From contig OZ241883.1 in NCBI GenBank assembly GCA_965203445.1, forward strand, positions 1,856,001 to 1,920,000: DNA of 64,000 bases, in the 5' to 3' direction. Made by a program: the position numbers and the translations under genes. The notes below the pieces were generated by a model, which did no database searches, was not told where the DNA came from, and saw only the letters and a list, made by a program, of their open reading frames with translations. Origin of the DNA: Candidatus Oxydemutator sp. Its GTDB lineage: Bacteria > Pseudomonadota > Gammaproteobacteria > Poriferisulfidales > Oxydemutatoraceae. Positions 1-64,000 of the stretch are shown here, piece by piece; positions within the stretch are counted from its first letter, which is position 1, and every line of letters starts with the position of its first letter.

Positions 1-2
1 CG

Positions 3-506
3 AAGTCCGGCATAAGCGGCGCCGGGCGGCGCCCCCAGAGCGGCCTGCTGTTCGGCGAATGCAGCGAGAACTTCAAGGCCTACAAGGCGTCCGCACATCG
101 CCACTGGCCCGAGATCAAACGGCATCTCGACGCGCTCGCGGGCATTCCGACCGGTCTCAGCTTCACGCCGCACCTGCTGCCGATCGTGCGCGGCATTCAT
201 TCGACGCTGTATTTTCGCACCTCGTCGCCGCCGGCGGAGTTGCAGGAACGTTTCGAGCGGGCGTACGCAAACGAACCTTTTGTCGAGGTGCTGCCCGCCG
301 CCAGCCACCCGCAGACGCGCTGGGTGCGCGGCAGCAACACGTGCCTGATGGCGGTGCACAAGCCGCCGACGGCGGACGTGGCCAAAGTCCTGGTCGTCAT
401 TGACAACCTGGTCAAGGGCGCCGCCGGTCAGGCGGTGCAGAACATGAACCTGATGTTCGGTCTCGACGAGGGGCTTGGTTTGCGCGGCTGGTTCCCGGTG
501 TTTTGA
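3..506 (+). CDS. argC: N-acetyl-gamma-glutamyl-phosphate reductase, 3' part (5' end outside window)
   Basis: Frame is open from nt 3 (KSGISGAGR); HRHWPEI, FTPHLLPIVRGI and IDNLVKGAAGQAVQNMNLMFG ArgC motifs. Confidence 0.95.
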   Translation, partial: KSGISGAGRRPQSGLLFGECSENFKAYKASAHRHWPEIKRHLDALAGIPTGLSFTPHLLPIVRGIHSTLYFRTSSPPAELQERFERAYANEPFVEVLPAASHPQTRWVRGSNTCLMAVHKPPTADVAKVLVVIDNLVKGAAGQAVQNMNLMFGLDEGLGLRGWFPVF

Positions 507-509
507 GCG

Positions 510-1247
510 ATGCCGTTGCGACGTTTTTTCCCGTGGCTCACGTTTCGCTTTCAGCTGTTGCTGATCAATCTGGGCGGGCGCTCCTACGGCAAGACGCTGC
601 TCGCGGCCCTGGTCGTACTGTTCTGGTCGGCCGCGTTTTACTACCTGGGCCACGTCGTCGAGCACAATCGCTTCGACGAGGCGTTCGCGGAGTTGGCGCT
701 GGTGGAGGGTTTCGAGGACGTGCTCGAGGGGGAGGGCACGGCGCTGAAGCTGCATGCGATCAAAACCCAGGCAAACCTGCTGCGTGAGACCGCTCGCCAG
801 ATGCGCGGCGAGCTGGTCCGGAAGGAGCGCGACTTGGCCGAGGCCAGGGAGCAGCTCTATTTTTACCGCAGGGTCATCGCCCCCGAGGAGCTGCCGAAAG
901 GCGTCTCGATTCTATCGGCGCAACTGGAGCAATCGGCGGACGACGGGCATTTTCCGTTTGAGCTGGTTCTGCGCGCGAGCGGCGCCAACGGTGAGACGAG
1001 CAAAGGCAGCGTCCGGCTGCGCATGACCGGCACCATGGGCGGCGTCGAGCAACGGCTGCCGATGGACACTTTTTATCAGGGCGATGACCGCTTCGCGTTC
1101 AAGTATTTTCAGCGCCTGAAGGGACGGATTGCCGTGCCTGGCGGCTTTGCGCCGGCCAGCGTCGAGGTCAGCGTGCGGGCGGCGCGGTTCGATCCGGTGT
1201 CGCGCTCGTTCGCGTGGCACAGCCTGCTGAGTTCGCCAGACGGGTAA
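510..1247 (+). CDS. DUF6776-like membrane-anchored coiled-coil protein
   Basis: N-terminal TM, coiled coil, [12 protein letters not shown] and FKYFQRLKG motifs; position between argC and erpA is typical of this family. Confidence 0.7.
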
Positions 1248-1268
1248 GAACGGCACATATGCTATCGG

Positions 1269-1349
1269 CCCTCACCCCAACCCTTTCCTAAGGGGGAGAG
1301 GGTTACATTACGGGTTTGCGGACAACTTCTCCCTCTGGGAGAAAGGGTG
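1269..1349. repeat. REP-like palindromic pair (ccctcacccc..ccctytcc..ggagaggg type)
   Basis: Stem aaccctttcc(1279-1288)/ggagagggtt(1295-1304) and second stem ttctccc(1327-1333)/gggagaa(1337-1343). Confidence 0.55.
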
Positions 1350-1358
1350 TACGGCCTA

Positions 1359-1379
1359 TGTTATACTAAGTGGAAGGAG
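1359..1379 (+). promoter_or_regulatory. Extended -10 promoter and SD for erpA
   Basis: TGtTATACT at 1359-1367, AAGGAG at 1374-1379, ATG at 1387. Confidence 0.55.
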
Positions 1380-1386
1380 CGATGCC

Positions 1387-1728
1387 ATGAGTGAAATGCA
1401 AGCCCTGATTTTTACCGAGGCCGCGGCGGCCAAGGTCAAGTCGCTGATCGAGGAGGAGGACAACGCCAACCTCAAGTTGCGGGTTTTCGTCTCCGGCGGC
1501 GGCTGCGCCGGCTTCCAGTACGGTTTCACCTTCGACGAGAACGCCCAGGAGGGCGACGCCCGGGTGGAGAAAGGCGGCGTCACGCTGCTGGTGGATCCGA
1601 TGAGCCACCAGTACCTGATGGGCGCCGAGATAGACTACACCGAGGGTCTCGAAGGCGCGCAGTTTGTGATTCGCAACCCGAACGCGACCACCACCTGCGG
1701 CTGCGGCTCTTCTTTTTCCCCCGCCTGA
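1387..1728 (+). CDS. erpA: Fe-S cluster insertion protein ErpA
   Basis: [11 protein letters not shown] and [15 protein letters not shown]-type carrier motifs. Confidence 0.95.
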
Positions 1729-1756
1729 GGACTCGCGCGGGGCGCGACATATCCGC

Positions 1757-2845
1757 CTACGCCGGCGGCAGATAGACGGCGCCCAACACCGCCGCGCGTC
1801 CGGCGCCGGTCGCCTCGGGGACGACGCCGCTGGCGCCGGCCACGCGCATGCTCGCAAGCCACGCGAACGCGAGCGCCTCGACGTAGTCGGGATCAAACCC
1901 CTCGGTCTGCGTGTCGCGCACGTCCAGATCGCCGAGCGCGGCGAGCCTTTGCATCAGGTGGCGGTTGTGCGCGCCGCCGCCGCATACCAGCAGCGTGCGC
2001 GCGCTGGCGGCGTGGCGCTGTAGCGCGCCGACAATTGCCGCCGCGCTCCATTCGGCCAGCGTCGCCTGCACCGCGGCCGCCTCGATACCGCGCGGCAGAC
2101 GCTCCTCGAGCCAGCCGATGGAAAGCTGGCTGGTGCACAGACTCTTCGGCGGCGCCAACGCCAGGAACGGATGCTCGAGCAACGTCTTAAGCAGCCCGCG
2201 GTCGACCTCGGCGCTGGCCGCCCAGCGGCCCTCGTCGTCGAACGCCCGCCCGTTGTGCCGCAGAATCCATGCGTCCATCAGGCAGTTGCCGGGGCCGGTG
2301 TCGAAGCCCAGCACGCCGTCGCCGTCGAACACCGTCAGGTTGGCGATGCCGCCGACGTTGACGACCGCCGCGTGTTCCATCCGCCCGAACAGCTTTTTGT
2401 GGAAGGCCGGCGTCAGCGGTGCCCCCTGGCCGCCGAGGGCCACGTCGGCGCGCCGGAAATCGGCGACGGTCGCGAGGCCGCTTCTGGCGGCGACGACGTT
2501 GGGGTCGCCGAGCTGCATCGTGAAGGGGCGGTCGCCGTGCGGTCGGTGCAACAGTGTCTGCCCGTGCAGGCCGACGGCGGCGACGTCTTTGGCGGCCAGG
2601 TGTTCGCGCGCCAGCAGATCGAGCACCGCGTCGGCGAACAGGTGCCCGAGTTCGCAGTCGAGCCGCGCCAGTTCCGCAACCGGCGCGGGCGCGATTTGCA
2701 GGCGCGCGACGCGCCGCGCGATTTCCCGGTCTATCGGATAATTTGCACGGGCGACCTGCGCGACGCCGTTGCCGAAGTCCGCGGCCGCCACGTCCACCGC
2801 ATCCAGGCTGGTGCCGGACGACACCCCCAGATAGATGGCCGCCAT
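1757..2845 (-). CDS. anmK: Anhydro-N-acetylmuramic acid kinase
   Basis: GVSSGTSLDAVD, HGQT, GGQGAPL, GFDTGPGN, EALAFAWLA motifs. Confidence 0.95.
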   Translation of the reverse strand: MAAIYLGVSSGTSLDAVDVAAADFGNGVAQVARANYPIDREIARRVARLQIAPAPVAELARLDCELGHLFADAVLDLLAREHLAAKDVAAVGLHGQTLLHRPHGDRPFTMQLGDPNVVAARSGLATVADFRRADVALGGQGAPLTPAFHKKLFGRMEHAAVVNVGGIANLTVFDGDGVLGFDTGPGNCLMDAWILRHNGRAFDDEGRWAASAEVDRGLLKTLLEHPFLALAPPKSLCTSQLSIGWLEERLPRGIEAAAVQATLAEWSAAAIVGALQRHAASARTLLVCGGGAHNRHLMQRLAALGDLDVRDTQTEGFDPDYVEALAFAWLASMRVAGASGVVPEATGAGRAAVLGAVYLPPA

Positions 2846-2848
2846 CGG

Positions 2849-4291
2849 TCAGCGCGCGCCCGGCTGGTCCAGCGATGCGACGTAGGCGTTGTTGATGCGT
2901 TCGAGCCTGGCAAGCACCGCGCGCGTGGCCTTGCGGAAATGAGCCATCTTCGCTTTCGGCAGCGGGCGCGAATCGGGAAGCTTGACCGTGATCGGGTTCT
3001 TGTGGACGCCGCCGACGCGGAACTCGTAATGCAGATGCGGGCCGGTCGAAAGCCCGGTCGACCCGACGTATCCGATGACCTGCTTCTGCCTCACGTAAGA
3101 GCCGGTTTTCTGGCCGCGCGCGTAGCGCGAGAGGTGCGCGTAGAGCGTGCTGTAGTTGCGGTGATGGCGAATGACGACGGTCTTGCCGTAGCCGCCCTTG
3201 CGCGCGCGATGGATAATCCTGCCGTCGCCGGTGGCGTGCACCGGCGTGCCGCGCTTGGCCGCGTAGTCCACGCCTTTGTGCGCGCGGATCGTATGCAGCA
3301 CCGGATGCCTGCGCCGCGGGTTGAAGTGCGAGCTGATGCGTGAGAACGCAAGCGGACTGCGCAGAAACGGTTTTTTCATTTTGCGCCCGCTGGCCGAGTA
3401 GTAGTCGGTAGCGCCGGCGTCGTCGGTGTAGCGCACGACGCGGTACGTCTTATTGCGGTTCAAAAACTCGATCGCGACGACGTGGTTGTCCTTCCATTTT
3501 TCGCCGTTGACGTGGCTCTCCTCGTAGAGCACGGTGAAGCGGTCGTCCTTGCGTATGCCATAGACAAAGTCAACGTCCCAGCCGAGGATGTTAGCCATCT
3601 CGACGATGATCTTGTCCGACAGGCCGCTTTTTTTGCCGGCAAGGTAGAGCGAATCGTTGATTGCGGCGGACGCGAAAGCCTCGCGCTTCTCCACTTCGGT
3701 CACGTGCCTGGCGAGGCGGTAGCCGCCGTCTTCGCGCCGCGATACAGTGACGCGCTCGACCGTCGTCGGGCGATACGTCAGCCGCACCAGCGTATCGTCG
3801 CGCACCTCCAGTTCCAGCGGGCGCCCCGGCAATAGACGCGCCAGGACTTTTCTTTCCTTCTCGTCGAGTGCCAGCAGATGGCGCATCACCGACGGCAGTT
3901 TGTAGCGGCCGAGTATGCCGGAGAGCGTGTCGCCGCGCTGAATCTCGTAGCGGTGTACGATTGTTTCGTTGTCGCGCGCCTCGGCGGGCGGCGGATTCGC
4001 CAGCGCCAGCGCGTGTGGCGGGAACAGCGGTTGCGGCCGCGCCGGCGGCGCGCCGCCGGCGTTTCCGGCGGCCGCGGTTGCGGCGACGGGAGCCGCGACC
4101 GCTGGTTCGGCGGCCCTGGCTTGGCCTTCGCTTGGCGGCAGTTGCGTCGCGTGCGTCGAGATCAGAAAGGCGACGACGCCGGCCAGCAGCACCGCGCTGG
4201 AGGCAAAACGCAGGCGCCCGCCACGCCTGCCGTGCGCCTCGAAACGGCGCTTATAAACGCTTTGGCGCGGCCCCGGCTTGTTTTCGATCAT
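2849..4291 (-). CDS. M23 family peptidoglycan DD-metalloendopeptidase (LysM/OapA-type)
   Basis: N-terminal TM, LysM-like IQRGDTLSGIL, zinc ligands HKGVD and HLH; anmK-M23-tyrS synteny. Confidence 0.9.
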   Translation of the reverse strand: MIENKPGPRQSVYKRRFEAHGRRGGRLRFASSAVLLAGVVAFLISTHATQLPPSEGQARAAEPAVAAPVAATAAAGNAGGAPPARPQPLFPPHALALANPPPAEARDNETIVHRYEIQRGDTLSGILGRYKLPSVMRHLLALDEKERKVLARLLPGRPLELEVRDDTLVRLTYRPTTVERVTVSRREDGGYRLARHVTEVEKREAFASAAINDSLYLAGKKSGLSDKIIVEMANILGWDVDFVYGIRKDDRFTVLYEESHVNGEKWKDNHVVAIEFLNRNKTYRVVRYTDDAGATDYYSASGRKMKKPFLRSPLAFSRISSHFNPRRRHPVLHTIRAHKGVDYAAKRGTPVHATGDGRIIHRARKGGYGKTVVIRHHRNYSTLYAHLSRYARGQKTGSYVRQKQVIGYVGSTGLSTGPHLHYEFRVGGVHKNPITVKLPDSRPLPKAKMAHFRKATRAVLARLERINNAYVASLDQPGAR

Positions 4292-4386
4292 GGACGGACA
4301 AGAGAATTGTTTGAATTAACAAGCGGCTAAAGATACCCTTAATCATTGGTTTGTCAATCTGTGGCGGCAAACCCCGAACAAAGCGG

Positions 4387-5583
4387 ATGAAAAACAACCT
4401 GGAAGAATTGTTGCGCGGCACCGCCGAAGTGCTGCTGCCGGAGGAACTTGAAAAGCGCTTGGCCGCGGGCAGACCGCTGGTGGTCAAGGCCGGTTTCGAT
4501 CCGACGGCGCCCGACCTGCACCTGGGACATACGGTGTTGATCAACAAGTTGCGGCAGTTTCAGCGGCAGGGGCACGCGGTCAAGTTCGTGATCGGCGATT
4601 TTACCGGCATGATCGGCGACCCGAGCGGGCGCGACAAAATGCGCCCGCCGCTGACCAGGGAGCAGGTCGAGGAAAACGCCGCGACCTACGCCGGGCAGAT
4701 CTACCGGATACTCGACGAGGACGCGACCGACGTCTGCTTCAACTCGAAATGGCTGGCGGCGCTGTCGGCGGAAGACATCGTGGCGCTGGCCGCGCGCCAC
4801 ACCGTCGCGCGCATGTTGGAACGCGACGATTTCCAGAAACGCTACAGCGGCGGACGGGCGATCGGCATCCACGAGTTTCTGTACCCGTTGCTACAGGGCT
4901 ACGACTCGGTCGCTTTGCGCGCCGACGTCGAGTTGGGCGGCGTCGATCAGAAGTTCAACCTGCTGGTCGGCAGGGAATTGCAGAAAGACTACGGCCAGCC
5001 GCCGCAGGTTGTGATGACGATGCCGTTGCTCGAGGGGCTGGACGGCGTGCGCAAGATGTCGAAGTCGCTGGACAACCACGTCGCGGTCGCGGCGTCGCCG
5101 GCGGAGACGTTCGGTCGGCTGATGTCGGTGTCGGACGAGTTGATGTGGCGCTATTTCGAGTTGCTGAGCCTGCGCCCGGGCGCGGACGTCGCGCTGCTCA
5201 GGCAGGCGGTCGCGGACGGACGCAACCCGCGCGACGTCAAGTTCGAGTTGGCCGGGGAGATCGTCGCGCGTTTTCACGACGCGCGCGCCGCGGCCGCCGC
5301 GCGCGACGATTTCATCGCGCGTTTTCAGGAGCGCGCGACGCCGGACGACCTCGAGACGCGCGAGGTGACGATTGCCGAAGCGCGGGTGCCGTTGGCGGTG
5401 TTGCTGCGCATGTCGTCGCTGACCGCGTCGTCATCCGAGGCGCGGCGCATGATTCGGCAGGGCGCGGTGCGCGTGGACGGCGAGAAGATCGAGGACGCCG
5501 ATCTTGAGGTCGAGGCCGGCAGCGAGCGCGTGTACCAGGTGGGGCGCCGCCGCTTTCAGCGTATCCGCGTAATCAGGTCCTGA
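4387..5583 (+). CDS. tyrS: Tyrosine--tRNA ligase
   Basis: [13 protein letters not shown] (HIGH), KMSKS, C-terminal S4 domain; ATG at 4387. Confidence 0.97.
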
Positions 5584-6188
5584 CCGCGCAGCTCGCGGTG
5601 GATCGTGAGATCGCGGTGCAGCCGCTCGATCCGGCGCCGCAATTCTTCCAGGTCGCCGTTGTTGTCCAGCACCACGTGCGCGGCTTGCAGCCTCTCGTCG
5701 CGTCCGGCCTGGGTCGCAAAGATTTTGCGCACCGCGGCCTCGTCGCAGCCGTCGCGCTCGATGATGCGCGTCGTCCGCGTGCGCTCGTCGCAATCCATGA
5801 CGACGACGACGTCCACCAGGTCGTCCATGCCGGCCTCCAACAGCAGCGGCGCACTGATGACGCAGTATGCGTGGTCGGCGTCGAGCGCCGCGGTGCGCCG
5901 CTCGATCTCGCGCCGCACCGCGGGATGCAAAATCGCGTTCAGCCGCCGTCGCGCGTCGGTGTCGTCGAAGATCAGGCGGCGCAATCGCGCGCGCTCCAGG
6001 CGCCCGTCCTGGTCGAGCATTTCGTCGCCGAACGCGGCGCTGATCTTCTCGAGGTGCGGGGCGCCCGGGCGCGTCAATTCGCGCGCGATTTCGTCGGCGT
6101 CGAGCAGCGGCGCGCCGTGTGCGCGAAACATCGCGCCGGCCTCGCTCTTGCCGCAGCCGACGCCGCCGCTCAGGCCGACGCGGATCAC
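5556..6188 (-). CDS. coaE: Dephospho-CoA kinase
   Basis: GTG at 6188 overlaps pilD stop (GTGA); [13 protein letters not shown]-loop, [12 protein letters not shown]. Confidence 0.93.
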
Positions 6189-7030
6189 TGTAGGCTCCCG
6201 TTTGCGAGCAGCAGCCGCAGCGGGTTTTTGAAGGCGTCGGCGGACAGCAGGCACAGCCAGCCGGCGAGCGCCAGATGTGGGCCGAACGGAATCCGGGTTG
6301 CGCGCCGCCACTTGCCGGCGGCGATCATCGAAAGGCTTGCCGCGAGACCGCTGAGCGAAGCCAGCAGCACGATGCCGGGCAGCACCTGCCAGCCGAACCA
6401 GGCGCCGAGCGCGGCCAACAACTTGACGTCGCCTCCGCCCAGTCCCTGCCGTTTTCTGAGTGCCGCGTACGAGCGCTCGAGAACGAAGAAGGAGAGGTAG
6501 CCGGCGATCGCACCCATGATCGCCGACTGCGCGTCGGCAAACGTCGCCAGGCCGTTGACGGCGAGACCGAACCACAGCAGCGGCAGCGTGATTGCGTCGG
6601 GTAGCAGGCCGTCGCGCAGGTCTATCGCCGCCAGCGTCGTCAGACACGCGGCGAGTACGACGCCGGCTGAAAACTGCGGCCACGCGTCGTGGGCGAGCGC
6701 GACGCCGACGCAAGCCAGCGCCGTCGTCAGTTCGACTATCGGGTAACGCGGGCTGATCGGCGTCCGGCAGTGTGCGCACCGACCCTTCAAAAGCAGATAG
6801 CCCAGCAACGGCACGTTGTGGCGCCATGCGATCGGTTGCCGGCAGGCGGGGCAGTGCGACGCCGGCGTCGCCAGCGACAGATGGTCGTAGCCGTCGTCGC
6901 CCGGTTCGTCGTCCGGCTCGCGCTGCGACGGCATCAGCGGCAGACGGTAGATGACGACGTTCAAGAAACTGCCGAGTATCAGCCCGCCGCCAAAAACGGC
7001 GGCCAGCCATGGCCAGGAGGAGTCGAGCAT
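6185..7030 (-). CDS. pilD: Prepilin peptidase / N-methyltransferase
   Basis: GSFLNVVIYRLP, two CxxC motifs, GLGGGDVKL, IPFGPHL. Confidence 0.95.
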   Translation of the reverse strand: MLDSSWPWLAAVFGGGLILGSFLNVVIYRLPLMPSQREPDDEPGDDGYDHLSLATPASHCPACRQPIAWRHNVPLLGYLLLKGRCAHCRTPISPRYPIVELTTALACVGVALAHDAWPQFSAGVVLAACLTTLAAIDLRDGLLPDAITLPLLWFGLAVNGLATFADAQSAIMGAIAGYLSFFVLERSYAALRKRQGLGGGDVKLLAALGAWFGWQVLPGIVLLASLSGLAASLSMIAAGKWRRATRIPFGPHLALAGWLCLLSADAFKNPLRLLLANGSLQ

Positions 7031-7035
7031 ACCGG

Positions 7036-7041
7036 ATTATA
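7036..7041 (-). promoter_or_regulatory. -10 box 5 nt upstream of pilD ATG (leaderless candidate)
   Basis: TATAAT on minus strand, ATG at 7030, no SD. Confidence 0.5.
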
Positions 7042-7276
7042 GGGCAACCGCTGTTCGTGTTCACCGATGCACCGGCAAAAGGTCGTCGGTTTGTCAGGCG
7101 TTTCTTTCTCGAGCGCCCGCTGCGCCCGGAACGTCGCAGTAAATCAGATGAGTGTTATCCCTCGTGGTATGCCTCCAAAATACAGGTTTCAGGGAAACCC
7201 CGTTCCGGCGGCGCATCAGTGAACCTTTACGGGAATGACGGACTCAAGGGGGCGGCGGGGCAGGTGGGGGGTCGCA

Positions 7277-7305
7277 TTGATTAAAGTTCGGCTATGCCAT
7301 ATGCT
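7277..7305 (+). promoter_or_regulatory. Sigma70-type promoter of the motor/vWA operon
   Basis: TTGATT(7277-7282)-17 nt-TATGCT(7300-7305), then 6 nt to ATG 7312. Confidence 0.55.
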
Positions 7306-7311
7306 AATCGG

Positions 7312-7983
7312 ATGAGATTGTCTTCCTTTCCGGCGGTTCGGGCGGTGTTCGCGGCCGTTTGTCTGGTCGGGCTTTGTCGGGGTTCGGCGGCACTGGCCGA
7401 AGCGGAGGACACCAGCGCCTCGAGCTACGACGACTGCACCCGAATCGAGCTGGATTTGGAGGCGGCAGCCGGGGCGCTCACCGACGAGGAGAAAATTGCG
7501 CTGATGGATAGGGAGTTTTATGAATCTTTGGCGCGCTTTGACCGTTGCCAGGCTTCGTTCTCGTCCGATGACGGCGGCGGTAGCGATGGCGGCGGTAGCG
7601 ATGGCGGTGGTAGCGATGGCGGCGGTAGCGACGGTGGTCAGGGCGGCGGAGTACAATCGGTGCCGTCCGCGTCCGTTTCCGGAACCGACCCGGAAAAAGC
7701 CTCGGAAGAGGAACCGAAAGAGGGCCGCGAACCGGGGACGCCCGCAGTGCAGCCGGCGACCGCGGAGCACTCGTCCACGCCGCGGGACAACGGCAAGACA
7801 CCCGACGACATTCCTCCCGCCAACAACGACGACATAATCGCGCGGGGGCTGCGCGAGGTCGCGGAAAATGAAAAGAATCCCGAGGAAAGAGAGAAGCTAT
7901 GGAACGAGTACCGCAAATACAAAAACCTGCCCGTCAAGGAGGCGCCCTCGGAAGAGCGGCCCGCACCAAAGCAGTCCCGATGA
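7312..7983 (+). CDS. Secreted hypothetical protein with (DGGGS)4 linker and a charged C-terminal helical motif
   Basis: Signal peptide, Cys pair, Gly-Ser repeat, acidic/Pro linker, C-terminal DIPPANNDDIIARGLRE..EKLWNEYRKYK; alternative ATG at 7294. Confidence 0.75.
   Translation: MRLSSFPAVRAVFAAVCLVGLCRGSAALAEAEDTSASSYDDCTRIELDLEAAAGALTDEEKIALMDREFYESLARFDRCQASFSSDDGGGSDGGGSDGGGSDGGGSDGGQGGGVQSVPSASVSGTDPEKASEEEPKEGREPGTPAVQPATAEHSSTPRDNGKTPDDIPPANNDDIIARGLREVAENEKNPEEREKLWNEYRKYKNLPVKEAPSEERPAPKQSR
7570..7629 (+). repeat. 15-bp tandem repeat x4 (gayggcggyggtagc) encoding DGGGS
   Basis: Units start at 7570, 7585, 7600, 7615, with a partial fifth unit. Confidence 0.9.
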
Positions 7984-9209
7984 GATACCGGTTGTCGCGG
8001 GCGGCGTTGGTGCCGTTGACGTTGCTGCTTTCGGCGTGCGTCACCACCGGAAGTTTCCCTGGTTTCGGCGCGGGCCAAGGCGCCGCGGTCGGCCCCGGCA
8101 GCATCGAAGACGATGCCGTCTCCGCCACCGCCGGCTTGCCGGCGAACACTCCTAGACTGGACGTCGTCATTCCGGTTTTCGACCCCGGTTTGCCGCAAGA
8201 TCCCGACGATTACGCGGACAGCGGCGTGTGGCCGGAGCTGCGCCGTGCCGAGGCCAACCGCTTCGCGTTGAAGATGAAGGAGGCGCTCGAGAAAACCGAG
8301 GCCTTCGGCGCGGTGCGTGTGACCCCCGACAAGACCGCGGTCGGAGACCTGTACATATTAGGCGCCATCGAGGAATCCAACGGCGAGGACGTTGAGATCC
8401 GTATCGAAGCGGTGGCCATGTCCGGCAGGCGCTGGCACGCCGAGACTTATGAGCATCGCGTCAAGGAGGCGTTCTACCAGGACCCGCGCAGCAAGGGCGA
8501 AGACCCGTACGCGCCGGTGTTCGCCGAGGCCGCCGCCGACGTCGTGTCGAAGTTGCGCAAGAAGTCCGGCGACGAGCTGGCGCGGTTGCAGGCCGTAACC
8601 GAGATGCGTTTTGCCGCGTCTCTGTCGCCGGGCGCGTTCGGCGAGCATCTCAAGCAAAGAGGCGACACGTTCACGCTGGCCAGCCTGCCGGCGGAGGCGG
8701 ATCCGATGCTTGCCAGGACGCGCGCCTTGCGCGTGCGCGACCAGTTGTTCGTCGACCGTTTGCAGAAACATTACGAGGACTTCGACACGCGCATGGACGA
8801 GAGCTATTCGGTTTGGCAGAAGGAAAGTTTTCAGGAGGTGAAGGCGGCGCGCGCGGCTTCCAGAAAGGCGTGGTTGGAGGGGCTGGCAGGCGCGGTGATC
8901 GTCGGTCTTAGCGTGGCGGCCGCGGTCAGCAGCGACAACCCCAATACCGGGGACGTGGCCCAAGTCGGCGCCGTCGCCGGTGGGCTCCTGATAGCAAAGA
9001 GTTTCCAGACGCGGGAGGAGATGAAGATCCACCGCGAGGCCCTGGCCGAGCTGGGCGAGTCCATCCATACCGAGCTTGCGCCGGCGGTGTTGGAGTTCGA
9101 GAACAAGACGGTTACGCTTACCGGCAACGTCGAGGAACAGTTCGCCCAATGGCGGACTTATCTGAGGCGCATATACGAGCAGGAGGCGACGCCGGAAGTT
9201 CGTATGTAA
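7980..9209 (+). CDS. Hypothetical lipoprotein with glycine-zipper-like segment
   Basis: ATG at 7980 overlaps upstream stop (ATGA); lipobox LLLSAC; hydrophobic LAGAVIVGLSVAAAV / VGAVAGGLLI region. Confidence 0.8.
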   Translation: MRYRLSRAALVPLTLLLSACVTTGSFPGFGAGQGAAVGPGSIEDDAVSATAGLPANTPRLDVVIPVFDPGLPQDPDDYADSGVWPELRRAEANRFALKMKEALEKTEAFGAVRVTPDKTAVGDLYILGAIEESNGEDVEIRIEAVAMSGRRWHAETYEHRVKEAFYQDPRSKGEDPYAPVFAEAAADVVSKLRKKSGDELARLQAVTEMRFAASLSPGAFGEHLKQRGDTFTLASLPAEADPMLARTRALRVRDQLFVDRLQKHYEDFDTRMDESYSVWQKESFQEVKAARAASRKAWLEGLAGAVIVGLSVAAAVSSDNPNTGDVAQVGAVAGGLLIAKSFQTREEMKIHREALAELGESIHTELAPAVLEFENKTVTLTGNVEEQFAQWRTYLRRIYEQEATPEVRM

Positions 9210-9217
9210 GGCCGGCG

Positions 9218-10741
9218 ATGGGAAGCCCCGTTGCAGAAAAAGTCGCGGCCGCGGCGGCCGCGAGCGCCACTAGAAAAAAGATCGTCGGGTTCCTGGCGGC
9301 CGTTGTTTTTGTCGTCGTCGCGGTCGTCGCCGCGGCCTACTTTATCTGGTCGCCGCCCGAGACCCGCGTTGCGACGCCCGCGCACGTCGTCGGCGGCGCG
9401 GACACGGGCGCCGGCGAGGGTGCGGGCGCCGGCGGGGGTGTGGGCGCCGGCGGGGGTGCGGGCGCCGACGGGGGTGCGAGCGCCGGCGGAGTCGGCGCCG
9501 ACGAAGATGCCGACGCGCTGAGGCGGGAGTTCAAAAGGCTGCTCAAATCGTTTCAGTCGGAGCTGGAGCCGGCCTTGCGGCGGGTATCCGTCGCCGCGTG
9601 GGACGCCGCCGCCCACGACGATATATTTTCGCGCAAAGAAAAAGCGTTGCGCGCCTTTGGCGCGGGCAATTATTCGTCCGCCGTCCACCTGCTGCAAGGC
9701 GCCTCGGAGGTCGCCGCCGAGATCCTGCGCTTGGCCGAGCGGAGTTTTCGTTCGAGCATCGAGGCCGCGGCACGCGCCCTGCATGCGAACGACGTCGCCG
9801 TCGCGCGCGCGAGCATAGCGCGGGCGTTGTTGATAAAGCCGGACGCGGCGGAGGCTTTGGCCCTGCGGGCGCGCATAGCGGTTCTGCCCGAAGTATTGCG
9901 GCTGCTGGAAGCGGCCGATGCGGCGCGTATCGAGAACGATGACGCGCTGCATCGGGCGCGGCTTCAGGAAATCGTGCGCCTGGACGCGGCGCGCGAGGAC
10001 CTCAAGGAGCGGCTGCGCGTATTGTCCGAGAGGATGATCGAGCGCGAGTTCACGGGCTACGTCGCCGCCGGCGTGGACGCCGTCGCCAAACGCGACCTGG
10101 CGGCCGCGACGCGGTCTTTGCGGCGCGCGCAGGAGATCCATCCGGCGCGCGAGGAAGTCGCGTTGTTGGAGCGCGACGTGCGGCGACTTGCGCGCCGGGT
10201 CGCGCTCCAAGAGCATCTGCGCGCGGCCGCCGCGGCCGTGGCCGACGACGACTGGGCGCGGGCGCATCGGCGTTTCCGCGAAGCGGTCGCGGTCGACGCC
10301 ACCGCGGACGCGGTCGACGGCGAGAAACTTGCCGCGCGCGTCATCGCCGCGCACGAGGAGATCGCCTCCTATCTGGCGCGCCCGCGCCGGCTGTCCTCGC
10401 CAAACGTCGCGGCCGTGGCCGAGACCGCGCTGCGCGCGACCCGCGATCTGCATCGGGCAAGCCCGTCGCTGGCGCGCCAAGCCGGTATGCTTGAACGGTT
10501 GGTCGCCGATTACGCCACGCCGGTGCCGGTGCTCGTGCGCTCCGACAACCGCACCGAAATCCTCGTGCGCGGCGTCGGCAGAATCGGCAAGATCGGCGAG
10601 AAAGTCGTCGACCTGAGGCCGGGCGCCTACACTTTCGAGGGCAAGCGCCAGGGCTACAGGTCGAAGCTGATCCGCATCGAGGTGGCGCCTCGCCAGCGGC
10701 CGCCGGAAGTGACGCTGATTTGCGATGAGCGCCTGCGATGA
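9218..10741 (+). CDS. Single-TM protein with Gly-Ala repeat, long helical (TPR-like) body and C-terminal PEGA-like beta domain
   Basis: TM IVGFLAAVVFVVVAVVAAAYFIW; Ala/Arg-rich helices; C-terminal VDLRPGAYTFEGKRQGYR. Confidence 0.75.
   Translation: MGSPVAEKVAAAAAASATRKKIVGFLAAVVFVVVAVVAAAYFIWSPPETRVATPAHVVGGADTGAGEGAGAGGGVGAGGGAGADGGASAGGVGADEDADALRREFKRLLKSFQSELEPALRRVSVAAWDAAAHDDIFSRKEKALRAFGAGNYSSAVHLLQGASEVAAEILRLAERSFRSSIEAAARALHANDVAVARASIARALLIKPDAAEALALRARIAVLPEVLRLLEAADAARIENDDALHRARLQEIVRLDAAREDLKERLRVLSERMIEREFTGYVAAGVDAVAKRDLAAATRSLRRAQEIHPAREEVALLERDVRRLARRVALQEHLRAAAAAVADDDWARAHRRFREAVAVDATADAVDGEKLAARVIAAHEEIASYLARPRRLSSPNVAAVAETALRATRDLHRASPSLARQAGMLERLVADYATPVPVLVRSDNRTEILVRGVGRIGKIGEKVVDLRPGAYTFEGKRQGYRSKLIRIEVAPRQRPPEVTLICDERLR
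9407..9493 (+). repeat. 18-bp tandem repeat x4.5 (ggcgccggcgggggtgyg) encoding GAGxGA
   Basis: Units start at 9407, 9425, 9443, 9461, 9479. Confidence 0.85.
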
Positions 10742-12762
10742 ACACATTTGACGCGCGCTTGCGCTCGGCGCGCGCGCGCCAGCGTCGCGTGTTTGCGTTC
10801 GTCGTTCTCGGCGCGGTCGCGGCCGTGGTTCTGGTGGTGGCGTTCTGGGCTTCGACCCAGGGCGTATCGCTGATCGTAACACCGCGCGCGGCCGCCGATA
10901 CACTCGAGTTGCGAACCCTGCAGGGGTTCGGGTTCACCGCCGCGACCAGCGTCTACGCCTTCGGCGACGTGGTTGTCGAGGCGCGGGCACCGGGCTTTGT
11001 CACCGAGCGGATCGCGGTCGCATCGGGCAAGCAGAGCACGTTTCTTGAGGTCGCGATGCGCGAGGCGCCGGCATCGTTGCAGGTAACGACCGTGCCTGAG
11101 GCCGACGACACCGGTTGGTTTTTGAACGGCGCGCCGGTCGCGACGTCGCGCAGCCTGTCGTTGGAGACCGCGGCCGGCACGCATACCATAGTCATTAACC
11201 ATCTTTATTATCAGAAAGCCGCGCTTGAGGTTTTCGTCGGTCGCGGCCAACGCTTTCGCCGGGAAGTGCGGTTGGCGCCGTTGCGCGGCGAGATCCGAAT
11301 CCGCACGACGCCGCCGGGTGCAATGGTCTCGATGGACGGTGCGATCCGCGGCGCCGCTCCCGGCGTCTATCCGACGGCCGGCGGGCGCCGCACCGTTCGC
11401 GTCACCCATCCGGGTTATGAGGAGGTGCGCGACACCATAAATATCACCAACGCGGCCGCCGTCGTCGTAAGAAACTACCGGTTGCGGCCGCAGGGCGCGT
11501 TCGTGCGTTTTCGGTTGCACCCGCCGGGCGGGCGGCTGACGTTGGACGGCAAGCGCGTGGACGCCGCCGGGCGCGTGCGGGTGGACTCGATGCGCGAACA
11601 CGTGGCGTCTTATTTCAAGCCGGGCTGGCTGGCGCAAACCGAGACCTTCACGCTGCCGCCGTCGGGCGAGCGCGAAGTGCATCTTTCGCTGCGCGAGGAA
11701 ATCGGCGTCGTCGAGGTCGTGTCGAGACCGCCGGCCACGGTGTCGGTCAACGGCGAGAGCGCCGGCGTCACGCCGCTGACCCTGCGCTTGCGCGCCGTCA
11801 TGCACGAGATCACCGTCGCCAGAGAGGGCTACCGCAGTGTTACGCGCAAGTTGACCCCCGCCTCCGGCGCCGCCAGGAAGGTGGACGTGACGCTCGTCGA
11901 GGAGGCGTCGGCGAGATTGGCGGAAAGTCCCGCCGTGTACAAGAACAGCATCGGCATGACGCTGCGTTTATTCCGGCGCCCGGGAGTCTTCGAGATGGGG
12001 GCGCCGCGTCATGAACGAGGCCAGCGCGCCAACGAGTTCCGAAGAAAGGTGCGGCTTGAAAAGGCGTTTTACGCGGCGACGCACGAGACGACCGCGGCGC
12101 AATACGCACGATACAAGGGCGGCGGCGGCGCGCCGTCGGGGTCGCCGGGCGTGCCCGCGACCGGCGTCACGTGGCTTCAGGCGGCGGCTTTTTGCAACTG
12201 GTTGAGCGCCCGGGAGGGACTGCGGCCTTTTTATCGGTTGCAGCACGGCCGTTATCTCGGCGCCGACGTGCGCGCCGACGGCTACCGTCTGCTCACCGAG
12301 GCCGAGTGGGAATGGCTCGCGCGCAAGGCCGGGCGCGCACGCCAGACCCGCTTTACCTGGGGCGACGCCGACGCGGTGCCGGCGGCGGCGGGCAATCTGG
12401 CGGATCGCTCGGCCAAGGGGAAGCTCCAGTCCTACATTCCAAACTATAGCGACGGCTACGACGGCCTCGCGCCGGTGGCGAGCTTCGCCGCCGATCGGTC
12501 GGGACTGTACGACCTGTCGGGGAACGTCAGCGAGTGGGTACACGACGTATATTCGTTGGCACCGCCCGCGCCCGGCGTCGAAGTGGATCCGGTCGGCCGC
12601 GCCGTCGGCCAGGCCCACGTGTTCAAGGGCTCCAACTGGCGTTCCGCCACGATTACCGAGTTGCGGGCGTCTTTTCGGGAGACCGCCGCCGCCGGACGCG
12701 ACGATTTGGGTTTTCGTGTGGCAAGATATTTGTACGGAGGAGAAAACACCGATGATCAATAA
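10738..12762 (+). CDS. TM + multiple PEGA domains + FGE/SUMF1-fold domain protein
   Basis: PEGA repeats (TTPPGAMVSMDG, SRPPATVSVNGESAGVTPL); FGE-fold motifs FEMG, YRLLTEAEWEWLAR, GLYDLSGNVSEW, LGFRVAR; ATGA overlap with upstream gene. Confidence 0.88.
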   Translation: MNTFDARLRSARARQRRVFAFVVLGAVAAVVLVVAFWASTQGVSLIVTPRAAADTLELRTLQGFGFTAATSVYAFGDVVVEARAPGFVTERIAVASGKQSTFLEVAMREAPASLQVTTVPEADDTGWFLNGAPVATSRSLSLETAAGTHTIVINHLYYQKAALEVFVGRGQRFRREVRLAPLRGEIRIRTTPPGAMVSMDGAIRGAAPGVYPTAGGRRTVRVTHPGYEEVRDTINITNAAAVVVRNYRLRPQGAFVRFRLHPPGGRLTLDGKRVDAAGRVRVDSMREHVASYFKPGWLAQTETFTLPPSGEREVHLSLREEIGVVEVVSRPPATVSVNGESAGVTPLTLRLRAVMHEITVAREGYRSVTRKLTPASGAARKVDVTLVEEASARLAESPAVYKNSIGMTLRLFRRPGVFEMGAPRHERGQRANEFRRKVRLEKAFYAATHETTAAQYARYKGGGGAPSGSPGVPATGVTWLQAAAFCNWLSAREGLRPFYRLQHGRYLGADVRADGYRLLTEAEWEWLARKAGRARQTRFTWGDADAVPAAAGNLADRSAKGKLQSYIPNYSDGYDGLAPVASFAADRSGLYDLSGNVSEWVHDVYSLAPPAPGVEVDPVGRAVGQAHVFKGSNWRSATITELRASFRETAAAGRDDLGFRVARYLYGGENTDDQ

Positions 12763-12892
12763 CGGGATTTTTTACGCGGCGTTGGCGCTCATCGTGATCG
12801 TCGCGCTGGCTTATCTGGCGGGGGACATTGCCGCCCGCGGCGCGCCGACGGTGGGCTTGAACTCGCCGACCACGTTTCCGGTGGACATCTGA
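12752..12892 (+). CDS. 46-aa single-TM microprotein (MINNGIFYAALALIVIVALAYLAGDIAARGAPTVGLNSPTTFPVDI)
   Basis: Translated by hand; GGAGG at 12736-12740; fills the gap between the flanking genes (11-nt overlap upstream, 1-nt gap downstream). Confidence 0.65.
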   Translation: MINNGIFYAALALIVIVALAYLAGDIAARGAPTVGLNSPTTFPVDI

Positions 12893-12893
12893 C

Positions 12894-13661
12894 GTGCGCC
12901 TGGATCACCGCGGCATCTGGGTCAACGTGCTGATCCTGATCGCCGTGTTCGTCGTCGTGCATCTTGTGTACCTCGGGCTGATTCGCCCGCAGGCCGAGTT
13001 GGCGCTGGAAGCCGCGCGCCAGGCCGGACAGTCGGCGCCCCGGGATCTGTTCGTGATTTTGAAGGACCTGGAGCAGGAGATCTGCATCGTGCTGATGATT
13101 TACGGTCTCTATCTGATGTCGGTCAAGTACGCGAGCCTGGTGTCGCGGCGTTATCTGTTCACGGTGGATCTGCTGCAAGACGCCGGCGCCGACGAAGGTA
13201 GCCTGGGCAACGTGCTCGAGGAACTGGAGAAGCTGCCGCGACACGTCGGCGAGACGCCGCTGGTCGAGACCCTGAAGGCCAGCTTGCGGCGCTACCTGAT
13301 AACCCGCGACGTGCAGAATACCTCGGACGCGATCAGCGCCAGCGTCGAGGCGCAGGGGGTGCGTCTCGAGGCCGAAAATTCGACCATCCGCTACCTGATC
13401 TGGGCGATCCCCTCGATTGGTTTCATCGGCACCGTGCGCGGCATCGGACAGGCGTTGTCGCAGGCCGAGAAGGCCCTGGCCGGGGACATTGCGACGATGA
13501 CCGACAGCCTGGGCGTGGCCTTCAATTCGACCCTCGTGGCGCTGCTGATCAGCATTTTCCTGATGTTCTTCCTGCACCAGTTGCAACGCGCCCAGGACGG
13601 CTTGCTGGTCGAGACCCAGGCCTACTGCGAGAAGTTTCTGCTCAATCGCATCAGCAGCTAG
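12894..13661 (+). CDS. MotA/TolQ/ExbB proton channel family protein
   Basis: WAIPSIGFIGTVRGIGQAL and SLGVAFNSTLVAL TM hairpin with the conserved Pro/Gly/Thr residues. Confidence 0.9.
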   Translation: MRLDHRGIWVNVLILIAVFVVVHLVYLGLIRPQAELALEAARQAGQSAPRDLFVILKDLEQEICIVLMIYGLYLMSVKYASLVSRRYLFTVDLLQDAGADEGSLGNVLEELEKLPRHVGETPLVETLKASLRRYLITRDVQNTSDAISASVEAQGVRLEAENSTIRYLIWAIPSIGFIGTVRGIGQALSQAEKALAGDIATMTDSLGVAFNSTLVALLISIFLMFFLHQLQRAQDGLLVETQAYCEKFLLNRISS

Positions 13662-13669
13662 GTGCGGTC

Positions 13670-14731
13670 GTGCGCAGACGCCGAAAAACCGAGGGCTTCA
13701 ACCTCGCCTTTTTGGACATCATGTCCTGCGGCCTGGGTGCGGTCATACTTATTTTTCTGATAGTCAAGCACAACGTGGACAAGGGTTCGGTCGAGGCCGA
13801 CGTCACGTTGTCGGAACTGGCAGCGATGGAGCAACGGGAGCGGCAACTGCAAAAGGAGGTCGAGACCGCGAGGCGGGACAACGCCGAGGAGCGTAGGCGC
13901 GGCGCCGAACTGGCGAAAAAACTGCATGCGATACGCGCCGCGACGGCCGCGCTCGAGCGCCAGGCGGCGGCGCAGCAGCGCAGCAACGAGCACCTGCAAG
14001 ACGCGGTCGACGAGGCCGCGGCGCGGCGCGCCGCCGACGTGGTGGCGGATGAGGACGCGGGCGAAGAGGAGTATCTGATAGGGCTTGCGGTCGAGGGCGA
14101 GCGCGTCGCAATTTTGCTCGACCGCAGCGCCTCGATGACCGACGAGAAACTGGTGGACGTCATCGTGCGCAAGACGCGCGACGCCGCGCGCAAGCGCGCC
14201 GGCCCGAAGTGGCGCCGCGCCCAAAAGACCGTGCGTTGGTTGCTGAACCGCCTGCCGCGCCAAAGCCGCGTGTCGCTGATCGCGTTCAACGACAAGGCCG
14301 AGGTTTTCGGCGACGCCACGTGGAACGACGCCCGTGACGCGACCGCCGTCGGCTCGCTGTTCGCCGACGTCGCCAAACTGACGCCCACCGGCGCGACCAA
14401 CCTGCAAGCCGGGCTCGAGCGCTTGCGCAAGCTGCGCCCGCGCGCGACCGACGTTTATCTGATAACCGACGGCTTGCCGACCGAGGCCGTATCCAAACCC
14501 TCGCGCCTCGGCAAGTGCGGTTCCTTGTTCGGCAAGAGCAACAACGTCTCCGGCGCCTGCCGCGAGCTGCTGTTCCAGGAAACCCTGCGCGAGTCGGCGC
14601 CGAACGGCGGCGAGGAAGTCAACGTGATCTTGTTTCCATTGGAGGGGGATCCGGCGGCGGCCACCCATTTCTGGAAATGGGCCGCCGCCACTGGCGGTAT
14701 GGTGATGACGCCCGCGGCGGGGTGGCCGTGA
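13670..14731 (+). CDS. ExbD/MotB-like TM anchor + coiled coil + vWA domain protein 1
   Basis: FNLAFLDIMSCGLGAVILIFLI TM with Asp; MIDAS DRSAS..GATN..ITDG. Confidence 0.85.
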   Translation: MRRRRKTEGFNLAFLDIMSCGLGAVILIFLIVKHNVDKGSVEADVTLSELAAMEQRERQLQKEVETARRDNAEERRRGAELAKKLHAIRAATAALERQAAAQQRSNEHLQDAVDEAAARRAADVVADEDAGEEEYLIGLAVEGERVAILLDRSASMTDEKLVDVIVRKTRDAARKRAGPKWRRAQKTVRWLLNRLPRQSRVSLIAFNDKAEVFGDATWNDARDATAVGSLFADVAKLTPTGATNLQAGLERLRKLRPRATDVYLITDGLPTEAVSKPSRLGKCGSLFGKSNNVSGACRELLFQETLRESAPNGGEEVNVILFPLEGDPAAATHFWKWAAATGGMVMTPAAGWP

Positions 14732-14741
14732 GGGGGCGGTC

Positions 14742-15683
14742 GTGAAGCGGCGCGAAAGGAGCGGCGATATTTTCAGCATGTCGCTGTTGGACGTCGTCTC
14801 GTGCGGTTTCGGCGCGATGATCCTGTTGTTGCTGATAACCAAATCGGGTTTCACCGAAGCCGACGTCAACGTTGACCTGAGCGCGTTGCTTGACCGCACT
14901 TTTCAAACCGAGGACAGTATTCGAAGGTTGTCCGAGGAACTCGACGGGTTGCGACGCGAACTTGCCGAGAACCGGCGCGCCAACCAGGACGCGCTCGCTA
15001 GGCAAGACGCGCGACGACGCGAACTCGAACGCAAACGAGCCGCGGGCGCAAGCCTCAGGCGCGAAGGCCAGGGTCTGGAGAACGTGCGGCGCACTTTGCA
15101 GCGCGCCTCGATCTCGCGCGCCACCACCGACGAACGCGATACCGAGGTCGGCGGCATACCGGTGGACAGCGACCACGTCATTTTCATCATAGATACCTCG
15201 GGCAGCATGCAAAGCATCTGGGACAAGGTCACGCGGACGATAGAGAATATCCTGGACGTCCATCCCCAGGTGCGCGGCTTTCAGATACTCAACGACAACG
15301 GTTTCTATCTGGTCGGCGGCTACCGCGGAAAATGGATAGCGGACACGCCGAAAAGAAGGAAAAGCATACTGAACGCGGTGCGTTCCTGGGGCGCGCTCTC
15401 GAACAGCAGCCCGGTCGAGGGCCTCGAGGTCGCACTCAAGACGTATGCCGGCAAGCGCGACAAAATATCCATCTACATATTCGGCGACGACTTCGCCGGT
15501 TCGTCCTACGATACGGTCATTCGCACCATAGAGAAGCTGAACACCGACAAGATCAGCGGTGCGCCGATTGTCCGGGTTCACGCGGTCGGCTTTTCCTCGG
15601 GCGGCGTCCCCGAGCGCTTCGGCATCCTGATGCGCGAGGTAACCGGAAAAAACAACGGCGTGTTCCTGGCGTTGCCGCCGTGA
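14742..15683 (+). CDS. ExbD/MotB-like TM anchor + coiled coil + vWA domain protein 2
   Basis: FSMSLLDVVSCGFGAMILLLLI TM with Asp; MIDAS DTSGS..FGDD; VRVHAVGF. Confidence 0.85.
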   Translation: MKRRERSGDIFSMSLLDVVSCGFGAMILLLLITKSGFTEADVNVDLSALLDRTFQTEDSIRRLSEELDGLRRELAENRRANQDALARQDARRRELERKRAAGASLRREGQGLENVRRTLQRASISRATTDERDTEVGGIPVDSDHVIFIIDTSGSMQSIWDKVTRTIENILDVHPQVRGFQILNDNGFYLVGGYRGKWIADTPKRRKSILNAVRSWGALSNSSPVEGLEVALKTYAGKRDKISIYIFGDDFAGSSYDTVIRTIEKLNTDKISGAPIVRVHAVGFSSGGVPERFGILMREVTGKNNGVFLALPP

Positions 15684-15711
15684 GCGGCGCCTCGCGTTCG
15701 CCGGTCGCGTT

Positions 15712-16905
15712 TTACAGCGCGAAGCCGAGATTGAATATCGGCAGGTACATCGTCGCCACGATCCAGCCGACGGTGCCGGCTATCAGCAGAATCAGCAGGG
15801 GTTCGGTCAGCTGGATCACGCGCTCGGATGTAGCGGCGATGCGCTCGTCGTAGAACTCGGCGATCTGGCGCAGCGCCTCGTCGAGGCGTCCGCTGTTTTC
15901 GCCGATGCGTATCACGCGCCGAAAGAAACGGTCGAAAAAGCCGGCGCTGCGTACCGCCTCGGAGAATCCCGCGCCTTCCTCCAGGCGTGCCGAGACGCGC
16001 TCCAGCGCCTTGCTGAAAACCGGATCGGAGGTCGCGTCGCCCAGCCACTCGACGGCGGTGGCGAGGGGCACGCCGGCGTCGTAGGCCGGCGCGACGACGG
16101 TTGCGAAGAGGCGGCACAGATACGCTTTTTTCAAGGTTCCCGCGAACGGCAGCCACAACGTCGCGTACGCCAGCGCGTAGCGAAACCAGCGCGCGTTGCG
16201 ACGTAGCAACGCGAGACCCGCGCACAGCAGGGCGAGCAGCGCGCCGGCGTCGGCGCCGTGTTCGGAAAGAAGCGAGAACAAGCGCAGGGTCAGCTTCGTC
16301 GAGGCCGGCAGCTCGCCGCCGAAATCGGCGTAGAACGATTCGAATTGCGGCATCATTGTAAGCAGCAGCAGCGCCACGACGGCGCCCGACGCGACCAGCA
16401 CCGTGACCGGGTAGGTCGCGGCCCGTTTCAGCTTCTTATGGATCTTTTCATGTTTTTCCCGTTGCGACGCCAGTTCGAGTGCCAGTTCCGCGAGGCGCCC
16501 GCTGTCCTCGCCGGCTTGCAGGATGCGGAAGACGTAGCGGTGGCGCGGGTGCAGGTACGGTGCGATACTCCGCGCAAGGCCGCCGCCGGCCTCGACGTCC
16601 TGCCAGATCAGCGTCAGCGTCCGTTGCAGGCGCGGTTGCGCCTGGCGGCGCAGCAGGTCGAAGACGTCGCCCACGGGCAGCGTCGCGCGCAACAACGTCG
16701 CAAGTTGCCGCAACAGCGCCGTGACGTCGCGCCCGCCGAGGCGCCGCACGCGCCCGCCGGCTGAGATTTTTATCGGGATAACGTCTTGCGTTGCAAGGAA
16801 TTGCCTGAGTTCGTCCTTGTCGCGCGCGGCGCGCACTCCGCTTATGATCTCGCCCGAGGGCACGAGACCGCGCCACCGGAAGCATTTTTTGGCGTCCTCG
16901 GCCAA
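15712..16905 (-). CDS. pilC: Type IV pilus platform protein (T2SS-F family)
   Basis: LLRQLATLL, AGEDSGRL, ATYP, IGENSGRLDEAL, EPLLI, MYLPIF; TTG start. Confidence 0.9.
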   Translation of the reverse strand: MAEDAKKCFRWRGLVPSGEIISGVRAARDKDELRQFLATQDVIPIKISAGGRVRRLGGRDVTALLRQLATLLRATLPVGDVFDLLRRQAQPRLQRTLTLIWQDVEAGGGLARSIAPYLHPRHRYVFRILQAGEDSGRLAELALELASQREKHEKIHKKLKRAATYPVTVLVASGAVVALLLLTMMPQFESFYADFGGELPASTKLTLRLFSLLSEHGADAGALLALLCAGLALLRRNARWFRYALAYATLWLPFAGTLKKAYLCRLFATVVAPAYDAGVPLATAVEWLGDATSDPVFSKALERVSARLEEGAGFSEAVRSAGFFDRFFRRVIRIGENSGRLDEALRQIAEFYDERIAATSERVIQLTEPLLILLIAGTVGWIVATMYLPIFNLGFAL

Positions 16906-16908
16906 GGT

Positions 16909-17382
16909 TCAACGGCATTGCGCCGGCAGGTATTTCGAGTCGAGACGCTTGTCCTTGTCGTCGTCCGTGCCGCACTCCCATTTGAGAACGTCGGTGGCCG
17001 GGGCCGCTTTCAGCAGCAGCACCTTGCCGCCGGCCTCGCCGCCGATGGCCTGGTCGAGGGTGATCTTGAGGTTGCCGGCCGCGGCCGTTTTCTTTTGTTT
17101 GTTCGCCGCGATCCTTTCGTATTCGATGCCGGACACGTAGTCGCTGGTCACACTCGTGTCTATGCCGGCCTTGTCGGCGGTCTCCGGCAGCTGCCCCTCG
17201 CTGACGTAATATTCGCCGATCATGATTTTTATCGAGCTCGCCAGGTTCAGGGCCTCGGCGATTTTGGCGCGCACGGTATAATCCTGGTACGCCGGCAGCG
17301 CCAGCGACAGCAGGATGCCGACGATGGCGATGGCGATCATCAGCTCGATCAACGTGAAGCCCTTGAGACCGTTGTTTTTCAT
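16909..17382 (-). CDS. pilA: Type IVa major pilin
   Basis: Class III signal KG|FTLIELMI, ALPAYQDY, C-terminal Cys pair; GGAGG SD upstream. Confidence 0.93.
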   Translation of the reverse strand: MKNNGLKGFTLIELMIAIAIVGILLSLALPAYQDYTVRAKIAEALNLASSIKIMIGEYYVSEGQLPETADKAGIDTSVTSDYVSGIEYERIAANKQKKTAAAGNLKITLDQAIGGEAGGKVLLLKAAPATDVLKWECGTDDDKDKRLDSKYLPAQCR

Positions 17383-17478
17383 AATCGTTCCTCCCGCGTG
17401 GATAGTCGCCGGCAGGGTAGGCGCGCCCGCGCCCGCGTCGCGCCCGCGCGCCGACGAACGGCGTCAATTCGCCGATGA

Positions 17479-19134
17479 ATGACCATGGAGGCCCCGTTGC
17501 GTATCGCGCTGGCGCAGCAGAATTTCGTCGTCGGCGACCTGCGCGGCAACGCCGCCAGGATTACGCGCCTGACGCGCGCGGCGCGTGGGCGCGGCGCGCG
17601 CCTCGTTGTTTTTCCCGAACTGTCGCTGACCGGGTATTCGCCCGAGGATCTGCTGCTGCGCGACGACTTCCTGGCCGCGGTCGAGGACGCGCTCGGGCAA
17701 GTCGCGCGCGAGGCCGCCGGCATAGACGTGATCGTCGGCGCGCCGGTGCGCGATCGCGGCGCCTTGTTCAACGCCGCGCTGCACTTGTCGCACGGGAGTA
17801 TCGCGCATCGCTGTTACAAGCGCAGCCTGCCGAACTACGAGGTGTTCGACGAGAAGCGCTATTTCAGCGACGGCCCCGACGCGGCCTGCGTGTTCGCCGT
17901 CGAGGGCGTGTCGTTCGGGCTTACCGTGTGCGAGGACATTTGGCGGCCGCAGGCGGCGGCGGCCGCGGCGCGCGCCGCGGCCGACTGTCTGATCAACGTC
18001 AGCGCGTCGCCGTTCGACGTCGCCAAACAGCGGCGGCGCGACCGCGCGTTGCAGGCGCGGGTGCGCGAGACCGGCCTGGGTTTGTTGTACGTCAACCAGG
18101 TCGGCGGCCAGGACGATCTGGTATTCGACGGCGATTCGAGGGCCTATGATCGTTCCGGCGCCTGCGTGCTGCGCGCGCCGTCGTTCGAGGAAGGCGTCTA
18201 TTACTGCGAAGCGACCCGCGCCTCGCTGGTTTGCGACCAGGCGCCGTCGCCGCCGCCGGCGCCGCTCGAGATCGTCCGCCGCGCACTGGTCACGGGTCTG
18301 CGCGACTACGTCGTCCACAATGGTTTTGGCGGCGTCGTCGTCGCGTTGTCCGGCGGCATAGACTCGGCGCTGACGTTGACGCTCGCGGTCGACGCGCTCG
18401 GCGGCGCGCGCGTCAAGGCGGTGATGATGCCTTCCCCCTACACGTCGCGGCAAAGCTTGGCGGACGCGCACCGGCTCGCGCGCGCCGAGCGCGTCGAGTT
18501 GTTCGAGATTCCGATCACGCGCGTTTTCGAGACGATGCTGGGAGAACTGGCGCCGATCTTCGACGGCCGTGCGCGCGACGTCACCGAAGAAAACGTGCAG
18601 GCGCGCATACGCGGCGGTCTGTTGATGGCGTTGTCGAACAAGCTGCGTCTGATGCCGCTGGCGACGTCGAACAAAAGCGAACTCGCGGTCGGTTACTCGA
18701 CCTTGTACGGCGACATGGTGGGCGGCTACGCGCCGCTCAAGGATCTGTTCAAGAAACGCGTCTATGAATTGGCCGCACACGTCAACCGCGCACGCGAACG
18801 GATTCCGCGCGGCGTGATCGAGCGCGCACCGTCGGCGGAACTGGCGCCGGGACAGCTCGATACCGACCGCCTGCCGCCGTATCCGGTGTTGGATGCGATA
18901 CTGGAGCAACTGGTGGAGAACGACGCCTCCGCCGCCGACCTCGCGCGGCGAGGTTTCGACGCCGCCTTGCTGCGGCGCGTGCGCAACATGCTCATGAAAA
19001 GCGAATACAAAAGACGCCAGGCGCCGCCGGGCCCGAAGATCACGCGGCGCGCGTTCGGCCGGGAGCGCCGCTATCCGATCACCAGCCTGTACGACGCCGT
19101 CGCGCCAAGCGCCGCGGACGCGGCCGATCAATAG
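17479..19134 (+). CDS. nadE: Glutamine-dependent NAD+ synthetase
   Basis: Nitrilase domain (FPELSLTGY, LPNYEVFDEKRYF, CED) plus SGGIDS and ENVQARIRG. Confidence 0.95.
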   Translation: MTMEAPLRIALAQQNFVVGDLRGNAARITRLTRAARGRGARLVVFPELSLTGYSPEDLLLRDDFLAAVEDALGQVAREAAGIDVIVGAPVRDRGALFNAALHLSHGSIAHRCYKRSLPNYEVFDEKRYFSDGPDAACVFAVEGVSFGLTVCEDIWRPQAAAAAARAAADCLINVSASPFDVAKQRRRDRALQARVRETGLGLLYVNQVGGQDDLVFDGDSRAYDRSGACVLRAPSFEEGVYYCEATRASLVCDQAPSPPPAPLEIVRRALVTGLRDYVVHNGFGGVVVALSGGIDSALTLTLAVDALGGARVKAVMMPSPYTSRQSLADAHRLARAERVELFEIPITRVFETMLGELAPIFDGRARDVTEENVQARIRGGLLMALSNKLRLMPLATSNKSELAVGYSTLYGDMVGGYAPLKDLFKKRVYELAAHVNRARERIPRGVIERAPSAELAPGQLDTDRLPPYPVLDAILEQLVENDASAADLARRGFDAALLRRVRNMLMKSEYKRRQAPPGPKITRRAFGRERRYPITSLYDAVAPSAADAADQ

Positions 19135-19979
19135 CGCAGTTTGTCCAGCAGGTTGTCCGCCAAGTCGCCGAGTCTGGTCAGCCAGCCGCGCTTCGCCAAG
19201 TGCGGCGCGCCGGCTTTTTTCAGGTCGTCGTCCAGGTAGTCGGGGTAGTTGTGCTTCAGTACCCTGAGCGTGTCCCGTGCCAGGTCGTCGGCGCCGAGCC
19301 GCCGGTAGGCCTCGGCCATCAGATAGAGCGCGTCGGGGGTGTTCTGGGCGCCGTCGTATTTCTCGAGCATGTAGCGGATGCGGTTGACGGCCGCTATGTA
19401 GCTGCCCTGGCGCAGATAGAAGTCGGCGACCCGTATCTCGTACACCGCCAGCAGGTTGCGCAGCACGACCAGGTGTTCGCGCGCGCTTTCGCGGTAGCGG
19501 CTGCCGGGAAAGTTGCCGTGCAGGTGCTGGAAGGCCGTGAACGACTTTGCCAACGGGCGCGGATCCTTGGTCGTACGGTCTCTCGGCACCACCTTGTTGA
19601 GCAGGCTTTTGCCGTAGTGGAAGTAGGCCAGCCCCTTCAGGTAGTAGGCGTAGTCGAGATGGGAATGGTTCGGGTTGTTCTTGATAAAGCGCTCGACCAT
19701 GATCGTCGCGCTCTCGTTGTCGTCTATTTTGTAATGCGCGTAGGCCGACTCGAGCAGCGCCGCCTGCGCGTAGCGGCTGAACGGGTAGCTGCTCTCCAGT
19801 TTCTGGTAGTTCTCTATCGCGGTCGCGTAATAGCCGTTCTGCAGGCTGGTCTTGGCGGTGGTGTAAAGGTAGTCCGCCTGGCGCGCCTCTTTGTCCTGGT
19901 CGTCGCCGAACGTCGCGCAGCCGGAGGCGCCCGCGAGCAAAGCCGCCGCCAAAATCGCCGATACGTGGCGCCTGAACAT
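19128..19979 (-). CDS. bamD: Outer membrane protein assembly factor BamD
   Basis: Lipobox ASGC, TPRs (YPFSRYAQ, DYAYYLKGL, YIAAVNR); divergent from rluD. Confidence 0.93.
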   Translation of the reverse strand: MFRRHVSAILAAALLAGASGCATFGDDQDKEARQADYLYTTAKTSLQNGYYATAIENYQKLESSYPFSRYAQAALLESAYAHYKIDDNESATIMVERFIKNNPNHSHLDYAYYLKGLAYFHYGKSLLNKVVPRDRTTKDPRPLAKSFTAFQHLHGNFPGSRYRESAREHLVVLRNLLAVYEIRVADFYLRQGSYIAAVNRIRYMLEKYDGAQNTPDALYLMAEAYRRLGADDLARDTLRVLKHNYPDYLDDDLKKAGAPHLAKRGWLTRLGDLADNLLDKLRY

Positions 19980-19985
19980 CCGGCT

Positions 19986-20054
19986 ATTATACTTCGGCGC
20001 ACGAACCGGCACACAAGCGGCGCGTGTGCCGCCGGCCCCGTAAGGCGTTACAAT
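19986..20054. promoter_or_regulatory. Divergent -10 boxes for bamD and rluD, both leaderless candidates
   Basis: TATAAT on minus strand at 19991-19986 (6 nt to ATG 19979); TACAAT on plus strand at 20049-20054 (8 nt to ATG 20063). Confidence 0.5.
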
Positions 20055-20062
20055 TTCCGCCG

Positions 20063-21025
20063 ATGGGTGATCTTTTGCGAGCCGTAATCGGCGAGGCGCA
20101 ATCCGGCGCGCGCCTCGACAAGGCGATGGCCGAGCTGTTCTCCGGCTATTCGCGCAGCTTTCTGCAAGACTGCATACGGCGGGGGTGCGTGCTGGTGAAC
20201 GGCGGCGTGCCGAAAGTTCGCGACCTGGTGTCGGCCGGCCAGCACGTCGCCTTTCGCCCGCCGGCGGCGCCGGCGAACGCCGCCGTCGCCGAACCGCTGC
20301 CGCTGACGATAGTCCACGAGGACGACGAGCTGTTGGTGATAGACAAGCCGCCCGGCATGGTCGTGCATCCGGCCGCCGGACACGCGCGCGGCACCGTTGT
20401 GAACGCGGTGCTGCACCACTGCCCTCAGGCCGGCGCGCTGCCGCGCGCCGGTCTCGTGCATCGCCTGGACAAGGACACCAGCGGTCTGATGGTCGTGGCC
20501 AAGACGCGCGGCGCACATCAATCGCTGAGCGCGCAGTTGCGCGCGCGCTCGGTCAAGCGTAGTTACCTGGCGCTGGTGCGCGGGCGCGTCATCGCCGGCG
20601 ACACCATAGAGGCGCCCATCGGACGTCATCCGCGCGACCGCAAACGCATGGCGGTGCGCGACGGCGGGCGCGCCGCGGTGACCCGCTATCGCGTCGCCCG
20701 TCGTTTCGCCGCGCATACGTTGCTCGAGGTCGAGCTTGCGACCGGGCGCACGCACCAGATTCGCGTGCACATGGCGCATATCGGCCACGCGGTTTTCGGC
20801 GATCCGGTGTACGGCGGGCGTCAGCGACCGCTCGTGGGCGCGCCGCCGCGCGTCCGGCGGATGGTGCGCGCGTTCGGACGCCAGGCGCTGCACGCCGCCG
20901 AGTTGTCGTTGTTGCACCCCGGCAGCGGAGCGCCCTCGGCTTGGCGCGTCGAACCGCCCGACGATATGCGCCGGTTGCTCGACTCGCTTGTGCAAATGGA
21001 AGCGATGGGTGGCGGCGACGGATAG
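20063..21025 (+). CDS. rluD: 23S rRNA pseudouridine synthase RluD
   Basis: S4 domain, HRLDKDTSG, TGRTHQIRVH, QALHA. Confidence 0.95.
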   Translation: MGDLLRAVIGEAQSGARLDKAMAELFSGYSRSFLQDCIRRGCVLVNGGVPKVRDLVSAGQHVAFRPPAAPANAAVAEPLPLTIVHEDDELLVIDKPPGMVVHPAAGHARGTVVNAVLHHCPQAGALPRAGLVHRLDKDTSGLMVVAKTRGAHQSLSAQLRARSVKRSYLALVRGRVIAGDTIEAPIGRHPRDRKRMAVRDGGRAAVTRYRVARRFAAHTLLEVELATGRTHQIRVHMAHIGHAVFGDPVYGGRQRPLVGAPPRVRRMVRAFGRQALHAAELSLLHPGSGAPSAWRVEPPDDMRRLLDSLVQMEAMGGGDG

Positions 21026-21776
21026 AATTCGCGGCGGTATAGTGCATCCGTGCTGGCGCGCACCGGTGCGCGTTCACGCGGCGGTATCCACGCGCAACGG
21101 CGGTTGCAGCGCGCCGCCTTTCGACAGCTGCAACGTTTCCGAAGGCGTCGGCGACGATACCCGTGCCGTCGCCGAGAACCGCCGCCGCCTGCGCGAGCGC
21201 CTGGGTCTGCCGAGCGAACCCGTCTGGCTCGACCAGGAGCACGGCTGCGGCGTCGTCGCCGCCGAGAACGCACCGGCGCGGCGCCGTGCCGATGCGTCGG
21301 TGTCGTTCGCGTCGGGGACGGTATGCACCGTTACCGTAGCGGATTGCCTGCCCGTGTTGTTTTGCGACCGCGACGCCACCCGCGTCGCCGCGGCCCATGC
21401 CGGTTGGCGCGGCTTGGCCGGCGGCGTGCTCGAGGCGACCGTCGCCGCGCTCGATTGCGAGCCGCGGAAATTGATCGCGTGGCTGGGGCCTGCGATAGGG
21501 CCGCATGCTTTTCACGTCGGCGACGACGTGCGCGAACGCTTTGTCGGGCAGGATGAGGAGTGTGCCCTGGCTTTTTTGCCCGACAATACCGGCGCGTGGT
21601 TGGCCGACTTGTACCAACTGGCGAGGCTGCGTCTGGCGCGCCTGAACGTGGGCGAGGTGAGCGGCGGCTTCCATTGCACGTTCACGAACGAGCGGCACTT
21701 CTTCTCCCATCGGCGCGATGGCCGCACCGGACGCATGGCCGCCTGCGTCTGGCTTGCGCGCACGGCCGCCGCGTGA
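21009..21776 (+). CDS. pgeF: Peptidoglycan editing factor PgeF/YfiH
   Basis: QEHG, VADCLPV, AHAGWRG, FFSHRRDGRTGRM; GTG start estimated. Confidence 0.92.
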   Translation: MAATDRIRGGIVHPCWRAPVRVHAAVSTRNGGCSAPPFDSCNVSEGVGDDTRAVAENRRRLRERLGLPSEPVWLDQEHGCGVVAAENAPARRRADASVSFASGTVCTVTVADCLPVLFCDRDATRVAAAHAGWRGLAGGVLEATVAALDCEPRKLIAWLGPAIGPHAFHVGDDVRERFVGQDEECALAFLPDNTGAWLADLYQLARLRLARLNVGEVSGGFHCTFTNERHFFSHRRDGRTGRMAACVWLARTAAA

Positions 21777-22000
21777 GAAGCCCCGGATGCCGGCGCGGTA
21801 ACGCCGCCACGCCCGGGCGCCACCGGCGGCGCCCGTGGACGCAAAACGATTGCCGTCCGTGGTGGCTAAGGCGATAACCAGGCGGCGGCGCGGTTCAAGC
21901 CACGGAGCGGTGCCGGATCACCTGTGGAGACGCTGGCGGGGAGACCCTGAAAACGCCAAGCGCTGCCGGCAATAGGACATCTGTGCTTTGGTTTGACACA

Positions 22001-22029
22001 TTGACAATCCTGTATTATTCAGCCATAAT
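22001..22029 (+). promoter_or_regulatory. Sigma70 promoter of the tRNA-tuf operon
   Basis: TTGACA(22001-22006)-17 nt-CATAAT(22024-22029). Confidence 0.75.
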
Positions 22030-22041
22030 ACGCTGTTTCCC

Positions 22042-22126
22042 GGAGGGGTACCCAAGCGGTCAACGGGGGCAGACTGTAAATCTGCTGGCTATGCCTTCGT
22101 AGGTTCGAATCCTACCCCCTCCACCA
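22042..22126 (+). tRNA. tRNA-Tyr(GTA)
   Basis: GGAGGGG/CCCCTCC acceptor stem, CTGTAAA loop, long variable arm, GGTTCGAATCC, CCA end. Confidence 0.97.
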
Positions 22127-22223
22127 TGAAAATGCAGGAGGGGGTAGCCGGGAATAACCGGGGTGGCCATGAGCGCGGAAATGGCAGTCGCAACCGGATT
22201 GCAGGAGGCCGGAACGATTCCGT

Positions 22224-22297
<74 letters not shown>

Positions 22298-22324
22298 GCG
22301 AAGCGCAGGGACGCCCTGAGCCGC

Positions 22325-22399
22325 GCCCATATAGCTCAGTGGTAGAGCACTTTCTTGGTAAGGAAGAGGTCACCGGTTCAATCCCGGTTATGGGCTCCA
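22325..22399 (+). tRNA. tRNA-Thr(GGT)
   Basis: GCCCATA/TATGGGC acceptor stem, TTGGTAA loop, CCA end. Confidence 0.97.
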
Positions 22400-22427
22400 A
22401 TTCACCAACCGTTCGCAGGAAAACACG

Positions 22428-23618
22428 ATGTCGAAAGAGAAATTTGAGAGGACGAAGCCGCACGTAAACGTAGGCACGATAGGCCACGTGGATCACGGCA
22501 AGACGACGCTGACGGCGGCGCTGACGAAGGTGTTGTCGGAGAGTCAGGGCGGGGAGTATCGTTCGTATGATCAGATAGACAACGCGCCGGAGGAGCGCGA
22601 GCGAGGGATCACGATAGCGACGGCGCACGTGGAGTATGAGTCTGCGGGTCGTCATTACGCGCACGTGGACTGTCCGGGGCACGCGGACTACATCAAGAAC
22701 ATGATAACGGGCGCGGCGCAGATGGACGGGGCGATATTGGTGGTGAGCGCGTCGGACGGACCGATGCCGCAGACGCGGGAGCACATATTGCTGGCGCGTC
22801 AGGTGGGGGTGCCGCACGTGGTGGTGTATTTGAACAAGGCGGACATGGTGGACGACAAGGAGTTGATGGAGTTGGTGGAGATGGAGGTGCGGGAGTTGCT
22901 GACGAGTTACGAGTTTCCGGGGGAGGAGGTACCGATAGTGTCGGGTTCGGCGCTGAAGGCGTTGGAGGGAGACGAGGGTGAGCACGGATCGGGTTCGATC
23001 ATGAAGTTGGTGGGGGCGATGGATGAGTATATTCCGGAGCCGGAGCGGGCGGTGGACGGTGATTTTCTGATGCCGGTGGAGGACGTATTTTCGATTTCGG
23101 GCCGGGGCACGGTGGTGACGGGTCGTATAGAGCGTGGAGTGGTGAAGGTGGGAGACGAGGTGGGTATAGTGGGCGTGCGCGAGACGACGTCGACGACGTG
23201 CACGGGAGTGGAGATGTTCAGGAAGTTGTTGGACGAGGGACGCGCGGGGGACAACGTGGGGGTGTTGCTGCGCGGGACGAAGCGCGAGGAGGTGGAGCGG
23301 GGTCAGGTATTGTGCAAGCCGGGGTCGATCACGCCGCACGTGGAGTTTGAGTCGGAGGTGTACGTGTTGTCGAAGGAGGAGGGTGGTCGTCACACGCCGT
23401 TTTTCAAGGGTTATCGTCCGCAGTTTTATTTTCGGACGACGGACGTGACGGGCGAGGTGGAGTTGGAGTCGGGAGTGGAGATGGTGATGCCGGGGGACAA
23501 CGTGAAGTTCAAGGTGAGGTTGATAGCGCCGATAGCGATGGACGAGGGACTGCGATTTGCGATTCGCGAGGGCGGGCGCACGGTCGGCGCCGGCGTCGTC
23601 ACCAAGGTGTTGAAGTAA
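22428..23618 (+). CDS. tuf: Elongation factor Tu (copy next to tRNAs/secE)
   Basis: [33 protein letters not shown]. Confidence 0.99.
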
Positions 23619-23692
23619 TGCCGCGCGGTGTCATCGGCGGTGTCGTGGCGGATGCCGTCGCACCGAAGACTTCGCCCAGGGGTTTGCACGAC

Positions 23693-23768
<76 letters not shown>

Positions 23769-23796
23769 TTTTCTGACGGAGCAGGGCGCAAATACC

Positions 23797-24168
23797 ATGG
23801 CGGGCAAGACGGCCGAGCGCGGGTTCACGTTTCAGGATCAGGCAAAGCTGGCGGTGGCGGCGATCGCGCTGGTCGTCGGCATCGGCTTGTTCTACTACCT
23901 CGAGGAGCAGGGATTGTTCATTCAGGTGCTGGCGCTTCTAGCGATGACCACGCTTGCGATCGTGCTTTTTTTCATGACCGCACCCGGCGGCGAGGCCGCG
24001 GAGTTTATGAAAGGTTCGCGCATCGAGCTGCAAAAAATGGTGTGGCCGGGGCGCAGCGAGATTCTGCACTCGACGCTGCTGGTGTTCGCCGTCATCTTCA
24101 TCGTCGCGTTGTTTTTGTGGCTGTTGGACATGTTCCTGGCGTGGTTCATGCAGTTGTTGATCAAGTGA
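23797..24168 (+). CDS. secE: Preprotein translocase subunit SecE (3-TM type)
   Basis: ELQKMVWP motif; synteny. Confidence 0.95.
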   Translation: MAGKTAERGFTFQDQAKLAVAAIALVVGIGLFYYLEEQGLFIQVLALLAMTTLAIVLFFMTAPGGEAAEFMKGSRIELQKMVWPGRSEILHSTLLVFAVIFIVALFLWLLDMFLAWFMQLLIK

Positions 24169-24174
24169 ATCGCC

Positions 24175-24753
24175 GTGAACGAGGTCGCGTCCGCTGATGA
24201 ACGAAGCGCCGGCACCGTGTCCGGCCTGGAGTGGTACGTGGTGCACGTTTATTCAGGCTACGAGGCGCGCGTCATGCAGTCTCTCGAAGAGCGCATCGGA
24301 CGTTACGGGATGCAGCAGAGGTTCGGGCGTATCATGATGCCGAAAGAGGAGATCGTCGAGATGCGCTCGGGCCAGAAGCGCAAGGTCACGCGCAAGTTTT
24401 TCCCGGGCTATCTGCTGGTCGAGATGAAAATGGACGAGGACACGTGGCACCTGGTCAACAACGTGCCGCGCGTGATGGGTTTCATCGGCGGTTCGCGCGA
24501 GAAGCCGTCGCCGGTGCCGCAGGATGAGGTGGATGCGGTGCTCAATCGCCTGAAGGAGGGCACCGGCAAGCTGCGCCCGCGCGTGTTATTCGAGGTCGGC
24601 GAGGTGGTGCGCGTGATAGACGGCCCGTTCAACGACTTCGAAGGCAGCGTCGAGGAGGTCAATTACGAGAAAAGCCGGCTATTGGTACGGGTGCAGATTT
24701 TCGGGCGTCCGACGCCGGTCGAGCTGTCTTTCGACCAGGTCGAGAAGACCTGA
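24175..24753 (+). CDS. nusG: Transcription factor NusG
   Basis: [19 protein letters not shown] domain, [10 protein letters not shown]. Confidence 0.97.
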
Positions 24754-24766
24754 CGGCGGCCGTTTC

Positions 24767-25198
24767 ATGGCTAAGAAAATCGAGACGTACATCAAGATGC
24801 AGGTTCCGGCGGGCGACGCCAATCCAAGCCCGCCGGTCGGCCCGGCGCTCGGCCAGCATGGTCTGAACATCATGGACTTCTGCAAGGCGTTCAACGCGCG
24901 CAGCAAGGAGCTTGAAAAGGGTTTGCCGGTGCCGGTAGTCATCGCCGTGTACAGCGACAAGAGTTTCACTTTCGTCATCAAGTCGCCGCCGGCCTCGGTG
25001 CTGCTGAAAAAAGCCGCGGGCGTGGACAAGGGCAGCGGCACGCCGAACCTCGAGAAGGTCGGCAAGGTCACCCGCCGGCAGCTGGAGGAAATCGTCGCCC
25101 AGAAGGAGCCCGACCTGACCGCGGGCGGTATGGACGCGGCGGTGCGCACGATCGCCGGCAGCGCGCGTAGCATGGGCCTCGAGGTGGAGGACGCATAG
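24767..25198 (+). CDS. rplK: 50S ribosomal protein L11
   Basis: [13 protein letters not shown]. Confidence 0.98.
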
Positions 25199-25897
25199 AT
25201 GGCGCGGCGCTTGTCGAAGAGGGGCCGACGCATCGCCGAGCAGTGCGATCGCTCCTGCTCCTATGCTCCGGCTGAGGCGTTCAAGTTGTTGAAGCAGTGC
25301 CCGCCCGCGAACTTCGGCGAGTCGGTTGACGCCAGCGTCAGGCTTGGCGTGGACGCGCGCAAGGGCGACCAGATGGTGCGCGGTGCCGCGAGTCTGCCGC
25401 ACGGTCTCGGCAAGCCGGTGCGCGTCGCGGTCTTTGCCGAAGGCGACCAGGCCGCCGCGGCCGAGCAGGCCGGTGCCGACGCGGTCGGCCTCGACGATCT
25501 GATCGCGCGCGCGCGCGACGGCGATTTCGACTATGACGCGGTGGTCGCGGCGCCCGCGGCGATGCCCGCGCTCGGCAAGATCGGGGCGCTGCTGGGGCCG
25601 CGCGGGCTGATGCCGAATCCCAAGGACGGCACCGTGACCGACGACGTCGCCGCGGCGGTGCGCGGCATCAAGCAGGGCCGCGCGCGCTACCGCATAGACA
25701 AGGCCGGCGTCGTTCATTGCAGCATCGGGCGGCTCGACTTCGACGTCGCTCAGCTGGAAGAAAACTTGAACGCGCTGGTCGCCGCACTCGTGCGCGCCAG
25801 GCCGGCGGCGGCCAAGGGCGTTTATCTCAGGAAAGTGTCGGTTTCCTCGACCATGGGGCCGGGGCTGGTGATCGATCAGGGCGCGTTGAGCTACTGA
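25199..25897 (+). CDS. rplA: 50S ribosomal protein L1
   Basis: LPHGLGK, LGPRGLMPNPK, SSTMGPG. Confidence 0.98.
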   Translation: MARRLSKRGRRIAEQCDRSCSYAPAEAFKLLKQCPPANFGESVDASVRLGVDARKGDQMVRGAASLPHGLGKPVRVAVFAEGDQAAAAEQAGADAVGLDDLIARARDGDFDYDAVVAAPAAMPALGKIGALLGPRGLMPNPKDGTVTDDVAAAVRGIKQGRARYRIDKAGVVHCSIGRLDFDVAQLEENLNALVAALVRARPAAAKGVYLRKVSVSSTMGPGLVIDQGALSY

Positions 25898-25912
25898 CGG
25901 GAAGAGTATGAG

Positions 25913-26443
25913 ATGGCGCTGAATCCGGAAGGCAAGAGACGGGTCGTGGCCGAGGTCGCCGCGGCCGCGGCCCAGGCGACGTCGGCGATCGCCGCCGACT
26001 ACCGCGGTCTGAGCGTGGTCGAGATGACCCGCCTGCGCAGGCAGGCGCGGGAGCAGGGAGTGTATCTGCGCGTCGTCAAGAACACGCTGGCGCGTCGCGC
26101 ACTGGCGGACACGCCCTTCGCGTGCATGGAGGCGGCGCTCGGCGGGCCGCTGCTGCTTGCGTTTTCCTACGAAAACATAGGGGCTGCGGCCGGACTGATC
26201 CGGGATTTTTACAAGGACGGCGGCCTGCCCGAGGTCAAAATTATCGCTTTCGACGGCGAATTGCAGGATTTGTCGCAGGTGGAGCGCCTGGCCACGCTGC
26301 CGACGCACGAACGGGCGCTCGGCGCGTTGATGGCCGTGCTCAAGGCGCCGCTCGAGAAACTGGCGCGCGCACTGGCGGCGCCCGCGTCGAAGTTGGCGCG
26401 CACGCTGGCCGCGCTGCGCGACGACAAGCAGAAGTCGGTGTGA
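25913..26443 (+). CDS. rplJ: 50S ribosomal protein L10
   Basis: DYRGL, VVKNTLARRA. Confidence 0.97.
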   Translation: MALNPEGKRRVVAEVAAAAAQATSAIAADYRGLSVVEMTRLRRQAREQGVYLRVVKNTLARRALADTPFACMEAALGGPLLLAFSYENIGAAAGLIRDFYKDGGLPEVKIIAFDGELQDLSQVERLATLPTHERALGALMAVLKAPLEKLARALAAPASKLARTLAALRDDKQKSV

Positions 26444-26499
26444 GCGCCGGACGCGCGTCATAGAATTACCCAAGCCCACTCAAGCAAGGAGAAAACACG

Positions 26500-26877
26500 A
26501 TGGCCCTATCCAAAGAAGAAATACTGGACGCAATTTCCGCGATGTCCGTGATGGACGTGGTCGACCTGGTTTCGGCGATGGAGGAGAAGTTCGGCGTCTC
26601 GGCGGCGGCCGTCGCGGCCGCTCCGGTGGCGGCGGCTGCCGGCGAAACGGCGGAGGAGACCGAAAAGGACGAGTTCACCGTCGTTCTGGCCGGTATCGGC
26701 GACAACAAGGTGGCCGTTATCAAGGCAGTGCGCACGGTCACCGACCTCGGCCTCAAGGAAGCCAAGGAGTTGGTCGAAGGCGCGCCGGGCACGCTGCGCG
26801 AGGGCGTGGCCAAGAAAGAAGCAGAGGAGATCAAGAGCAAGCTCGAAGAAGCGGGCGCTTCGGTTGAGCTTACATGA
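26500..26877 (+). CDS. rplL: 50S ribosomal protein L7/L12
   Basis: [21 protein letters not shown]. Confidence 0.98.
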
Positions 26878-27023
26878 GCCGCGAACGGCGGCGCGGCGCC
26901 GCGTCCTGGTCACGCCTCTGGCACGAAGAGGCACGGGAAAAGTCCGCCTGCATTCCTGCCGCGTTCTCTCTCCGGCACGGCCCGGGGACGAGGACGCGCC
27001 GTAACTGAGCCTGGAGGGAACGC

Positions 27024-31121
<4,098 letters not shown>

Positions 31122-31152
31122 CGCGCGTCGCGAACACCAAGCCGGAGAAAAC

Positions 31153-35325
<4,173 letters not shown>

Positions 35326-35399
35326 CTGAGTAGGCGCCGGATTTTGCGCTGCCCGGATCGGGGTACGGTGTTCCAATGCGCCTGGGACGCGCATGTCCT

Positions 35400-35434
35400 T
35401 TTACTTCTGGTTGACTTCCAGTTATAATAACTGG
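35400..35434 (+). promoter_or_regulatory. str operon promoter with a perfect 8-1-8 palindrome over the -10 box
   Basis: TTTACT(35400-35405)-17 nt-TATAAT(35423-35428); CCAGTTAT-A-ATAACTGG at 35418-35434. Confidence 0.6.
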
Positions 35435-35493
35435 CTACTTTGTCCTTTCCCGCCGAGGCGCGGGAGAGGCCGTATTTGTCAACGTTCAAGGAC

Positions 35494-35868
35494 ATGGCGA
35501 CTATCAACCAGCTGGTGCGCAAGCCCAGAAAGCGCAAGATGGAAAAGAGCGGCGTGACCGCGCTCGAGAGCTGCCCGCAAAAGCGCGGTGTCTGCGTCCG
35601 CGTCTATACGACGACGCCGAAGAAACCGAACTCGGCGTTGCGCAAGGTCGCGCGCGTGCGCCTGACGAACGGCTATGAGGTCACCACCTATATCGGCGGC
35701 GAGGGGCACAACCTGCAGGAGCACTCGGTCGTGTTGATTCGCGGCGGGCGCGTCAAGGATCTGCCCGGAGTGCGTTATCACACCGTGCGCGGCAGCCTCG
35801 ATACGCAAGGCGTCGAAGGCCGCAGGCAGGGACGCTCCAAATACGGCGCCAAGCGCCCCAACGCATAA
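35494..35868 (+). CDS. rpsL: 30S ribosomal protein S12
   Basis: [30 protein letters not shown]. Confidence 0.99.
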
Positions 35869-35880
35869 AGAGGCCGCCCG

Positions 35881-36408
35881 ATGTCGCGCCGCAAAGAAGT
35901 TCCGAGAAGGCAGATCACGCTCGATCCGAAATACCAGGATGAGACGGTCGCCAAGTTCATCAACCTGGTGATGCGCGCCGGCAAAAAGTCGGGTGCCGAG
36001 AAGATAGTGTATCGCGCCCTGAACAAAGCATCCGACAAGGCGTCCGAGGCCTTGCCCGAGGCGGCGTCCAAAGAGGTTCCCGCGGGCGCCGCCGGCGGCG
36101 TCGCCGAGGAACTGGAGATTTTCAAGACCGCGCTGCAAAACGTGAAGCCGCGCGTCGAGGTCAAGTCGCGGCGCGTCGGCGGCGCCACCTACCAGGTGCC
36201 GGTCGAGGTGCGTCCGGTGCGCCAGTTGACGCTGGCGATGCGCTGGGTCATCGAAGCCGCGCGCAAGCGCGGTTCGCAATCCATGATCGAGAAGCTGGCG
36301 GCGGAGTTGGCCGACGCCTACGCCAACAAAGGCGCCGCGGTCAAGCGGCGCGAGGACACGCTGAAAATGGCCGAGGCCAACAAGGCCTTTTCCCACTACC
36401 GGTGGTGA
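35881..36408 (+). CDS. rpsG: 30S ribosomal protein S7 (with internal insertion)
   Basis: [25 protein letters not shown]. Confidence 0.98.
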
Positions 36409-36409
36409 C

Positions 36410-38509
<2,100 letters not shown>

Positions 38510-38521
38510 CCAGGAGCGACC

Positions 38522-39712
38522 ATGTCGAAAGAGAAATTTGAGAGGACGAAGCCGCACGTAAACGTAGGCACGATAGGCCACGTGGATCACGGCAAGACGA
38601 CGCTGACGGCGGCGCTGACGAAGGTGTTGTCGGAGAGTCAGGGCGGGGAGTATCGTTCGTATGATCAGATAGACAACGCGCCGGAGGAGCGCGAGCGAGG
38701 GATCACGATAGCGACGGCGCACGTGGAGTATGAGTCTGCGGGTCGTCATTACGCGCACGTGGACTGTCCGGGGCACGCGGACTACATCAAGAACATGATA
38801 ACGGGCGCGGCGCAGATGGACGGGGCGATATTGGTGGTGAGCGCGTCGGACGGACCGATGCCGCAGACGCGGGAGCACATATTGCTGGCGCGTCAGGTGG
38901 GGGTGCCGCACGTGGTGGTGTATTTGAACAAGGCGGACATGGTGGACGACAAGGAGTTGATGGAGTTGGTGGAGATGGAGGTGCGGGAGTTGCTGACGAG
39001 TTACGAGTTTCCGGGGGAGGAGGTACCGATAGTGTCGGGTTCGGCGCTGAAGGCGTTGGAGGGAGACGAGGGTGAGCACGGATCGGGTTCGATCATGAAG
39101 TTGGTGGGGGCGATGGATGAGTATATTCCGGAGCCGGAGCGGGCGGTGGACGGTGATTTTCTGATGCCGGTGGAGGACGTATTTTCGATTTCGGGCCGGG
39201 GCACGGTGGTGACGGGTCGTATAGAGCGTGGAGTGGTGAAGGTGGGAGACGAGGTGGGTATAGTGGGCGTGCGCGAGACGACGTCGACGACGTGCACGGG
39301 AGTGGAGATGTTCAGGAAGTTGTTGGACGAGGGACGCGCGGGGGACAACGTGGGGGTGTTGCTGCGCGGGACGAAGCGCGAGGAGGTGGAGCGGGGTCAG
39401 GTATTGTGCAAGCCGGGGTCGATCACGCCGCACGTGGAGTTTGAGTCGGAGGTGTACGTGTTGTCGAAGGAGGAGGGTGGTCGTCACACGCCGTTTTTCA
39501 AGGGTTATCGTCCGCAGTTTTATTTTCGGACGACGGACGTGACGGGCGAGGTGGAGTTGGAGTCGGGAGTGGAGATGGTGATGCCGGGGGACAACGTGAA
39601 GTTCAAGGTGAGGTTGATAGCGCCGATAGCGATGGACGAGGGACTGCGATTTGCGATCCGCGAGGGCGGGCGCACGGTCGGCGCCGGCGTCGTCACCAAG
39701 GTTATCCAATAG
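38522..39712 (+). CDS. tuf: Elongation factor Tu (str operon copy)
   Basis: Protein identical to 22428-23618 except the last residues (VIQ vs VLK). Confidence 0.99.
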
Positions 39713-39736
39713 GCGCACCGCGACGGGTATAGACGC

Positions 39737-40063
39737 ATGGCGCAGACCGACCAGACCAGCCAGAGTATCCGTATCCGCCTGAAGGCGTTCGACTATCGCC
39801 TGCTCGACAAGTCGGTGCGCGAGATTATCGAGACGGTCAAGCGCACCGGCGCCCGCATCAAGGGGCCGATTCCGCTACCGACGCGCATCGAGCGCTTTAC
39901 CGTGCTGATTTCTCCGCACGTGGACAAGGACGCGCGCGATCAGTACGAAATCCGCACCCACAAACGCATCATTGATATTCTCGACCCGACCGAAAAGACC
40001 GTGGACGCGCTGATGAAGCTCGATCTCGCGGCCGGCGTCAACGTGCAGATCAAACTGAGCTGA
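39737..40063 (+). CDS. rpsJ: 30S ribosomal protein S10
   Basis: [29 protein letters not shown]. Confidence 0.98.
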
Positions 40064-40069
40064 GGGGGG

Positions 40070-40705
40070 ATGATGGCGCTCGGATTGATAGGCGAGAAGA
40101 TCGGGATGACGCGCGTATTTTCGGAGGATGGGCGCTCGCTGGCGGTCACCGTCGTGCACGCGCCGGTCAACCGCGTAGCGCAGGTCAAGACCGCCGCCAA
40201 AGACGGTTATCCGGCGATGCAACTGGTCGCCGGCGGGCGCAAGCCGTCGCGGGTATCGAAACCGCTGGCCGGCCATTTCAAGAAGGCCGGCGTCGAGGCC
40301 GGCGGCGTGATCCGCGAGTTTCGCGTCGGCGAGGACGAATTGAGGCAGGTCGGCGAGACCGTCGGCGTCGACATATTCGAGCCGGGGAGCATGGTCGAAG
40401 TGACCGGCACCAGTCGCGGCAAGGGGTTCGCCGGCGCCATCAAACGCCACCATTTCCGCAGTCAGGACGCGAGCCACGGCAACTCGCTGTCGCATCGTGC
40501 GCTGGGTTCGGTCGGCCAGTGTCAACTGCCGGGGCGCGTGTTCAAGGGCAAGAAAATGCCTGGACGCATGGGCGGCGTGCGCGTTACCACGCGCAACCTC
40601 GAGGTCGTGCGCGTGGACCTGGAGAGAAATCTGCTGCTGATCAAAGGCGCGATTGCCGGCAGCCGCGGCGGCACCGTCATCGTGAGGCGACGGCATGGAA
40701 CTTGA
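40070..40705 (+). CDS. rplC: 50S ribosomal protein L3
   Basis: [24 protein letters not shown]. Confidence 0.98.
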
Positions 40706-41297
40706 ACTGGAGGGCGGAGGCACGATGCCGATATCCGAAGGCGTGTTCGACCGCCACTACAACGAGAGTCTTGTGCATCAGGCGCTGGTCGCGTTTCTCG
40801 CGGGCGCGCGCCGTGGCAGCAAGGCGCAGAAGAGCCGCGCCGACGCCGCCGGCGGCGGGCGCAAACCATGGCGCCAGAAAGGCACCGGCCACGCGCGCGT
40901 CGGCACCAACCGCAGCCCGCTGTGGCGTGGCGGCGGGCGCACCTTCGCGGCGCGTCCGCGCGACTTCGGCAGGAAGATCAACCGCAAGATGTACCGCGGC
41001 GCGCTGCGCTCGCTGCTGTCCGAGCTGTACCGGCGCGGCCATCTGCACGTGGTCGAGGAATGGAGCATTCCCGAACCCAGGACCAAACTGCTGGCGGCGA
41101 AGCTCAGGGCCTACGACTGGGATTCGGTGCTGATTGTGACCGCCGAATACGACGACAAGCTCATGCTCGCGGCCAACAACCTGCCGTACGTCGGCGTGTT
41201 GCCGGCGACGCGCCTCGATCCGGCCAACCTGCTGCGCTTCGGACACGTGCTGGTCACGCGCGCCGCGGTCCTCAAGATACAGGAGTGGCTCGCGTGA
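40695..41297 (+). CDS. rplD: 50S ribosomal protein L4
   Basis: [21 protein letters not shown]. Confidence 0.97.
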
Positions 41298-41599
41298 AAG
41301 TAACCTTGCCCGACGAGAGGCTGCACAAGGCGATCATCGCGCCGCACGTCTCCGAGAAAGCCACCAACGTCATGCGCGACAACCAGCACGTGTTCCGCGT
41401 GCTGCCCGACGCGACGCGCGCGCAAGTGCGCGCCGCGATCGAGAACGCCTTCGACGTCAAGGTCACAAAGGTCAACCTGGTGCGCGTCAGGGGCAAGCGC
41501 AAGGGTAGCGGGCGCAGCAGGGGGCGACGCGTGGACTGGAAGAAGGCCTACGTCACGCTGGCAGCCGGCAACAGCATCAACCTGACCGCGTCGGAATAA
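41294..41599 (+). CDS. rplW: 50S ribosomal protein L23
   Basis: [16 protein letters not shown]; GTG overlaps rplD stop. Confidence 0.96.
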
Positions 41600-41601
41600 C
41601 G

Positions 41602-42426
<825 letters not shown>

Positions 42427-42427
42427 C

Positions 42428-42709
42428 GTGGCCCGTTCATTGCGCAAAGGCCCGTTCGTGGACGACCACCTGATGAAAAAGGTGCAGACGGCGCTCGACT
42501 CGAACGACAAGAAACCGATAAAGACCTGGTCGCGGCGTTCGATGGTCGTGCCCGAGATGATCGGGCTTACCATCGCGGTACACAACGGGCGCGTCCACGT
42601 GCCGATCCACGTCAACGAGCAGATGGTCGGCCACAAGTTGGGCGAGTTCGCGCCGACGCGCACCTTCAAGCAACATTCCGGCGACCGCAAGGTCAAAGGC
42701 GTCAAGTGA
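42428..42709 (+). CDS. rpsS: 30S ribosomal protein S19
   Basis: [21 protein letters not shown]. Confidence 0.98.
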
Positions 42710-42720
42710 GCCGGACGACG

Positions 42721-43053
42721 ATGGAAGTTACCGCCAAATTGAGGGCCTGCCGGGTATCGGCGCGCAAATGCCGCCTGGTTGTAAATCGCGTGCGCGGACT
42801 TGCGGTCGGCGACGCGCTCGAACTGTTGCGCTTCGGGCGCACGCGCCCGGCGTTTTACGTGATGAAGGTTCTCAAATCCGCGATCGCGAACGCCGAGAAC
42901 AACGAGGGCGCCGACATAGACGAGCTGAGGATCAAAAGCATCACGGTGGACCAGGGGCCGACGATGAAGCGCTTTCGCGCGAGGGCCAAAGGGCGCGCGG
43001 CGAGCATCGCCAAGCGCACCAGCCACATCGCCCTGGTGCTGGGAGACGGCTGA
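42721..43053 (+). CDS. rplV: 50S ribosomal protein L22
   Basis: [21 protein letters not shown]; alternative GTG at 42706. Confidence 0.97.
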
Positions 43054-43060
43054 GGACGCG

Positions 43061-43735
43061 ATGGGACAGAAAGTGCATCCGACGGGTTTCCGGCTGGGGA
43101 TTGCGACCGAATGGTCGTCGAAGTGGCTCGCCGAGCGCGGCGAATACACGCGCATATTGCACAGCGACCTTGAAATCCGCGCGTTTCTGCGACGCAAGCT
43201 CGCGCATGCGTCGGTCAGCCACGTCCAGATCGAGCGGCCGACGGACGCCGCGCGCATCGTCATACACACCGCGCGCCCGGGCATCGTCATCGGCAAGAGG
43301 GGCGCCGACATTGACGATCTGCGCCGCGAACTGGCGCGCTTGATGGGGCTGAATCTGGCGAACGTGCGCCTGAACATCGAGGAGGTGCGCAAACCGGAAA
43401 TGGACGCGACCCTGGTCGCCGAGAGCGTCGCCAAGCAGCTGGAAAGACGCATCATGTTCCGTCGCGCGATGAAACGCGCGGTGCAGAACGCGATGCGCTT
43501 AGGGGCCCTGGGTATCAAGATCGCGATCTCCGGACGCCTGAACGGCGCTGAGATCGCGCGTTCGGAATGGTACCACGAAGGGCGCGTGCCGTTGCATACG
43601 CTCAATGCGTTTATCGATTACGGTCTGGCCGAAGCCAAGACGACGTACGGCGTCATCGGTGTCAAGGTTTGGATCTACGAGGGCGACGTCGCCGGCGGAG
43701 CGGGGCGTTCCAGCGACAAGCGCGGTTTGATCTAG
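43061..43735 (+). CDS. rpsC: 30S ribosomal protein S3
   Basis: [29 protein letters not shown]. Confidence 0.98.
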
Positions 43736-43748
43736 GAGCGGTACGGTC

Positions 43749-44162
43749 ATGTTGCAACCCAAGAAAACCCGCTACAGGAAGCAGCACAAGGGCCGCAACC
43801 GCGGCCTGGCGCTGAACGGCAACAAGGTCAGCTTCGGCGAGTACGGCATGAAAGCGACCACGCGCGGGCGCGTCACCGCCCGCCAGATCGAGGCGGCGCG
43901 GCGCGCAATGACGCGCTACGTCAAGCGCGGCGGCAAGATATGGATACGCATTTTCCCGGACAAGCCGATCACGAAAAAGCCGCTCGAGGTCAGACAGGGG
44001 AAAGGCAAGGGCAACGTCGAGTACTGGGTCGCGCAGGTGCAGCCCGGCAGGATGCTCTATGAAATCGAGGGCGTCAGCGAGGACGTAGCGCGCGCCGCGT
44101 TCCGCCTGGCCGGCGCCAAGCTGGCGGTGCAGACGAGTTTCGTCGCCCGGGGCATCCTCTGA
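43749..44162 (+). CDS. rplP: 50S ribosomal protein L16
   Basis: [20 protein letters not shown]. Confidence 0.98.
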
Positions 44163-44368
44163 TGAAGGCCGGGGAACTGAGACAAAAGGACGACGACGCG
44201 CTGCGGCGCGAACTGCTGGAGTTGTCCGAGGCGCGCTTCAAGCTCGGCTTGCAGGGACGCAGCCAGCAGACCAAGCATCCGCACCGCTTCCGCCGGATTC
44301 GCCGCGACCTCGCCAGGGTCAGGACGGTGCTGCGCGAGCGCCTGGGCGCGGCCGGGGAGACGAAGTGA
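44162..44368 (+). CDS. rpmC: 50S ribosomal protein L29
   Basis: [17 protein letters not shown]; synteny. Confidence 0.95.
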
Positions 44369-44682
44369 ACGAGACGGTGAAGCCGGCGGAGTCGGGCGGA
44401 AACGACGCCGGTGCCGCCGCAAGGCGGCGCACGCTGACCGGCACGGTCGTAAGCGATCGCATGGACAAGACCGTCACGGTGCTGGTGCGGCGTCGTTTCC
44501 GGCATCCGATGTACGGCAAGTACGTGACGCGCACGACCAGGCTCAAGGCGCACGACGCGAGCAACGAATGTCGCGTCGGCGACGTGGTCGCGATCACGTC
44601 GTGTCGGCGCTTGGCGAAGTCCAAGTCGTGGCGTCTGTCGGAGATCGTCGAGCGGGCGCAGGATCGAGGGGGCGCGACGTGA
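44365..44682 (+). CDS. rpsQ: 30S ribosomal protein S17
   Basis: [22 protein letters not shown]. Confidence 0.97.
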
Positions 44683-45047
44683 TACAGATGCAGACGCTGC
44701 TGGCCGTCGCCGACAACAGCGGCGCGCGCAAGGTGCAGTGCATCAAGGTGCTGGGCGGCTCGCGCCGGCGCTACGCCAATATCGGCGACGTCATCAAGGT
44801 CAGCGTCAAGGACGCGATCCCGCGCGGCCAGGTCAAGAAGGGCGAGGTGTACAACGCCGTGGTCGTGCGCACGCGCAAGGGCGTGCGCCGCGGCGACGGT
44901 TCGCTGATCCGCTTCGACGGCAACGCCGCGGTGCTGCTCAACAACCAGCTCCAGGCCGTCGGCACCCGTATCTTCGGTCCGGTGACGCGCGAGCTGCGCA
45001 CCGAGCGTTTCATGAAGATCATCTCGCTGGCGCCGGAGGTGTTGTAG
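44679..45047 (+). CDS. rplN: 50S ribosomal protein L14
   Basis: [25 protein letters not shown]; GTG overlaps rpsQ stop. Confidence 0.98.
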
Positions 45048-45365
45048 GTGAACAAGATACGCAAGGGCGACGAGGTCGTCGTCATCAGCGGGCGCGACAA
45101 GGGGCGCCGCGGGCGCGTGCTGCGCGTGTCCACTACCGACGGCAAGGTGCTCGTCGAGAACGTCAACGTGGTCAAGAAAACCATGCGCCCGAATCCGAAC
45201 ACCGGCGAGGCCGGCGGCATCGTCGAGCAGGAGCGCATGCTGGACGTCTCGAACGTGCTGTTGTTCAATTCCGAAACGGGCAAGGGCGACCGCGTGGGTT
45301 TCAAAATCGGCGAGGACGGGCGCAAGGTGCGCTACTTCAAGTCCGACGGCAGGGAGGCGTCGTAA
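45048..45365 (+). CDS. rplX: 50S ribosomal protein L24
   Basis: [17 protein letters not shown]. Confidence 0.97.
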
Positions 45366-45904
45366 TGGCGCAACTGGAACAAACGTACCGGCGCGAAATC
45401 GTGCCCCAGCTGATGCGCGAACTGGGACACAAGAACCCGATGCAGACGCCGCGCCTGGTCAAGATCACCCTGAACATGGGGCTGGGGGCCGCGGCCCGCG
45501 ACCGCAACGCGATGGCGGCCGCGATGGACGATCTGGCGCTGATCGCCGGCCAGCGGCCGTCGGTGACGCGCGCGCGCAAATCCATCGCTGGTTTCGGCAT
45601 ACGCGGCGGTTGGCCGGTCGGCTGCCGGGTGACGCTGCGCCGCGCCAGGATGTACGGTTTCTTCGAGCGCCTCGTGAACGTCGCGATACCCAGGATCAGG
45701 GATTTTCGCGGCTTGAGCCGCAAGTCGTTTGATGGACGCGGCAACTTCAGCCTCGGCATCGCCGAGCACATCGTATTCCCCGAAATCGACTACGACAAGA
45801 TCGAGCAGTTGCGCGGGCTGGACGTCGCGATCACGACCAGCACCGCGTCCGACGAGGAAGCGCGCCGTCTGTTGGCGGCCTTGCGCTTTCCCTTCAAGGA
45901 TTGA
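45365..45904 (+). CDS. rplE: 50S ribosomal protein L5
   Basis: [27 protein letters not shown]. Confidence 0.98.
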
Positions 45905-45923
45905 ACCAGCGGAGACTTACGGC

Positions 45924-46229
45924 ATGGCCAAGACGTGCATGATAGAGAGAGAAAAGAAGCGGCGCCAGACCGTCGCCAAGCTCGGCAAGAAGCGCTTGGC
46001 GTTGAAGGCCGCGCTGAAGAACCCCGCGGCCAGCCGCGAGGAGCGGATGGGAGTCATCGCGCGCCTGCAGAAGTTGCCGCGCAACGCGAGCCCGTGCCGT
46101 TTGCGCAACCGTTGTCGGATCACCGGCAGGGCCAAGGGTTATTACCGCAAGTTCGGCCTGGGCCGCAACAAGCTGCGCGAATACGCGATGCTCGGCTACA
46201 TTCCCGGGCTCGTCAAATCGAGTTGGTGA
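45924..46229 (+). CDS. rpsN: 30S ribosomal protein S14 (101-aa zinc-independent type)
   Basis: [20 protein letters not shown]. Confidence 0.97.
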
Positions 46230-46239
46230 GGGGCGCGCG

Positions 46240-46638
46240 ATGAGCATGAGCGATCCGGTGGCGGACATGCTGACGCGCATACGCAACGCGCAGCGGGCGC
46301 ACCTGCCCGAGGTGGCGATGCCGGCCTCGAAGATGAAGGCGGCGATCGCAAAGACGTTGCAGCGGGAGGGTTACATCGCCGGCCACCGCGAGCACGCCGA
46401 CGACGCCGGGCGCAAGCTGCTTACGATCACGCTGCGCTACTATGAAGGCAAACCGGTGATTTCGGCGATTCGGCGCGTCAGCACGCCCGGGCTGCGCGTC
46501 TATCGCAAGGGGGATCAACTGCCCGTGGTGCTCGGCGGCATGGGCACGGTGGTCGTGTCGACGTCGAAAGGCGTGATGAGCGGGCGCGAGGCCCAGGCCA
46601 CGGGACACGGCGGCGAGATCGTCTGTGAGGTCGAGTAG
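46240..46638 (+). CDS. rpsH: 30S ribosomal protein S8
   Basis: DPVADMLTRIRNA, STSKGVM, GGE. Confidence 0.98.
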   Translation: MSMSDPVADMLTRIRNAQRAHLPEVAMPASKMKAAIAKTLQREGYIAGHREHADDAGRKLLTITLRYYEGKPVISAIRRVSTPGLRVYRKGDQLPVVLGGMGTVVVSTSKGVMSGREAQATGHGGEIVCEVE

Positions 46639-46642
46639 CGGC

Positions 46643-47161
46643 ATGTCGAGAATCGCAAAAAAACCGGTTGCGATTCCGCGGGGCGTCGAGGTGCGCGTGG
46701 AGGAACGCGAGGTTCACGCGCAAGGCCCGCGCGGCGCGGGCAGCGTCTCGGTGCACCAAAGCGTCGGCTTCGAACGGCACGACGACCGTATCGAATTTAC
46801 CGCCGCCGACGCGGCCATGGGCGGCACGATGCGCGCGCTCGTGGCCAACCTGATGACCGGCGTAAGCCGCGGCTTCGAACGCAGGCTCGAGCTGGCCGGC
46901 GTCGGCTTTCGCGCGCAGGTCAAGGGCGACGTGCTGAACCTGCAAATCGGTTATTCGCACCCGGTCGACTACAGGATAGACGAGGCCGTCGTCGTAGAGA
47001 CGCCGAGCGCGACCGAGATCGTCGTCACAGGCGTGGACAAGCAGAAGGTCGGCCAAGTGGCCGCCGAGATCCGCGGTTTGCGCCCGCCCGAACCCTACAA
47101 GGGCAAAGGCGTGTGCTACAGCGGAGAGCGCATCCGCCGCAAGGACGCGAAGAAGAAATAA
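46643..47161 (+). CDS. rplF: 50S ribosomal protein L6
   Basis: [19 protein letters not shown]. Confidence 0.98.
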
Positions 47162-47188
47162 CGTGAACCGAAGAAATAACGTGAACCG
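47153..47188 (+). repeat. Perfect 18-bp tandem duplication spanning rplF stop and rplR start
   Basis: aagaaataacgtgaaccg at 47153-47170 and 47171-47188. Confidence 0.9.
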
Positions 47189-47525
47189 CAAGACCGCCAG
47201 ATTGAGACGCGCGCGCAAGACCAGAAGCCGCGCGCGGCGTCGCGCCGTGCACCGCCTGTGCGTGCACCGCACGCCGCGTCACATCTACGCCCAGATCATC
47301 GCGCCGGACGGCGCCGGCACGCTGGCTTCGGCCTCGACGCTGGAGAAAAACATGGTCGCGCCCGGAGGCCGCAAGCAAGCGGCGAGCCGCGTCGGCGCCG
47401 CGATCGCCGAGCGCGCCCTGGCGAAGGGCGTCACCAAGGTGGCTTTTGATCGCTCGGGCTTTCGGTATCATGGGCGCATCAAGGCCCTGGCCGAAGCCGC
47501 GCGCGGCGGCGGCCTCGCCTTATAA
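47163..47525 (+). CDS. rplR: 50S ribosomal protein L18
   Basis: [18 protein letters not shown]; second in-frame GTG at 47181. Confidence 0.97.
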
Positions 47526-47539
47526 ATCTGGAGCAGACG

Positions 47540-48046
47540 ATGTCAAACGTCGAAAAAGCGGAATTGACCGACGGCCTGCTTGAGAAGCTGGTCACCATCA
47601 ATCGCGTCGCGAAGGTCGTCAAGGGCGGGCGCCAATTCGGCTTTACCGCGTTGACCGTCGTCGGCGACGGCAACGGCAAAGCCGGCATCGGCTACGGCAA
47701 GGCGCGCGAGGTGCCCGTCGCGATACAAAAGGCGATGGAGATCGCGCGCAAGCAGATGGTCGAAATATCGCTTGACAACGGCACGCTCTACTACCCGTTG
47801 ATCGGCAGGCACGGCGCTTCCAGGGTCTATATGTCGCCGGCTTCCGAGGGCACCGGTATTATCGCCGGCGGCCCGATGCGCGCCGTGTTCGAGGTGCTGG
47901 GCGTGCACAACGTGCTTGCCAAGTGCCTGGGGTCGAGGAATCCGATCAACGTGGTCAACGCGACTTTCGAGGGATTGCAGAGCATGCAGTCGCCGCACCG
48001 GATCGCCGCCAAGCGCGGCAAGAACGTCGAGGAGCTGAGGCAATGA
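47540..48046 (+). CDS. rpsE: 30S ribosomal protein S5
   Basis: [19 protein letters not shown]. Confidence 0.98.
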
Positions 48047-48231
48047 GCGCAAAACGCCTCAGGGTGACGCTGGTCAGAAGCGCGGCCGGGCGCCTGCGCG
48101 CGCACAAGGCGTGCGCCGCGGGGCTAGGCCTGCGGCGCACCGGCAGCAGCGCGCTCGTCGCCGACACTCCCGAGAACCGCGGCATGATCGCCAAAATATC
48201 GTATCTGCTGGAGGTCGAGGAGCATGCGTGA
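48043..48231 (+). CDS. rpmD: 50S ribosomal protein L30
   Basis: [19 protein letters not shown]. Confidence 0.95.
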
Positions 48232-48688
48232 GCGGCTGCCCGAAGGTCTGCGTCGCGGCCTCGACTTGAACGAGGTAGAGCGCGGCTATTGGCGCGCCTC
48301 GCGCAAGCGCGTCGGGCGCGGCAACGGTTCCGGGCGCGGCACCACGTGCGGGCGCGGCAGCAAGGGCCAGAAGTCCCGTTCCGGCGGCTACCACAAAGTT
48401 GGCTTCGAGGGCGGCCAGATGCCGTTGCAGCGGCGCCTGCCGAAAATCGGTTTTCGTTCGAGGAACAAGGACGACGGCGGCGAAGTGCGCCTCGACCGCC
48501 TGGAGGCCGCCGCCGGCGACCTCTTCGACCTCCAGACGTTGATCGACAAGAAGCTCGCGCCGCGTCGCGCCAAGCGCGTCAAGATCATCGCCTCGGGCCA
48601 GATCAAGCGCGCCGTTACCGTGCGCGGCGTCGCCGTGAGCGCGGGCGCGCGCAAGGCGATAGAGGCCGTCGGCGGCAAGGTCGAGTAG
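48224..48688 (+). CDS. rplO: 50S ribosomal protein L15
   Basis: [24 protein letters not shown]. Confidence 0.97.
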
Positions 48689-48692
48689 AACG

Positions 48693-50021
48693 ATGGCGGC
48701 TACGGCTTCGAGCATTGCCAGCATGGCGAATACGGGACGCTTCACCGAGCTGCGCAAGCGCATCGGCTTTGTGCTGATGGCGCTGGTGATCTTTCGTCTG
48801 GGTAGCTTTATTCCGGTGCCCGGCGTGGATCCGGTGCAGATGGCGCAGTTCTTCGAGCAGCAGAGCGGCACGATACTGGCGATGTTCAACATGTTCTCCG
48901 GCGGCGCGCTCGAGCGGCTCAGCGTCTTCGCCCTCGGCGTGATGCCGTACATCTCCGCGGCCATCATCATGCAGTTGATGACCGCGATCGTGCCGACGCT
49001 GAAGGAGCTGAAGAAGGAAGGCGAGCAGGGACGCCGCACGATCATGAAATACACCCGCTACGGCACCGTCGCCCTGGCGACGTTCCAGGCCGTCGGCGTG
49101 GCCGTCGCGCTGCAAGGACAGAACGTCGCGTACATCGCGGGCCCGACCTTCATCCTGACCGCGGCCATCTCGCTGGTGACCGGCACGATGTTCCTGATGT
49201 GGCTGGGCGAACAGATCAACGAGCGTGGCATCGGCAACGGCATATCCATCATCATCTTCGCCGGTATCGTCGCCGGCCTGCCGTCGGCGGCCGGCGGTAC
49301 GCTCGAGCTGGCGAACACCGGCGAATTGTCGGCGCCGCTGGTGATGCTGATTTTAGGGCTTGCCGTCGGCGTGACCGCCTTTGTCGTGTTTGTCGAAAAG
49401 GGCCAGCGCCGTCTGATAGTCAACTACGCCAGACGCCAGCAGGGACAGAGAATCTACGCCGCGCCGTCGAGCCACCTGCCGCTGAAGCTGAACATGGCGG
49501 GCGTCATCCCGCCGATCTTCGCGTCGAGCATCATCCTGTTTCCGGCGACGCTGGGACAATGGTTCGGGCGCACCGAGGGCATGGGTTGGCTGGGCCAGAT
49601 TTCCAACACGCTGGCGCCGGGGCAACCGCTGTACATTGCGTTCTACGCGCTGGCCATCGTCTTCTTCTGCTTTTTCTACACCGCCATCGTGTTCGACGCG
49701 CACGACACCGCCGATAACCTGAAGCGCGGCGGTGCCTTCATCCCCGGCATTCGCCCCGGCAACCAGACCGCCTTTTACATCGACCGCGTGCTGAGCCGGC
49801 TGACGGTGATGGGAGCGGTGTACATCACGCTGGTGTGCCTGCTGCCGGAGTTTTTGATACTGTCGTGGAACGTGCCGTTTTATTTCGGCGGCACCTCGCT
49901 GCTGATCATCGTCGTCGTGATCATGGATTTCATGGCGCAGGTGCAGAATCAGCTGTTGTCGCAGCAGTACGAGGGTCTGCTGAAGAAGGCCAACCTGAAG
50001 GGCATGAGACGGCGCCAATAA
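48693..50021 (+). CDS. secY: Preprotein translocase subunit SecY
   Basis: [37 protein letters not shown]. Confidence 0.99.
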
Positions 50022-50038
50022 GTTCGCGGGAGACGATT

Positions 50039-50152
50039 ATGAAAGTCAGAGCCTCGGTCAAGCGCATTTGCCGCAACTGCAAGCTGGTACGGCGCAAGGG
50101 CGTCGTGCGGGTAATCTGCACCGACCCTCGTCACAAACAACGCCAGGGTTGA
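50039..50152 (+). CDS. rpmJ: 50S ribosomal protein L36 (zinc-binding type)
   Basis: [23 protein letters not shown]. Confidence 0.98.
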
Positions 50153-50203
50153 TGCGCCTGCGTACTCCCCATCCGAGGTGGCGGCGACGGCCACCGCCCG
50201 ACG

Positions 50204-50212
50204 TGCTACAAT
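50204..50212 (+). promoter_or_regulatory. Extended -10 promoter of the alpha operon
   Basis: TGcTACAAT ending 21 nt before rpsM ATG. Confidence 0.55.
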
Positions 50213-50233
50213 AACGGGCTTTGAGTTACTTAG

Positions 50234-50590
50234 ATGGCACGTATCGCAGGCATCAACGTTCCCGACCGCAAGCACGCCGAGATTGCCCTCACCGGCATTT
50301 TCGGCATCGGCAGAAATCTTGCCCGTAAGATTTGCGAACAGAGCGGCGTGGACGCCGCTGCGCGCATCAAGGACCTGGCCAACGAGGACCTGGAGAAATT
50401 GCGCGGCGCGGTGGCGCAATACGCGGTCGAGGGCGACCTGCGGCGCGAGATCAACTTGAACGTCAAACGTCTCAAGGATCTTGGCTGTTACCGAGGCATC
50501 CGCCACCGCCAAGGCCTGCCGGTGCACGGACAGAGAACCCGCACCAACGCGCGCTGCCGCAAGGGGCCGCGCCGCCTGATCAAGAAATAA
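50234..50590 (+). CDS. rpsM: 30S ribosomal protein S13
   Basis: [24 protein letters not shown]. Confidence 0.98.
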
Positions 50591-50600
50591 GAGACGAGCC

Positions 50601-50990
50601 ATGGCAAAGACAGCGACGCGTAGCCGCAAGAAAGCGAAGAAAAACGTTCCCGACGGCATCGCCCACATCAGCTCGTCGTTCAACAACACCGTGATTACGA
50701 TCACGGACGCGCAGGGCAACGCCCTGTGCTGGTCGAGCGCGGGCGCCGCCGGCTTTCGGGGGTCTCGCAAAAGCACGCCGTTTGCGGCGCAGGTCGCGGC
50801 CGGCAAGGCCGGACAGGCGGCGTTGGAGCACGGCGTCAAAAACCTCGAGGTCAACGTGCGCGGGCCCGGACCCGGGCGCGAGTCGGCGATTCGCGCGCTG
50901 CACGCCGCCGGCTTCAAAATTACCCGCGTGATGGATACGACGCCGTTGCCGCACAACGGTTGCCGCCCGTCGAAGAAACGCAGGATCTGA
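50601..50990 (+). CDS. rpsK: 30S ribosomal protein S11
   Basis: [22 protein letters not shown]. Confidence 0.98.
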
Positions 50991-50999
50991 GGCGCGACC

Positions 51000-51620
51000 G
51001 TGGCGCGGTATCGCAAGTCCACCTGTAAGTTGAGCCGGCGCGAGGGCACCGACCTGATGTTGAAAGGTCGCGCCCGCTCGCTCGAGGAGAAATGCAACAT
51101 GGCGAAACTGCCGGGGCAGCACGGCGACCGTCGCCCGCGGCTGTCCGACTACGGCCTGCAGTTGCGCGAGAAACAGAAGCTGCGTCGCATGTACGGCGTG
51201 CTCGAACGTCAGTTCCGCAACTACTACCGCAAGGCCGCGGCGCAACGCGGTTCCACCGGCGAGAACTTGCTGCAAATGCTGGAAGGTCGGCTTGACAACG
51301 TCGTCTATCGGATGGGTTTCGGCGTGACCCGCGCCGAATGTCGCCAGTTGATCAGCCACAAGGCGATTGCCGTCAACGACCGCGTCGTCAACGTGCCCTC
51401 GTACCAGGTGCAGCCGTCCGACGTCGTCTCAATCGCGACGCGCGCCAAGCAGCAGCTGCGCGTGCAAGAGGCGCTGCACGTCGCCGAGCAGATCGGTTTT
51501 GCCGATTGGGTCGAAGTGGACGTGAAGAATATGACCGGAACGTTCAAGAGCCGTCCGGAGCGCTCCGAACTGCCTCCGGAAATCAACGAATCCCTTGTCG
51601 TTGAGCTGTATTCCAAATAA
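51000..51620 (+). CDS. rpsD: 30S ribosomal protein S4
   Basis: [24 protein letters not shown]. Confidence 0.98.
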
Positions 51621-51644
51621 GCCGGGCAATTCGGGAGAGGGGTT

Positions 51645-52649
51645 TTGAGCAATTACGTGAACAACTTGCTGAAGCCGCGCATGGCGGACGTGCAGAATAT
51701 ATCCGACACGCAGATGCGCGTTGTATTGGAACCGCTGGAGCGCGGCTTCGGTTATACCCTGGGCAACGCGCTGCGCCGCGTTCTGCTGTCCTCGATTCAG
51801 GGCGCGGCCGTGGTCGAGGCGAGGATAGACGGCGTGTTGCACGAGTATTCGACGATCCCGTCGGTGCAGGAGGACGTCGTTGACATCCTGCTGAATCTAA
51901 AGGGCCTGAACCTCAGGCTGCACGACAAGGACGAGGCCAAGGCCAGCCTGCACAAGGTCGGCAAGGGCGTCGTCACCGCCGCCGATATCGTGACCGACGG
52001 CAGCGTCGAAATCGCGAACGAGGATCACGTCATCGCCCACGTCATGGACAAGGGCGAGCTCAACGTGATGCTGACGATAGAACGCGGCTGCGGCTATCGT
52101 CCGGCCTCGGCGCACGGCTCGGCCGAAGAGGGCGACGCCGTTGGCACCCTGCTGCTGGACGCGAATTTCAGCCCGGTCAAGCGCGTCACCTACAGCGTCG
52201 AGAGCGCGCGCAAGGGCGGGCGCACCAACCTCGACAAGCTGATCGTGGAACTGGAGGCCGACGGCACGATAGGCGCTGAGGAATTGATTCGCCAGGCGGC
52301 CACTATCCTTTACTCGCAGCTCGAGGCATTCGTTGACCTGGAGCAGATCCGCATGGCCGAGGAAAAACACGAGAAAGGCGATCTCGACGACATTTTCATG
52401 CAGCCGGTGAACTATCTGCAATTGACGGTGCGCTCGGAGAACTGCCTGAAGGCGGAGCGCGTCTATTACATCGGTGATCTTGTGCAGCATACCGAGATGG
52501 AACTGCTGAAGACGCCCAACCTCGGCAAGAAATCCCTGGACGAGATCAAAAACGTGCTGGCGGAGCACAAGCTGAGCCTCGGCATGCAGGTCGAGGGCTG
52601 GCCGCCGGCGAATCTGCCGCCGCTGCCGGTACCGCCGCTCAGGAGCTGA
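51645..52649 (+). CDS. rpoA: RNA polymerase alpha subunit
   Basis: [33 protein letters not shown]; TTG start with GGAGAGG upstream. Confidence 0.98.
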
Positions 52650-52665
52650 TTCGGGAGCCGCGGCC

Positions 52666-53064
52666 ATGAGGCACCGCAAAGCCGGCAGAAAGCTGAACCG
52701 CAGCGCCAGCCATCGCAAGCGCATGTTCGCCAACATGGCGGTCTCGCTGATCAAGCACGAGACGATACGTACGACGTTGGCCAAGGCGAAGGAACTGAGG
52801 CGCACGCTGGAACCGTTGATCACGCTGGCCGGCAGCGACGGCGTCGCCGCGCGTCGCCGCGCTTTTGCCCGCTTGCGCGACAAGGAAGCGGTCGGCAAGT
52901 TGTTCGACGATTTGGGGCCGCACTACCGCGACCGTCCAGGCGGCTATCTGCGCGTACTGAAGCACGGCTTTCGCAAGGGTGATAATGCCCCGATGGGCCA
53001 CGTCAGCCTCGTCGGTCGCAGCCCTGCAAACGAAGCCGAAGAGCCGGAAAAGGCCTCCAGCTGA
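52666..53064 (+). CDS. rplQ: 50S ribosomal protein L17
   Basis: [25 protein letters not shown]. Confidence 0.98.
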
Positions 53065-53116
53065 CCCGCCGCGCGACACCGCTCATCCGCCCCGCTGTTT
53101 TCTCCTTTGTCCCCGA

Positions 53117-53148
53117 CTCTCCGCCACGGGGAGAATAGGGTATGAGGG
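53117..53148. repeat. Degenerate REP-like hairpin resembling the 1269-1349 element
   Basis: ctctcc..ggaga followed by gggtatgaggg (approximate reverse complement of ccctcacccc). Confidence 0.35.
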
Positions 53149-53454
53149 CGATTTCTCTCAAGTAACCCCGTATGCGTGGCGCAAGCGCCGCTGCGAAAAC
53201 AGGCTTAGTGCCTTGCCCGATCTGACTAGCCGCGACGCTTGGTAGATGGCGGCCGCCGAGTCGCTCGGTCGCCCGCTGGCGGCACTCGACAAAAATCAAC
53301 CATGTCGCCGGCGTCAAATGCAAGGTTATCGCGCCGCTCTGAGGCGGCAGATGAGAGGGGGTTTGCGGAGTTGGTCGGGGCGCGCCCGTCGTAATCGGAC
53401 GCGAAACGCCGCCTGCCCGCGGCACCACCAAGTTATCGGAAGGCGGGTCTGCCT

Positions 53455-53829
53455 TCACCTCGCCCTTTTCGGGCAAACTTGATCGTAGCTCAACGGTTCA
53501 AGCCCATATATATCTCTGAATTTATTGATATTCTTTTCCGTCTCTGAACACTCCACCAAGCGCAGTCTTTCTCTTTTTTCGTGCGAAGAGATTCCCGTGC
53601 CCATTCCCACCCAAAGGAAGACGACAAACACAATCATGAACAAGCACGTAGATACAACGCTGATTTCTTCTTTCCCAAATGCGCGATACAGTGCTATCCC
53701 CGCACCAGTCAAAACTACCGGAAGCACTGCTGCCAAAGCTTCGCCACTGTCAGCCGCAAAGAAGCCAACGGCATAACCGACAAGTGCGGTAGTTATGAAA
53801 ACAAGTGTGATAGTTCTGAAAACCATCAC
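53455..53829 (-). CDS. Hypothetical 3-TM membrane protein (low GC)
   Basis: Three hydrophobic segments plus a C-terminal Cys pair; GTGA overlap with the upstream gene. Confidence 0.65.
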   Translation of the reverse strand: MMVFRTITLVFITTALVGYAVGFFAADSGEALAAVLPVVLTGAGIALYRAFGKEEISVVSTCLFMIVFVVFLWVGMGTGISSHEKRERLRLVECSETEKNINKFRDIYGLEPLSYDQVCPKRAR

Positions 53830-54113
53830 CTGCTTGTTTCTATGATAAGTGCATCCATATAGAGGAACCCTCGCTCTGTGAGAAACTTCAGAGAAGTCAA
53901 TAAATCTTCATCTTCGGCAGTTTTCGCTTTTTTGTAACATTCCTCTTCCCACTCACCGTGCCCCTTACTCTTTATGCAATCTACGAAGCTCTCTGCTGGT
54001 GGGGTGGCGGACTGGTCGAGGTATTTTTCCGGCGAGATGGCCGATTCAGCACCCGCCATACCGCTGAACGCGACGGCAAGCACAAAGCAGAAGGTCTGCA
54101 ACGTCTTTTTCAT
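53826..54113 (-). CDS. Hypothetical secreted protein (low GC)
   Basis: GGGAGGA SD 7 nt upstream of ATG 54113; signal peptide MKKTLQTFCFVLAVAFSGMAGA; Cys pair. Confidence 0.65.
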   Translation of the reverse strand: MKKTLQTFCFVLAVAFSGMAGAESAISPEKYLDQSATPPAESFVDCIKSKGHGEWEEECYKKAKTAEDEDLLTSLKFLTERGFLYMDALIIETSR

Positions 54114-54310
54114 GGCACTGTCCTCCCTTTCCGACAATCAAGGAAAGCCATTGTGGCTGTGGCGCGATTGTAGCACGCGCCGGCCATCCATCCGCCACGC
54201 CGCGGCCGGGTAATTCCCCCTGCCTGGCGGCCCTCCGCCGGACATCTGGTCTATACAGCGGTGCGGTTGTTTTGTCCGGCAGGCCAGGACTTTCTTAAGC
54301 GATTTTATTT

Positions 54311-55144
54311 GAACCTATCTCAAAATCGAATATCTGCTGATTATCGTGTATGATCTATTGCATGGTACGATTGAGCGACGAGCAATGGGAACGCATACGC
54401 AAGCACTTCCCAGAAGAAAACATCCCGCCGGGTCGGGCCGGTCGCAAACCGGTGCCGACAAGAAAAGTTCTCGAAGGCGTCCTGTGGATCCTCAACACGG
54501 GTGCACAATGGAAGATGCTGCCGCAATGTTATCCGAATTACAAAACAGTTCATCGTCGTTTTCAACGATGGTGTATGAACAACACCTTGCGCGATCTGCT
54601 GGTGGACTTGGCTAACGATTTACGCAAGGAAGGGATCGTGGACGAGAGGGAGTGTTATATAGATGGGATGTTTGCCGCGGCCAAAGGGGGTGGCGCCGAG
54701 GTGGGTAGGACGAAGCGCGGAAAAGGCGTCAGAATCATGGCCATAGTGGATAAGCATGGTCTGCCGTTGTCGGTCAGTACGCACGCGGCGAACCATCACG
54801 AAGTGACCTTGGTGCAGTTGAGTTTTGACTTTTACATGATAGAGGCGAAGCCGAAGAACCTGATAGGGGATCGCGCCTATGATAGCGATGGTTTGGATGA
54901 GGAATTGCGCGCTTCGGGGATAGAGATGATAGCCCCGCACAAACGCAATCGTAAGAAACGCAAGACCCAGGATGGTCGCAGACTGCGCCGCTATGAAAGG
55001 CGCTGGATAGTGGAGAGATCTTTTGCATGGCTACAATGGCAACGACGAGTGTTAACACGGTGGGAGTATTACGCGCATAACTTTTTTGGTTTTGTGCAGC
55101 TGGCCGCCATGATGATATTGATTAGGCAATTTTGAGATAGGTTC
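54311..55144 (+). mobile_element. IS5-family insertion sequence, 834 bp
   Basis: Perfect 16-bp terminal IRs gaacctatctcaaaat (54311-54326) / attttgagataggttc (55129-55144); ttattt flanks both ends. Confidence 0.92.
54362..55135 (+). CDS. IS5-family DDE transposase
   Basis: LSDEQWERI, TGAQW..LP..Y..KTVHRRF, IDG, GDRAYDS, RWIVERSFAW; stop codon lies in the right IR. Confidence 0.93.
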   Translation: MVRLSDEQWERIRKHFPEENIPPGRAGRKPVPTRKVLEGVLWILNTGAQWKMLPQCYPNYKTVHRRFQRWCMNNTLRDLLVDLANDLRKEGIVDERECYIDGMFAAAKGGGAEVGRTKRGKGVRIMAIVDKHGLPLSVSTHAANHHEVTLVQLSFDFYMIEAKPKNLIGDRAYDSDGLDEELRASGIEMIAPHKRNRKKRKTQDGRRLRRYERRWIVERSFAWLQWQRRVLTRWEYYAHNFFGFVQLAAMMILIRQF

Positions 55145-55154
55145 TTATTTTTTC

Positions 55155-56000
55155 TTACACTCCCGCTGCTTTCAGGGTGTTTTCTATCAGGCAGGCTACG
55201 GTCATCGGGCCGGTGCCGCCGGGCATCGGGGTGATGGCGCCGGCCACCGTGCGCGCTTCGTCGAAGGCCACGTCGCCGACGATCTTGCCGTCTTTTTCGT
55301 TGACGCCTACGTCCACGACCGTGGCCCCCGGTTTGACGAAGCTTTTTTTGACCAGCTCGGGCATGCCGGCGGCGGCGACCAGGACGTCGGCATCGCGGCA
55401 CACCGCCTCGAGGTCCTGCGTCCTCGAATGGCATACGGTTACGGTCGCATCCACGCCGCGCAGCGCCAGCAGCAAGGCCTGCGGCAGGCCGACCAGGTGC
55501 GAGCGGCCGATGACGACCGCCTTTCGACCTTGCGTCGGGATCTCGTATTCTTCGATCAGGCGCATCACGCCAAGCGGCGTGCACGGCACCAGGTTCGGTT
55601 TGCCGCGCACCAGACGGCCGAGATTTTCGGCGGTCAGGCCGTCCACGTCTTTGGCCGCGGGGATCAGATCTATCACCGCGTCGGTGTCCACGTGGCCGGG
55701 CAGCGGCAGTTGCACGAGGATGCCGTGCACCGAATCATCCGCCCCCAGCTCGCGCACCGCCGCCTCAAGCCGCGCTTGTGCGACTTCTTCCGGCAACTCG
55801 ACCATGTGCGTCTTGAGGCCGCCGCGCGCAGCCATTTTCTGCTTGAGGTTGACGTAGTAGCGGCTGGGTGCGTGGCTGCCTACGAGCACCGTCGCCAGCG
55901 TGACTTCCGGGTTCCCGGCCGCCGCCAGTTTCTCGGCGACGCCTGCGACGATACGCTCGGCGGTGCGTTTGCCGTCGAGCAGCAAGGCTTGCTGCGGCAT
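55155..56000 (-). CDS. folD: Bifunctional methylene-THF dehydrogenase / methenyl-THF cyclohydrolase
   Basis: YxxxK (YVNLK), HGILVQLPLP, KDVDG, PCTP, DVG, ITPMPGGTGPMT; ATG at 56000. Confidence 0.95.
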   Translation of the reverse strand: MPQQALLLDGKRTAERIVAGVAEKLAAAGNPEVTLATVLVGSHAPSRYYVNLKQKMAARGGLKTHMVELPEEVAQARLEAAVRELGADDSVHGILVQLPLPGHVDTDAVIDLIPAAKDVDGLTAENLGRLVRGKPNLVPCTPLGVMRLIEEYEIPTQGRKAVVIGRSHLVGLPQALLLALRGVDATVTVCHSRTQDLEAVCRDADVLVAAAGMPELVKKSFVKPGATVVDVGVNEKDGKIVGDVAFDEARTVAGAITPMPGGTGPMTVACLIENTLKAAGV

Positions 56001-56002
56001 CG

Positions 56003-56926
56003 TCAGGCGCGCGGCTGCCTGTCGGGGTGCAGGTAGATCAGGCTTTTGCCGAGGCGCCCGCCGTAATTGCCGGCGGAGATCATCAGCAATCCGTCGGTAT
56101 CCCTGGAGGCGGCGATCGCGGCCTGGGTCGCCTCGATGATGCAGTCCACGTCGCGCCCGTTCATGATGATTTCCATGACCGAGTGAACGCCTTCGGGCAG
56201 TCCGCATTCGACGCCCGGCTCGTCGCGCAGCAGCGGGCAGAATTTTTCGTAGGTGCTGGCGACGGTGAAGTCGTATTTGCTGCCGGCTTTCGAGCCGCTG
56301 CCGGCGACGCCGCCGGGGAAGGTCGAGATTACGCCGGGCACCGGCAGGATCGCCGCGACGCCTTTTTCCGCAGCCGCAAGCGCCGCGTCGACGTCGCGCC
56401 CGAAGAACCACAGGTTGCCGCCCATCAGGCCGTCGCGGTAGCCGAGCCTGCGGTCGAGTACGAATTCGCCGCCCAATATAGGGATCCACCACATTTTGCG
56501 GCCGTGGCGTTCGATGCGCTTCTGGTAGCCGTTGCCGAAGTAGGCGACCTTGCGTCCCATCTGGAAGTAGTCGTCGCCCTCGATCAGGTTGAAGCACGAG
56601 GCGGTCGGGCAAGTGAGCACGTTCTGGCTGATGCGCACGAGCGCCGCGCGTTCGAGTCTGTCGACGCGGTCTTTCCAGAACTTCGGCGCGTGCAGCTGGA
56701 CGACGGCGCCGGGGCGCCCGTCGGGCGTTTGAAAACTCTCGTCGCCGCCGCGTCCCACGTAGCGGTCCATGCCGGCCTCGCAGTCGCACAGGATCGAACT
56801 CGAGGCGTTGCCGGTGCAGGCTTCGACCGCGTAGTCGAGCCATTTCCGGTCGCGCGCGGTGATCAGGAACTCGACGTGGATGCTCTTGAACGCCTCGGCG
56901 TAGGTGTCGTCTATGATCGCGCCCAT
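56003..56926 (-). CDS. ftr: Formylmethanofuran--tetrahydromethanopterin N-formyltransferase family (Ftr/FhcD)
   Basis: IDDTYAEAF, CDCEAG, TPDGRPG, QNVLTCPT, GGN, FPGGVAGSGSKAGSKY, ISAGNYGGRLG; ATG at 56926. Confidence 0.9.
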   Translation of the reverse strand: MGAIIDDTYAEAFKSIHVEFLITARDRKWLDYAVEACTGNASSSILCDCEAGMDRYVGRGGDESFQTPDGRPGAVVQLHAPKFWKDRVDRLERAALVRISQNVLTCPTASCFNLIEGDDYFQMGRKVAYFGNGYQKRIERHGRKMWWIPILGGEFVLDRRLGYRDGLMGGNLWFFGRDVDAALAAAEKGVAAILPVPGVISTFPGGVAGSGSKAGSKYDFTVASTYEKFCPLLRDEPGVECGLPEGVHSVMEIIMNGRDVDCIIEATQAAIAASRDTDGLLMISAGNYGGRLGKSLIYLHPDRQPRA

Positions 56927-56928
56927 GG

Positions 56929-57567
56929 TCAGCCTCGGCCGCGGCCTTCGTACACGGCCTTCTCGGTGATGACTTTGTCCATGTAGACGTCGTGCGGCGC
57001 GACCAGCACTTGGTCGAACATCTGCGACTCGTAGGCGAGCGCGATCAGCGGGCAGTCGCGGCGGACTTTCTCGAGCAGGCGGTCGTAATACCCTTGGCCG
57101 TTGCCCATGCGCCCGCCGCCTCGGTCGAAGCCGACGCCCGGCACCATCACGACGTCGAGCGTCTGTGGCTCGATCTCCTTGGCCGGGTCGCCCCACATCT
57201 CGCGCGGCGGTTCGAGGATTTTCCATTTGCCGACCACCAGTTCATCGAAGCTCTCCAGGTGAAACAGGCCGAGTTTGTTTTCGCCTTTCTCGTCCACCGT
57301 GCAGTAGGGTACGACGATTTTCTTGCCGCCTTTCTCGATTTCCTTTTTCAGGTGCGGTTTGGTGCGGGTTTCGGAGCGGCAGTCTATATACCACATCGCG
57401 CTCCTGGCGCTCCGGTATTCGGGCAGCGCGATGAATCGTTCGCAGATCGTGGCGCTCACCTCGTCTTTGTCCTCCTGCGCCGCGCGCGCGTCGTAGGCTT
57501 GGCGGCGCATCTTGTTCTTGCGCTCCATGATTTGTTCGAGTTCCTGCGGGGTCGGCGTCATAAGCAT
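56929..57567 (-). CDS. 5-formyltetrahydrofolate cyclo-ligase (YgfA/Fau family)
   Basis: KNKMRR, ILEP, VPGVGFDRGGGRMGNGQGYYDR, PHDVYMDKVITE. Confidence 0.93.
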   Translation of the reverse strand: MLMTPTPQELEQIMERKNKMRRQAYDARAAQEDKDEVSATICERFIALPEYRSARSAMWYIDCRSETRTKPHLKKEIEKGGKKIVVPYCTVDEKGENKLGLFHLESFDELVVGKWKILEPPREMWGDPAKEIEPQTLDVVMVPGVGFDRGGGRMGNGQGYYDRLLEKVRRDCPLIALAYESQMFDQVLVAPHDVYMDKVITEKAVYEGRGRG

Positions 57568-57595
57568 GCTCCTTGTGTCGTTAGTTGCGCAACAT

Positions 57596-57601
57596 TATAA
57601 T
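57596..57601 (+). promoter_or_regulatory. -10 box 7 nt upstream of ATG 57609 (leaderless candidate)
   Basis: TATAAT at 57596-57601, no SD. Confidence 0.5.
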
Positions 57602-57608
57602 CAATTTT

Positions 57609-58514
57609 ATGCCCGGTGCGCGTTTCATCACGTTCGGCGGCGGCAGAAGGTGGCATCGCGCCGCCGACAGGATCGCGCGACAAGCCGAGGCGTTTGATTT
57701 GTTCGATGAGGTGGCTGCCTACACCGCGCGAGACCTGAGACGTTTCACCGATTTCTGGAAACAACACGGCGCGTTCATCCGCGCCAACCGCCGAGGTTAC
57801 GGCTACTGGCTGTGGAAACCCTTTCTGATCCTCGAGAGTCTTAAGCGTATGGAGACCGGGGACATATTGTTCTACGCCGATGCCGGCTGTGAACTCAACG
57901 TGTACGGTCTGGAGAGGATGAAGGATTATCTCAGCTTGTGCTCGGAGGGGAGGATCTTGAATTTTGAACTGAGGAGTAGTATCTCAACGTGGACCAAAAT
58001 GGATACTATCGTGCGCGTTGATCCGCGGTGCCGTCACGCGCAAAAATCGCCGTACGCGGCCACCCTGTTATTCTTTGCAAAGACAAACGCCACTATGGAG
58101 TTGGTCGAGCAGTGGTACGGTTTGTGCACGGAGGACGATTATCGTTACCTGGATGATTCGTCTTCCCACCGGCCCAACCATCGCGACTTTCGCGAACATA
58201 GGCATGATCAGGCGATTTTGTCCCTGCTTGTGCGAAAGCACGGGTTTGGTTCCGCTGTGAGTGTGGCTGAGTGCTGGTTCGGGCCGTGCTCCGTCAGAGC
58301 GCCCCGAGAGGGAAGCCTGTACCCCGTGTGGTTCAGCAAGAACGCAAGCGGCGTCCCCTCTCTCGCATGTTTGACCTTGCACCGTGAGCGGAATCCGAAA
58401 AAGTTTCCATTGCCCGTTTGGGCCTGGTTGCGTTGCAGGCGGCGTTTTGTTGGTGTCAAGGACGCGATGCGCAGCGCCGTCGGAAGGATATTACGAAGGG
58501 TGAGGAGAGGATGA
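57609..58514 (+). CDS. Putative GT-A-like glycosyltransferase / glycan-modifying protein
   Basis: RGYGYWLWKP, DxD-like YADAG, EHRHDQAILS motifs; lower GC than core genes. Confidence 0.6.
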   Translation: MPGARFITFGGGRRWHRAADRIARQAEAFDLFDEVAAYTARDLRRFTDFWKQHGAFIRANRRGYGYWLWKPFLILESLKRMETGDILFYADAGCELNVYGLERMKDYLSLCSEGRILNFELRSSISTWTKMDTIVRVDPRCRHAQKSPYAATLLFFAKTNATMELVEQWYGLCTEDDYRYLDDSSSHRPNHRDFREHRHDQAILSLLVRKHGFGSAVSVAECWFGPCSVRAPREGSLYPVWFSKNASGVPSLACLTLHRERNPKKFPLPVWAWLRCRRRFVGVKDAMRSAVGRILRRVRRG

Positions 58515-58571
58515 AAAAGCGCGATGCCGTTCTAGTATTCAGTATGCGCGTTTCCGCCGTTTTGTCGCCGT

Positions 58572-59024
58572 TCAGTGGCACGCCTTGCCGTATTTCTTAA
58601 GCCGCCAGTAGTTGTAGGGCCACGGGGTCACAAAACCCGCGGCCAGCGCCGGTACGACCGCGGCCGGCGTCAGTCTGGCGCCCCCGGCGATCAGCCAGTC
58701 GGTCGCGTTCATCGCCGTCTCCATCGCCAGCATCGAAAGGAAGCTCATGCCGAGCGCGGTTTTCAACGCCGCGCGCGGCGCCAAGTGGCGGCGTATCAGG
58801 ATCGCGGTCTCAAGCAGCACGCTGGTGGCAAGGCCGTTGATCATCGCCAGCCCCATGATCGCCAGCCCCGGCCACGCGATCTCGTTCAACTGAAAGAACA
58901 GGATCGTGCCGAAGTCGCCGATGGTGCAGCCGATCAGGCACCACATCGTGTTGTAGGCGCTCGCGCCCCACGTGTGGCGACACGTCCAGAACGGGCTTGC
59001 GAACGAGTTTGCGGATGTCGCCAT
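58572..59024 (-). CDS. DUF4396-like membrane protein
   Basis: WCLIGCTIGD, GMSFLSMLAME..MN, GFVTPWPYNYW, C-terminal KACH; TGATG coupling to ilvD. Confidence 0.75.
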   Translation of the reverse strand: MATSANSFASPFWTCRHTWGASAYNTMWCLIGCTIGDFGTILFFQLNEIAWPGLAIMGLAMINGLATSVLLETAILIRRHLAPRAALKTALGMSFLSMLAMETAMNATDWLIAGGARLTPAAVVPALAAGFVTPWPYNYWRLKKYGKACH

Positions 59025-60697
59025 CAGTCGGTAACGGCGCCTTCGGAGGCCGGGCGGACGAGCCTTGCGTACTTGGCGAGCGCGCCGCGGGCGTAGCGCG
59101 GCTTCGGCGGTTTCCAGCGCGCCAGACGCCGCCGGATTTCCGCCGCCGGCAGTTTCAGGTCGAGCTCGCGCTTGACCGCGTCTATCGTGATCGGGTCGTC
59201 GTCGCGCACGATTGCGAGCGGGCCGCCGGTCGCCGCCTCCGGCGTGACGTGCCCGACGACGAAGCCGTGGCTGCCGCCGGAAAAGCGCCCGTCGGTGATC
59301 AGCGCGACGTCGCGCCCCAGGCCCTTGCCCATGATGGCCGAGGTCGGCGCCAGCATCTCGCGCATACCGGGGCCGCCCACCGGGCCTTCACAGCGGATTA
59401 CGACGACGTGGCCTTTTTTGATCGCGCCTTTGAGGATGCTTTTCATCGCCGCCTCCTCGGACGCGAAGACGCGCGCCTTGCCGGTAAAACGCAGTCCCTC
59501 CTTGCCGGTAATTTTGGCGACCGCCCCCTGCGGCGCCAGATTGCCGCGCAATATCACGAGATGGCCATCGGCCTTGATCGGGTCGTCAAACGACCGGATG
59601 ATGCGCTGCCTGGCGGGGTAGGGCGGCGTTTTCGCAAGGTCGCGCGCGAGCGTTTTGCCGGTCACGGTGAGGCAGTCGCCGTGCAGCAGCCCGCGGTCCA
59701 GCAACTGCTTCATCAGCGGGCGGATGCCGCCGATGCGCACCAGCTCGGACATCCAGTAGCGCCCGCTCGGGCGCAGATCGGCCAGCACCGGCACGCGCGC
59801 GCCGATGCGCGCAAAGTCGTCCAACGACAGCGCCACGCCGCATGCGTGCGCCATCGCCAGCAGGTGCAGCACCGCGTTGGTCGAGCCGCCGAGCGCGGTT
59901 ACGACCGTGATCGCGTTCTCAAACGCCTGCGCGGTCATGACGTCGCGTGGCAGTATCTGTTTCCTGACCAGGTTCACGACCATGCGTCCGGCCTCGGCGC
60001 AGTCGCGCGCCTTGTTGCGCGACACTGCGTTTTGGGCCGAACTGCCGGGCGCGCTCATGCCCATGGCCTCGATGGCCGACGCCATCGTGTTGGCGGTGTA
60101 CATGCCGCCGCACGAACCGGGCCCCGGAATCGCGCCGGCCTCGATGTCGTTCAATTCGCGCGCGCTGATCAGGCCTTTGCTGCGCGCGCCGACGGCCTCG
60201 AACACCGTGACCACGTCGGCTTTTTTGCCGGCGGCGCGTCCCGGCAGTATGGTGCCGCCGTAAATGAACACGCCCGGGCGATTCAGGCGCGCCAACGCGA
60301 TCATGCAGCCCGGCATGTTCTTGTCGCAGCCGCCGATCGCGACGACGCCGTCGAAGCCCTCGCAGGCGACGACCGCCTCTATCGAGTCGGCGATGATCTC
60401 GCGCGATACCAGCGAGTATTTCATGCCCTCGGTGCCCATCGAGATGCCGTCGGAGACGGTGATCGTATTGAACACGACGGCCTTGCCGCCGGCGCGGTCT
60501 ATCGCGCGCGCGCTCTTGTCGGCCAGGCCGTCTATGTGCACGTTGCACGGCGTGACCTCGCTCCAGGTCGAGGCGACGCCGATTTGCGGCTTCTTGAAGT
60601 CGGCGCCGGTGAAGCCGACGGCGCGCAGCATCGCGCGACTCGGCGCGCGCTCGAGGCCGTCGACCACGGCGGCGGAATATTTGCGGGCTTTGTTCAT
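59024..60697 (-). CDS. ilvD: Dihydroxy-acid dehydratase (PCN Cys present, [2Fe-2S]-type signature)
   Basis: [37 protein letters not shown]. Confidence 0.97.
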
Positions 60698-60716
60698 CGG
60701 TCGCTTGCGGGAGGCG

Positions 60717-60722
60717 ATTATA
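60717..60722 (-). promoter_or_regulatory. -10 box for ilvD (short leader)
   Basis: TATAAT on minus strand, 19 nt upstream of ATG 60697. Confidence 0.45.
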
Positions 60723-60924
60723 ACCGCAACGCCCGTGGGCGACCTTTCCTCTGAATCAGGGCCGCGGTCATTGAGAGAGACTCCATTGTATCAGGCCGCT
60801 TTCTCCGGCAAATACGGCCGCCGCAACACGGCCCGACGAACTATGCGGCCTGAGGTGATGGCAGGGATGACGCCGCAATGATGGGAAATCTCACGTGGCG
60901 TGGTCCTGAATTATGGGGCATAGG

Positions 60925-62100
<1,176 letters not shown>

Positions 62101-62163
62101 CGGGATTCGGATCGGATGGGCATCTTGGATGTTCGGGCATGGTGGCTTTTGCGCGCGATCTTA

Positions 62164-62193
62164 TCAATCAAAGGCGAGTCAATCAAAGGCGAG
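62164..62193. repeat. Perfect 15-bp tandem duplication including the egtB stop codon
   Basis: tcaatcaaaggcgag at 62164-62178 and 62179-62193. Confidence 0.9.
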
Positions 62194-63318
62194 GCGTAGC
62201 CCGGAGAAGATGTGGCGCTTTTCGGGCGTGTGGAAGTTTCTGAAGCTCAGGCGCGTGCAGTCGCCCTCGCTGAAGGCGCTGGCGCCGCGCAGCACGTAGT
62301 GCGCGCCGTCGAACCACGGCGTCGAGTATTCGTCGTACGGAAAGGCGCGAAAGCCTTCGTAGGGGTGAAAGGCGTTCGCGCACCATTCCCAGGCTTGCGT
62401 GTTCTTATCGAGCAGTCCCTGCGCACCCGCGGTCTCCCATTCATATTCGCACGGCAGCCGCGCGCCCGCGTAGCGGCTGAAGGCGCGCGCCTCGAAATGG
62501 CTGAGGCCGCGCACTGGAGCCTCGGGGTCGAGCGCGCGCGCACCAAAGCAGGTAATCTCGAACCAGCCGCCGTCGCGCGCGCGCCGCCAACCGTCGGGCG
62601 CGCGGCATCCGAGCGCGCGCCGCCAGCGCAGTCCCGCGGCGTCCCAGTGCCGGTCCCGCCGGTAGCCGCCGTCTTCGATAAAGCCCAGATACTCGGCGTT
62701 GGCGACGGCGTCGCGCGCAATCGCAAAAGACTTCATCCTTTTCCCGTGGCGCGGCAGTTCGTTGTCGAACGACCAGTCGTCAACACCGCCGATTTCGTAT
62801 TCGCCCGCGGCCACGTGCACGGCTTCGCGCCGCACCGGAGCGGCCTGCGTGAGTCCGCGCGCGTGGTCGCGCTGCCTGCACAGCCTGAGTTGGCGCTGCG
62901 TCAGCACCATGCGCATCGTCTCGACGTGCTGGGCGTGGTGCTGCACCAGAAATTTCAGCAGGTAGTCGTCGGTGCCCGCCGGTTGCTTGTGCGGCGTTTG
63001 CAACAGGCGGACGTTGGCGCGCTGGCGCCGTCGCGCGTCGTCCACGAGTGCTATCTTTTCCGGCAGCCGCGCACCGCGCTCGGCCTTGATACTGTTTTCC
63101 GGGACGTAGAGCGCGTGCTCCCCGTCGCGCAACGTTTCCTTGTGCAGCCAGAAATCCTCGACAAAAATCGTATGGCCGACGTGCCAGCCGATGGGGCTTA
63201 AGTCCACGTGGTACTGCTCGCGGCATTCGGCGTCGCCGAGCGGTGCGATCAGCGCGAGGATGGTTTCCTGTAGTCGCCGCAGGCGGCGCACCAGGCGCAC
63301 TGAGGCCGGATCGTTCAT
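62179..63318 (-). CDS. egtB: Ergothioneine sulfoxide synthase EgtB (DinB + FGE-fold)
   Basis: SPIGWHVGH, QHHAQHVE iron ligands, FDNE, FPYDEYS, RNF..FSGLR; adjacent to egtC. Confidence 0.85.
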   Translation of the reverse strand: MNDPASVRLVRRLRRLQETILALIAPLGDAECREQYHVDLSPIGWHVGHTIFVEDFWLHKETLRDGEHALYVPENSIKAERGARLPEKIALVDDARRRQRANVRLLQTPHKQPAGTDDYLLKFLVQHHAQHVETMRMVLTQRQLRLCRQRDHARGLTQAAPVRREAVHVAAGEYEIGGVDDWSFDNELPRHGKRMKSFAIARDAVANAEYLGFIEDGGYRRDRHWDAAGLRWRRALGCRAPDGWRRARDGGWFEITCFGARALDPEAPVRGLSHFEARAFSRYAGARLPCEYEWETAGAQGLLDKNTQAWEWCANAFHPYEGFRAFPYDEYSTPWFDGAHYVLRGASAFSEGDCTRLSFRNFHTPEKRHIFSGLRLAFD

Positions 63319-63333
63319 AAGGCGTTCATAAGG
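63312..63333. repeat. Perfect 11-bp tandem duplication of the egtC-stop/egtB-start ATGA junction
   Basis: cgttcataagg at 63312-63322 and 63323-63333. Confidence 0.85.
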
Positions 63334-64000
63334 GCGTCACTACGGGATCGGAGTCGCGCGTTACGACCAGCACCGACGCGGCGGGCACGGCGCGCCAGTC
63401 TTCCGCCGACGTCAGAGGTTCCGATGCGACCAGCGCGCGCCGGCCGTCGTACAGATGGTAGAGCGACGGGGCGTCATCGTGTAACGCGCAGCGCACGCAG
63501 TACAGCGCGGTGCCGTCGCTTATGATGAAGTTCAGCAGCGCGCGGTCGCCGCCGGCGTGCCGCTCGATCCAGGCGACGGTGCGTCGCAGAGAGTCGGCGA
63601 CGCCGTCGCCGGGGTGGTCGCGGCGCATCTGGCGCAACAGTGCGAACAGGTATTCCGAATCGGTCAGGCCGCGCACCGCCGCCTCCACGTCGGCGTCGAG
63701 CTTCCCGAGCAGCGACGCGCGCAAGCCGCGCTGGAAGTTTTCGACGAAGCCGTTGTGCAGAAACAGCAGCGACTCGTCGTGGAACGGTTGCGTGTTGTGC
63801 CGGTCGTTGGCGTAGCCCGGGGTCGCGCTGCGTACCATCGCAAGCCAGAGGTCGCGGCGCAACGTGCGCGCGAGGCTTTCGAGATTGGCGTCGGCCCAGA
63901 TCGGCGCCGGGCTGCGGTACGCGGCGGGACGGCCGTTCTCCAGATACCAGCCGAAACCGAAGCCGTCGGCGTTCAGTTTCGCGTAGGCAAGCTCGCGCGG
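63326..64000 (-). CDS. egtC: Ergothioneine biosynthesis amidohydrolase EgtC (class II GATase), 5' end outside window
   Basis: Frame open to the window edge: LNADGFGFGWY, PIWADANL, VRSATPG, NTQPF, HNG, TDSE, VASEPL. Confidence 0.88.
   Translation of the reverse strand, partial: PRELAYAKLNADGFGFGWYLENGRPAAYRSPAPIWADANLESLARTLRRDLWLAMVRSATPGYANDRHNTQPFHDESLLFLHNGFVENFQRGLRASLLGKLDADVEAAVRGLTDSEYLFALLRQMRRDHPGDGVADSLRRTVAWIERHAGGDRALLNFIISDGTALYCVRCALHDDAPSLYHLYDGRRALVASEPLTSAEDWRAVPAASVLVVTRDSDPVVTPL

Follow-up and report, generated by a model that had tools for sequence, protein, structure and literature searches.

Gene organization of the locus

Within the stretch of DNA analysed here (64,000 nucleotides, the window), positions 7294 to 15683 are filled by eight tightly packed ORFs on the + strand. 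ORF calling and the gene junctions agree on this point with the first-pass annotation, which had described eight co-oriented, closely spaced genes. ATGA overlaps were found at g1/g2 and g3/g4, g4 and g5 overlap by 11 nt, and the remaining gaps are 8 nt (g2/g3), 1 nt (g5/g6), 8 nt (g6/g7) and 10 nt (g7/g8). The genes and their main features are as follows:

7294 (or 7312)-7983, +, g1, secreted protein, 229 aa (223 aa from the Met at 7312)
7980-9209, +, g2, lipoprotein, 409 aa
9218-10741, +, g3, membrane-anchored TPR protein
10738-12762, +, g4, PEGA/FGE-like protein
~10870-11922, +, about four to five PEGA-type beta-sandwich repeats of g4
~11977-12726, +, C-terminal FGE-fold domain of g4
12752-12892, +, g5, peptide, 46 aa
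12854-12889, +, nearly invariant C-terminal tail of g5, LNSPxxFPVDI-COOH
12894-13661, +, g6, TolQ/ExbB-like channel subunit
~13380-13574, +, conserved pore helices of g6
13670-14731, +, g7 (vWA1), TM-Asp/coiled-coil/vWA protein
13715-13717, +, D16 in the N-terminal helix of g7
14120-14134, +, DxSxS of g7, which with T243 and D267 makes a complete MIDAS
14742-15683, +, g8 (vWA2), TM-Asp/coiled-coil/vWA protein, g7 paralogue
14790-14792, +, D17 of g8
15192-15206, +, DxSxS of g8

The start of g3 was placed at the Met at 9218, according to the consensus N-terminus of its orthologues; the longest ORF opens at 9149. The earlier claim that the genes lie behind one promoter was not borne out, as the region ahead of g1 gave no + strand hit in a sigma-70 scan, and co-transcription of g1-g8 is suggested by gene spacing alone. 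In the window, the cassette has pilC on one side and pilD on the other, both members of a group of pilus genes.

The proposed motor core

The product of g6 was assigned to the MotA_ExbB family (Pfam, 6e-14). A fold search with its AF2 model (pLDDT 88.8) gave ExbB 5sv0 and TolQ 8vlw_B (TMt 0.68) as the closest folds, with MotA lower, and the g6 family profile matched no solved ExbB, TolQ or MotA by sequence at E<=0.01. T180 and T213, one in each of the two pore helices, are invariant. The protein is presumed to form a membrane pentamer.

The two downstream genes encode a related pair. g7 matched VWA_2 (Pfam, 4.6e-11), the VWA_2 match of g8 was sub-threshold (E 0.0079), and hhalign identified g8 as a full-length paralogue of g7 (probability 99.6%, E 4.7e-24, 268 columns). 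In g7, an N-terminal Asp-bearing helix is followed by about 100 residues of predicted helix/coiled coil and then by the vWA head; g8 has the same architecture. The AFLD motif of g7 is conserved in every orthologue whose N-terminus was captured, and the MIDAS residues are invariant in 80 of 80 sequences. For g8, whose family comprises 318 cluster representatives at E<=1e-30, L16, D17 and D151-S155 are invariant in 32/32. No PDB sequence relative of g7 was found at E<=0.01. The domain searches are in agreement with the proposed combination of a MotA/TolQ/ExbB-family channel and two single-TM Asp-bearing vWA proteins. The absence of ExbD/TolR/MotB, TonB, TolA/TolB/Pal, OmpA and Zorya effector proteins from the operon, noted before for all of these but ExbD/TolR/MotB, was confirmed by family searches, and profile searches of the operon gave no match to an ExbD/TolR model. 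The same genome carries a tolQ-tolR-tolB cluster and a separate exbB-exbB-exbD cluster elsewhere.

A core of this architecture has been predicted in silico (PMC12204202; Mol Biol Evol 2025;42:msaf138), so that the class, treated as uncharacterised in the first-pass annotation, had already been described from sequence and AF3 models. In that study, a tolQ-like gene stands immediately before the genes of two different membrane-anchored vWA proteins, a heterologous "transpore-helix" pair. Each of the two carries a conserved helix Asp but lacks an SHLS motif, and the cluster has no tolR/exbD/motB gene. The AF3 models place the Asp pair within the Thr ring, and the vWA proteins themselves are modelled as transducers. 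The class was reported mainly in Proteobacteria, with an Idiomarina seed; the operon studied here is equated with it by the described architecture, not by sequence kinship to that seed. No function is assigned to the class in PMC12204202, in line with the earlier statement that a functional description is lacking. The words PEGA, sulfatase and formylglycine have 0 occurrences each in its text, and its passages on this class name no lipoprotein partner or small peptide.

Envelope proteins encoded by g1-g4

The g1 protein begins with a signal peptide, after which come a helical N-terminal part containing two Cys, a linker rich in Gly, Ser and Asp, and a C-terminal motif that is conserved and includes P-E/D-D-I-P-P; no Pfam, NCBIfam or PADLOC family was found for it. 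In g2, the lipobox Cys20 is invariant in 28/28 aligned sequences, and no sequence relative was found in the PDB. Its AF2 model (pLDDT 75.8) shows an N-terminal alpha/beta domain followed by a long helical hairpin, the Gly-rich hydrophobic tip of which is of low model confidence. Foldseek matches to the LPHT ring, DUF330, PelC, FlgT, LptE, 4r40 chain A and CsgG were weak (E 1.6e-4 to 1e-2, with low query coverage, TMq ~0.2); in the model, the N-terminal domain resembles outer-membrane lipoproteins. The 4r40 entry is a TolB/Pal complex.

In the g3 protein, a Gly-rich linker joins the N-terminal membrane anchor to TPR repeats, and a small beta domain lies at the C-terminus. Its profile matched TPR proteins of the PDB (1.4e-9 to 1e-3). 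The PEGA label given earlier to both g3 and g4 was confirmed for g4 (PEGA, 2.2e-25) but not for g3: Pfam found TPR families in 14/32 g3 orthologues and PEGA in 0/32, and hhalign of the g3 beta domain against the g4 PEGA repeats was weak (best E 5.8e-4, probability 29%). In g4, an N-terminal membrane anchor precedes the PEGA repeats, and the C-terminal domain matched FGE-sulfatase (Pfam, 6.3e-33). Alignment to human FGE showed no Cys at either catalytic position. The g4 head matched PorK chains at 1.4e-20, and a partial GldK/PorK match reached 72 bits against a cut-off of 350.

Conservation and distribution of the cassette

The first-pass annotation had proposed a survey of gene co-occurrence, and the genes were found to travel together across many genomes. 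Among the 80 loci fetched, 57, which by their record titles come from several phyla, extended far enough on both sides to be evaluated, and 56 of these hold the seven larger genes (g1-g4 and g6-g8) in identical order; this arrangement is far beyond chance. The eight-gene order is kept in many bacteria, mostly marine. g1 was present upstream in 59/60 evaluable loci. Most of 23 more distant gammaproteobacterial loci also keep the cassette order: the order of g2-g4 and g6-g8 was kept in three of three distant loci, and g2-g4 accompany the motor core in 18/20 further gammaproteobacterial loci.

The flanking genes vary between carriers, and no flanking gene family recurred in more than 9 of the 80 loci. 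The cassette is patchy, being present in 19/400, 3/61 and 37/399 sampled genomes, and this patchiness is seen even inside one family and genus. Patchiness of this kind suits an accessory trait better than core maintenance of the envelope.

The g5 peptide and its predicted complex with the g7 head

In 78/80 loci, the motor gene is closely preceded by an ORF with an FP[VGI]DI-stop end, and the remaining two carry the tail motif plus a short extension. A g5-type tail ORF was also present in 19/20 loci of the second gammaproteobacterial set. Within the tail, L-11, F-5, P-4, D-2 and I-1 are invariant in 77/77 sequences. The g5 stop lies a median of 22 nt ahead of the g6 match, making g5 the gene most tightly tied to g6, and g5 stays with the core in a locus that has no g1, g3 or g4 (L076).

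From its sequence, g5 is predicted to be an exported or membrane-anchored peptide. A hydrophobic, uncharged run (median 19 residues, range 12-27) is followed by about 19 residues; a run of this median length is long for a signal peptide, and a basic N-region is missing from the copy in the window. A crude pattern test found an AxA-like site after the run in 71/77 sequences. In two loci (L111 and L131), the variant carries a short signal peptide of classical type, complete with an AxA site at which cleavage would free a 15-residue peptide. The long g5 variants, of about 90 residues or more, are acidic and secreted.

Of the candidate receptors of the g5 tail (g7 head, g3 TPR domain, g4 FGE-like groove and the pentamer), the model runs covered the g7 head. 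Three runs gave ipSAE values of 0.88, 0.88 and 0.89, compared with 0.02 for the best of 3 controls and 0.00 when the g7 head was replaced; these values express model confidence, and the runs included our own alignments and Mg, both beyond the calibration, in which the ipSAE mark was reached by 116/157 solved complexes and 2/215 mismatched pairs. The runs share at least 78% of contacts, with a partner pLDDT of 59-61. In the predicted complex, g5 residues 35-37 and 39-46 contact the g7 MIDAS residues 153-155 and 241-243, and the contacts on g7 further include 271, 293-295, 298 and 325-329. The contacted g7 residues are invariant or nearly so across 80/80 sequences. Residue 168 of g7, in the predicted interface, is K/R in 21/21 rows whose tail ends in -DI; its place is taken by M or Q in the sole 2 rows with an -NI tail, which come from two different families; this covariation is based on two lineages only and has one exception (L033, with Q at 168 despite a -DI tail). 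New in this analysis is the prediction that the g5 tail sits on the metal site (MIDAS) of g7, the first vWA head.

Proposed mechanism and alternatives

With somewhat better than even confidence, we propose that the operon encodes a self-contained envelope machine, in which a TolQ-like motor of the 5:2 type works with a conserved scaffold. By homology, g6 would form the membrane pentamer, and its pore would hold one Asp-bearing N-terminal helix from each of g7 and g8 instead of TolR/ExbD/MotB. Ions passing the Asp residues and the g6 Thr residues would turn pentamer and shaft against each other, and the g7/g8 coiled coil would bear two non-identical vWA heads, of adhesion type, into the periplasm. 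g5 would be exported, its tail ending in Asp-Ile-COOH being predicted to seat on the g7 MIDAS, and may be devoted to capping, latching or tethering the g7 head. Because g1-g4 are strictly co-conserved and because of their domain make-up, they may represent an envelope-spanning scaffold or load, with g1 in the periplasm, g2 as an outer-membrane-type lipoprotein, g3 as an anchored TPR protein and g4 as an anchored PEGA stalk whose PorK/FGE-like head is non-catalytic. As to the output, our guess is that membrane energy drives mechanical work on a lipoprotein assembly of the outer membrane and so tethers or remodels the envelope, a reading favoured over motility or secretion because the cassette has no secretin, substrate or adhesin gene.

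The roles within such a motor could be swapped, which we regard as unlikely. The vWA pair would then be a fixed stator held by its heads, comparable to the wall grip of MotB/TolR, with g5 or the scaffold as anchor; the N-terminal helices of g3 and/or g4 would dock on the rotating pentamer rim like TonB/TolA, and it would really be the PEGA stalk and FGE-like head that pass the force to the outer membrane. Both g3 and g4 are built like TolA/TonB, with one N-terminal anchor, a long stretch in the periplasm and a globular domain at the far end. On the cytoplasmic side, each has short N-terminal motifs that are conserved; both are strictly co-conserved with the motor, and the g4 head is like PorK, a partner of the PorLM motor. 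However, their membrane helices are not conserved, their anchor sequences have no His or SHLS-type motif, and the published models have the vWA proteins as transducers (PMC12204202). It is likewise doubtful that g5 is an uncleaved bitopic membrane subunit, with its helix on the motor and its tail keeping the g7 head close to the inner membrane, as a brake or a latch for storage that activation would release. The length of the hydrophobic run and of the roughly 19 residues behind it, the tight attachment to g6, the retention in L076 and the predicted binding of the tail to the g7 head would all suit this arrangement, whereas the short canonical signal peptides with AxA sites in L111 and L131, the acidic, secreted long variants and the AxA-like sites of the crude pattern test (71/77) argue against it.

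Quite improbable, in our estimate, is a reading without a rotary motor or any ion-driven movement, in which the TolQ-like protein is a channel or scaffold that stays still and the vWA proteins depend on metal to bind or assemble components of an envelope structure. vWA proteins are often static adaptors, and the g6 profile found none of the solved channels at E<=0.01; against this, the g6 fold is nearest to ExbB/TolQ, and the residues of the ion path (the Asp of each partner helix and the Thr of each pore helix) are invariant across phyla, which is hard to explain without ion coupling. A Zorya-like envelope-watching defence or conflict system, in which the motor senses phage disturbance and the cassette is passed on as a mobile island of accessory genes, seems very unlikely. 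It would be consistent with the patchy occurrence even in one family and genus, the differing flanking genes, the position between pilC and pilD and a weak partial ZorA match (E 4.3e-4), but every part is an envelope protein, 0/8 proteins are a cytoplasmic effector, nuclease, helicase or NTPase, and no PADLOC system matched apart from the shared channel domain.

Relationship to known systems

The Tol-Pal operon (TolQ-TolR-TolA-TolB-Pal-CpoB) offers a parallel: in both, one operon encodes a TolQ-type channel and an Asp-bearing partner helix together with an anchored protein that has a long section in the periplasm, a TPR protein, a lipoprotein and a periplasmic protein. In contrast to Tol-Pal, none of the periplasmic parts is homologous, TolA, TolB, Pal and OmpA domains are absent, and the partner is a heterodimer with vWA heads. 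The type IX secretion/gliding core PorL/PorM/PorK/PorN (GldLMKN) likewise has a 5:2-type motor, a long periplasmic shaft and an FGE-fold protein. However, g6 is of the MotA_ExbB family and not GldL, g4 is membrane-anchored and not a lipoprotein, and the operon has no PorM, PorN or translocon. With Zorya ZorAB it shares a MotA-family channel, a non-flagellar role and a patchy distribution, whereas the long ZorA tail, the ZorB-type peptidoglycan-binding domain and the ZorC/D/E effectors are missing. Integrin-type vWA/MIDAS domains recognise an acidic residue of a short ligand motif, and the Asp-Ile-COOH end of g5 is predicted to lie in a comparable way on the DxSxS/Thr/Asp metal site of g7. Unlike in integrins, the ligand would be a dedicated peptide of 15-20 residues encoded beside the motor.

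Arrangement of the cassette

The eight co-oriented, tightly packed genes described in the first-pass annotation were confirmed, the eighth of them being the short ORF g5. The genes and their neighbors are listed below.

Features of the cassette and its flanks
7294-15683, + strand, eight-gene cassette, ORFs g1-g8 contiguous
7294 (or 7312)-7983, + strand, g1, secreted protein
7980-9209, + strand, g2, lipoprotein
9218-10741, + strand, g3, anchored TPR protein
10738-12762, + strand, g4, PEGA/FGE-like protein
12752-12892, + strand, g5, 46-aa peptide
12894-13661, + strand, g6, TolQ/ExbB-like channel
13670-14731, + strand, g7, vWA1
14742-15683, + strand, g8, vWA2
15712-16905, - strand, pilC, same flank as pilA
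16909-17382, - strand, pilA, one flank of the cassette
6185-7030, - strand, pilD, other flank of the cassette
C-terminal part of 5556-7064, - strand, coaE, same flank as pilD

In the sequence, the g1/g2 and g3/g4 junctions are ATGA overlaps. The g2/g3 gap is 8 nt with the g3 start at Met 9218, which matches the orthologue consensus; g4 and g5 overlap by 11 nt, and g5/g6, g6/g7 and g7/g8 are separated by 1, 8 and 10 nt. Judging from this spacing, g1-g8 are probably co-transcribed as a single transcript. The same annotation had placed them behind one promoter, which was not borne out: with a simple scan for promoters, the + strand ahead of g1 yielded no sigma-70-like site.

Type IV pilus genes flank the cassette on both sides, all on the opposite strand. 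These genes (pilA, pilC, pilD and coaE) are usually clustered. At five sponge-symbiont loci, tyrS lies directly upstream of g1 in place of the pilus genes. The split of the pilus genes and the differing flanks are what a mobile cassette that inserted or was rearranged would leave.

A TolQ-like channel with two vWA partners

The g6 product matched Pfam MotA_ExbB (PF01618; E 6e-14; 52.3 bits, cut-off 22.9). Its predicted model (pLDDT 88.8) gave ExbB and TolQ as the top Foldseek matches (TolQ 8vlw_B, with the maximum TMt of 0.68), with MotA lower, and its profile had no PDB sequence match at E<=0.01. Almost no variation is seen in the two pore helices, and T180 and T213, which we take to be equivalent to the pore threonines of TolQ/ExbB, are invariant in 30 of 30 sequences.

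The g7 product matched Pfam VWA_2 (E 4.6e-11), and g8 did so only below threshold. By hhalign, the two align as paralogues across 268 columns (probability 99.6%, E 4.7e-24). Each starts with a basic stretch and then an (A/S)FLD motif that opens a single helix, in which an Asp near the cytoplasmic end (D16 in g7, D17 in g8) is conserved in all rows with the N-terminus captured. About 100 residues of predicted helix lie between this anchor and the vWA head. Both heads retain DxSxS and the distal Asp of the metal-ion site (MIDAS). In g7 the site is complete, as in MIDAS vWA domains (D151, S153, S155, T243 and D267, invariant in 80/80), and in g8 DxSxS and D249 are invariant in 32/32, with a Ser-rich loop instead of the MIDAS Thr. 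The g8 profile had no PDB match at the threshold used, and among 1.84 billion it recovered 318 cluster representatives at E<=1e-30, rising to 964 at E<=1e-10 and to 3004 at E<=1e-3.

The core thus shares the MotA_ExbB domain and the TolQ/ExbB-like fold with the 5:2 motors of the MotA/TolQ/ExbB type. Unlike in those motors, the g7/g8 partners do not belong to the ExbD/TolR or MotB families, and Pfam gave no ExbD or OmpA match in either; the ExbD model matched at just two sites in the genome, both outside the operon. Unlike MoxR-vWA/Bat-type systems, the operon lacks an AAA+ MoxR ATPase, family scans having detected no ATPase domain among the eight proteins. The genome (2.38 Mb, one contig) carries tolQ-tolR-tolB and exbB-exbB-exbD clusters elsewhere, so the operon represents an additional motor. 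Assignment to Ton or Tol was rejected on account of these separate, complete clusters. Unlike in Tol-Pal and Ton, family scans detected no TolA/TolB/Pal, TonB or TonB-dependent receptor domains in the operon. The earlier claim that the operon is distinct from Ton, Tol and Zorya was upheld by the family scans and the separate genomic clusters.

The claim that the class was undescribed was not, as the core has already been published as a prediction. In the part of the text consulted, a recent paper reports that TM-tethered vWA pairs with a conserved Asp co-occur tightly with tolQ homologues without tolR/exbD, and that AF3 models place this Asp in the Thr ring (PMC12204202; Mol Biol Evol 2025). 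The operon resembles that class, as described in those parts, in that a tolQ-like gene adjoins a heterologous Asp-bearing TM-vWA pair without tolR/exbD, and in that the g7/g8 anchors have no His (no SHLS motif). The consulted text assigns no function to the class, and the words PEGA, sulfatase and formylglycine do not appear in it. In the library searched, no other description of the class was found, and none of the peptide or the accessory genes. As far as the consulted text of PMC12204202 extends, the strict eight-gene unit and the controlled peptide-to-MIDAS prediction presented here go beyond it.

Conservation of the eight-gene unit

A first set of 80 loci was fetched by g6 similarity (57-89% identity); by record titles they come from Gamma-, Alpha- and Zetaproteobacteria, Binatia, Nitrospirales and one spirochaete MAG. 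Loci with at least 6.7 kb upstream and at least 2.15 kb downstream of g6 were considered evaluable (57 of 80). The gene-neighborhood survey proposed in the first-pass annotation bore out co-occurrence, the seven larger genes (g1, g2, g3, g4, g6, g7 and g8) being present in the same order in 56 of these 57. The sole exception, L076, keeps g5-g8 only and has a 1677-aa TPR protein nearby. In the flanks, no other gene family recurs in more than 9 of the 80 loci. Read from sequence, the whole eight-gene set behaves as one conserved unit.

More distant relatives were also compared. Three genomes with 42-47% g6 identity have g2-g4 and g6-g8 in order. A second set comprised 20 of 37 matching genomes from a class-wide sample, long contigs being chosen and one genome (G435) left out. 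Here g2-g4 are kept with the core at 18 of 20 loci; L133 is cut by a contig end, and L123 shows no g1-g5 alongside its g6-g8 within the 12 kb fetched.

Several loci differ within the core. L132 has a g6-like gene downstream of g8, and g6-g7 gaps of about 1.3 kb occur in L120, L122 and L124-L129. In a distant subfamily, the motor gene is separated from vWA1 by an additional gene, about 410-450 aa long, without a signal peptide or a significant Pfam match:

L112 9246-10589, - strand, extra gene between motor gene and vWA1
L113 9136-10368, - strand, extra gene between motor gene and vWA1

The g5 peptide and its predicted contact with the vWA1 head

In 78 of the 80 first-set loci, the motor gene is closely preceded by an ORF ending in FP(V/G/I)DI-stop; in the other two the motif is extended by 7 and 17 residues. 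Counted from the C-terminus, L-11, F-5, P-4, D-2 and I-1 are invariant in the 77 extracted tails. In the second set a tail ORF was found at 19 of 20 loci (16 with the first pattern, 2 with a looser one and 1 with an -NI end), and none was found in the 12 kb fetched for L123. In more distant variants the protein is longer, acidic and secreted, and it keeps the same C-terminal end. The following two loci carry the -NI form:

L111 10762-10869, -NI replaces -DI, with an extra Asp at -6
L131 8520-8636, -NI replaces -DI, with an extra Asp at -6

The N-terminal half of g5 is a basic and hydrophobic segment. At these two loci, L111 and L131, it takes the form of a short canonical signal peptide whose AxA site, if cut, would leave a 15-residue peptide, and in many other loci the hydrophobic run is long (median 19 residues). 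The mature peptide may therefore be either cleaved or still anchored.

We modeled the hypothesis that the g5 tail is an acidic ligand of the vWA metal site. The g7 head (residues 130-353), the g8 head (125-313), two Mg and g5 residues 17-46 were predicted together, with a 32-row alignment per protein. The g5-g7 pair gave ipSAE values of 0.88, 0.88 and 0.89, and the best of three controls gave 0.02. Of 157 solved complexes 116 attain the ipSAE mark, as do 2 of 215 mismatched pairs, counts that are rough here because of the custom alignments and the small molecule present. The runs share at least 78% of contacts, with a partner pLDDT of 59-61. When the g7 head was replaced by an unrelated protein the score fell to 0.00, so the predicted site lies on g7 and not on g8. 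Confident contacts run from g5 residues 35-37 and 39-46 to g7 153-155 (the SxS of the metal site), 241-243 (the Thr loop), 271-272, 285, 290-296, 298 and 325-329; D45 and I46 of g5 are placed on g7 153-155 and 242. The model supports, but does not show, binding of the g5 tail to the g7 MIDAS.

Three independent observations fit the predicted contact. The g7 residues contacted by g5 are invariant or nearly so in 80/80. The g7 profile has no PDB sequence relative at E<=0.01, and model memory could thus act only at the level of a general vWA-ligand mode. Finally, the two sides covary: interface residue 168 of g7 is K or R in all 21 -DI-tail rows and is M or Q, with loss of the basic side chain, in both -NI rows. 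These two rows, the only ones with an -NI tail, belong to different families. Against the covariation, L033 has Q at 168 with a -DI tail, and two lineages make a small sample.

Accessory proteins

For g1 and g2, no family was found in Pfam, NCBIfam or PADLOC scans. In the g1 product, a signal peptide and a helical part with two Cys are followed by a low-complexity linker and then by a C-terminal motif that is conserved at residues ~166-180, G-K-x-P-E/D-D-I-P-P followed by N-D, which resembles the P-V-D-I end of g5. By this resemblance, the P-E/D-D-I-P-P motif might be a ligand of the g8 head.

The lipobox Cys of g2 is invariant across the aligned sequences. In its predicted model (pLDDT 75.8), the N-terminal domain gave weak to moderate Foldseek matches to lipoproteins of the outer membrane and to ring components (the LPHT ring, DUF330, PelC, FlgT and LptE; E 1.6e-4 to 1e-2), and a long helical hairpin with a Gly-rich hydrophobic tip follows it. 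The g2 profile had no PDB match at the threshold used, and a protein-atlas search returned nothing beyond its own lipoprotein family, which has no name. The window copy of g3 has no significant Pfam family, and its profile matches designed and natural TPR proteins (E 1.4e-9 to 1e-3), with TPR_2 detected in 14 of 32 orthologues, indicating by sequence relationship that g3 belongs to the TPR proteins. The resemblance of its small C-terminal beta domain to the g4 PEGA repeats is weak.

The g4 product begins with a membrane helix without a lipobox and matches Pfam PEGA (2.2e-25) and FGE-sulfatase (6.3e-33). Unlike formylglycine-generating enzyme, it lacks both catalytic cysteines: aligned to human FGE, at the positions that we take to be catalytic, it has Ser at one and no Cys at the other. 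An active enzyme was therefore rejected. PorK and PvdO are comparable relatives of this domain. The GldK/PorK match is partial (72.1 bits against a cut-off of 350) and covers the C-terminal domain only; unlike PorK/GldK of type IX secretion, g4 is held by a membrane helix and is not a lipoprotein.

A possible mechanism and its alternatives

The family and fold of the channel, its ion-path residues, the paralogous Asp helices, the metal sites and the co-conservation of the eight genes can all be read from the sequences. By homology, a g6 pentamer would surround one g7 and one g8 helix and ion flow would turn this assembly, as modeled for the class in the consulted text of PMC12204202. The g5 tail is predicted to sit on the g7 metal site. 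From their make-up, g2, g3, g4 and g1 could form an envelope-spanning scaffold or load, in a layout that would parallel Tol-Pal and PorLMKN. Because the cassette has no secretin, substrate, adhesin or cytoplasmic effector genes, our guess for its output is energy-dependent work, as tethering or remodeling, on an assembly of outer-membrane lipoprotein. We consider it possible, if on the doubtful side, that the cassette encodes a horizontally spreading trans-envelope machine in which a TolQ-like ion motor rotates a vWA shaft with two heads, and each head has its own PxDI-type acidic ligand (exported g5 for g7 and, speculatively, the g1 P-E/D-D-I-P-P motif for g8), that is, a peptide-latched, integrin-like grip on a rotary motor.

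The main rival keeps the motor and swaps the roles, the vWA heads being anchored and g3 or g4 acting as TonB/TolA-like arms. A role in defense would be another reading. Across the eight proteins PADLOC returned nothing beyond a weak partial ZorA match (E 4.3e-4), and, unlike Zorya, the operon has no long-tailed ZorA, no ZorB and no ZorC/D/E effectors. The cassette might also be static and not a motor at all. To our knowledge, the published AF3 model is the only 5:2 model for the class; the Thr of the g6 pore helices and the single-helix Asp partners g7/g8 are features shared with the 5:2 motors.

5:2 ion motors drive flagella, nutrient import, envelope division, gliding and phage defense, and every newly understood member has, as far as we know, exposed another route for energy across the periplasm. 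If the peptide-latched rotary grip were true, its principle of coupling would be one for which Ton, Tol, Mot, Gld and Zorya are not known to offer a precedent. The conserved eight-gene unit and the predicted peptide ligand of a motor head make a paper prediction testable at the bench.

Distribution of the cassette

The family is widespread. The 8.4-kb cassette is fully retained in a streamlined 2.4-Mb genome. In the phylum sample, 19 of 400 other genomes carry it, 16 of the 19 belonging to one family, as do 3 of 61 genomes when that family is sampled alone. Within the class, 37 of 399 other genomes carry it (~9% of the sampled gammaproteobacterial genomes; G435 is one of them), with one further genome unscored. 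The distribution is patchy. One sampled genome has g7/g8-like matches interrupted by stops (G571:C493:323-1307; one TAG and two TAA in one match, two TGA and two TAA in the other), which may be a decaying copy.

What the first reader, a model, noticed from the sequence alone, without database searches (positions are those of the whole stretch)
55155..57567. 5-formyl-THF cyclo-ligase / Ftr / FolD operon: candidate methanofuran-to-folate formyl bridge
Seen: three co-oriented genes, each separated by exactly 2 nt, with no fhcA/B/C, mch, mtd or fae in the window. Established: Ftr/FhcD moves formyl between formyl-methanofuran and N5 of H4MPT. The cyclo-ligase converts N5-formyl-THF to 5,10-methenyl-THF with ATP, and FolD converts methenyl-THF to methylene- or 10-formyl-THF. 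The H4MPT and THF branches in methylotrophs are normally joined only via free formate and FtfL. Inference: this stand-alone Ftr may formylate tetrahydrofolate, giving formyl-MFR -> 5-formyl-THF -> methenyl-THF -> methylene-THF, with ATP pulling the flux. An alternative is that the ligase acts on 5-formyl-H4MPT in place of Mch. Either would be a C1 route I do not know to be described.
Basis: partly seen in the sequence, partly recalled or inferred. Interest (0 to 1): 0.8.

Follow-up and report, generated by a model that had tools for sequence, protein, structure and literature searches.

The report
Divergent formyltransferase paralog coupled to folate genes
A slowly evolving second copy of the methanofuran/methanopterin formyltransferase sits directly behind the cell's only 5-formyl-folate cyclo-ligase in many marine bacteria, which suggests, without proving, an undescribed route that passes formyl groups from the methanopterin branch into the folate branch of one-carbon metabolism.

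Summary
On the minus strand lie MTHFS (57567-56929), an Ftr/FhcD paralog "Ftr2" (56926-56003) and FolD (56000-55155), with 2-nt gaps. The "stand-alone" picture is wrong: the 2.38-Mb genome has a canonical fhcBADC cluster, mch, mtd, fae, and H4MPT, methanofuran and folate biosynthesis genes elsewhere. It has no FtfL. This MTHFS and FolD are its only copies.

Ftr2 is a discrete clade, 42% identical to the genome's own FhcD. The catalytic Glu is kept, but several near-universal residues are replaced. It evolves more slowly than FhcD.

MTHFS lies directly upstream in 78 of 80 related loci, in every genome of the order that has both genes, in three further gammaproteobacterial families, and in Planctomycetota that acquired the pair horizontally. 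None of 20 canonical FhcD loci has it. FtfL is present in 3 of 10 Ftr2 genomes against 36 of 44 FhcD-only genomes.

Against the bridge:
- ilvD-MTHFS is older synteny.
- Two of three basal planctomycete Ftr2 genes are unlinked to MTHFS.
- Methylofuran is Fhc-bound in M. extorquens.
- There is no biochemistry.

Best reading, about 0.4: a formyl bridge into THF (donor to 5-formyl-THF, then ATP-driven methenyl-THF, then FolD). I found no description in print.

The parts
56929..57567 (-). 5-formyltetrahydrofolate cyclo-ligase (MTHFS) homolog, 212 aa (alternative start M3 at 57561). It is the only MTHFS in the genome.
   Evidence: translation. PF01812 125.5 bits; TIGR02727 125.8 bits against a cut-off of 84.9; the single genome match; public predictions are 210 aa.
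56927..56928 (-). 2-nt spacer between the MTHFS stop codon and the Ftr2 start codon (translational-coupling distance).
   Evidence: direct reading; the gap is -4 to +8 nt in 71 of 78 related loci.
56003..56926 (-). Ftr2: a divergent paralog of formylmethanofuran:H4MPT formyltransferase (Ftr/FhcD), 307 aa.
   Evidence: PF01913 and PF02741 match full length; NF002554 309.6 bits against 297; TIGR03119 290.7 bits against 292.6; 42% identity to the genome's own FhcD; separate clade; catalytic Glu252 kept; R19E, D132N and N226Y switches.
56001..56002 (-). 2-nt spacer between the Ftr2 stop codon and the FolD start codon.
   Evidence: direct reading.
55155..56000 (-). FolD, bifunctional methylene-THF dehydrogenase / methenyl-THF cyclohydrolase, 281 aa. 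It is the only FolD in the genome.
   Evidence: PF00763 and PF02882; the only match above the cut-off. Downstream of Ftr2 in 62 of 80 related loci.
59024..60697 (-). ilvD (dihydroxy-acid dehydratase), the upstream anchor of the older ilvD-MTHFS synteny into which Ftr2 and FolD were added.
   Evidence: PF00920 and PF24877; present in 54 of 80 related loci; ilvD-MTHFS without Ftr in G216, G365, G199 and G133.
58572..59024 (-). DUF4396 protein between ilvD and the roughly 1-kb unannotated stretch upstream of MTHFS. It is not conserved in most relatives.
   Evidence: PF14342; found in 6 of 80 loci.

Best explanation
Ftr2 is a catalytically competent, neofunctionalised paralog of the formylmethanofuran:H4MPT formyltransferase. 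It works together with the MTHFS encoded immediately upstream, and usually with FolD downstream. Proposed mechanism (inferred, not shown): Ftr2 takes a formyl group from the H4MPT/methylofuran branch, either from formyl-methylofuran or possibly from 5-formyl-H4MPT, and puts it on N5 of tetrahydrofolate. MTHFS then uses ATP to cyclise 5-formyl-THF irreversibly to 5,10-methenyl-THF. FolD converts that to 10-formyl-THF or methylene-THF. The energy cost is one ATP per C1 unit, the same as formate-THF ligase (FtfL), but no free formate is involved. These lineages mostly lack FtfL. Tight translational coupling of MTHFS to Ftr2 would keep 5-formyl-THF, an inhibitor of folate enzymes, from accumulating. 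What is shown: gene identities, clade separation, conserved coupling, co-transfer, retention of the catalytic Glu, replacement of near-universal residues, and the FtfL pattern. What is inferred: the pterin acceptor, the donor and the direction of flux.
For: (1) Ftr2 forms a tight, separate clade. SH-aLRT support is 100, the stem is about 0.74 changes per site, and 76 rows were used. Identity to P0002 is bimodal: at least 70-71% or at most 46%, with nothing between, in 53 genomes of the order and 400 of the class. (2) The catalytic Glu (E252) is invariant in 94 Ftr2 and 56 other Ftr/FhcD rows. Residues near-universal elsewhere are switched and fixed in Ftr2: R to E19 (R in 96% of the others), D to N132, N to Y226, the basic residue at position 234 lost, plus insertions at 62, 78-82 and 239. 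This pattern fits kept chemistry with changed coenzyme recognition. (3) MTHFS is directly upstream in 78 of 80 loci. It is adjacent in 49 of 49 genomes of the order that have both genes (coordinates), and in 8 of 9 class-sample Ftr2 loci, the ninth being cut by a contig end. None of 20 canonical FhcD loci has MTHFS or FolD within 1.5 kb. (4) The pair moved together into Planctomycetota. Four genomes of 5.8-7.4 Mb with different neighbours each have one MTHFS, the Ftr2-linked one, and their Ftr2 nests inside the gammaproteobacterial clade. (5) The operon was assembled. Relatives with equal IlvD divergence (73-75%) have ilvD-MTHFS without Ftr or FolD, and their MTHFS is only 44-55% identical, against a median of 73.7% among Ftr2-linked ones. 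(6) Ftr2 is more conserved than canonical FhcD in the same genomes, 70-89% against 49-76%. It is kept even in 0.9-1.2-Mb genomes. (7) FtfL is found in 3 of 10 Ftr2 genomes, 36 of 44 FhcD-positive Ftr2-negative genomes and 44 of 346 FhcD-negative genomes. It is found in 3 of 53 genomes of the order. Fisher p = 0.003 by genome and 0.03 by family; both are overstated because kin are not independent. (8) The cofactors are all available: beta-RFAP synthase, MfnB-type 4HFCP synthase and FolC are present. (9) 5-formyl-THF inhibits SHMT and AICARFT (start of the abstract of PMC6416297, seen in the listing).
Against: There is no biochemical or genetic test, and sequence cannot tell THF from H4MPT. MTHFS and FolD are the only copies in the genome, so their presence needs no special pathway. 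ilvD-MTHFS is older than Ftr2, so part of the linkage is inherited synteny. Among the three basal planctomycete Ftr2 genes sampled, only 1 is next to MTHFS; 2 lie beside a small TPR gene with MTHFS elsewhere. FolD is absent downstream in 18 of 80 loci. FtfL and Ftr2 coexist in G021, G022, G028, G170 and G346, so they are not strictly exchangeable. In M. extorquens about 97% of methylofuran is protein-bound, as a prosthetic group of Fhc, and FhcD sits in the complex through FhcC (passages of PMC6926001), so a free formyl-methylofuran donor may not exist. Ftr2 shows no net gain of positive charge that would point to a polyglutamate tail. Four genomes in the class counts (G091, G192, G346, G358) are unpublished. 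Without them the FtfL counts are 2 of 9 against 33 of 41.
Confidence: 0.4

Rival explanations
1. Ftr2 is an ordinary H4MPT-specific formyltransferase isozyme. It acts as a free-standing Ftr, as in archaea, alongside the Fhc-embedded FhcD. It sits with MTHFS and FolD only because C1 genes are co-regulated, and no intermediate is shared.
For: Both Ftr lobes are full length and the NF002554 cut-off is passed. The catalytic Glu is kept. The best solved relatives are stand-alone archaeal Ftr (1m5h 222 bits, 1ftr 218 bits) rather than M. extorquens FhcD (169 bits). Ftr2 co-occurs with a canonical FhcD in 47 of the 49 genomes of the order with full-length Ftr2, in all 10 in the class sample and in 4 of 4 Planctomycetota. 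Two of three basal planctomycete Ftr2 genes are not linked to MTHFS.
Against: It does not explain why a redundant isozyme is more conserved than FhcD and is kept in roughly 1-Mb genomes. It does not explain why near-universal residues are replaced, or why MTHFS in particular is translationally coupled and co-transferred. It does not explain why linked MTHFS becomes so constrained or why FtfL is mostly missing.
Confidence: 0.27
2. The cyclo-ligase partner acts on 5-formyl-H4MPT made by Ftr2. This would be an ATP-driven, irreversible substitute for Mch that pushes formyl-H4MPT towards methenyl-H4MPT. It is the reader's alternative.
For: MTHFS homologs exist in methanogens that lack THF, and Kaster et al. 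suggested they may act on 5-formyl-H4MPT (passage of PMC3087415). Linked MTHFS differs markedly from unlinked relatives.
Against: The genome has a normal Mch (408.6 bits), and to my recollection that step needs no ATP. The linked MTHFS is the only MTHFS in every Ftr2 genome examined, so it must still salvage 5-formyl-THF. It passes the MTHFS equivalog cut-off and keeps the family's invariant residues together with unlinked relatives. FolD, a THF enzyme, is the usual third gene.
Confidence: 0.1
3. Ftr2 uses a different donor or acceptor. Examples are transfer of the formyl of 5-formyl-THF to methylofuran or H4MPT (flux out of the folate pool), another N-formyl compound as donor, or a non-catalytic scaffolding role.
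For: Replaced near-universal residues and clade-specific insertions show changed ligand recognition. Nothing identifies the ligand.
Against: Co-occurrence with the H4MPT/methanofuran pathway in nearly every Ftr2 genome checked points to one of its cofactors. A 5-formyl-THF-consuming Ftr2 would duplicate MTHFS rather than need it. An invariant catalytic Glu argues against a purely structural role.
Confidence: 0.13
4. The linkage has no functional meaning. It is inherited gene order within one radiation of marine Gammaproteobacteria.
For: ilvD-MTHFS synteny is older than Ftr2, and IlvD is co-syntenic in 54 of 80 loci. The 80 loci are kin and not independent.
Against: The pair keeps a -4 to +8 nt junction in 71 of 78 loci, while Ftr2-FolD spacing drifts from -11 to 185 nt. 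The pair was transferred to Planctomycetota into unrelated neighbourhoods and stayed together. An independently divergent pair exists in G723, with MTHFS 49% and Ftr2 63% identical to the window's.
Confidence: 0.1

Closest known systems
FhcD, the formyltransferase subunit of the bacterial formyltransferase/hydrolase complex FhcABCD (M. extorquens, PDB 6S6Y)
   Same: Same two-lobe Ftr fold family (PF01913 and PF02741) and the same catalytic Glu (Glu252 in passages of PMC6926001; E252 here). It is found only in genomes that also run the H4MPT pathway.
   Different: Only 42% identical to the genome's own FhcD and 169 bits to 6s6y_D. It is not in the fhc operon; the other paralog is. It forms a separate clade. 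Near-universal residues are replaced. It is coupled to MTHFS instead of FhcA/B/C. Whether it docks on FhcC is unknown.
Archaeal stand-alone Ftr (A. fulgidus 1M5H; M. kandleri 1FTR/2FHJ/2FHK)
   Same: These are the best solved-structure matches, at 222 and 218 bits over residues 2-300. Like them, Ftr2 is encoded apart from the dehydrogenase/hydrolase subunits.
   Different: It is bacterial, with about 40% identity and clade-specific insertions and switches. The archaeal enzymes use diffusible methanofuran and H4MPT in methanogenesis or sulfate reduction (recalled knowledge). Ftr2 sits in a folate operon.
Formate-tetrahydrofolate ligase (FtfL/Fhs), the known link between the H4MPT and THF branches in methylotrophs
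   Same: Proposed to work like it: one ATP per C1 unit to place an oxidised C1 unit on THF. FtfL accompanies the H4MPT pathway in 36 of 44 Ftr2-less Gammaproteobacteria but in only 3 of 10 with Ftr2.
   Different: There is no homology. No free formate intermediate is involved. ATP is spent at the 5-formyl to methenyl step, not at formate activation. Ftr2 coexists with FtfL in some genomes.
Formimino/formyl-transferase routes that load N5 of THF and are followed by cyclodeaminase or MTHFS (FTCD-type histidine catabolism); recalled knowledge, not tested here
   Same: The logic is the same: a transferase makes an N5-substituted THF, and a second enzyme converts it to methenyl-THF.
   Different: The transferase family and the donor (formimino- or formyl-glutamate) are different. 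No such genes were examined here.
MTHFS homologs of THF-less methanogens (MTH204/MTBMA_c06530)
   Same: An MTHFS-family protein in an H4MPT-using organism, with a suggested role on 5-formyl-H4MPT (passage of PMC3087415).
   Different: Here THF is made (FolC), the MTHFS is the only one in the genome, and it is fused into an operon with FolD.

Membership tests
Ftr/FhcD (formylmethanofuran:H4MPT N-formyltransferase) | Both lobes (PF01913 distal, PF02741 proximal) present and full length | tested here: met
   PF01913 covers residues 3-150 (139.5 bits) and PF02741 covers 153-300 (157.3 bits).
Ftr/FhcD (formylmethanofuran:H4MPT N-formyltransferase) | Score above the curated NCBIfam cut-offs | tested here: inconclusive
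   subfamily NF002554 scores 309.6 against 297 (passes). Equivalog TIGR03119 scores 290.7 against 292.6 (fails narrowly). The genome's own FhcD scores 418 and 407.
Ftr/FhcD (formylmethanofuran:H4MPT N-formyltransferase) | Catalytic glutamate (Glu245 in M. kandleri by recall; Glu252 in M. extorquens per PMC6926001) | tested here: met
   E252 is conserved in at least 90% of each of 94 Ftr2 and 56 other rows; it is invariant in alignment A1.
Ftr/FhcD (formylmethanofuran:H4MPT N-formyltransferase) | The other near-universal residues of the family (equivalents of R19, D132, N226 and basic 234 in P0002 numbering) | tested here: not met
   E19 against R (96%), N132 against D (93%), Y226 against N (88%), and position 234 basic in 93% of the others but in under 20% of Ftr2. 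Which coenzyme these residues touch could not be mapped, because the structure paper is not held and supplements are closed.
Ftr/FhcD (formylmethanofuran:H4MPT N-formyltransferase) | For bacterial FhcD: encoded in the fhc operon and docked on FhcC | tested here: not met
   The operon criterion is not met. fhcB-A-D-C lies at 1.157-1.162 Mb and contains the other paralog. Docking is not testable with these tools.
Ftr/FhcD (formylmethanofuran:H4MPT N-formyltransferase) | Transfers formyl between formyl-methanofuran and N5 of H4MPT | not testable with these tools
   This needs an enzyme assay.
MTHFS (5-formyltetrahydrofolate cyclo-ligase) | Score above the curated cut-offs over the full-length domain | tested here: met
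   PF01812 1-186 of 186, 125.5 bits. Equivalog TIGR02727 scores 125.8 against 84.9.
MTHFS (5-formyltetrahydrofolate cyclo-ligase) | Conserved glycine-rich ...G-Y-Y-D-R motif and N-terminal Lys/Arg (the motif's role is recalled, not from a call) | tested here: met
   G155, N156, G157, G159, Y160, Y161, D162, R163, K17 and R21 are invariant across 28 Ftr2-linked and 4 unlinked relatives.
MTHFS (5-formyltetrahydrofolate cyclo-ligase) | ATP-dependent conversion of 5-formyl-THF to 5,10-methenyl-THF | not testable with these tools
   Indirect only: it is the sole MTHFS in every Ftr2 genome examined.
FolD (bifunctional methylene-THF dehydrogenase/methenyl-THF cyclohydrolase) | Catalytic and NAD(P)-binding domains both present | tested here: met
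   PF00763 106.2 bits and PF02882 208.3 bits. It is the only match above the cut-off in the genome. All NCBIfam FolD models score below their equivalog cut-offs (best 309.9 against 396).
FtfL (formate-THF ligase): considered only as a functional analogue | FTHFS domain PF01268 | tested here: not met
   no match in the complete genome. The operon is not a member; it may work like one.

The most novel reading that the evidence does not exclude
Ftr2 is a pterin-switched formyltransferase. It moves the formyl group of formyl-methylofuran, perhaps by docking on the Fhc complex and intercepting its swinging arm, or of 5-formyl-H4MPT, onto N5 of tetrahydrofolate. Together with its translationally coupled MTHFS it forms a formate-free, ATP-driven bridge between the H4MPT and THF one-carbon pools. 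In widespread marine and sponge-associated Gammaproteobacteria and some Planctomycetota this bridge has taken over the role of formate-THF ligase.
Probability: 0.35. Interest if true: 0.8.

Novelty: new variant of a known kind. Interest (0 to 1): 0.6.

Why it matters
The H4MPT and THF branches of bacterial one-carbon metabolism are taught as being joined through free formate and FtfL. The other recognised links are spontaneous or enzyme-aided formaldehyde condensation. A direct formyl hand-over between the two cofactor systems would be a new reaction for the Ftr family and a new use of MTHFS as a pathway enzyme rather than a salvage enzyme. It would also explain how abundant, genome-reduced marine sulfur-oxidising and sponge-associated Gammaproteobacteria run an H4MPT pathway without FtfL. 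Even if the bridge is wrong, the module remains notable: a highly conserved Ftr paralog translationally coupled to the only MTHFS, in 50 of 53 genomes of one order, with spread across phyla. It is a well-defined, cheap target for enzymology and could refine annotation, since both paralogs are currently named identically.

Tried and rejected
1. Complex prediction, Ftr2 x2 plus MTHFS with my own alignments: 'no answer'. The median score was 0.31 against a mark of 0.32. This says nothing either way about binding.
2. Expression: no RNA holder is listed for the stretch.
3. Rfam, window 53000-59500 at E up to 0.1: no match. I was looking for a 6S RNA (ssrS precedes ygfA in E. coli, by recall) or a riboswitch upstream of MTHFS.
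4. Promoter and terminator scan: one weak sigma-70-like site on the minus strand at 57893-57866. Terminator-like sites were at chance level. This is not used.
5. Net charge: Ftr2 is not more basic than other Ftr/FhcD (median net charge -7 against -1.5). The idea of an added polyglutamate-binding patch is therefore not supported as an overall shift, although about 12 clade-specific conserved Lys/Arg exist.
6. Mapping the switched residues onto coenzyme contacts was not possible. Acharya et al. 2006 is not held, no coordinates are available in the tools, and the supplement of PMC6926001 (Fig. S8, active-site alignment) is closed.
7. Literature. One search (formyltransferase + tetrahydromethanopterin + '5-formyltetrahydrofolate cyclo-ligase') returned 0 papers. 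One search (formylmethanofuran with cyclo-ligase, cycloligase or methenyl-THF synthetase) gave only the Kaster 2011 remark as relevant. One search was swamped by the ordinary word 'fold'. One search ('tetrahydrofolate formyltransferase' + methanofuran) returned 0. (Porisulfidus, Oxydemutator) gave listings only, with nothing on this module. (whole text of PMC5020050, part 1) does not mention it.
9. Rejected idea: that the 80 loci are one recent clone. Rejected because FolD identity falls to 48-64% and canonical FhcD to 49% in the same genomes.
10. Rejected idea: that the planctomycete hits are mis-binned gammaproteobacterial contigs. Rejected because the neighbours differ (3-keto-disaccharide hydrolase, fasciclin, ECF sigma factor, TrpA), the genomes are 5.8-7.4 Mb with their own canonical FhcD, and a separate 115-member cluster carries Planctomycetota names.


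Full report
OBSERVATION. The three genes are real and lie on the minus strand.
- An MTHFS homolog lies at 57567..56929 (212 aa). Public gene calls start at M3, giving 210 aa.
- An Ftr/FhcD homolog, here called Ftr2, lies at 56926..56003 (307 aa).
- FolD lies at 56000..55155 (281 aa).

Direct reading shows stop and start codons separated by exactly 2 nt at both junctions: 56928-56927 and 56002-56001. Pfam and NCBIfam confirm the families. Ftr2 passes the subfamily model NF002554 (309.6 against 297). It falls just under the FhcD equivalog TIGR03119 (290.7 against 292.6). The flanks are an IS4/5-type transposase 20 nt beyond the FolD stop and, upstream, about 1 kb without a recognisable gene, then DUF4396 and ilvD.

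GENOME INVENTORY. The window is 1,856,001-1,920,000 of a single 2.38-Mb contig rated 100% complete. The genome is not Fhc-less.
- A canonical fhcB-A-D-C cluster lies at 1.157-1.162 Mb: FhcD 418 bits, FhcA 718, FhcB 507, FhcC 258.
- Beta-RFAP synthase, an Mpt_N dehydrogenase, Mch and Fae cluster at 2.012-2.019 Mb.
- An MfnB-type 4HFCP synthase and FolC are present.
- No FTHFS/FtfL match exists.
- The operon's MTHFS and FolD are the only copies in the genome.

The organism therefore makes H4MPT, a methanofuran-type cofactor and folate. It runs the full H4MPT formaldehyde-oxidation route, yet it lacks the textbook formate link to THF.

WHAT FTR2 IS. It is 42% identical to the genome's own FhcD. 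Its best solved relatives are archaeal stand-alone Ftr (1m5h 222 bits, 1ftr 218 bits), ahead of M. extorquens FhcD (6s6y_D, 169 bits).

Against 1.84 billion 50%-identity representatives there were 965 family hits. Only one full-length representative fell within the Ftr2 clade (P0004, 64%). The next full-length hits are 40-44% identical.

Identity to P0002 is bimodal in whole-genome searches: at least 70% or at most 46%, in 53 genomes of the order and 400 of the class.

I built a maximum-likelihood tree of 76 rows:
- the query plus 17 of the 96 Ftr2 hits;
- 25 canonical FhcD from loci, with L001 dropped as a duplicate of L003;
- 33 of 42 full-length representatives, the 9 with only partial alignment being dropped.

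In this tree Ftr2 forms a clade with SH-aLRT support of 100, on a stem of about 0.74 changes per site, with short internal branches. One representative (P0034, branch 2.13, odd composition) fell inside the clade and is unreliable.

In the same genomes Ftr2 is always more conserved than canonical FhcD, 70-89% against 49-76% identity to this genome's proteins. It is kept in 0.9-1.2-Mb genomes.

The catalytic Glu is conserved (E252 here; Glu252 in M. extorquens according to passages of PMC6926001). Residues near-universal in 56 other Ftr/FhcD rows are switched and fixed in 94 Ftr2 rows:
- R to E19 (R in 96% of the others);
- D to N132;
- N to Y226;
- M to L151;
- loss of the basic residue at position 234;
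- insertions at 62, 78-82 and 239.

I could not map these residues to coenzyme contacts. The structure paper is not held, and the supplement of PMC6926001 with the active-site alignment is closed.

LINKAGE. The search for related loci found 371 relatives, and the best 80 (74-89% identity) were kept. They come from marine and sponge-associated Gammaproteobacteria MAGs, labelled Ca. Porisulfidus, Ca. Oxydemutatoraceae and 'Thiotrichales/Chromatiales', plus a few Planctomycetota.
- MTHFS is directly upstream on the same strand in 78 of 80 loci. One locus is cut by a contig end. In one planctomycete locus MTHFS lies 1.2 kb away on the other strand.
- The MTHFS stop to Ftr2 start distance is -4 to +8 nt in 71 of 78 loci, and at most 20 nt in all.
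- FolD follows in 62 of 80 loci, with spacing from about -11 to 185 nt.
- In the order, 50 of 53 genomes have exactly one MTHFS. In all 49 genomes that have both genes, the coordinates are adjacent.
- In the class sample, all 8 Ftr2 loci with enough flank have MTHFS upstream. They come from G367, G022, G201, G046, G043, G170, G346 and G401 and represent 5 families. The ninth locus, from G182, is cut by a contig end.
- None of 20 canonical FhcD loci has MTHFS or FolD within 1.5 kb.

HORIZONTAL SPREAD. Four Planctomycetota genomes (5.8-7.4 Mb) each carry a canonical FhcD, an Ftr2 of 77-81% identity, and a single MTHFS that is the linked one. The neighbourhoods are unrelated: TrpA, fasciclin, ECF sigma factor, FeoB and 3-keto-disaccharide hydrolase. 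Their Ftr2 nests inside the gammaproteobacterial clade. The pair, without FolD, was therefore transferred and kept together.

The deepest Ftr2 branch (P0004, a 115-member 90% cluster) carries Planctomycetota names. In a sample of 301 Planctomycetota genomes, 4 had an Ftr2-type gene, counting the centre genome. Of the three new ones (62-63% identity to P0002), G723 has a 49%-identical MTHFS directly upstream. G571 and G609 have MTHFS elsewhere and a small TPR gene beside Ftr2. The linkage is therefore strict in the crown clade but not in the basal planctomycete lineages.

ORIGIN OF THE OPERON. The linked MTHFS is not the usual gammaproteobacterial type. Ordinary copies score at most 71 bits against P0001, linked ones at least 292 bits, and seven intermediates 146-244 bits. 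Four of those intermediates (G216, G365, G199, G133) sit directly downstream of ilvD with no Ftr or FolD. ilvD-MTHFS is therefore the older arrangement, and Ftr2 and FolD were added to it.

At equal IlvD divergence (73-75% against a median of 72.4%), unlinked MTHFS is 44-55% identical, whereas linked MTHFS has a median of 73.7%. MTHFS therefore either changed and became strongly constrained once it was paired with Ftr2, or it travels with Ftr2.

FtfL PATTERN. In the class sample (400 genomes scored), the counts were:

| Group | Genomes with FtfL |
|---|---|
| Ftr2 genomes | 3 of 10 |
| FhcD-positive, Ftr2-negative genomes | 36 of 44 |
| FhcD-negative genomes | 44 of 346 |

In the order, FtfL is present in 3 of 53 genomes. 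Small FhcD-only genomes (1.1-1.7 Mb) keep FtfL, so genome reduction alone is a weak explanation. Fisher p is 0.003 by genome and 0.03 by family, and kinship makes both optimistic. Four genomes in these counts are unpublished (G091, G192, G346, G358). Without them the counts are 2 of 9 against 33 of 41. FtfL and Ftr2 coexist in five genomes (G021, G022, G028, G170, G346), so the two are not mutually exclusive.

MECHANISM. Ftr2 keeps the Ftr chemistry, which is N-formyl transfer to a pterin N5 assisted by the conserved Glu, but has altered coenzyme recognition. It would load THF to give 5-formyl-THF. The co-translated MTHFS would spend ATP to make methenyl-THF, and FolD would distribute it. This costs the same as FtfL and would explain four things:
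- why MTHFS, normally a loosely conserved salvage enzyme, becomes as conserved as IlvD;
- why the junction is so tight, since 5-formyl-THF inhibits SHMT and AICARFT (start of the abstract of PMC6416297, seen in the listing);
- why the pair moves as a unit;
- why FtfL is dispensable.

The donor is uncertain. In M. extorquens methylofuran is a prosthetic group of Fhc, about 97% protein-bound (passages of PMC6926001). Ftr2 might therefore have to dock on Fhc or use 5-formyl-H4MPT. None of this is shown. I put the bridge at about 0.4.

Rivals:
- An H4MPT-specific stand-alone isozyme co-regulated with folate genes: 0.27.
- Another donor or acceptor, or the reverse direction: 0.13.
- MTHFS acting on 5-formyl-H4MPT: 0.10. 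It is disfavoured because a normal Mch exists and this is the only MTHFS.
- Meaningless inherited synteny: 0.10.

COMPARISON AND NOVELTY. Ftr2 belongs to the Ftr/FhcD superfamily by fold and catalytic residue. It fails several conserved-residue tests and the operon test for FhcD. I file it as a new variant of a known kind, not as an FhcD equivalog. It may work like FtfL without being related to it.

I found no description of an Ftr-MTHFS module in the searched library. The nearest remark is the suggestion by Kaster et al. that methanogen MTHFS homologs may act on 5-formyl-H4MPT (passage). Subscription journals and supplements were not searchable.

The complex prediction gave no verdict. No RNA runs were listed. 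All functional statements are inference from comparative genomics.

Noticed in passing
window 54350-55135 (+): An IS4/5-family transposase (DUF4096 plus DDE_Tnp_1) ends 20 nt from the FolD stop codon, convergent with the operon. It sits between the rpoA/ribosomal-protein cluster and FolD.
   Followed up: no
window 57568-58571: About 1 kb of lower-GC sequence (0.56-0.58) lies upstream of MTHFS. Its long ORF (57585-58514, +) has no Pfam hit and matches only 2 of 80 related loci. In relatives the ilvD-to-MTHFS gap is mostly 96-280 nt, so this stretch and the DUF4396 gene look like a local insertion. There is no Rfam match.
   Followed up: partly
genomes G024, G028, G032-G036 (same family as the window's genome): Canonical FhcD is only 49-52% identical to this genome's FhcD, although Ftr2 is 78-82% identical in the same genomes. 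The tree shows two separate gammaproteobacterial FhcD groups. This suggests replacement of the canonical copy in some genera.
   Followed up: no
G066:C154, G283:C80, G284:C21, G376:C1, G212:C1, G062:C98: Several Ftr2-less Gammaproteobacteria carry two canonical-type FhcD genes 5-7 kb apart on one contig. This is a different kind of Ftr duplication from the one studied here.
   Followed up: no
G401 versus G243 (listed as the same genus, g202): G401 has FhcD, Ftr2 and only the Ftr2-linked MTHFS. G243 has no Ftr match and an ordinary-type MTHFS. This hints that the whole H4MPT set plus the module was gained, or lost, within one genus and displaced the resident MTHFS.
   Followed up: no
window 62179-63318 (-): A DinB_2 plus FGE-sulfatase domain protein. 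By recall, this architecture is typical of EgtB/OvoA-like sulfoxide synthases.
   Followed up: no
G571 (L136) and G609 (L138): In two Planctomycetota the basal Ftr2-type gene is preceded by a small TPR-repeat protein on the same strand. It may be a conserved partner in that lineage.
   Followed up: no
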